38,909 nucleotides of DNA from Octopus sinensis. Lineage: Eukaryota. The notes under the pieces were generated by a model that made no database searches, was not told the DNA's origin, and saw nothing but the letters and a program-made list of their open reading frames with translations. Position numbers and translations under genes: made by a program. Shown here piece by piece: positions 1 through 38,909 of the stretch. Within the stretch, counting starts at the first letter, position 1. Every line of letters starts with the position of its first letter. The DNA is taken from the NCBI RefSeq assembly GCF_006345805.1, contig NW_021835836.1, positions 1 through 38,909 on the forward strand, in the 5' to 3' direction.

Positions 1-112
1 TTCACTCACTAGGTATGAGTCGACCCAAGGCTATGGAAAAAAGTTATATTTGGCCAAGACACCACGCTTGGAGACCGAACCCGATAGTGTTGTTGCAAAG
101 CGCACATTCTTA
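1..112 (-). mobile_element. Degenerate tRNA-derived SINE (working family A), partial 5' module
   Basis: Reverse complement (TAAGAATGTGCGCTTTGCAAC...GGGTTCGGTCTCC...TAGCCTTGGGTCGAC...GTGAGTGAA) aligns by eye with the copies at 188-342 and 33446-33608. Confidence 0.65.
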
Positions 113-187
113 GTCATCTACAATATAATTATATGCTTACTATAAGGTTTTAAAACAAATATTAAAAAAAAAAGTTAATATAATGCG

Positions 188-470
188 GGCGTGGCTGTGT
201 AGGAATAAATTTGCTTCCCAACTAAATGGTTACGGGTTCAATCCTACTGCATGGTACCTTGGGCAAATGTCTTCTATTATAGCCTCGGGCCGATGAACGC
301 TTTGAGAGTGGATTTGGTAGGCGGAAACTGAAAGAAGCCCGTATATATATGTGTATGTGTGTGTGTGCGTGTGTGTGTGTATGTGTGTGTGTGTGTGTGT
401 GTGAGTATTTATATTGTGTCTATGTCTGTTCCTGCCTCCACCGCTTAACAACTGTAACCATAGCTGTTTG
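188..470 (+). mobile_element. tRNA-derived SINE family A: head/body, internal (TA/TG)n, start of 3' module
   Basis: A-box-like TGGCTGTGTAGG, B-box-like GGGTTCAATCC (234-244), body ending GAAACTGAAAGAAGCCCGT, then a microsatellite and CCTCCACCGCTTAACAAC matching the 3' module seen at 30490 onward. Confidence 0.85.
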
Positions 471-524
471 ACAAAAAATGACGATAGAATGAGTAGATTG
501 TCTTCTGCAAACTCTCTCTCTCTA

Positions 525-577
<53 letters not shown>

Positions 578-1075
578 CGCCATCTTCATACATAGTTTAA
601 AGTCTTGTGTTTTGAAACAAAACTGAAAATCAGAGAGAGACACAGCGTTTTGAAACTGCTTCTGTGAATTTCATGCCATTTTTCTGCTCATGGCCAGATC
701 ACTATTAAAGAATGTGAACAACAGCGAACCCACTTCAATCGGGTCGAGAATTACCCCCACCTCCTTTGCTGATAACGGCCATAAAACCGACAATAATAGA
801 TCGCTGAAATGCAGGTATTTGTAAAAACTGGTAGGGGGAGACAACCTTTACATATTAATATTTTTTTCCTACTCAATAACCACCGCCATTAACATTTTCT
901 TAGCGCGTACAACATGAATATTTGGCAAATTTACTCTCTCGTAAATTCAATTATTACGTGAAAATTATTTTTTAAGAACCTCCCTCCCCACAAACAAAAA
1001 CATTCTTAAAAAGCATAAATGATGAATACTAGAATTATTATTTATTATTTACGCAAGTTTGTTTCTTTAATTACA

Positions 1076-1226
1076 TATATGTGTGCGTGCGTGTGTGTGT
1101 GTGTGTGTGTATCTGTGTGAACATAAACATTCATATATGCATGTATATATGTATATGCACACACACACACACACACACACTATATATACTTTAACGATAT
1201 ATGCACACACACTCACACACCATGTA

Positions 1227-1299
<73 letters not shown>

Positions 1300-1301
1300 T
1301 A

Positions 1302-1332
<31 letters not shown>

Positions 1333-1350
1333 GATATTTACATGTGTGTG
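1076..1350. repeat. Compound (TG)n/(CA)n/(TA)n microsatellite
   Basis: Directly visible dinucleotide arrays. Confidence 0.95.
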
Positions 1351-1759
1351 TGAGTGTTTGTCAGCCTTTCGTTTTATTTCAATAACTTTTTTTGCAACTA
1401 CCACGAACCTCTTTCTTGCAAAAGAAAAAGAAAAAAGAAAGAAAGAAACAAAGAAAATAAATATTAAAAAAAAAAGAAAAGAAATAAATATCAACCGAAC
1501 TGAAATTGAATTAAAAATAAAGTACGACCAAGTAATAGAAGATTAGTTATCAGCTGGTCGCGAGTTCAATTTCATTTAACACCGTAGGAGTATTTCGTTG
1601 TCATTGTCCTGTTTAATTATGCAGCAGGTCCATGGTTGTTTCCCTTAACTAGGGGCTTCGTGTTTTGGTTTTCTTTTTGTCCTCTTCCTTTTCTTAATAT
1701 TTTTTTGTCACGTTTTTTTTATATATATTAGTTGAAAATTGCGTTTGCAAGAGTATTTA

Positions 1760-2150
1760 TGCATGCATATATGTGTGTGTATGTGTGTGTACATATATAC
1801 AAATGTATATATACATATCTATATATGTGTGTGTGTGTACATATATGCATACATATGTGTGTGTGTGTATACAATTATATACATATATACATGTCTATGT
1901 GAATGTACACATATGTAGGTTTATACATACATACATAAAGATGTATTGTACATATATATGTCTAAGTTATATGCATGTGTGTGTGTGTGTGCGCGAGCGC
2001 GCAGCTACGTGTAAGTTTCTATAAATGAAAAACCACGTAATTGAGTATACAGAAAAAAATAGGTTTCTGCAATAGATTCTACACACTTAATTTAGCGTAT
2101 ATATATATATATAATATATATGTATATATATGTATGTATTATATGTATTA

Positions 2151-2192
<42 letters not shown>

Positions 2193-2210
2193 ATATATAT
2201 ATATATATAT

Positions 2211-2251
<41 letters not shown>

Positions 2252-2358
2252 TATATATATATTATATATACATATATATTATATATTTACATTGTATATA
2301 TATATATATATATTATATATATATATAATATATATGTATATTATATATATATATATAT

Positions 2359-2389
<31 letters not shown>

Positions 2390-2420
2390 GTATATATGTG
2401 CGTGAGTGTGTGTGTGAGTT
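1760..2420. repeat. Compound (TG)n/(TA)n microsatellite block
   Basis: Directly visible; long interrupted (TA)n at about 2097-2395. Confidence 0.95.
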
Positions 2421-2639
2421 CTTCTTGTTTTTGAGGTTCATGGGTGGAGGGATGGAGCTGTGATCTGGCGGAGTTTAGGGGTTAACAGAAGATAATCTTA
2501 AAGCTGTTGCTTTCTTCCTTCCAAACTTTGTACATCCAGAAAAAAAACATATCGTGTGGATTTTTTTTAGATTAACAATCAGTTAATCAGACTAAAACAT
2601 TCTAAATATAATATCATCAGCAACATCAACAAAATTAAG

Positions 2640-2915
2640 GACAACACTGATGGTTGCAATAATAGCAGTGGTAGTAATAACGATATCGCGTATAAGAAAA
2701 GATGGCGGCGATGATGGCGATAATGATGATGATGTTGACGACGACGACGATGATGCCGATGATGATGACGACGATGGCCATGATGATGATGATGGTGCTG
2801 GTGCTGGTGGTGGTTGTGATGAAGAGGGTGAAGACGATGATGGCGAGAAGGATGATATGATGATGAATTAGAAGGGGCAGGTAGAGTAGGGGAAGTGGAA
2901 GTAGTAGTAGTAGTA

Positions 2916-2948
<33 letters not shown>

Positions 2949-3165
2949 CAGTAGCGGAGAAAGAAGAAGGAAGTACCCCAGTAAAAAAAGCAGATACTAG
3001 ATAAAATAGAAAAGGTCATCAGAAGATCAATTAATAAAATTAGTTACAGTTTTATTATTATTATTATTATCATTATTATTATTATTATTATTATTACTAT
3101 TACTATTGTTGTTGTTGTTGATGATGATGATGATGATGAGGATGATGATGACGACGATAATGATG
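2640..3165. repeat. Compound trinucleotide repeats (GAT/GAC/GGT, TAG, ATT, GTT)
   Basis: Directly visible; source of the poly-D/poly-H/poly-Y ORFs. Confidence 0.9.
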
Positions 3166-3312
3166 TTTACTTATACAAAAATACCAACATTTTAGAAACG
3201 TCTAAAAAAATTCTTTTTATTCCAAGACAAATATTTAAAAAAAAACTTTCGTATTTTTTCACATTTTTTTTTCGAATTGCATTTTTCTAACGAAAGTTGT
3301 ATTTAATGGAAT

Positions 3313-3438
3313 TTAAATTCCGCCGAGGTCAACTTTGCCGTTCATATTTCCGGGTTTGATAAAAAAAAAGTTCCAGTCAAGGATTGAGGTCAAATTAATC
3401 GACTTGTCCCCTGCCGTCGAAAACTGCTGGTCCTGTGC
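3313..3438 (+). mobile_element. SINE family B internal/3' fragment (older variant)
   Basis: AAATTCCGCCGAGGTCAACTTTGCCGTTCAT matches the family B body at 37857 onward. Confidence 0.75.
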
Positions 3439-3442
3439 TCGA

Positions 3443-3740
3443 CCCACTCAAAGGGTCCCTACATAAGGGTTATTATTTAAGGATGATGAACGAAACACCC
3501 ATTTTACCAGTGGTGAATTATTCAAACTCCAAAGAATTCCTCTCAACACATGACCATGATGCTTCACCACTACTTCTGCTCGTGATCAGAGATGCACATA
3601 TCATCATCAGCCACCAAGGGACATGCTCAACTGGTGAAGGACAAACAACTGACAACAAATCTGTGGTACTAAGCAGAATATTTGTTGTAGCCCACCTTTT
3701 ATACCAAGACAAGACTTGTACATGATAACATTTCCAATCA
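3443..3740 (-). mobile_element. Unclassified interspersed repeat E, partial copy
   Basis: Aligns colinearly with 7410-7705; abuts (AAT)n. Orientation is assumed. Confidence 0.8.
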
Positions 3741-3793
3741 ATAATAATAATAATAATATAATAATAATTAATAATAATAATAATAATAATATA

Positions 3794-3831
<38 letters not shown>

Positions 3832-3850
3832 TAATAATAATAATAATAAT
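3740..3850. repeat. (AAT)n array, 5' flank of the R4/Dong-like LINE
   Basis: Directly visible. Confidence 0.95.
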
Positions 3851-5940
3851 TGTGTCACAAACGACACAAAACTTATCAATAGCCTGGATAGACTATAAAA
3901 AGGCTTTTGATAGCCTACCACATAGCTGGATTAGGAAATGCCTGGAAATGTATAAGATAGCACCTACTCTGCGAAACTTCTTGACTGTAAGTATGAGATC
4001 ATGGAGAACCACACTAACTCTGAACAGTGACAATGAATCCCTAAATGCTGGTGATGTAAAAATTTCGTGTGGCATTTTCCAGGGTGACTCACTGTCACCA
4101 CTCCTCTTTTGTTTTTCCTTAATACCTCTCTCAAAGCTGCTTAATGACGCGCAGTACGGGTATAAATGTTTGATAAAAATATAAATCATCTCATTTACAT
4201 GGATGATTTAAAGCTTTTTTTGCAAAAAATGACCAACACTCAAGGGCTTACTAGCGATAGTCAAACAATTCAGTGACGACATCAGAATGCAATTCGGCCT
4301 CGATAAATGTGCAAAGGCTACCTTTATCAAGGAAAAATGACAGAAACATCTAACGTTAACCTTGACCAGCAGAATGTCATAAAAGAACTAGACCCAGCGG
4401 AGAGCTACAAGTACCTAGGGGTAATTGAAGGGAACGGAATAAGGCATTCAGAGATGAAGGAAAGATCAGGAGAGAAGCTATCGAAGAGTGAGAGCAATAC
4501 TCAAGACAGAGCTGAATGCAAGAAACAGGAATCGAAGCGATCAATGCATTAGCCATACCAGTCGTGACTTACAGTTTCAATATTGTTAACTGGTCAATTA
4601 CTGAAATATGTCAGCTCGACAGAAAAATAAGGAACTGTTGACAATGCATAGAATGCACCACCATAAGGCAGATACAGAACGACTCTATCTGCCAAGAAAA
4701 GAGGGAGGGAGTGCCTTGACTTTTACAACTGGCAATAACAATGAAGATTGCTACAATTGACCTAGACACCTACCTGAAAAACTCTGAGGACGGATGCTAA
4801 AACTTGTCTCAAAACATGAAAACAAGAAAGCATCATACTCAGTCACAAAACAGGCAAAGAATATCTAAGTGAATTCCGAATACAACCAATTTCGGAATTA
4901 GAGATAGATATACAAGAAACAAGCACAGAAAAAGCTAGGCGCATGAAAACCCGTGCTAAAACTGCGGCCTTAGATATTCTGAAATAAAATGGCAAGAAAA
5001 ACCTCTCTATGGCAAATACCCAAAGGAGAGCGAATAATGCAGATATCGACAAAGCCCTGACCCATCAATGGCTAATGGCCTCTGGCTTAAAATCTGAAAC
5101 AGAGGGGTTTATCATAGCAGCTCAAGATCAATGCCCACCAACAAGAAACTACCAGGCCAACATATTAAAGAACGGCAGTAGCCCAACATGTCGTGTATAC
5201 CGACAACAAAATGAACCATTGACCATATTGTCTCCAATGCAGTCTTCTAGCGCCTACAGAGTACCTCAGTAGGCATGATAGAGCTGCACAATATATTCAC
5301 TGGGTAATTTGCAAAAACCTGGATTTGCCCCATGAAAAAAACTGGTGGGAACACAATCCACCTCCTGTGCTTGAAAATGACCACATCTCACTCCTCTGGA
5401 ACTTCACCATTCAAACTGACAGGAAGATAGATGCAAATAGGCCAGACATTATATTGAAAGACTTCAGACAAAGAACATGCCTCATCGTTGATATGACTGT
5501 CCCAATCGATATAACGTATCTGTCAACCTACCAACTCTACCAAAAATGAGCAAATATAAAGATCTTGAAATAGAAATCAGCAAAATGTGGAAGCTGAAGA
5601 CTAAAACAATACCAGGAAACCCCAAAATGGCAGAAATTCAAAAGATAGTGCTCATGGGAACTGCTCATATCCTACGCAAAATACTCTCTATGTAATCCCA
5701 AGGTTTAAAACAAACTTTCTTTTTTTATTTTTATTTTTATTTTTTTTTTATTTTTATTTTTAAAAATTTTTTAAATTAATTTATTTTTTATTTTTTATGT
5801 ATTAGACATTCACTAGTACAACACCCCAAAAAAAAAAAACCCTAATATATGGCACAGAACTTCCAACCTGTTGTCTCTTGAGGTCTCTGGGTGAGACTTG
5901 GAGCCAACTTGTACAGACATAAAGCAAAAGTCAAACATAG
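3851..5940 (+). mobile_element. 5'-truncated, frameshifted R4/Dong-clade non-LTR retrotransposon (RT plus restriction-like endonuclease)
   Basis: RT motifs WIDYKKAFDSLPH, GIFQGDSLSPLLF, YMDDLK (4196-4213). C-terminal SETEGFIIAAQDQ, zinc-knuckle remnant CRV..DHI, RHD, RPDIIL, KMSKYKDL. Stop TAA at 5693-5695; 3' UTR to 5940; (AAT)n on both sides. Confidence 0.9.
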
Positions 5941-6599
5941 AATAATAATAATAATAATTACACTGGTCAACAGCCAACTTTCATCAGGGATATTATATGG
6001 TGTCTTATATGTAGTTTTGTCCGCAGATTTCAAAACTGTAATCGGTTTCCTTCTATCATGCACAGTTTTTCTGATGAGATAAGAGAGGTGTATAACTCCC
6101 ATCAGCAGTCTTGCTACACGTATACGTCTTATACGGGTAAATTCTGACTTCTGTTTTATAACTATTTGTGTTCATTTTGTAATTTTATGTTTTCATAATC
6201 TTTTCTTTTCATAAATTTTATTTTCTGTTTAAGGTGCCAAATCATCATCATCATCAAATTTTTGGATGTAATACAGGGATGAACTTGAGACAAAACACCA
6301 TAGAAAGTCCGAATCCCTAAGATTTCAAGTTGTTATGCATTTGAGTGCATTCTAACTTATTTGTACACAATAATTTTAATTTTGTACAAGAAAAAGCCAA
6401 GAATTTATTGTATCTTGTATTCAATATTTTTTATATAGACATGCTTTACGTATCCTATAAGTTAAAACAGCAGGTATCATGAAAATGTGACCTGATAGAG
6501 GAAATCGGACTTCAGATTCGTAATCAGCAACAAAAATTAACCCAGAAAAGTCAATCAGCAACTCTAATGATTAAAAATATTTCATTTTGTTGATCAGTG

Positions 6600-6678
6600 T
6601 TATTATTATTATTATTATTATATTATTATTATTATTATTATTATATTATTATTATTATTATTTATCATCATCATCATC

Positions 6679-6747
<69 letters not shown>
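6600..6747. repeat. (ATT)n/(ATC)n microsatellite
   Basis: Directly visible. Confidence 0.95.
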
Positions 6748-6748
<1 letters not shown>

Positions 6749-6749
<1 letters not shown>

Positions 6750-6869
6750 GACGGTGAGCTGACAGAATCGTCAGCACCCCGGGCAAAATGCTTCGCAGCA
6801 TTTCGTCCGTCTTTACGTTCTTAGTTCAAATTCCACTGAGGTTCACTTTACCGTTCATCCTTTCGGGGT
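6749..6869 (+). mobile_element. SINE family B, 5' part only
   Basis: GACGGTGAGCTGACAGAATCGTCAGCAC...GAGTTCAAATTCC...CATCCTTTCGGGGT matches the family B head and body, then stops abruptly. Confidence 0.85.
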
Positions 6870-7198
6870 GCACTCACAGCCCTCTGCCATTTGAGCAATT
6901 CGGTCGGTGCAAGTCCCACATTGGGATTCTATAGGGGATTAGTGGCGCGCAGGTGCGACCCCGTTCTCGGGGGCAACTTAGGGCATCGGAAGAGATCAAT
7001 TAGCTGGTCTTTTAGGAGGAATTTTTGGAATAGGGTCTTGGATAATTTCCACGCTAGGGAATTTTTATTGTTTAATTGTTTTGTTATTTGTTTTCGTTAC
7101 TTATTGTATACCCGGGATTGTTCAACACCCCACTTGTCCCTTGTATTGTATTGACCTTTTTTGTTTTGTGTTCGGCTCTTGTGGCCAATAAAAGAAAA
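6870..7198 (+). mobile_element. Putative LINE 3'-end fragment (unclassified)
   Basis: GC-richer segment grading into a T-rich UTR-like tract ending GTGTTCGGCTCTTGTGGCCAATAAAAGAAA, which resembles the SINE-B tail GTGTTTAGCCCCTTGTGGGCAATAAAGAA. No diagnostic protein motif seen. Confidence 0.4.
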
Positions 7199-7199
7199 T

Positions 7200-7751
7200 G
7201 TGAGAGAGCAGTGCATGCCATCAAAGTGACACTGGGGTAAAATATACGAAGCCCAGTATACCCATCATAACTACCCGTCTGATAAGGGTACACTAGGCAC
7301 ATGCATCACAACCATATGTGCGCGACATGGTGATCTCATATCAAGATAAACAGCACATGACCTTGCAGGTGGGGCCCAGTTAGAATTTTCTTCTGGTCGA
7401 GTAACCCATCCCGCTCAAAAGGTCCCTGAATAAGGGTTGCTTAAGGATGTTGAACGAAACACCCATGTTTTCAGAGGTGAATTATTCAATCCCCAAAGAA
7501 TCCCTCTCAACACATGGCTATGATGCTCCCCCACTACTTCTGCTCATGATCAGAGATGCAAATACCATCAGCCACCAAGGGGCATATTCAACTGGTTAAG
7601 TTCAAACAACTGACAAGCAAATCTTTGGTATTGAGCAGAATATTTGCTGTAGACCATATTTTATACCAAGACAAAACAATGTACATGATAAAACTTCTAA
7701 TCAGTTAAGATCAGAAGCCAAGAGAACCACTGTCTGGTACTGCATCAGGGC

Positions 7752-7755
<4 letters not shown>
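7200..7755 (-). mobile_element. Unclassified interspersed repeat E, about 555 bp, apparently near full length
   Basis: Second copy at 3443-3740; abuts (ATT)n at 7755-7820; no long ORF or terminal inverted repeat seen. Confidence 0.8.
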
Positions 7756-7809
<54 letters not shown>

Positions 7810-8384
7810 TTATTATTACTAGTGCCTTGCTTCTGTTACTGTTTTCCATTTGTTTTTGTTTTTTATTATCTTCCATGTTTTGCTCCTTCAGGACGTGTTT
7901 ATTTCATTTCATTTTATTTTATTTCTTAATTTCTTTTTTTTTTATTTTGTTCCTGTCGGTGTTAGATTGTTCGGTCTGTTTAAGTAGGTGTTTAGTTTGG
8001 AATGCTAAAAGAGAGAACGGTTTGAAAAGTCTTTTAGAAAGAATGTTGCGTTTTTTTCTTTAAAATTCATTTATATTTACATTTATTTCTATATTTATTT
8101 GTCTTTCTTGTTTTGTACTTATTTTCATTTTGTAATTGTATGTCTATTGTCAGAATTAGTCATTGGACTGCATCCTGAAAGTAATAATTGATACAATGGA
8201 TGGGAGCGTGGGTGCGGGTAATGAGGTGAGAGGAGTCAAAGGTGGGAAAGGGGGGAAAGGGGACAAGTTATTTTTTCGTTTTTTTTAACGAACTAAAATA
8301 TGCTGGAATTTGTGTGGAATTTGTTTAAAGACTTCTTGTAACCCCTTAATCCAATAAAACGAAACTTAAAGATGGCAGTCAATC

Positions 8385-8770
8385 ATGTCGTCATTGCTGT
8401 TGTCATCGTCGTCATCGTCATGATGTTGATGATCATTGTCATCATTGTCGTCGTCATCATCATCATCATCATAGTCGTCGTTGTCGTCATCATCGTCGTC
8501 ACCATGATCATTACCATCATCGTTATGATCATCATTGTTGTCATCGTTAGTATCATCATCACCATCATCATCCATATCATTACTAACATCACCATTGTCG
8601 TCGTCGTCATCGTCATCGTCATCATCAACATCATCAACACCATTATCTACATCATCGTCGTCGGCGGCGGTGACCGCGTCGCCATCGCGACGACCAGAAC
8701 CAGTACCACCAACACCTACATCATTATCATCGTCGTCGTCATCATCATCATCATCATCATTATCATCGTC
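8385..8770. repeat. (ATC/GTC)n compound trinucleotide repeat
   Basis: Directly visible. Confidence 0.95.
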
Positions 8771-8904
8771 TTTTTTTTTAACATGTTTTGTGTTATTTTA
8801 CCCACGCAAATTCCAACGTGTGCAGTTTCAATGCAGTAAGCTGCTCCTACAACAGAACGACTGGACTGCCAACAGTAGTACAAGCAACAACAACAACAAC
8901 AACA

Positions 8905-9122
8905 GTGCGTATCTTTGTATCTGTTTCCCCACCATTACCGTTTGAGAAGCGGTATTGATGCATTTACGTCCTCATAACTTAGCGATTCAGCAAAAGACAC
9001 CGGTCGAATAAGTAGCTGACTTTTAAAAAATAAGTACTGGGGTCGATTCATTCGACTAGAAATTCTCCAATCCAGTGCCCCATCATGGCCGCTGTCCAGG
9101 CTGAAACAGATAAAAGATAAAA
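8905..9122 (+). mobile_element. SINE family A 3' module
   Basis: AACTTAGCGATTCAGCAAAAGACACCG...TACTGGGGTCGATTCATTCGACTA...CATGGCCGCTGTCCAGGCTGAAAC followed by an AGATAAA repeat tail. Confidence 0.8.
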
Positions 9123-9326
9123 AAATATATATGTGTGTGTCTATGTGTGTGTATGTATATATGTATGTTTGTGTAAGTCTTATGTGTACTTGTATGTATA
9201 TATATTGTATGTGTGTGAGCACGTTTTCGTCCCAATGTCTCATGGCTTCACAATCTGTGTTGGTTTGTTTGTTTAACTTAGCAGTTCTGAAATATGAAAC
9301 CGACAAAAATAAGCAACATCCTTACG

Positions 9327-9405
9327 CTTAAATATTGGGTGATTTCATCGACTAAACATCTCAAAGTGGTGCCCCAGTATGACCTTTGCCCGATACCTAA
9401 AAATA
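9327..9405 (+). mobile_element. SINE family A 3' tail remnant
   Basis: TCATCGACTAAAC...GGTGCCCCAGTATGACC resembles the family A tail. Confidence 0.5.
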
Positions 9406-9452
9406 AAACCGGTTAATTGCTAACATATTAGATAATATATATATATATTTAT

Positions 9453-9499
<47 letters not shown>

Positions 9500-9620
9500 C
9501 ACATATATATATATACACATATATATATATTAGAATATATATATATATATATATATATAAGCATATTATTTAGGCGGCAAATCCAGCGGTAAAGTATTGT
9601 CACTTCCGCTATCTTCCTTA

Positions 9621-9656
9621 CGATCAGACGAAGGACAACAATCCGAAACGTAATGA
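9621..9656 (+). ncRNA. Degenerate minimal hammerhead ribozyme motif
   Basis: CGAT-CAGACGA-A-GGA-CAACAA-TCC-GAA-ACGT-A-ATGA: core U4 changed to A, stem II GGA/TCC, palindromic ACGT, GUA triplet, only 2 bp of stem I. Confidence 0.45.
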
Positions 9657-9987
9657 ATTCTTTGCTCCTTATAATGATTCAACTTATTGAACTTTTCAAT
9701 GAAGTAAATTCGTAGACAGTTTAGTCTGCCGTTCTAATAGTTTCCTGATTGATTTTATTTTTGATTTGATGCATCAAACTTCCTTGTTGTCACGTGGTAT
9801 GTGATTAGATAAAATGAATTGTGTAAAGGTTTGAGAACAAATAAAAAATTCCATACGGGTATTTAACGATATGTAATGCAGACATTTACTGCCGCTCTAG
9901 ACTTTATTGTCTTCGTATTTTCGTGTGAAAGGGTCTTATGTGTGTGAGTGTGTATGTGTGTGTGGTTTCTCTAACAGAAATACTCAC

Positions 9988-10435
9988 AACAAAGCCGCCA
10001 TTGCTTTCCATTAAACTTCCCCGACTATGAGCATCAATGGGAACCTCCGAAATAAAGAATTAACGAAGTCAGCTACCGCTATTACTATTAGAAATACTTC
10101 TTCTTTCGGTTCTTCGAAGCGTAATGGTTATCTGACAGTTTCCATTTTCTTCACACAGTTCTTTCCATTTTCATTGAACTCTGCAAGATCGCTTAAGTCA
10201 CAGGCTTCGGGTAGTAGCGAGAAAACAAGGCAGCGCTCCATAGTATGGCCTACTTCTGATCCATCCGATCAAAGCAAATTTTGATAATCCTCGTTCTTGT
10301 TGAGTGTCTTCACCTGAATCCATGGGGTTTCTGGGCCAAGAAAGAGATCTTCAGCTGAGGGCTGCGATACACATGTCAGTTGCTGGTGGGTCGTTCACAA
10401 GTTTTTTCAATCCAGAGCAACACAAAGAGCACAGG
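9988..10435 (-). other. Candidate 448-nt exon (5' UTR plus possible start MESNGGFV, or non-coding)
   Basis: Non-repetitive island with acceptor TATTCTCTATTTTAG and donor GTT|GTGAGT. Stops in all three frames except a final ATG GAA AGC AAT GGC GGC TTT GTT. Confidence 0.3.
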
Positions 10436-11329
10436 CTAAAATAGAGAATATTTTCTACTAAATAAATGCATTTCTGTCCAACGTACAAGAAATAACAACT
10501 AAATCTTTTTCGAATCACATCTTCACCGTCTTAGAAAAGAACATATTTGATAATATGGTCCTAGAATCTTTGTATACAGAAAAAAAAAGATGAATAATCA
10601 TGTATGAAATACCTATAAATAGGGATATACAGAGGCAGAGCTGACTTAGCGTTAAACAGCAAAAGTTTTTACACGGACGATCATCCCTCTTCAATGAGCA
10701 CCCTAATCTTCCTTACTATTCGGAGAGAGAGAGAGAGGGGGGAGAAAATGGGATAACAGGACAGATGTCAAAGTAACTAGTTAGTTCTCGCCCAGTATGC
10801 TAGAAATAGCAATAACATATCCTTTAAATCACATCCTACCATCTGAGAAAATAAAAATCACAGAGTTATTACTGGCAAGCGAGTATGATATGAAACGGTG
10901 TACCATGATTTCGCTAATTGTAATTGTTTTAAGCGCCTCTATAACCGGGTATAAACATAGAGACACTCTCGGTCTTCCAATACACACACAAACACACCCA
11001 CCCACACAAAAGCATATGTAGATGTGTGTGTATGTATATACACATATATATATATATGTGAAGAAGCATCTGTATATATGAGGATAAATCAATTATACGA
11101 TTGGCATTCGTATTTTGAAAAATCCGAAACCGGTACTGCATTATCCGTTATCTAGGTTTTTCATTTTTCAGATGTTCTTCCTAGAGGTAAGACAATTTTT
11201 TTCATGTTTGTTGCACACATGCATTTTTACTAGTACATACGCAGTGAAGCTATACATTAGCGTCGTATTTATTACGTTCGCTATTTCCAGTAAATATCGG
11301 TACTTCGTTGTACCATTATTACTTTTATG

Positions 11330-11562
11330 TATATATATAATTATATATATATATAATATATATAGAATATATATATATATATATAATATATATATATATA
11401 TATGTATATATATGTATATTATATATAATATATATATATATATATATAGATATATATATATATATGTATAGATAAATATATATATATATATACATATATA
11501 TATACATATATATATAATAGATAGATAGACTGATATATATATATATATATATACATATATTA

Positions 11563-11611
<49 letters not shown>

Positions 11612-11692
11612 GTGTATATCTATATATATATATGTGTATATATATATCTATCGATATATATATATATATATATATAATATATATATATATAT
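11330..11692. repeat. Long interrupted (TA)n
   Basis: Directly visible. Confidence 0.95.
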
Positions 11693-11693
11693 A

Positions 11694-13550
11694 ACACAGA
11701 AACACGGGTCACTGTCTCCACTGTTGGCCATCTAATTGATGAAAATGGCACTCTCCAAGATAATGCCAAATCCATGGGCGAGATACTGCAGAAACAATAC
11801 TGCTCTGTTTTCAGCAATCCTGATTATGGCCGATCTGGGCTGTATCAGTGATGTCAACCCCCAACACACTATATCGGACATAACGTTTGTGTGCCCCTGA
11901 TGTCTTAGGCGGCGAAACGAAATAAACACATTCAGCAGTAGGCCCCGACAGGTTCCCTGCTTGTGTCCTGAAGGTGTGTCGACACCAACTTGCATCTCCC
12001 CTTTAATCTGTGGAGAAACTCACTGGATGCTGGCTATATTCCTAAAAACTTTCTGTCCCAGTCTGTTGTCACAGTCTTCAAAAAGGGAAACAAGTCCCTT
12101 GCAGTGAACTACCGCCCGATCTCACTCACCTCTCATATCATCAAGGTATTTGAGAGGGTGGTGAGATCTCGAATAACCCAATTTCTGGAAAGCAACAGAT
12201 GGCTGATCTCTAACCAACATGGGTTCCGTAATGGAAGGGACTGCCTAACCAGCTCCTGCATCACTTTGATGACATTTTGAGAGCTTTGGGAGAGGGCTCC
12301 AACACCGATGTCAACTACCTTGATTTCAGCAAGGCCTTCGACAGGGTTGATCATAAGATCCTATTGAAAAAACTATCCAACATTGGTGTCTCTGGAAAAT
12401 TACTGAAACGGATCAAGTGTTTCCTGACAGACAGATCTCAACATGTTGTAGTTGAAGGAGTAAAATCAAGCCCAGCCAAAGTCAGTAGTGGCGTTCCGCA
12501 AGGCACTGTGCTGGGCCCACTTCTTTTCATCATCTACATTAATGACATTAATGACATCATGAAGCACAGCAACATAAAAATCTTTGCAGATGATTCCAAG
12601 CTCCAGAACGTCATAAATGAGGCGAGTGACCGGACATGCCTCCAGTCAGATCTACTGGCTGTTATCCAATGGGCAGAAAAGAACAATATGCTGCTGAACG
12701 AGGATAAATTCGAGTTAATTCACTTTGGAAAAGAGGATGCCCTGAAACTCCCATACTCCCTTCCTTCAGGTGAAACTCTCGTTGCATCCAACAACATCAG
12801 AGACTTGGAGTAATTGTGGACAACACCGTAAGCTGGGCCACTCATAAACACCAAAGTTGACATCGCCGCCCGCAGAATGTGTTCCTGGATTCTCAGAACT
12901 TTCCAGTCGAGAGATATCCACACCATTATCCTTCTCTTCTCCACGTTTGCCCGACCCACCTTGAATACTGTTGTCCACTGTGGTCTCCCCCCACACAAAC
13001 AAGTATCATAAAAGTTGAAGCACCTCAAAGGTCAATCACAAAAAGATAGATGGCATGACAGGCCTCGACTATTGGGGTCGACTAGAAAAGCTAAAACTTA
13101 TTCTCTCCAACGTCACTGTGAGCGCTACATCATCTACATGATGTGGAAAATATTCCATCAGCATTGCCCAAATGATGTTGGCATCACCTTTAAGGTACAT
13201 CCAAGGCTTGGGCCCCGTGCCATCCGCCCCAACAAAATCGCACTCTCTCATCTCATAACACAATACGGCACAATTATTTCACCTCAATTGGCCCCGCTCT
13301 CTTTAACATTACACACCAAAACACATTAAAACAGAAACAGACCCTATAGGGTTCAAGAAGTCTTTGGACAGATTCCTTCAAGAAATCCCGGATAAACCTC
13401 CTACACCCGGATATGTCTCTGTAAACAATAACTCTCTACTTGAGTAGCCATAGTGCCCAAATTCTGACTTGAAAGACTTCACCAGGTGGTGCTATTAAGT
13501 TAGACATGGCCTGGGCCAATAATGGCCGAAACCTATCAAAGTATCAAAGT
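11694..13550 (+). mobile_element. 5'-truncated CR1-group LINE, frameshifted RT pseudogene
   Basis: NYRPISLTSHIIKVFERVV, QHGFRNGR, YLDFSKAFDRVDH, SGVPQGTVLGPLLFIIYINDI, IFADDSKL, RDL; 3' stem-loop at 13505-13532 and (ATCAAAGT)2 tail at 13535-13550. Confidence 0.92.
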
Positions 13551-13551
13551 A

Positions 13552-13553
13552 TA

Positions 13554-13594
<41 letters not shown>

Positions 13595-13645
13595 TTATAT
13601 ATATGTTTATATATATATATGTCTGTCGTCTCTGTATGAGACTCC

Positions 13646-13716
<71 letters not shown>

Positions 13717-13717
13717 A

Positions 13718-13766
<49 letters not shown>

Positions 13767-13824
13767 ACTATCTATTTCCATCTAACTATCTATCTATCAA
13801 TCTATCTCCACCTATCTATCTTTA

Positions 13825-13858
<34 letters not shown>

Positions 13859-13895
13859 CCATATATATATATATATATATATACATATATATAGC
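13552..13895. repeat. (TA)n, (CTAT)n and (CT)n microsatellites
   Basis: Directly visible. Confidence 0.95.
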
Positions 13896-14089
13896 TATTA
13901 ATCTGTCTCTGTATCCCTCTATCTACAGAGAAAAAGGAGTAGAGAAATCATTGTGCATTTTATTCAATTACTGCGTTCATTATATTCATGCGTACATATT
14001 CTAACTGTGTAGTTTTCACATCGTACAAATATTGGTGCATATGATTACAAGTACATGTAGATAAACTAATACAAACACATATACATATG

Positions 14090-14201
14090 CACAAACGTAT
14101 ATGCATATGTAATATAATATATTATGTACGCATGCACATGCACACATATAGATTATATGTCGAACAAACGCATATATATGTATATATATTATATATATAT
14201 C

Positions 14202-14294
<93 letters not shown>

Positions 14295-14445
14295 CACAGA
14301 AGACCACACAGGCAGATATATATACATTTATGCACACAAATATATACACATTCATGTTCGCATTACGCACATAAATATTTTTTAAACGTTATCTAAATTT
14401 GAAAAAGAAAAATATCAGAAAACAAGTACAACGATTTGCAGTAAT

Positions 14446-14485
<40 letters not shown>

Positions 14486-14653
14486 GCAACAACAACAGTG
14501 TCAATAACAAGAAAAATCTGCATTGGCAACAAGACACCAGGAAACAAAGAAAACAAAAACAGTCCAAAATAATAATTGCCACTCTCACTTCCTTTCACTG
14601 TGTGTGTGTGTGTATATGTAAGTGCTTATATATATATATCTTATATATATTAT

Positions 14654-14727
<74 letters not shown>

Positions 14728-15084
14728 ATATATATAGTGTATATATACATATATATACATGTATATGCATATATATACTTATATATATATATATGTATAT
14801 ATATATATGCATATATGTGCATATGTACATATGTATACATATATATATGTATATAATGTATATATAGTATAATATATATAATATATATAATATATATATA
14901 TATATATATGAATATATGTATATGTATATACGTTATACAGTGACTTATAAATTTGTTTCTATTATCTGAGGTGTTTACATGTGGCAATTCTAGTATCTTT
15001 TTCTTTAACATTCTGCCATGTTTGCAGATCAAACATTCGATACTGATCAAGAGATTGCGATATGGCATTTTACATATGTACACA

Positions 15085-15147
<63 letters not shown>

Positions 15148-16042
15148 ACACACACACACACAAACATACACACATATGCATATGTGTATACATACATAGA
15201 ACTGTATTTTATCATACCTCAGTATACATCGAATAAAGCGGAGTGGGTCGGGTGTGGTATCATCTTTATCACATACGCCATTACTATTACTATTATTATT
15301 TATTATTCTTATTATCATTATTATTATTATTATTATATTATTATTATATTATTATTATTATATTATTATTATTATTATTATTATTATTATCATTATTATT
15401 ATTATCATTATTATTATATTATTATCATATATTATATTATTATCACTATTAATTATTATTATTATCATTATTATTATTATTATTATTATTATTACTTTTA
15501 GTATTAGTATTAAGTTTGTGTTGTTATTTTGTCTTTGTTCTGTCACGATTACATTGAGCCCTTGTGGCAAATGGGAAAAATTAAAAATATTTTTTGCCAA
15601 TTTTATCACTAATTCCGTTGTCATTTTGATAAATAAAATACTATTCTTCTTACTATTTAATTATCATCACATCATCATCATCATCATCATTATGATTGTT
15701 ATTATTATTATTGTTGTTGTTGTTGTTGTTGTTTTGTTTTTGTAGTTGTTCCTGCTGCTGTTGATTTTATAATAATCAGTAAGAACTGATTATTATTATT
15801 ATCATTATTAATAACTATCATCATAGCTATTACTATTCTCATTATTTTTATCATAATCATCGTCATCATTATCAGTGTTATACTGGTATCATTGTTGTTG
15901 CTGCTGCTGTTGTTGTTGTTATTGTTAGTTTTATAATTCAAAAGAAAATCATAGACAATTGAATGACACTCAAAATATTTTTTTGTTTGAAAGAAATGGA
16001 AAACAAGAAATTTTTTTCTTGAATATAATGCTGTATGCATGC

Positions 16043-16092
<50 letters not shown>

Positions 16093-16142
16093 TATATTTA
16101 TATGTGTGTATGTAATATATATAGTATGCATATATATATAAT

Positions 16143-16187
<45 letters not shown>

Positions 16188-16207
16188 GTATATATATATA
16201 TATATAT

Positions 16208-16283
<76 letters not shown>

Positions 16284-16293
16284 TGTGTGTGTG
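14090..16293. repeat. Microsatellite-dominated block: (TA)n, (GA)n, (AAC)n, (CA)n, (ATT)n, with short unique spacers
   Basis: Directly visible. Confidence 0.9.
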
Positions 16294-16572
16294 TGGAGGC
16301 GCAATGGCCCAGTGGTTAGGGCAGCGGACACGCTGTCGTAGGATCGCGGTTTCGATTCCCAGACCGGGCGTTGTGAGTGTTTATTGAGCGAAAACACCTA
16401 AAGCTCCACGAGGCCCCGGCAGGGGTTGGGGATGGCAATCCCTGCTGTACTCTTTCGCCACAACTTTCTTTCAGTCTTTCTTCTGTTGGCCTGCTCGCCT
16501 AGCCAGCGGGGTGGCGTCATTTCAAGGCCAGCAATGTGAAGCAACATCTGATAGCCTGGTCGGTCACGTGAG

Positions 16573-16580
<8 letters not shown>
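16294..16580 (+). mobile_element. tRNA-derived SINE family C, full length, tail type 1
   Basis: A box TGGCCCAGTGG (16305-16315), B box GGTTTCGATTCC (16348-16359); first ~190 bp shared with the minus copy at 33808-33995; ends in (CACGTGA)-like repeats. Confidence 0.9.
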
Positions 16581-16621
<41 letters not shown>

Positions 16622-16671
16622 AATGCATATATACATACATATATATATAAGCATGTATGTATGTATGTATA

Positions 16672-16870
16672 TATTCTTTTATTTGTTTCAGTCATTTGAC
16701 TGCAGTCATGCTTGAGCGCCACCTTTAGTCGAGTAAATCAACCCCTAGGACTTACTCTTCGTAAGTCTAGTACTTACTCTATCGGTCTCTTTTGCCGAAC
16801 CACTAAGTTACGAGGAGGTAAACACACCGGCATCGGTTGTGAAGCGATCTTGGGGGCCAAACACAGACAC
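16672..16870 (-). mobile_element. SINE family A 3' module
   Basis: Reverse complement contains CGTAACTTAGTGGTTCGGCAAAAGAGACCGATAGAG...CATGACTGCAGTCAAATGACTGAAAC; followed on the plus strand by (TACA)n. Confidence 0.85.
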
Positions 16871-17194
16871 ACAAACACATACATACATACATACATACAT
16901 ACATACATACATACATACATACATACATACATACATACGTACATACATACATATATACATGTAAACCTGCAGTACGAACACACAAATCGTCCCATCTTTG
17001 AGGTAATTCAGTTAATAAAATCAGTTTACATATTTCTTTTGCATACTCTTTTTTTTTTATAATTGTCATTTTACTTGTAAATAAACTTTTCCTGTTTTAA
17101 AACCCATAAAAATTATTTTTTGAGTGTTTGGGGGTGCTGGAACGGATTTATTATATTTTCGTTAATTTCAATGGAGAATATTAATTTGCAAATC

Positions 17195-17430
17195 ATCATC
17201 ATTGTCCGACCGTAGTCGAGACAATGGAATTTACTATGTTACGCCAGACTTCACGGTCCATCATAGCATTACGGAGTTCCTGTTGCTAGATGCCTGTATC
17301 CCTGGAGATTACATCAGGGTAGGAGAGTGTGTGCCCTCTGGTATCGCGAGCAGATGGCTTCCAGAGGAGAAGAGTAGAAATTACCCCGTTTTCAGCTCTA
17401 CAACAATGTCCAGCAAACTGGACTCACCTG
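17195..17430 (-). mobile_element. RTE-clade LINE 3' end fragment
   Basis: Minus frame reads VQFAGHCCRAENGVISTLLLWKP...DVISRDTGI*QQELRNAMMDREVWRNIV...*, followed by a (TGA)n tail; typical RTE C-terminus. Confidence 0.85.
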
Positions 17431-17595
17431 TATCATCTCTAATTTGCAAAAGTAGTAAATCGTAAAACGAGCTTGGTCATGGAACGACATAAACTCGTAC
17501 TGCGAGGTATTAGTGTATTTGTATTCTCACTTTCTTCACTTCACAGGTGAAGGGGGAGAAGGAGGGGGAGGGGCGAGATGGGATATAAAGTATAC

Positions 17596-17707
17596 ATCAC
17601 GGTATCGACCAGGCTATCAGACTATCGGATGTTGTTATACATCGCTGGTCTCAATGCGCTTTGCATTGTTTTAGCTTTCGAATGACGCCCCCATTTCGCT
17701 GGCTAAT
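17596..17707 (-). mobile_element. SINE family C tail type 1 fragment
   Basis: Reverse complement matches 16495-16570 (AGCCAGCG...GGCGTCATT...CTGATAGCCTGGTCG). Confidence 0.7.
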
Positions 17708-18120
17708 AAAGTATACATAATATACAAAATATATGGACAAATCTATGATTCAGTCTTCCTGATACAGAAGAGCTTCCGTTTAGGGCCAATCGAGGAACCC
17801 CACAGATCCAGGATTTCCCTGACCACCAAAGGCACGAACCCTCGCCCAGCTGCTGTTCTCCAATCTATAGAGCTATGTTTAGAGTAGTTCTATTCAACCT
17901 GACCATTTTTCTGTCAGTCATTCACCTTTTGATAAATTTACTGGAGAGGGAGGGAGTGAAGGAGGGAGCGTTTTCATCTCCATCTTCTCTTTCCTTTCCA
18001 AGTGGAATGTGAAAAGTTCGATAAGGGCTTCACCAAAAAATAAGGTGTCTGTCTGCCATCCATCCCTCCAATCTCGTCTCGCTGTCAATAAAAGTTTTGA
18101 GGAAAATCGAGTCCTAAATG

Positions 18121-18507
18121 AAACAAGAACACTCAGAGAGTGCAAATCTTCGCCAAGGCAACATCAATGTCTTCTCAACGATTAACCAGAGATGATTTTT
18201 AAAATGAGAATATCTGAAATAAACTCGACTGCTCTCACAAGGGAAATTACTAAAAATGAATCCGACCGCTCTCAAAAATTAAGTAAAAAAAACAAAAAAA
18301 AAACAGGAAAAATAATCCAGAATCCTTGTCCGATAACAGATTGATCCTGAAATCTAATCAGTTCGTACCAGTCACGAAGCCAAACATCCCTGAAGGCTTC
18401 ATCCGAATCCATCCAGTGGTTCTTGAGATATCTTGTCCACGGACAAACAAGCAAACAAACACGACTGAAAAACAATACCTCCGCTTTCGCTAAGGCGGAG
18501 GTAATAA
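18121..18507 (-). mobile_element. Helentron/DINE-1-like non-autonomous element (HINE-like)
   Basis: On the minus strand: 5' hairpin TACCTCCGC/GCGGAGGTA (18476-18503), (GTTT)n microsatellite, degenerate 3' sub-terminal repeat TTGGCGAAGAT, short 3' hairpin CACTC-TCT-GAGTG, and ends in TT context. Confidence 0.7.
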
Positions 18508-18509
18508 AG

Positions 18510-18890
18510 ACCCATCTATATAATGGAATCTATTTGAAATTCCCAATACAGTGACCTGGACGTGAACAGAATTGGAATAGACAACGAAGACTAGGATCAA
18601 ACGAGATACCAGTCGAATACTGAGGTTTATTTGATATACCTACAAAACACCCCAGAAACAGATGGAATTATTATAGGAGACTAAGAGCATGATTAAATAG
18701 AGTATCAGTGAAGTACTGGGGTCTTGTTAGTATTCCTATAAAATATTCTAGATGTGGATGCAATTATAATGCGAAACTATGGCTAACATAAAATTAATAC
18801 CAGTCAAATACCGAAGACTATTTTGTACCCTATAAAAAATATTCTAGATGTAAATGGAATTGAAATTGCAGAAGAACAAAGTTAAATGAA
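18510..18890. repeat. Degenerate tandem repeat of about 96 bp, 3-4 units
   Basis: ATACCAGTC-like motif at 18606/18702/18797; GATGGAATT-like motif at 18565/18661/18757/18853; AAATATTCTAGATGT in two units. Confidence 0.6.
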
Positions 18891-19475
18891 ATTTCGGGAC
18901 GGCTTAATGTCAACGGACGTAATTAATCGATCAACAAGGCAGTAACTCGAATTCTTGCAGCTATTTTGGCATCGGTAGTGCCAACAGGTAAAATCCAAAG
19001 TTAAGACAGTTGAAAAAAGACCATAATAAAGAACAGCACAATATCTCAATGTTGATGCTAAGGTGGACGATGACAATTTCAGATAATATCTCCTTTTTCG
19101 TTGCATACAAGTAATGGATGAAAGTTGTCGAAATAAACGAGAGAGTATGACAAGCGGGAGAAAAAATGGCGACAGCTACAACGACGACAACAACAGCAAT
19201 ATACGTGAGATAGAAGAGCGGAAAACATGAAGGGTATTAAAGACAATAAAAGCATTCACAACTGAGATGATGCAAGCCATAAATGCCAACCACAACGGTA
19301 TCTCCATCTGAAAAGAATTCTGTAGTTTACATAAAGATATATTTTAATTCGTCAGCATCCGTTGTCCACATCACGTGATTAATACAAGTGCGGCCTTATA
19401 CATGGTACAACAGCTATGTATATACATATACACACGCGTTCTTTATATATATATATATATATATATATAGCAATG

Positions 19476-19512
<37 letters not shown>

Positions 19513-19599
19513 GAGAGAGAGAGAGAGATAGATAGATATAGATATATAGATATATAGATAGATATACACATATATATATATACATATATATAAATAGCA

Positions 19600-19637
<38 letters not shown>

Positions 19638-19682
19638 GTATATATACATGCATTTATACATACACACACCTATATATATATT

Positions 19683-19895
19683 CCTTTATTCTTTTACTTG
19701 ATTCGGTCAGTTGACTGCGTCCATGCTGGAGCATGAAAGGTTTTCGTCGAAGAAATCGACCTCAGACCTTATCATAATTTTTGCCTAGTATATATTCTAC
19801 TGCTCTCTTTTGCCAAACCGCTAAGTTAATAGAACGTAAACAAACCAATACAGGTGTCAAGCTGTATGGTGAGAGGGGGAACACAGACACAAACA
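19683..19895 (-). mobile_element. SINE family A 3' module
   Basis: Reverse complement includes TTAACTTAGCGGTTTGGCAAAAGAGAGC and TCCAGCATGGACGCAGTCAACTGACCGAATC with a GTAAAAGAA tail. Confidence 0.8.
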
Positions 19896-20161
19896 CACAC
19901 ATAGATGCATACGTACATATATATATTGTTATCTGTGGAGTCATATTTTGCAGCGAAAAGAAATAACGGTCTCTTGGCTGCTATTTCTAAATTTCCGGTA
20001 TGTGGTGAAGCAACTTGTTGCTAAAACCTTAATTAGTGCTATAATTATATATAAAACTTCTTGTATAAGTTTTTACCGAATATGGTTCTTTTCCATACCG
20101 AACCTACTTGGTAAAATTTATTAATTATAAATTAATAATTTTTTACCCTATATCTATAATG

Positions 20162-20204
<43 letters not shown>

Positions 20205-20206
<2 letters not shown>

Positions 20207-20312
20207 GACGGAAGCTTCTTTCCGTTTCCGTCAACCAAATCGACTCACAGACGTGTCACGCAGTGGGAGTGAACCAGAAAACAAGTGGTTTGGAAGAAAG
20301 CTTCTTACCACA
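20205..20312 (-). mobile_element. SINE family A 5' module with internal deletion
   Basis: Reverse complement TGTGGTAAGAAGCTTTCTTCC...GGTTCACTCCCACTGCGTGAC joined directly to TGTGAGTCGATTTGGTTGACGGAAACGG; the middle of the body is missing. Confidence 0.8.
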
Positions 20313-20333
20313 TTTGTAAATATAATACATGAC

Positions 20334-20464
20334 ATTATTCGGTAGCCTTGATAAAACTCCGAGTTTCGGATGTCAGGGAGGAAACCCACGCCGCCATCTC
20401 TTCAGTTATCGGTCCATCGCACCGACATCCGAAACTCGGTGTTTTATCAAGGCTACCGAATAAT
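20334..20464. repeat. 41-bp inverted repeat (1 mismatch) around a 49-bp spacer
   Basis: ATTATTCGGTAGCCTTGATAAAACTCCGAGTTTCGGATGTC (20334-20374) vs GACATCCGAAACTCGGTGTTTTATCAAGGCTACCGAATAAT (20424-20464). Confidence 0.95.
20350..20410 (-). ncRNA. Minimal type I hammerhead ribozyme motif
   Basis: GATAA-CTGAAGA-GATG...CATC-C-GAA-ACTCGGAGT-T-TTATC: 5-bp stem I, intact core, quasi-palindromic stem III, GUU triplet; one unpaired C at the base of stem II. Confidence 0.7.
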
Positions 20465-20474
20465 TGTCACATAT

Positions 20475-20521
<47 letters not shown>

Positions 20522-20602
20522 ATATTTCGGAATGGTCATTTACATGTAACACGTCCTCGTTTTGTTGCTTTTTCTGTTTGGTCTTCGTTTTGGGGATTTA
20601 CT

Positions 20603-20641
<39 letters not shown>

Positions 20642-20827
20642 AGATGGATAGATGGATGGATGTATTTATGTATGTATACTGAGACTTAGTGTGACACAGA
20701 ATGCAATAAGGCTGGCCCTTGTATATACATGTATGTATCTATGCAAATATATTTGTTCTGCCTCCAATTACAGGAACTTCCTTTCTCTTTCTCTTTTCTT
20801 TCCTTTTCGCAATCTGTCTCTCTCTCC

Positions 20828-23243
<2,416 letters not shown>

Positions 23244-23256
23244 GTATATATATATA

Positions 23257-23308
<52 letters not shown>

Positions 23309-23639
23309 ATGTATATATACATACATATATATATATTATGGTGGGGGGTTTCGTGCTTGCCGAAGAATATATGTACCGCCAGAAGAAAACAAAACAAGTC
23401 ATAAGCACGTGTCAACCACAAAACAGTGGCAAAGCTGCCGCAGCCCCACATCAAACCCCCACCTCCACCACCACCATCACCTCTCCGCCACCGCCAACAC
23501 CACCACCACCATCACTTCCACCAGCACCAGAACAACAACAACAATAACATAACGAACGTAAATGAGAAAACAAACTCGAAGCGCGTACAAAATTTGATTT
23601 TAATTGAATTTGAAAGCCAAACATAGTAATGAAGTAATG

Positions 23640-23744
23640 TGTACAGGTGAGAGGTGTAAGACAGGTAGACTAATGAAGACATGTATACAGGTGAGCGGCG
23701 AATGAGTGCTTGTCTAATAAAGTCATATGTACAGGTGAGAGGTG
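23640..23744. repeat. 44-bp tandem repeat, about 2.5 units
   Basis: TGTACAGGTGAGAGGTG at 23640 and 23728; TATACAGGTGAGCGGCG at 23684. Confidence 0.7.
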
Positions 23745-24081
23745 AAAGGTGTGAAAAAATAACCCAACAAAATATCATCTTGGGGAAAAAACAACCACTA
23801 CCACAGAGTATTTTAAATAATATTTTCTGTCACAAAACAAAGAAACATAGCTTTAGAATTGTTATTGTCGTTATTTTGTTATTATTTGTGTTGTTGTTTA
23901 TGTTGCTATTGTTGTTGGCGGTGGTGGTTGTGGTGGTAGTTGTGGTAGTAGGGTGTGATGGTTTGACGCCTGCACCAACACAAGAACATTTTCTTCCCCG
24001 TCGTCTAGAAAACGCTACATCACTATCCAAACAAATTTGGAAATTAGTGGATCAAGAAGAATTAGAAAAATTGCGTGTGGT

Positions 24082-24277
24082 ATGCTGAAAAGTTCCTAGT
24101 TGGAGGGTGCTGAAAGGCCTAGCTGGAGGCCCAAATTTTCGATTTCTTTTATAGAGCTTAGAAAAACTGAAGGTCCGCTGCAATAGTTTGTGAATCTGAA
24201 ATGGGAATATGTTGAATAAAAGCCTAATTAACTGATTCTTTAACCTGAAGCCAGGAACTTTTCAGCATCCCCTCGTA
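24082..24277 (+). mobile_element. Internally deleted mariner derivative (MITE-like)
   Basis: Right TIR AGCCAGGAACTTTTCAGCATCCCCTCGTA (24249-24277, ends in TA); truncated left TIR ATGCTGAAAAGTTCCTAGT; internal frame ..RKTEGPLQ*FVNLKWEYVE* resembles the mariner transposase C-terminus. Confidence 0.8.
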
Positions 24278-24815
24278 GGGCCAGCGTCTAGAAGTTCAGG
24301 TAAATGCTTTTCGACCACTTTCTCGTAGATAAATTTTTTTAGTATTCGTCCATCTCTATTCCTAAGTGAGCAACAAAATATCAAGTGTTCATCTGAAATT
24401 CGAGATATTTACTACCATTATTGTTGGTTAACTTCAAAGCAAAACGATCTGAAAAGTTTCGACATCATTGATCATGTGACCGCACAAATTTGTCCAACGT
24501 TTTTCTTTTTCTAAAATATCCTTAATTACCATTTAATTAATTTAGAAATACCTTAATTACTATTTAGTTAATTTAGAATCACAAATGCGTACGATTGACT
24601 GGGTATGTGATATTCATATATGTGAAACTGCAATCGTCCTGAGAGTGTCCGTGCAATTAGAAGATAACTTCCTGCGGAAGGCGTTTAAATTTTAAGAACA
24701 CCAAACAAGAGGAATAACTCTAATGACATCAGCTAATCGAAATTTTTTTTAATAAACAAACACGAGTTCTGAGTGGATCCTGCATTTAAAGCTAACTGGG
24801 GATACAAATGGAAAG

Positions 24816-24845
24816 GTTTCGATCTTGTTAGATCTCATCAGCGAA
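24816..24845 (-). ncRNA. Partial hammerhead ribozyme motif
   Basis: TTCG-CTGATGA-GATCT-AACA-AGATC-GAAAC: perfect core halves and 5-bp stem II, but no convincing stem III or stem I partner. Confidence 0.45.
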
Positions 24846-24855
24846 GCATTATGTG

Positions 24856-25200
24856 CATGAGTGTGTGTGTGTGTATGAGTATGTGTGAGAACGTTTCTGT
24901 GTGTGAGTAAACGTGTATGTATGAGTGTGTGTGTGTGTGTGTGACTATGTGTGAATGTTTATGCATGTGTATATGAGTGTATGTGTGTCAGTTTATGTGA
25001 GTGAGTGTGTGTGAGTGTGTGTGGGAGTGTGTATGTGTGTGTAAGTATGTGTGTGAGTGTGTCTGCGTGTGAGAATATGTGTGTGAGTGGGGGTGTGAGT
25101 GTATGTGTGTATCTGAGTGTGTGTGTTAGTGTGTGTGTTTGTATATGTGTGTGTGTGAGAGACTAAATGGATGTGAGTGTGTGTGTGTGTGTGTGTGTGT
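24856..25200. repeat. Degenerate (GT)n/(GTGA)n tract
   Basis: Directly visible. Confidence 0.9.
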
Positions 25201-25220
25201 GAACAAGACACGTTATTACT

Positions 25221-25406
25221 CGTTGCTCCATTTCACTCAACCGACAATAAATGAGTTGTACCAGTAATTCAAAGGGGGCTAGCCTTGTTACATTGTGTGT
25301 CACGCTAAATCACATTGAGAGCTACGTAAAGTGTACGAGTGTCTGTAGAGTTCTCAGCTACTTACCCGTTAATTTCACGAGTAGGCTGTTCCGTTAATCG
25401 GATCAC
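25221..25406 (+). mobile_element. SINE family C tail type 2 fragment
   Basis: Matches the reverse complement of 33660-33810 (TTCAAAGGG..GCCTTGT..GTTAATTTCACGAG.AGGCTGTTCCGTT.ATCGGATCA). Confidence 0.75.
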
Positions 25407-25411
25407 CGATT

Positions 25412-28133
25412 GTAAAAGCCTTTTGCGTAACACTTACGGAAACACGCCTGAAGCCAGATAAAGCAAATGCAGAAATACACATACCATAGTATGTTGTATT
25501 ACGGACTGAGAGAAAAGAAAGGAGTCATGGTGGAGTTCCTATGTATATCCACGAAGACCTCATACCTCAGGTCCTTTTGTCATACTCAACATGAGCTGAA
25601 ACTGGTTCAATTCACACGCACGCACGCACACACACACACACACCACACACACACACACACACACTCACACACACACACGTCAAAGTTCAAGGAGGGAAAG
25701 AAAACAGATTAGTTTACATCCTCCTAGTCCGGCCAATACATATTCAAAGTGGGAATACAATCAAATATAATCATATATATGTACACAACACTGTACATAT
25801 AAGACAACTTGATGTAGTTATATGTGCTACATATCGCCCTCCAGATGCTCCAAATCATGCAGACAAGTTCAAAAATTGCTTTACAAAAATACAAGTTCTA
25901 GTTACATTAGAACAAAGCATAAGTGTACTTCTAATGGGACACTTCAATCTACCCAGTGTCAGATGGCTTGAGGGCCTTTCTCTCCCGGGAATGGCGCGTT
26001 GCGAACAAGGACAGGTGCAGTCCCTCCTGAACCTTATCAACACTTTGTACATGGAACAAATAGTACTCCGACTGACCAGGGCAAGAAATATACTGGATCT
26101 CTGCTTCACAAACAATATGGATGTCATCCATAATGTGAAAATGGCACCGACGCTACTCTCGGATCACAGTATGGTAGAGCTGACCAAAGGAAAACATGGA
26201 TATGCAGTCTACAAGAAACTCCCAAAATCTTTCCAGTTTGAACTTCCATAAGGCAAACTAGAAACAAATTGAGAAAGAGATCCTCAAACAAAACTGGCCT
26301 AAATGTCTCTCCTCACCGGACATCGACATGAAACTTCAACAACACATATCTGTAATGCAAGCCATATACTACAAACATGTCCCGGAGAGAAGTTCCACTG
26401 TACACAAGAACAAAATCCCCAGGGAGAGGAAAGTTCTTATGAGACGACATACAAAAATTTCAAATCGCATAAACAAACTAATTAAAAGCAGTGAAAAATC
26501 CCGCCTGAAAATACAACTGCTGGAGACTGAAAGAAATCTGCAACTCTCCCATGAAAAAGAAAGAGCAGACAAAGAAGCCTGGGCTATAGACAATATTAAA
26601 TCTAACCGCAGAGCCTTCTACAAGTTTGCCAAAGAAACGCTCTCAGTGCAATGCGGGGTAGGGCCACACCTCGAAAAAGATGGAAACCTAATGTGGATAA
26701 GGGAAATACTAAATGAGCAATTTAAAATGTTTCCCCTCCTCCCCTAGGACACTTGCAAGTCAGCAATCCAGCTGACCTTTTCGCCACTGTAGATATAAAT
26801 ACAGAGGCAGTGATGATTAATTACATCAATATAAGTGAAGACGATGTAAGATGAGATGAACTCGAACTCAGCTACTGGCCTTGATGGATTCCCAGCAATC
26901 CTTCTAAAACCATGTAAGCGAGACCTAGCAAGAACACTCCAGTCTTTCTTCTAGAGCTTCCTTGCAAATGGCAAATTTCCAAGCAAGCTGAAGAAGGGTA
27001 AAATATGCCCTAGTCATAAAGGACGTAGCAGAGCAGAGGCCGACAACTACAGACCTATCTCTCTGACTCGCACATCAGTAAAGCCATGGAATAAATAACT
27101 AAAAGAAAACAAATCACCTTTCTTGAGGAAAATGACTTGCTGACTGACACCTAACATGGTTTCCGACCAGGAAGAAGCAGCTGACTCAGTTCTTACAACA
27201 CTATGACTGGATGTTGAAACAGCTACTCAGCCACTCAAATGTGGATGTGATATATCTCGACTTTGCAAAGGCTTTCGATCAAGTCGATCATGGAATATGT
27301 CACAAACTGCGTGATTTCGGCATAGTCGAGAAGTTGGGAGATTCGCTGCATGACTTTCTGAGAGATAGAAGTCAAGCAGTAGTAGCCAATGGGGCCACCT
27401 CCAATGATACTCAAATAGTGAGTGGTGTTCCACAAGGTACTGTTTTGGGACCACTACTGTTCATAATGACTCTCTCAGTTATGCCCTTAGCCACGCAGAG
27501 AGCCAGAAGTACACGCAGATGTGATACAGATGATTCAAAAGTTATGCAGATGATACAAAAGTCTCACAGGTGATACAGAACTCTGAAGACGTTATGCATT
27601 TGCAACGTGAGTTGGATGAAACATACAAGTGGGCTAACAAGAATAGCATACAGTTTAATGCTGAACAGTTTCAAGTCCTATGCTACTAGCATGCAAAACT
27701 AAATGCAATACCAATTAAATACACTGGTCCTGGAGGAATTACAATCCCAGAGACAGAGTCAGTGAAAGTTGTATTAACGTTAGAACGGGGCACCACTGTA
27801 TAGTGCCAAAGACTCTAACTTTGCCAATATATGACAAGATATTGCAACAGCCTGGGATTTAAAGGACCACAACTCTTCGATATATTCCCGAAAGACTTGA
27901 GAGGCCTGCATGTGGTGGATGTAGGTGTCTTCAAAATGAATTTCGATCTCTTACTGTCAAGAGTCCCAGATGAACCAACTTCGCAGCAGGAAGTGAAAAT
28001 GAAGGGCAGTGGCATCAAACTCCCTCATGCACCAAATGCCAAGTTCCAAAATGAAGTCGTGAAGTATAAGTTATGTAGAAACACCAAATGGTGTTGCCCC
28101 AGCATGGCCACAACTCGTGAGCTGAAACTAGTT
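25412..28133 (+). mobile_element. CR1-group LINE pseudogene with APE and RT domains, interrupted and internally deleted
   Basis: APE: LTETRL..AEIHIP, RSHGGVPMYI, YRPPD, MGHFN, NILDLCFTNN, LSDH. RT: NYRPISL, HGFRPG, YLDFAKAFDQVDHG, SGVPQGTVLGPLLF, DDSK. Roughly 0.4 kb missing near 27770 relative to the 11.7-kb LINE. 3' stem-loop at 28103-28128. Confidence 0.92.
25591..25780 (+). repeat. Direct repeat copy 1 (copy 2 at 28118-28253)
   Basis: TGAGCTGAAACT(G/A)GTTCAATTCACAC-(CA)n-TCAAAGTTCAAGGAG...AATCATATATAT; about 94% identical outside the (CA)n by eye. Confidence 0.95.
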
Positions 28134-28254
28134 CAATTCACACACACACACATCAAAGTTCAAGGAGAGAAAGAAGACAGATTAGTTTACATCCTCCTAG
28201 TCCGGCCAATACAAATTCAAATTGGGAATACAATCAAATATAATCATATATATT

Positions 28255-28740
28255 TTTATTATATAATCCCAAGGTCGGGCGATCACAGTACACATACAGA
28301 AAATTACATGAGATAAAATAGGTTAAAATCACGAGCAGGGGAGGTGTTTAAAAAATTTACAACAGTCCTCGAATGAAGAAAAATTAAATGGATTAAGGCG
28401 ATTTACAACTGTTCACGAATGAAATTTTAAAAAATAATGAAGTGAGATACCTAACGATCGTTTCAGAGAATACGAAAAGCAAAAACTTTTTCTTTCGACT
28501 TTGGTGGCCGCATTTCCTTCATCAGAGATAGAATTTTTAAAGGTTAGGTTTTTTATAAAGTTTAAGTCTTTTTAAGAGTTTTTCCCACAACAATTGTGTG
28601 ATTTTGGGTAATAAATATAGAAAAGCCGAAAGAGTTGTAAATGAGTATAAAGGAAAAAATAGGAATGAAAATTCCAAGCGGTCCTTGAACTTTGGTATTT
28701 GCTCAATATATTGAGCTCTTCTGTGTTATTTCGTAGAAAG
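28255..28740 (-). mobile_element. Putative Penelope-like/retrozyme-type fragment carrying a hammerhead motif
   Basis: Non-microsatellite AT-rich segment containing the 28448-28530 hammerhead and a 23-bp imperfect direct repeat (28355-28377, 28401-28423). No convincing RT or GIY-YIG ORF. Confidence 0.4.
28448..28530 (-). ncRNA. Type I hammerhead ribozyme motif with extended stem II
   Basis: TATCT-CTGATGA-AGGAAATGCG...CGTATTCTCT-GAA-ACGATCGT-T-AGGTA: 5-bp stem I (one GU), intact core, bulged long stem II, palindromic 8-mer stem III, GUU triplet. Confidence 0.75.
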
Positions 28741-28780
28741 AGTTACACTCTTTTATCTTTTATTTTCTATATATATATTT

Positions 28781-29008
28781 TTCTTTACTACCCACAAGGG
28801 GCTAAACACGGAGGGGACAAGCAAGGATAGACAAACGGATTAAGTCGATTACATCGACTCCAGTGCGTAACTGATACTTGATTTATCGACCCCGAAAGGA
28901 TGAAAGGCAAAGTCGACCTCGGCGGAATTTGAACTCAGAACGTAGCGGCAGACGAAATACGGCTACGCGTTTCGCCCGGCGTGCAAACATTCCTGCCAGC
29001 TCGTCGCC
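28781..29008 (-). mobile_element. SINE family B, full length
   Basis: Reverse complement GGCGACGAGCTGGCAGG...GAGTTCAAATTCCGCC...GCCCCTTGTGGGTAGTAAAGAA. Confidence 0.92.
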
Positions 29009-29030
29009 TTATTATTTTCTATATATATAT

Positions 29031-29258
29031 TTCTTTATTGCCCACAAGGGGCTAAACACAGAGGGGACAAACTAGGACAGGCAAAGGGATTAAGTCGATT
29101 ACATCGACCCCAGTGCGTTACTGGTACTTAATTTATCGACCCCGAAAGGATGAAAGGCAAAGTCGACCTCGGCAGAATTTGAACTCAGATCGTAACGACA
29201 GACGAAATACCGCTAAGCATTTCGCCCAGCGTGCTAACGTTTCTGCCAGCTCGCCGCC
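29031..29258 (-). mobile_element. SINE family B, full length, tandem with the previous copy
   Basis: Same structure offset by 250 bp; tail GCCCCTTGTGGGCAATAAAGAA. Confidence 0.92.
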
Positions 29259-29663
29259 TTATTATTTTTCTGTATATATCGCTCTCGCTTCTAAACATAG
29301 GTAAATTTTGGATCAGTCTATTTTGTAATTTAGCAGTCCCTCTATTGAATTTTTGTCTGTTTTTTTTTAGCAAATGATCTGAGGAGACTTATATGCATAA
29401 ACGCGTATTTCTTTTATAAATTCACAAGTGGATATGAGTCTAAACAAATTGTTGTCTTATATTTCTTTTAATTATTGTTATAATATGTTATATTATATTA
29501 TATTCTAATGTAAATAAATTTTTAACCTCTCAATTGTATTTCTCTATTTCCTTTAATATTTCTGTATTGTAATTATACCATTTAATTTGTAATATTCAAC
29601 TGATGTACCAGTGAGAATTGAATGTTTTACATCCCTTTGAAATAATTGGTTCTACTTCATTTG

Positions 29664-29724
<61 letters not shown>

Positions 29725-29727
<3 letters not shown>

Positions 29728-30433
29728 TGGGTTGGCAACTAATTTCCCGCCGTTTTTTAAATTTTTGAATTTATTGTGTTTTTAAATTTTGGAATCTATT
29801 TTTCTCGAGAATTCTATTTTTGAATAATTTTGAAATCTTTTTTTTTTCTTTTAGTAGTTAATTTTTGTTTATTTTCATATCGTTAAAATGAAATGTTAAG
29901 TTAAGAAAAACGAGCATCTTCGACACCTCCTTCTTTTTGCTTTTAATCAAGGTTCTAAGGCCGCAAAAGCTGCTCGCGACATTTGTGCTGTGTATGGAGA
30001 GGGTGCCATAGCTGAAAGGACCGCTCGTGGTTGGTATGCCAAGTTCAGAAATGGAAATTTTGACCTCAAAGACGCACCTCGCTCTGGCCGTCCAGTTGAG
30101 TTCGATGAAGAGCGATTAAACCAACTTTTGCACGAAAATTCTCGTCAAACGACAAGGGAACTGGCAAAGAAAATGGAATGCTCCCACACTGCTACAGAGA
30201 AGCATCTTCACTCGATGGGAAAGGTTCAGAAGTATGGAGCATGAGTTCCGCATGCTTTAAGTGACAACAATAGAAATCAACGAACCACAATCTTCGCTGG
30301 TTTGCTTGCTCGTCACCGCTCAACTCATGGACACAAACAACAATTTCTTTACCGAATCGTTACTGGCGACGAAAAATGGTGCCTGTACATCAATTTGAAG
30401 CAGCGTAACGAATGGCTTAGCCCCGGTAAACAA
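29725..30433 (+). pseudogene. Mariner transposon 5' half (TIR plus transposase pseudogene), mellifera-subfamily-like
   Basis: TA then TTGGGTTGGCAACTAA TIR. ATG at 29888; a single frame MKC*VKKNEHLRHLLLF...WYAKFRNGNFDLKDAPRSGRP...GA*VPHAL...IVTGDEKW...SPGKQ with two stops; truncated after the first catalytic Asp. Confidence 0.93.
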
Positions 30434-30439
30434 GGCATA

Positions 30440-30690
30440 TATATACGTACAGGTATATGTTTGTGTCTTTGTGCTTGTACTAGTTGCCCCTTCCACCGCT
30501 TGAAAACCGGTACTGATTTGTTTACGTACCCGTAAGCTAGCAGTTTTGGCACAATGCACCGATAGAATAAGTGACAGACTTCAAAAATTAAGTGCTGGGG
30601 TCAATATATTCGATTAAAACAAAAATATAAAAAAATAATAATTCGAGATGGTGCTCTAGCGTGGCCGCAGTCTAATCACTGAAATATGCA
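30440..30690 (+). mobile_element. SINE family A 3' module at the mariner truncation point
   Basis: CCACCGCTTGAAAACCGG...CCGATAGAATAAG...TGCTGGGGTCAAT...GCGTGGCCGCAGTCTAATCACTGAAA. Confidence 0.8.
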
Positions 30691-31189
30691 AAATGTATAT
30701 GGAGGTCAAATTAATCGAGTGAACCTTTCCTTCAAATTTCATGCTCATCTGCTAAACGTCAGAAATCAATAATTTTTAATAATCTAAACCGTTGTGACGC
30801 CATTTTTTCTTCTTCTTCAACTCTACTCAAATGCTACAGTTTTATCGCCTCGTTCTCGTGAAAGAAAGAACTTTAGCGCTTCTTCCGATGATTAGTCGGC
30901 CATTTATGGCGAAGTACTTTTAGTCGTTTATCATTATTTTCTCATTCTTTCCACTATCTGCCACGCCAAATTCTATTTTATTTTACTTCTCGTCTTAATA
31001 ACAAGATTTTGTAGCTGGGGTCTTTTCATATTCATCATCTTTTGTTTGACTTTCACAATTTCAAAGAAGCAGCGATGAGCGTCTTGTTTCCCTGGAGTTA
31101 ATGGACAAGTAGAAAAATGTGCACCAGGCAGTCAGAGAGAAATGTTGAAATATGTTTGAACGAAGGAATTGGTAATCAGGATTAAGTAG

Positions 31190-31542
31190 AAAGAGAGAGA
31201 GAAAGAAAGAGAGAGAGAAAGAAAGAGAGAGAGAAAGAAAGAGAGAGAGAAAGAAAGAGAGAGAGAAATATGGCCCTCAATATTACTTTATCTACTTGTT
31301 TGTCTGTCTGTCTGACTGCCTATCTATTTACATAAACACACACGCTGCACACATACACACACAAATACGCACATACGCATATATTTATGTATGTATATAT
31401 ATACACACACACTCACGCGTACATATATGTATATATGTATGAGTATGTATCGATGCATGCATGTGTGTGTATGTGTGTGTTGTGTGTGTGTGTGTGCGTG
31501 TGTGTGTGTGCGTGTGTGTGTGTGTGTGCATGTGTGTGTGTG

Positions 31543-31575
<33 letters not shown>

Positions 31576-31675
31576 ATACACATTTTTTCTACTATCCGGA
31601 ATTGCTTGGTAATTCTGACCGTCGCTGCTGTAGCTGCTGCTTCTACAACTACTACAATAACAAAAACAACAACTG

Positions 31676-31714
<39 letters not shown>

Positions 31715-31866
31715 ACTACTACTACTGATGATGATGATGATGATGATGGTAAACAGGATGCTGATGTTTCGGCCGACGCCTCTACTCTCCTATTGTGGAA
31801 AGATGCGATGGTGGAGACTACTGAACATATACCGAGAGCATTGTAGAGGACTTTCAATGAGTCTAC

Positions 31867-31931
<65 letters not shown>

Positions 31932-31963
31932 CACATACATAAATATATGGCGATAGGATGTGC

Positions 31964-32008
<45 letters not shown>

Positions 32009-32026
32009 TGAGTGATGCGGGTAGTG
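31190..32026. repeat. Microsatellite block: (GAAA/GA)n, (TG)n, (CTA)n, (GAT)n, (TA)n, with a short unique spacer
   Basis: Directly visible. Confidence 0.9.
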
Positions 32027-32199
32027 GTCTGGCTGGTGGCGGCGGGGTGCTAAACACAGTTTCCAGTAAATTAGTTAATCACGGGCTGAGTCCCTCTCAA
32101 CAAACGATATAGCCTCAAGCTGGTTCAAGACGGCGACTTAGCTAATCAAGCTTCCCGCCACTCACCGCCACATCTAACGCCATCACTGCACTTTTTCAT

Positions 32200-32900
32200 T
32201 GCTCATTTCCCCTTGTTTGTTTGCTTGTTTGTTTGTTTGTTTTCCTTCCTTCTTTCTTTGCTTCTCTCTTTCTTTCTTTCTTTCTTTCTTTTTTCTTTCT
32301 TTCTCTCTTTCCACCTTTATTCTCTCTTCAGCACACACATTCCTTTTTTTCTTCTTCTCGTTCTTTTATCCTTCTCTTTATATTTTCTCTGTTTATCTTC
32401 ACTATCTTCTACTTCAAGTTCCTTTGTAATTCTATCCAAATTTTCCTTCAGTGTTCTCCCTCGCTCATTCGTTCCATTTTCCTATCATCCTTTTATTTCC
32501 TTCATTATTTTATGCAATCTAATATTATTTTCTTTTTCCTGTTTTCTCAATTTCTTTCGTTTTCTCTTTTTATTCCTCGCTGTCAATCTTCATTCTTTCT
32601 TCCCTTCTTCCTTCCAACTTTTCTTTCTTGCTTTTTTTATTACGTTGTTTTATTTTTCTTTCTTATTCCTCATTCTGTCACTTTTTCTTCCTACCTTTAT
32701 CGTTTCCTCTTTCTGTTTCAAACTTCAATTTTTGGCCGACCACTTCTATCGTTTTCCGTTTCTTCCGTTTCTCCACTCTTCTTCCTTCGCTCTCTTTCAT
32801 TTCTATTCTGCCTCTCATTCACTTTCTTTTCCTTTGCTCCAGTCTTAATCCTCACTTCCTCTCTTCATTTTCAGACACCAAATCCATTTTTTTTTTGTTT
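32200..32900 (+). repeat. About 700-bp C/T-rich low-complexity polypyrimidine tract
   Basis: Strong strand asymmetry (mostly C/T on plus), imperfect CTTT/CTT repeats. Confidence 0.9.
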
Positions 32901-33221
32901 GTTTTGAAAATTTCTACACAGGTATGATTAATCGTGATAACTACGAAAATCATTATATTTTGAGTGGAGAAATTAGAATTAAGAAGTTTCCGGCGCAGCT
33001 CCGAATATCCGAGATCATTTCTCATTGAGGAGCTGAAATCAAACCAAAACACCGGTGTCTGATGATCCACTGACATCATTCTAAGCGAACTTTATATTTT
33101 TAATAGACAAAACGCCTTGAAATATTTCTCTAAGAAAAAATATTCAGCTAGCATCGTTCAACGTTTATATGCATACATACATATATACATACTTACACAC
33201 ACACACACACACACACACAAC

Positions 33222-33267
<46 letters not shown>

Positions 33268-33389
33268 CAAAATGGAACAACAAAACATCCAGAAAGACGA
33301 TACAAAAAAAAATAAGGACGGGTCATTCGAAGCTTCCTATCCTCACTCAAGAACAAGATCATCCTCGCAATTTCGGCTGATTATATATA

Positions 33390-33444
<55 letters not shown>

Positions 33445-33445
33445 A

Positions 33446-33608
33446 GGCGGGTGTATCTTTGTGGTAACTAGCTTGCTTTTCAACCACACGGTTTTGGGTT
33501 CAGTCCCACTGTTTGTCATCTTAGGCAAGTGTCTTCTATTATAGCTTCTGGCCCATCAAAACTTTGTGAGTGGATTTAATAGAAGGAAATTGAAAGAAGA
33601 CCATCGTA
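33446..33608 (+). mobile_element. SINE family A 5' module
   Basis: GTGGTAACTAGCTTGCTTTTCAACCACACGG..GGGTTCAGTCCCACTG...GGCAAGTGTCTTCTATTATAGC...GAAAGAAGACCATCGTATA. Confidence 0.85.
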
Positions 33609-33620
33609 TATATATATATT

Positions 33621-33995
33621 ATGACACTCCGTCGGTTACGACGACGAGCGTTCCAGTTGATCCGATCAACGGAACAGCCTTCTCGTGAAATTAACGTGCA
33701 AGTGGCTGATTATTCCACAGACACGTGTACCATTAATGTAGTTTTCGGGGAGATTCAGTGTGACACAGAGTGTGACAAGGCCGGCCCTTTGAAATACAGC
33801 TACAACAGAAGCAGGAAGAAAGAGAGAAAGTTGTGGTGAAAGAGTACAGCAGGGTTCACCACCACCCCCTGCCGGAGCTTCGTGGAGCTTTAAGTGATGT
33901 TGCTCAATAAAATCACAACGCCCGGTCTGGGAATCGAAACCGTGATCCTAAGACCGCGAGTCCGCTGCCCTAAACACTGGGCCATTGCACCTCCA
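33621..33995 (-). mobile_element. tRNA-derived SINE family C, full length, tail type 2, nested in a family A copy
   Basis: Head TGGAGGTGCAATGGCCCAGTG..GGTTTCGATTCCCAGACCGGGCG on the minus strand; tail contains the hairpin GTTCC-A-GTTGATC-C-GATCAAC-GGAAC (33650-33675). Confidence 0.9.
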
Positions 33996-34072
33996 CACGC
34001 ACACACACACACATATATATATATGTACACATTCACACACACAAACACACACACACATATATATACACATAG

Positions 34073-34198
34073 ACTGATAGAATAAGTACCAGGGTTTTAA
34101 AAAAATAAGTGCTAGTGTCAATTCATTCTACTAAAACTTCTTCAAGTGATGCCCCAGCATGGCCACAGTTTAATGTCTGAAACATGTAAAAGATAAAA
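34073..34198 (+). mobile_element. SINE family A 3' module
   Basis: CTGATAGAATAAGTACCAGG...GCCCCAGCATGGCCACAGTTTAATGTCTGAAAC with an A-rich tail. Confidence 0.8.
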
Positions 34199-34429
34199 AA
34201 GACACATATATATGTACACACATACACGCACTGATACTTCATATATATATATATATACGTACATACATACACACATATACAAGCACTGATACGCATATAC
34301 ACATACCACTGCCACACCCACCACTCACACTTTTCGCCTCCTTCGAATGATCACCCTCCCACTGACTTGCTCGATAAATGACACCAACACAAACACACAT
34401 GCGCACAGATAGTACCACGCACACACACA

Positions 34430-34467
<38 letters not shown>

Positions 34468-35369
34468 CACACACACACATACAGACCATCGTCGCACTCT
34501 CCTGTACCACCGAAACCACTTTCCCTATCTCTTTCTACTTCTGGTCACTTCAGCAATGTATCTATACGCCATGTGGTGTTGGCGATTTTTTTCCTTCTTT
34601 GGACGCTTCCAAATGGATAGATAGATCCAATATAGGTAGAATCAATAATAAAAAAAAACGTACTCCATCCAGTGCGAGATAAATATCAATTTAATATATA
34701 CCTCGAAAGAGATACCAATTGTTTTATGCATTTATGATACTTTAAATTGGCCGATTTATAAAACACCAGGCTTTGTTTATGCATTAGATACATTTTAAAA
34801 ACCAGGAAGCGGGATAGTGAGGATATAAGAAAAAAATGATATAAACGTAAAATGTAAACGAAAAGAAACGAACTCAAGAAAACCATGATCCCTGTCCTCA
34901 AAGACTGCAGAAACCACAATAAAAGCAACTGGCATTGGACAAAACAGAATATATGCTTAAAGACTGCGATACACATCGTTATTTTAAACTAATGTTTAAA
35001 CTAAGGTTTTTAGTGCTTTAATTTTAGTCAGGTCAGTTTTTGCATAAATCAGTGAATAGCTTGGCTGTAAGTTTTTGCATCGAAAATATGATTTCGTCGG
35101 GCTTTGATCGATACTGAAGAGGATCAAATTAATCGAAACATCGGTGTCAAGTGATTCGGCGATCTGGCTAGGACAGACATCGTTGAGAAAAGGGTAAAAT
35201 GAAAGAAAGAAAGAAGCGAAGGAAGGAAGGAAAGAAGAGACAGAATGAAAGGAAGGAAGAGAGAATGAAAGAAAACGAAAAACAAAAAAGAGAAAGAAAT
35301 TTTGAAGATCGTCGGCTGGTTGAAGAGGAGGGTAATGGAGAAACAACGAATAGAATAAAGAAAGTAACA

Positions 35370-36029
35370 TGAAATATGTGTAGTAGTAGTAGTAGTAGTA
35401 GTAGCAGCAGTAGCTGTATTTCTAGAAGCAGCAGCATCAGTGGTAGTGGTGGTGGTGTGGTGATGGTAATGGTGGTAATGATGGCAGTGGAGGTGGTAGT
35501 GCTGATGGTAACGGTGTTAGTGATGAAGGTGGTGATGTTGGTGGTGGAGGTCGTGGAAATTGTAAAGGTGATGACATTATTAGTGGTGGCTGCTGTGAGG
35601 GGTGGCAGTGTTTGTTGTGTGATTGTTGTTGTTGTTGTTGTTGATATGTTTTGAGTGGTGGCAATGGCGATAGTGATGGTGGTGATGTTAGAGGTGTTGG
35701 TGGTGTTTATGGTTGTAGTAGTGATGGTCACGGCGCGACTTGTGGTGGTGCTAGTAGTGGTGATGGTAGTGCAGAAGAAGAGTCGTGGGGAGAAAATGCT
35801 CTCTCAACAAACGTTCATGTGGAGACACACCCACTCGCCCCAAACACCGGTATATATGCATATATGCACAACCTACACACATATATGTATATGCATGTAT
35901 ATATATATATATGTATGCATATATATATATATGTATGCATATATATTATATATATATATATATATATACATATTTCATAAGCATATACGCAACCATACAT
36001 ATACAATTTTCTTAATATATATATACACA

Positions 36030-36086
<57 letters not shown>

Positions 36087-36357
36087 TAAATTTTCAAAAA
36101 TAAAACTAAAATAAATAACAATTAGAATAAAGGTAAAAAAAATTAGTAAAATTTTTTAAACAAAACGAAAATTCTTCATCCACTTAAATAATTTCGGTTT
36201 CGCTTCGTCTAATCATCATCTTTATAATCATCATCATCGTTAGCACCACCACCACCACCGCCGCTACCACCGCCGCCAGCACCACCACCATCATCATCGT
36301 CGTCGTCGTCGTTAACATTATCATCATCATCATCATTCTTCTTCTTCTTCTCTTCTT

Positions 36358-36455
<98 letters not shown>

Positions 36456-36475
36456 CATTATATTATTATTATATA

Positions 36476-36540
<65 letters not shown>

Positions 36541-36545
36541 CATTA
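35370..36545. repeat. Microsatellite block: (GTA/GGT/GAT)n, (TA)n, (CA)n, (CAC/CAT/CTT/ATT)n
   Basis: Directly visible. Confidence 0.9.
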
Positions 36546-37299
36546 GTTTTACACAGCTCCCCTATATCTTATTAATGACGTTTAAAATTTCTTCTTTAAT
36601 TACATATACTCCTTAGTTTGCGGTTAATTTCTAATGTTGCAGTTTTAATATTTTTATAGATTTTTTTTGACAAATTCTTTCTTTTTTTTTGTATATAGTT
36701 TTACGCTTTTACCATTTCTTTTCTGATATTTTCTTGTTGTTGTTGTCGTTGATGTTGCTAATCTTGTTACAGCTTTTGTTGTTCTTGTTACCCATTATTC
36801 ATATTGCTTAGTTTATATATATATATATACATGCCTCTGTGCGCGCGCGCGCGCGCGTGTGTGTGTGTGTGTTTGCGTATATAATTTTTGCTAGTTTCTA
36901 AATTCGCAACATAATTTTGAGAAAATTTCGTTATTTATCCTGAAAATATATAACCAAGCACATGGAGAACAACAACGACAAAAAAAACCCACAAAAAAAT
37001 CGTAAGAAAGTATATAAACGTGGAGAGATAGACATATATACATCAAGGCAAATATATACATATATATATATATACATATATATATATGATGAATAACAAA
37101 GAGGAACGAAAAACAAAAGAGTAGAAATAAAAGAAAATCAAGGAATGAGAGAAAAAGAAATATGTAAAGGAGAAAGAAATAAGAGAAAGAAGAAAAATAA
37201 AGAAAGGAATTAAAGAAAAAAAAAGGAGCAAGGTAGTGGAGCTAATGTAGGTGTGGTTTGCAAATTCTGTCTCAGAATTGTGTCCATTTGCAAAATACC

Positions 37300-37530
37300 T
37301 ATTTCTTTACTACCCACAAGGGGCTAAGCATAGAGAGGACAAACAAGGACAGACAAACGGATTAAGTCGATTATATCGACCCCAGTGTGTAACTGGTACT
37401 TATTTAATCGACCCCGAAAGGATGAAAGACAAAGTCGACCTCGGCGGAATTTGAACTCAGAACGTAGCGATAGACGAAATACCGCTGAGCATTTCGCCCG
37501 GCGTGCTAACGATTCTGCCAGCTCGCCGCC
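37300..37530 (-). mobile_element. SINE family B, full length, with 14-bp target-site duplication
   Basis: TSD ATTTGCAAAATACC at 37286-37299 and 37531-37544. Confidence 0.95.
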
Positions 37531-37776
37531 ATTTGCAAAATACCATTGGAGCTTATTTTAAGGACCATGGGTGTACTATAGGGATTTATAGAAAAACTGT
37601 TGGGATTTGAACCAAAAGTTACTGAGTAACAAAAGTATCATTCTGCTAATGAATTTGTGTTATTACAAGTAGACGAAAGTCGACGGCAACTGACCATTGT
37701 GAAAAACCAAAAGTTCGTCTGTTATGGCCACATTCGAAGAAGCTGCTATCTGGGAAATATTATCATGGAAAGAAGG

Positions 37777-38177
37777 AAAGCGGCGAGCTGGCAGCGTCGT
37801 TAGCACGCTGGACGAAATGCTTAGCGGTATTTCGCCCGCCGTTACGTTCTGAGTTCAAATTCCGCCGAGGTCGACTTTGCCTTTCATCCTTTCGGGGTCG
37901 ATTAAATAAGTACCAGTTACGCACTGGGGTCGATATAATCGACTTAATCCGTTTGACTGGCCTTGTTTGTCCTCTCTGTGTTTAGCCCCTTGTGGGTAGT
38001 AAAGAAATAAGTATTTCGCCTGTCGTTGTTACTTTCTGAGTTCAAATTCCGCCAAGATCGAGTTTGCTTTTCATCTTTTTGGAGTCGATTAATCAAGTAC
38101 GAGTTGCGTACTGGGGTCGATGAGATCGACTAGTCTCCTCACCCAAACTTCCAGGCCTTGTGCCTATAGTAGGAAGA
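37777..38177 (+). mobile_element. Composite SINE family B (one head, two bodies, two different tails) with 18-bp TSD
   Basis: TSD ATTATCATGGAA(A/G)GAAGG at 37759-37776 and 38178-38195; the body restarts at GTATTTCGCC (38011). Confidence 0.85.
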
Positions 38178-38510
38178 ATTATCATGGAAGGAAGGCCTGA
38201 GAATAGTGGATCAAGAGGTCGGAAAATACCGCAATGATTGCACGGTATTAAGGACTGGTTTGACAAGAGTGGCAAAGCAGCGGCAGAACTGGCGTTTGAT
38301 CGGGAAGATTTTTATTGTAGTGCCATCAATGCGATGCAGGCGTATGATACATAACGACGACGACGAAGAAGAAGAAGAAAACAAAATTACCACAAACAAG
38401 AAACCAAGTACCCCTAACCCTATCTCTATCCCTAACCAAGCTCAACCCTATGGAAACTAGAATTTCAATGAAGGATACCTTATAACTTACGACGACACAA
38501 CATGAAAAAG

Positions 38511-38654
38511 TACATTATTTACATTTGATGGGTATTTGTCCTCATCCTGTTTGTTGTTAACACAACGTTTCGGCTGATATATCCTCCAGCCTTCATCAGG
38601 TGTCTTGGGGAAATTTCGAACCTGGGTTCTCATTCTTAAGATATTTTTCGATAT

Positions 38655-38691
<37 letters not shown>

Positions 38692-38808
38692 TAATTATTA
38701 TTATTATTATTATTATTATTAGTATTATTCAGGTCACTGCCTGCAATTGAACTCGGAAACTTGGGGTTAGTAACTCGCGCTCTTAACCACTAAGCCACAT
38801 GCTCGTGC
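38511..38808 (-). mobile_element. Candidate tRNA-headed SINE-like element carrying a hammerhead ribozyme
   Basis: Minus strand: A box TGGCTTAGTGG, B-box-like GAGTTCAATTGC, (AAT)n linker, hammerhead at 38559-38604, T5 run at 38505-38509. Confidence 0.65.
38559..38604 (-). ncRNA. Minimal type I hammerhead ribozyme motif
   Basis: GACAC-CTGATGA-A-GGCTG-GAGGATATAT-CAGCC-GAA-ACGT-T-GTGTT: 5-bp stem I (one GU), intact core, 5-bp stem II, palindromic ACGT, GUU triplet; predicted cut between 38564 and 38563. Confidence 0.8.
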
Positions 38809-38814
38809 CAGTGA

Positions 38815-38882
<68 letters not shown>
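38655..38882. repeat. (AAT)n/(ATT)n arrays in inverted arrangement around and within the SINE-like element
   Basis: (AAT)n 38656-38691, (ATT)n 38692-38720, (AAT)n 38819-38882. Confidence 0.9.
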
Positions 38883-38883
<1 letters not shown>

Positions 38884-38909
38884 GAACGACAACAACAACA
38901 AAAAGTAGA

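What the first reader, a model, noticed from the sequence alone, without database searches (positions are those of the whole stretch)
38511..38808. tRNA-headed SINE-like element with a built-in hammerhead ribozyme
Seen on the minus strand, in order: a tRNA-like head (A box TGGCTTAGTGG, B-box-like GAGTTCAATTGC), an (AAT)n linker, the hammerhead GACAC-CTGATGA-A-GGCTG/CAGCC-GAA-ACGT-T-GTGTT, and a T5 run (38505-38509) that could end a Pol III transcript. Established: Penelope-like elements and metazoan non-LTR retrozymes carry minimal type I hammerheads whose palindromic stem III is thought to work as a dimer, and the Schistosoma Sm-alpha element combines a Pol III promoter with a hammerhead. Inference: this is a non-autonomous, Pol III-driven, self-cleaving retroelement family, possibly mobilised by a Penelope-type RT rather than a LINE. 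I do not know of such a family being described for cephalopods. Caveats: the ACGT stem III cannot fold in a monomer, and a TTTT at 38688-38691 may terminate Pol III early in this copy.
Basis: partly seen in the sequence, partly recalled or inferred. Interest (0 to 1): 0.85.

Follow-up and report, generated by a model that had tools for sequence, protein, structure and literature searches.

The report
Solo Penelope-type hammerhead beside a tRNA-like repeat
The hammerhead ribozyme motif is real, but it is the ordinary minimal kind that Penelope-like retrotransposons scatter through animal genomes, and nothing here shows that the neighbouring tRNA-like piece and the ribozyme form one Pol III-driven element.

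Summary
The hammerhead (38604-38559, cleavage 38564/38563) is far beyond chance: one hit in the window and none in 300 simulated windows. It has every defining feature of the minimal type I hammerhead of Penelope-like elements (PLEs). The same ribozyme flavour occurs in 55 metagenome contigs from animal hosts. Two of those contigs carry RT plus GIY-YIG ORFs on the same strand.

The "head" (38819-38729) shares box geometry with the tRNA-derived SINE heads of this octopod window. However, ARAGORN and Rfam do not call it a tRNA, and it folds as a rod hairpin.

The "linker" is two microsatellites of opposite polarity, (AAT)n then (ATT)n, joined at a TTTT. The "T5 terminator" lies inside a roughly 21-nt imperfect direct repeat, a possible target-site duplication, that brackets 38885-38513.

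The best reading is a 5'-truncated PLE 3' end carrying a solo, probably inert hammerhead, with a small tRNA-like retroposon nested in its microsatellite. No second copy of either module could be found, so the composite-SINE idea is untested and disfavoured (about 0.1). This is a new member of a known kind and of low interest.

The parts
38886..38907 (-). Direct repeat copy 1 (TACTTTTTGTTGTTGTTGTCGT), a possible target-site duplication, 2 nt from the window end
   Evidence: Local alignment to 38512-38492 scores 27. That score is reached by 3 of 2000 dinucleotide shuffles but by 7 of 212 real-sequence chunks.
38820..38885 (-). TCTT followed by a pure (ATT)n microsatellite, about 21 units, upstream of the head
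   Evidence: TRF 38819-38883, 100% matches.
38729..38819 (-). tRNA-like 'head'. It has a perfect 11-bp terminal inverted repeat (TCAGGTCACTG / CAGTGACCTGA), an A box at 38797-38787 and a weak B-like box at 38754-38743. It folds as a rod hairpin.
   Evidence: -36 kcal/mol, z = -4.0; collinear with SINE heads at 16290 and 34000. No tRNA call.
38694..38728 (-). (AAT)n tract directly 3' of the head, read as the head's own simple-repeat tail
38653..38693 (-). (ATT)n tract of opposite polarity. The junction carries TTTT at 38691-38688.
38513..38652 (-). 140-nt unique body holding the hammerhead, read as the 3'-terminal piece of a PLE-derived insertion. It ends 50 nt after the cleavage site and has an A/C-rich 3' stretch.
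   Evidence: no other copy in the window; in PLE loci, copy similarity ends +46 to +115 nt from the start of CUGAUGA; here the end is at +86.
38559..38604 (-). Minimal type I hammerhead. Helix I is GACAC/GUGUU. The core is CUGAUGA with an extra A. Helix II is GGCUG(G)/(U)CAGCC. GAAA is followed by the palindrome A-CG-U, with H17 = U. Cleavage is between 38564 and 38563.
   Evidence: Feature list from PMC4209133.
38492..38512 (-).

Best explanation
Two separate repeats lie side by side inside one nested insertion.

(1) The 140-nt body (38652-38513, minus strand), together with the (ATT)n microsatellite 5' of it, is the 3' end of a 5'-truncated Penelope-like-element (PLE) insertion or a solo PLE-derived non-autonomous copy. 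Its min-HHR sits 50 nt from the insertion's 3' end. In an active tandem PLE transcript, two such motifs pair through the ACGU palindrome to build helix III and cut the RNA. As a lone copy this one is expected to be inert.

(2) The 91-nt tRNA-like head with its own (AAT)n tail (38819-38694) is a small SINE-like retroposon. It landed later inside that microsatellite. This explains the polarity switch and the accidental long hairpin.

Shown here: the motif anatomy, its non-chance status, the PLE association of this hammerhead flavour, and the absence of tandem or second copies nearby.

Inferred: the insertion boundaries (from an imperfect direct repeat), the order of events, and the ribozyme's inactivity.
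For: Hammerhead is real and PLE-type:
- The HHR is unique in the window and absent from 300 simulated windows.
- It shows all min-HHR hallmarks listed by Cervera and de la Pena 2014 (PMC4209133): a nucleotide between A9 and G10.1, a G10.1-C11.1 pair, a short helix I, and palindromic 15.2-16.2.
- 55 metagenome loci share the CUGAUGA-A-GGCUG...CAGCC-GAAAC flavour.
- In those loci helix I covaries: GCC/GGC, GCCG/CGGC, TCCC/GGGA, TTGCT/AGCAA, TTCAA/TTGAA.
- L006 and L043 carry RVT_1 plus GIY-YIG ORFs on the HHR strand.
- In those loci, similarity between independent copies ends +46 to +115 nt from the HHR start. The putative 3' end in the window is at +86.

Background from the literature:
- Most min-HHRs are solo motifs from truncated PLEs (PMC4209133).
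- Penelope families are annotated as abundant and active in Octopus (PMC13282606).
- Canonical HHRs are universal in non-Naiad PLEs (PMC8557442).

Evidence that head and ribozyme are separate:
- The spacer is two microsatellites of opposite polarity.
- The T5 run lies in a direct repeat that brackets 38885-38513.
- The head is a self-contained unit with acceptor-like inverted repeats, followed at once by a simple-repeat tail.
Against: - No PLE ORF is present in the window (tblastn), and no octopod PLE pLTR was available to match the 140-nt body.
- The direct repeat is imperfect and low-complexity (7 of 212 real-sequence controls reach its score). The boundaries are therefore uncertain.
- On this reading the microsatellite sits at the 5' end of the minus-strand insertion. 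The more usual picture is a simple-repeat tail at a 3' end, which favours the plus-strand rival.
- Tail-to-target annealing would predict the opposite orientation for the nested head.
- Head and ribozyme are co-oriented and both lie inside the putative duplication. This also fits the composite model.
Confidence: 0.6

Rival explanations
1. The region is a composite, Sm-alpha-like SINE: a tRNA-derived Pol III head, a simple-repeat linker and a PLE-derived tail carrying the hammerhead. It would be retroposed as one unit by a PLE reverse transcriptase.
For: - Head and HHR are on the same strand, 125 nt apart.
- Both lie inside the putative flanking direct repeat.
- The head has an A box and the same box geometry as SINE heads of this genome.
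- The HHR flavour is PLE-type, and SINE tails commonly derive from their partner element.
- Non-autonomous PLE derivatives are known (bioRxiv 10.64898/2026.07.22.740005).
Against: - No second copy of either module was found in 38.9 kb of window, in about 41 kb of other octopod DNA, or in any collection searched.
- A TTTT lies between head and HHR.
- The linker changes polarity, which looks like a junction of two elements.
- 65 nt of TCTT(ATT)n lies between the upstream repeat copy and the head, where a Pol III transcript should start.
- The T5 run is in the flank repeat.
- The B box is not significant.
- The head is not tRNA-like by ARAGORN or Rfam.
Confidence: 0.1
2. The host element is a plus-strand non-LTR retroposon (5'-truncated LINE or SINE). 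Its body is 38513-38652 and its 3' tail is the (AAT)n tract reaching about 38881, flanked by the direct repeat. The head would be nested in that tail in the opposite orientation. The hammerhead would then lie on the antisense strand of that element.
For: - On the plus strand the layout is the classic one: body, simple-repeat tail, then duplication.
- Simple-repeat tails are common next to repeats in this window.
Against: - A complete, non-chance PLE-type hammerhead on the antisense strand of an unrelated retroposon has no explanation.
- Its distance from the minus-strand 3' boundary matches PLE copies.
- No other copy of such a plus-strand family was found.
Confidence: 0.2
3. The motifs are chance resemblances in AT-rich, repeat-rich DNA.
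For: The B-like box and the T runs are at chance level. One A box per window is only mildly unexpected.
Against: - The hammerhead descriptor gives 0 hits in 300 simulated windows.
- The 23 specified bases of core plus helix II recur in PLE-bearing contigs.
Confidence: 0.02

Closest known systems
Minimal type I hammerheads (min-HHR) of Penelope-like elements (Cervera and de la Pena 2014, PMC4209133)
   Same: - Core CUGAUGA...GAAA with an extra nucleotide between A9 and G10.1.
- A G10.1-C11.1 pair.
- Helix I of 5 bp and a long helix II.
- No loop 3, with a palindromic A-CG-U.
- Occurs as a solo motif, as most genomic copies do.
- The AUG inside CUGAUGA opens a short ORF, as in Poseidon PAc (PMC11167929).
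   Different: - No PLE ORF or second pLTR lies nearby.
- The family consensus and activity are unknown.
- No paper held in the library explicitly describes these motifs in cephalopods.
Metazoan non-LTR retrozymes (Cervera and de la Pena 2020, PMC7229834; bioRxiv 10.64898/2026.07.22.740005)
   Same: A short (140-370 nt), AT-rich, non-coding unit with a type I hammerhead. Solo monomers are known, and these elements are thought to be PLE-dependent.
   Different: - Retrozymes are defined by tandem repeats with canonical HHRs that have helix III and its loop.
- Here there is one copy, no tandem, and a minimal HHR.
Schistosoma Sm-alpha / Sj-alpha SINE-like elements with a hammerhead (from my own knowledge, and as cited in PMC4209133)
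   Same: Pol III-type boxes and a hammerhead on the same strand within a few hundred nucleotides.
   Different: - Sm-alpha is a proven multi-copy family with a canonical HHR inside one transcription unit.
- Here the linkage is unproven, a TTTT intervenes, and the HHR is the PLE minimal form.
tRNA-derived SINEs of octopods (copies in this window at 16295-16560 (+), about 33900-34000 (-), and 37290-38180)
   Same: The head aligns collinearly with their A-box, anticodon and B-box regions and is followed by a simple-repeat tail.
   Different: The head is only 91 nt with no body. It has an 11-bp terminal inverted repeat and a rod-like fold, and no other copy was found.

Membership tests
PLE-type minimal hammerhead (min-HHR) | Conserved catalytic core CUGANGA ... 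GAAA with H17 not G | tested here: met
   CUGAUGA at 38599-38593, GAAA at 38571-38568, H17 = U at 38564.
PLE-type minimal hammerhead (min-HHR) | Unpaired nucleotide between A9 and G10.1, and a G10.1-C11.1 pair | tested here: met
   Extra A at 38592; G38591 pairs with C38572 (criteria from PMC4209133).
PLE-type minimal hammerhead (min-HHR) | Short open helix I (4-5 bp), a longer helix II closed by a loop, and palindromic 15.2-16.2 with no or a tiny loop 3 | tested here: met
   Helix I is 5 bp (GACAC/GUGUU). Helix II is 5 Watson-Crick pairs plus 1 GU, with an 8-nt loop. A-CG-U has no loop.
PLE-type minimal hammerhead (min-HHR) | Compensatory variation of the helices across related copies | tested here: inconclusive
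   Helix I covaries across unrelated PLE loci that share this flavour. No copies from the same genome were obtainable, and helix II was fixed by the search pattern.
PLE-type minimal hammerhead (min-HHR) | Lies in a pLTR of an element encoding RT plus GIY-YIG | tested here: not met
   No PLE coding remnant in the window. The same flavour does lie next to RT plus GIY-YIG ORFs in L006 and L043. The literature says most genomic copies are solo (PMC4209133).
PLE-type minimal hammerhead (min-HHR) | Self-cleavage, as a dimer | not testable with these tools
   Needs in vitro transcription of monomer against dimer.
Non-LTR retrozyme | Head-to-tail tandem repeats of 150-450 bp, each with a canonical type I HHR | tested here: not met
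   TRF finds only trinucleotide and hexanucleotide arrays. There is a single HHR in the window, and helix III is minimal.
tRNA-derived SINE (the head) | A and B boxes at tRNA spacing | tested here: inconclusive
   The A box is perfect. The B-like box is 43 nt downstream but has 3 mismatches, which is not significant. The head is collinear with SINE heads of this genome.
tRNA-derived SINE (the head) | tRNA-like cloverleaf or detectable tRNA homology | tested here: not met
   ARAGORN finds 0 genes. Rfam gives no tRNA hit even at E up to 10. The minimum-energy fold is a rod hairpin.
tRNA-derived SINE (the head) | Multi-copy dispersed family | tested here: inconclusive
   No copy in the window or in about 41 kb of O. 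sinensis and Argonauta DNA. The source genome could not be searched.
   TTTT at 38691-38688 lies between them in this copy. The T5 run is in the flanking repeat.
   No cephalopod genome collection is searchable by DNA. All indirect routes returned nothing.

The most novel reading that the evidence does not exclude
Octopods carry a Sm-alpha-like family of Pol III-headed SINEs whose 3' tail is a PLE end with a minimal hammerhead. That would be a SINE mobilised by a Penelope-type reverse transcriptase rather than by a LINE. This locus would be one decayed copy whose linker has expanded and acquired a TTTT.
Probability: 0.1. Interest if true: 0.55.

Novelty: new member of a known kind. Interest (0 to 1): 0.22.

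Why it matters
As it stands the finding adds one more solo PLE-type minimal hammerhead, apparently the first pointed out in an octopod among the papers I could search. It is a useful reminder that such motifs flag truncated PLE ends. If head and ribozyme turned out to travel together genome-wide, it would be a second, independent example after schistosome Sm-alpha of a Pol III SINE built on a ribozyme-bearing tail. It would also be evidence that PLEs can mobilise SINEs. That would interest transposon biologists, but it would not overturn anything.

Tried and rejected
- Rfam at gathering thresholds, and at E up to 10 on the 610-nt region, gave no hammerhead or tRNA family. No library model matched this form, possibly because it lacks a closed helix III.
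- ARAGORN found no tRNA.
- blastn of the head, body and downstream flank against the window found no second copy.
- Exact-pattern scans of viral contigs and genome contigs gave 0 hits.
- The one metagenome scan gave 55 loci. None shares flanks with the window. They are termite-gut, coral and other host contigs, useful only as class-level comparators.
- Six-frame peptides of the ribozyme module and of the head, searched against 5.8 billion proteins to catch spurious ORFs from other copies, gave no hit at E up to 10.
- The look-up of encoding contigs on three window ORFs returned 'not on record', so the source contig beyond 38909 could not be read.
- The LINE RT search gave octopod relatives, Octopus sinensis and Argonauta hians. 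Their loci L056 and L057 (about 41 kb) hold no copy of head or body.
- Two ENA loci (L058, L059) lack the window's SINEs and are not octopod.
- A search for a target-site duplication of the truncated LINE found nothing.
- tblastn of PLE ORFs against the window found nothing.
- Literature searches for hammerheads or retrozymes in cephalopods, and for the SINE and HHR sequence strings, found nothing specific.
- I considered and rejected building a covariance model from the metagenome hits to score the window's HHR. The hits were selected with the window's own helix II, so the test would be circular.
- I considered and rejected a template-switch chimera (PLE RT jumping onto a SINE RNA). The microsatellite polarities give no microhomology, and the upstream (ATT)n stays unexplained.

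Full report
CONTEXT. The window is AT-rich, microsatellite-rich animal DNA packed with SINE and LINE fragments. The closest named relatives of a LINE RT fragment are from Octopus sinensis and Argonauta hians, at 64-66% identity. One of the window's SINE families recurs in an O. sinensis contig at 79-85% identity.

THE OBSERVATION. On the minus strand the order of features is:
- TACTTTTTGTTGTTGTTGTCGT (38907-38886).
- TCTT followed by a pure (ATT)n (38885-38820).
- A 91-nt 'head' (38819-38729).
- (AAT)n (38728-38694).
- (ATT)n (38693-38653), with TTTT at the junction (38691-38688).
- A 140-nt unique body (38652-38513) that holds the hammerhead (38604-38559).

TRF confirms that the only tandem arrays are the microsatellites.

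THE HAMMERHEAD. The anatomy is as follows:
- Helix I: GACAC / GUGUU, 4 Watson-Crick pairs plus 1 GU.
- Core: CUGAUGA, followed by an extra A.
- Helix II: GGCUG(G) / (U)CAGCC, with an 8-nt loop.
- GAAA, then C-G, U16.1 and U17, with cleavage between 38564 and 38563.

A descriptor for this architecture finds only this site in the window on both strands. It finds nothing in 300 first-order Markov simulations of the window.

These are the features that Cervera and de la Pena (PMC4209133) list as hallmarks of the minimal hammerheads of Penelope-like elements:
- a G10.1-C11.1 pair;
- a short helix I of 4-5 bp and a large helix II;
- palindromic 15.2-16.2, so that helix III forms only in a dimer.

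They report thousands of such motifs per metazoan genome, mostly as single copies attributed to truncated PLEs, with no detectable cleavage by single motifs in vitro.

Rfam does not detect this motif. I attribute that to its hammerhead models expecting a closed helix III, which I did not check.

A scan of JGI metagenome contigs for CTGATGAAGGCTG-N4-16-CAGCCGAAAC returned 55 loci, mostly termite-gut and coral samples. All have the same minimal architecture, but helix I takes different, complementary sequences: GCC/GGC, GCCG/CGGC, TCCC/GGGA, TTGCT/AGCAA and TTCAA/TTGAA. Two loci, L006 and L043, carry ORFs with RVT_1 plus GIY-YIG on the same strand, which is the PLE signature. None shares flanking sequence with the window. 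Between independent copies in those loci, similarity stops +46 to +115 nt from the start of CUGAUGA. The ribozyme therefore sits close to the 3' boundary of the inserted unit. This agrees with the Poseidon PAc study, where reverse transcription starts about 85-90 nt beyond the cut site (PMC11167929).

THE HEAD. The A box TGGCTTAGTGG is a perfect match (2 in the window against 0.25 expected). The other match belongs to a bona fide tRNA-derived SINE at 16295. The B-like box has three mismatches and is not significant. The head aligns collinearly with the heads of the window's SINEs. However, ARAGORN and Rfam see no tRNA. The head has a perfect 11-bp terminal inverted repeat and folds as a rod (-36 kcal/mol, z = -4.0). 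With its flanking (ATT)n and (AAT)n tracts it forms a 145-nt hairpin on either strand (-61.8 and -55.2 kcal/mol). I read it as a small tRNA/SINE-derived unit with its own (AAT)n tail. The long hairpin then follows from an acceptor-like stem plus a tail complementary to the host microsatellite.

ARE THE TWO PARTS ONE ELEMENT? I could not obtain a second copy of either module. The following all drew blanks:
- the window itself;
- viral and prokaryotic genome collections;
- six-frame peptide searches;
- look-ups of window ORFs;
- about 41 kb of O. sinensis and Argonauta DNA.

The decisive co-occurrence test therefore remains undone. Within the locus, four things argue against a single Pol III unit:
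- The spacer switches polarity, which looks like the junction of a tail with a host microsatellite.
- A TTTT lies at that junction, upstream of the ribozyme.
- The T5 run belongs to an imperfect 21-22-nt direct repeat whose other copy lies upstream of the (ATT)n. The alignment scores 27, a score reached by 3 of 2000 dinucleotide shuffles but also by 7 of 212 real-sequence chunks, because of the (GTT)n content.
- 65 nt of TCTT(ATT)n separates that upstream copy from the head, where a Pol III transcript should begin.

Two things favour the composite: the modules are co-oriented, and both lie within the putative duplication.

BEST MODEL (confidence about 0.6). A 5'-truncated PLE-derived insertion lies on the minus strand at 38885-38513, with its min-HHR 50 nt from the 3' end. 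Its (ATT)n tract was later hit by a small tRNA-like retroposon (38819-38694). As a lone minimal motif the ribozyme should be inactive.

RIVALS.
- A plus-strand retroposon with an (AAT)n tail and an antisense hammerhead (0.2). The layout is canonical, but a complete PLE hammerhead on its antisense strand would have no explanation.
- Chance (0.02 or less).

COMPARISON AND NOVELTY. The motif is a member of the PLE min-HHR class on every sequence criterion. It fails only the 'inside a full PLE' criterion, as most genomic copies do. It is not a non-LTR retrozyme, because there is no tandem and helix III is minimal. Penelope families are abundant and partly active in Octopus (PMC13282606), and canonical HHRs are universal in non-Naiad PLEs (PMC8557442). 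A PLE hammerhead in an octopod is therefore expected, even though none of the papers I could search describes one. Verdict: a new member of a known kind, of low interest. The composite-SINE reading would be moderately interesting but has only about a 10% chance on present evidence.

Noticed in passing
window 24816-24841 (minus strand): A second hammerhead-like core, CTGATGAG-ATCT-AACA-AGAT-CGAAAC. It has a perfect 5-bp helix II including G10.1-C11.1, but no convincing helices I or III. It is probably a decayed hammerhead remnant next to a (TG)n tract.
   Followed up: partly
window 37560-38354 (plus strand), interrupted at 37780-38180: The C-terminal end of a 5'-truncated LINE ORF (...YGHIRR...IIMEGRP...LAFDREDF..., stop at 38352-38354). 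It looks RTE-like from my own knowledge. It is split by two SINE copies flanked by the duplication ATTATCATGGAA(A/G)GAAGG. The finding's insertion sits in what would be this LINE's 3' UTR.
   Followed up: partly
window 37290-37530 (-), 37780-38020 (+), 38010-38180 (+): Three copies of one SINE family, with arms 93% complementary. The first is flanked by the duplication CATTTGCAAAATACC. The family also occurs in an Octopus sinensis contig (L056 14348-14930) at 79-85% identity.
   Followed up: partly
window 16295-16560 (+) and about 33900-34000 (-): A different tRNA-derived SINE family, with a perfect A box (TGGCCCAGTGG) and a 1-mismatch B box 44 nt downstream. It served as the comparator for the head.
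   Followed up: partly
window 38405-38435 (minus strand): GGTTAGGGATAGAGATAGGGTTAGGGG, two TTAGGG telomere-type units about 130 nt downstream of the hammerhead. They are on the hammerhead strand, the opposite polarity to the reverse-complement telomeric repeats of EN-minus PLEs. They lie outside the putative insertion and are probably coincidental.
   Followed up: no
window 38519-38596 (minus strand): The AUG inside CUGAUGA opens a 25-codon ORF (MKAGGYISRNVV...). In Poseidon PAc the PLE ORF likewise starts within the hammerhead (PMC11167929). Here it stops before the putative 3' end of the insertion.
   Followed up: no
L057 (Argonauta hians, BAAFZT010000004.1) about 17500 (+): A min-HHR-like motif, CTGACGA-A-GGGG-CTATTGA-CCCC-GAAA-AT-T-T, with only a 2-bp helix I. 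It hints that PLE-type hammerheads occur in other octopods.
   Followed up: no
L041 1621-4150 and L043 302-5715: Tandem PLE units in a metagenome contig: an RT plus GIY-YIG ORF, then the min-HHR, then the next ORF starting about 30 nt after the ribozyme. This is a clean example of the pLTR-HHR-ORF arrangement.
   Followed up: partly
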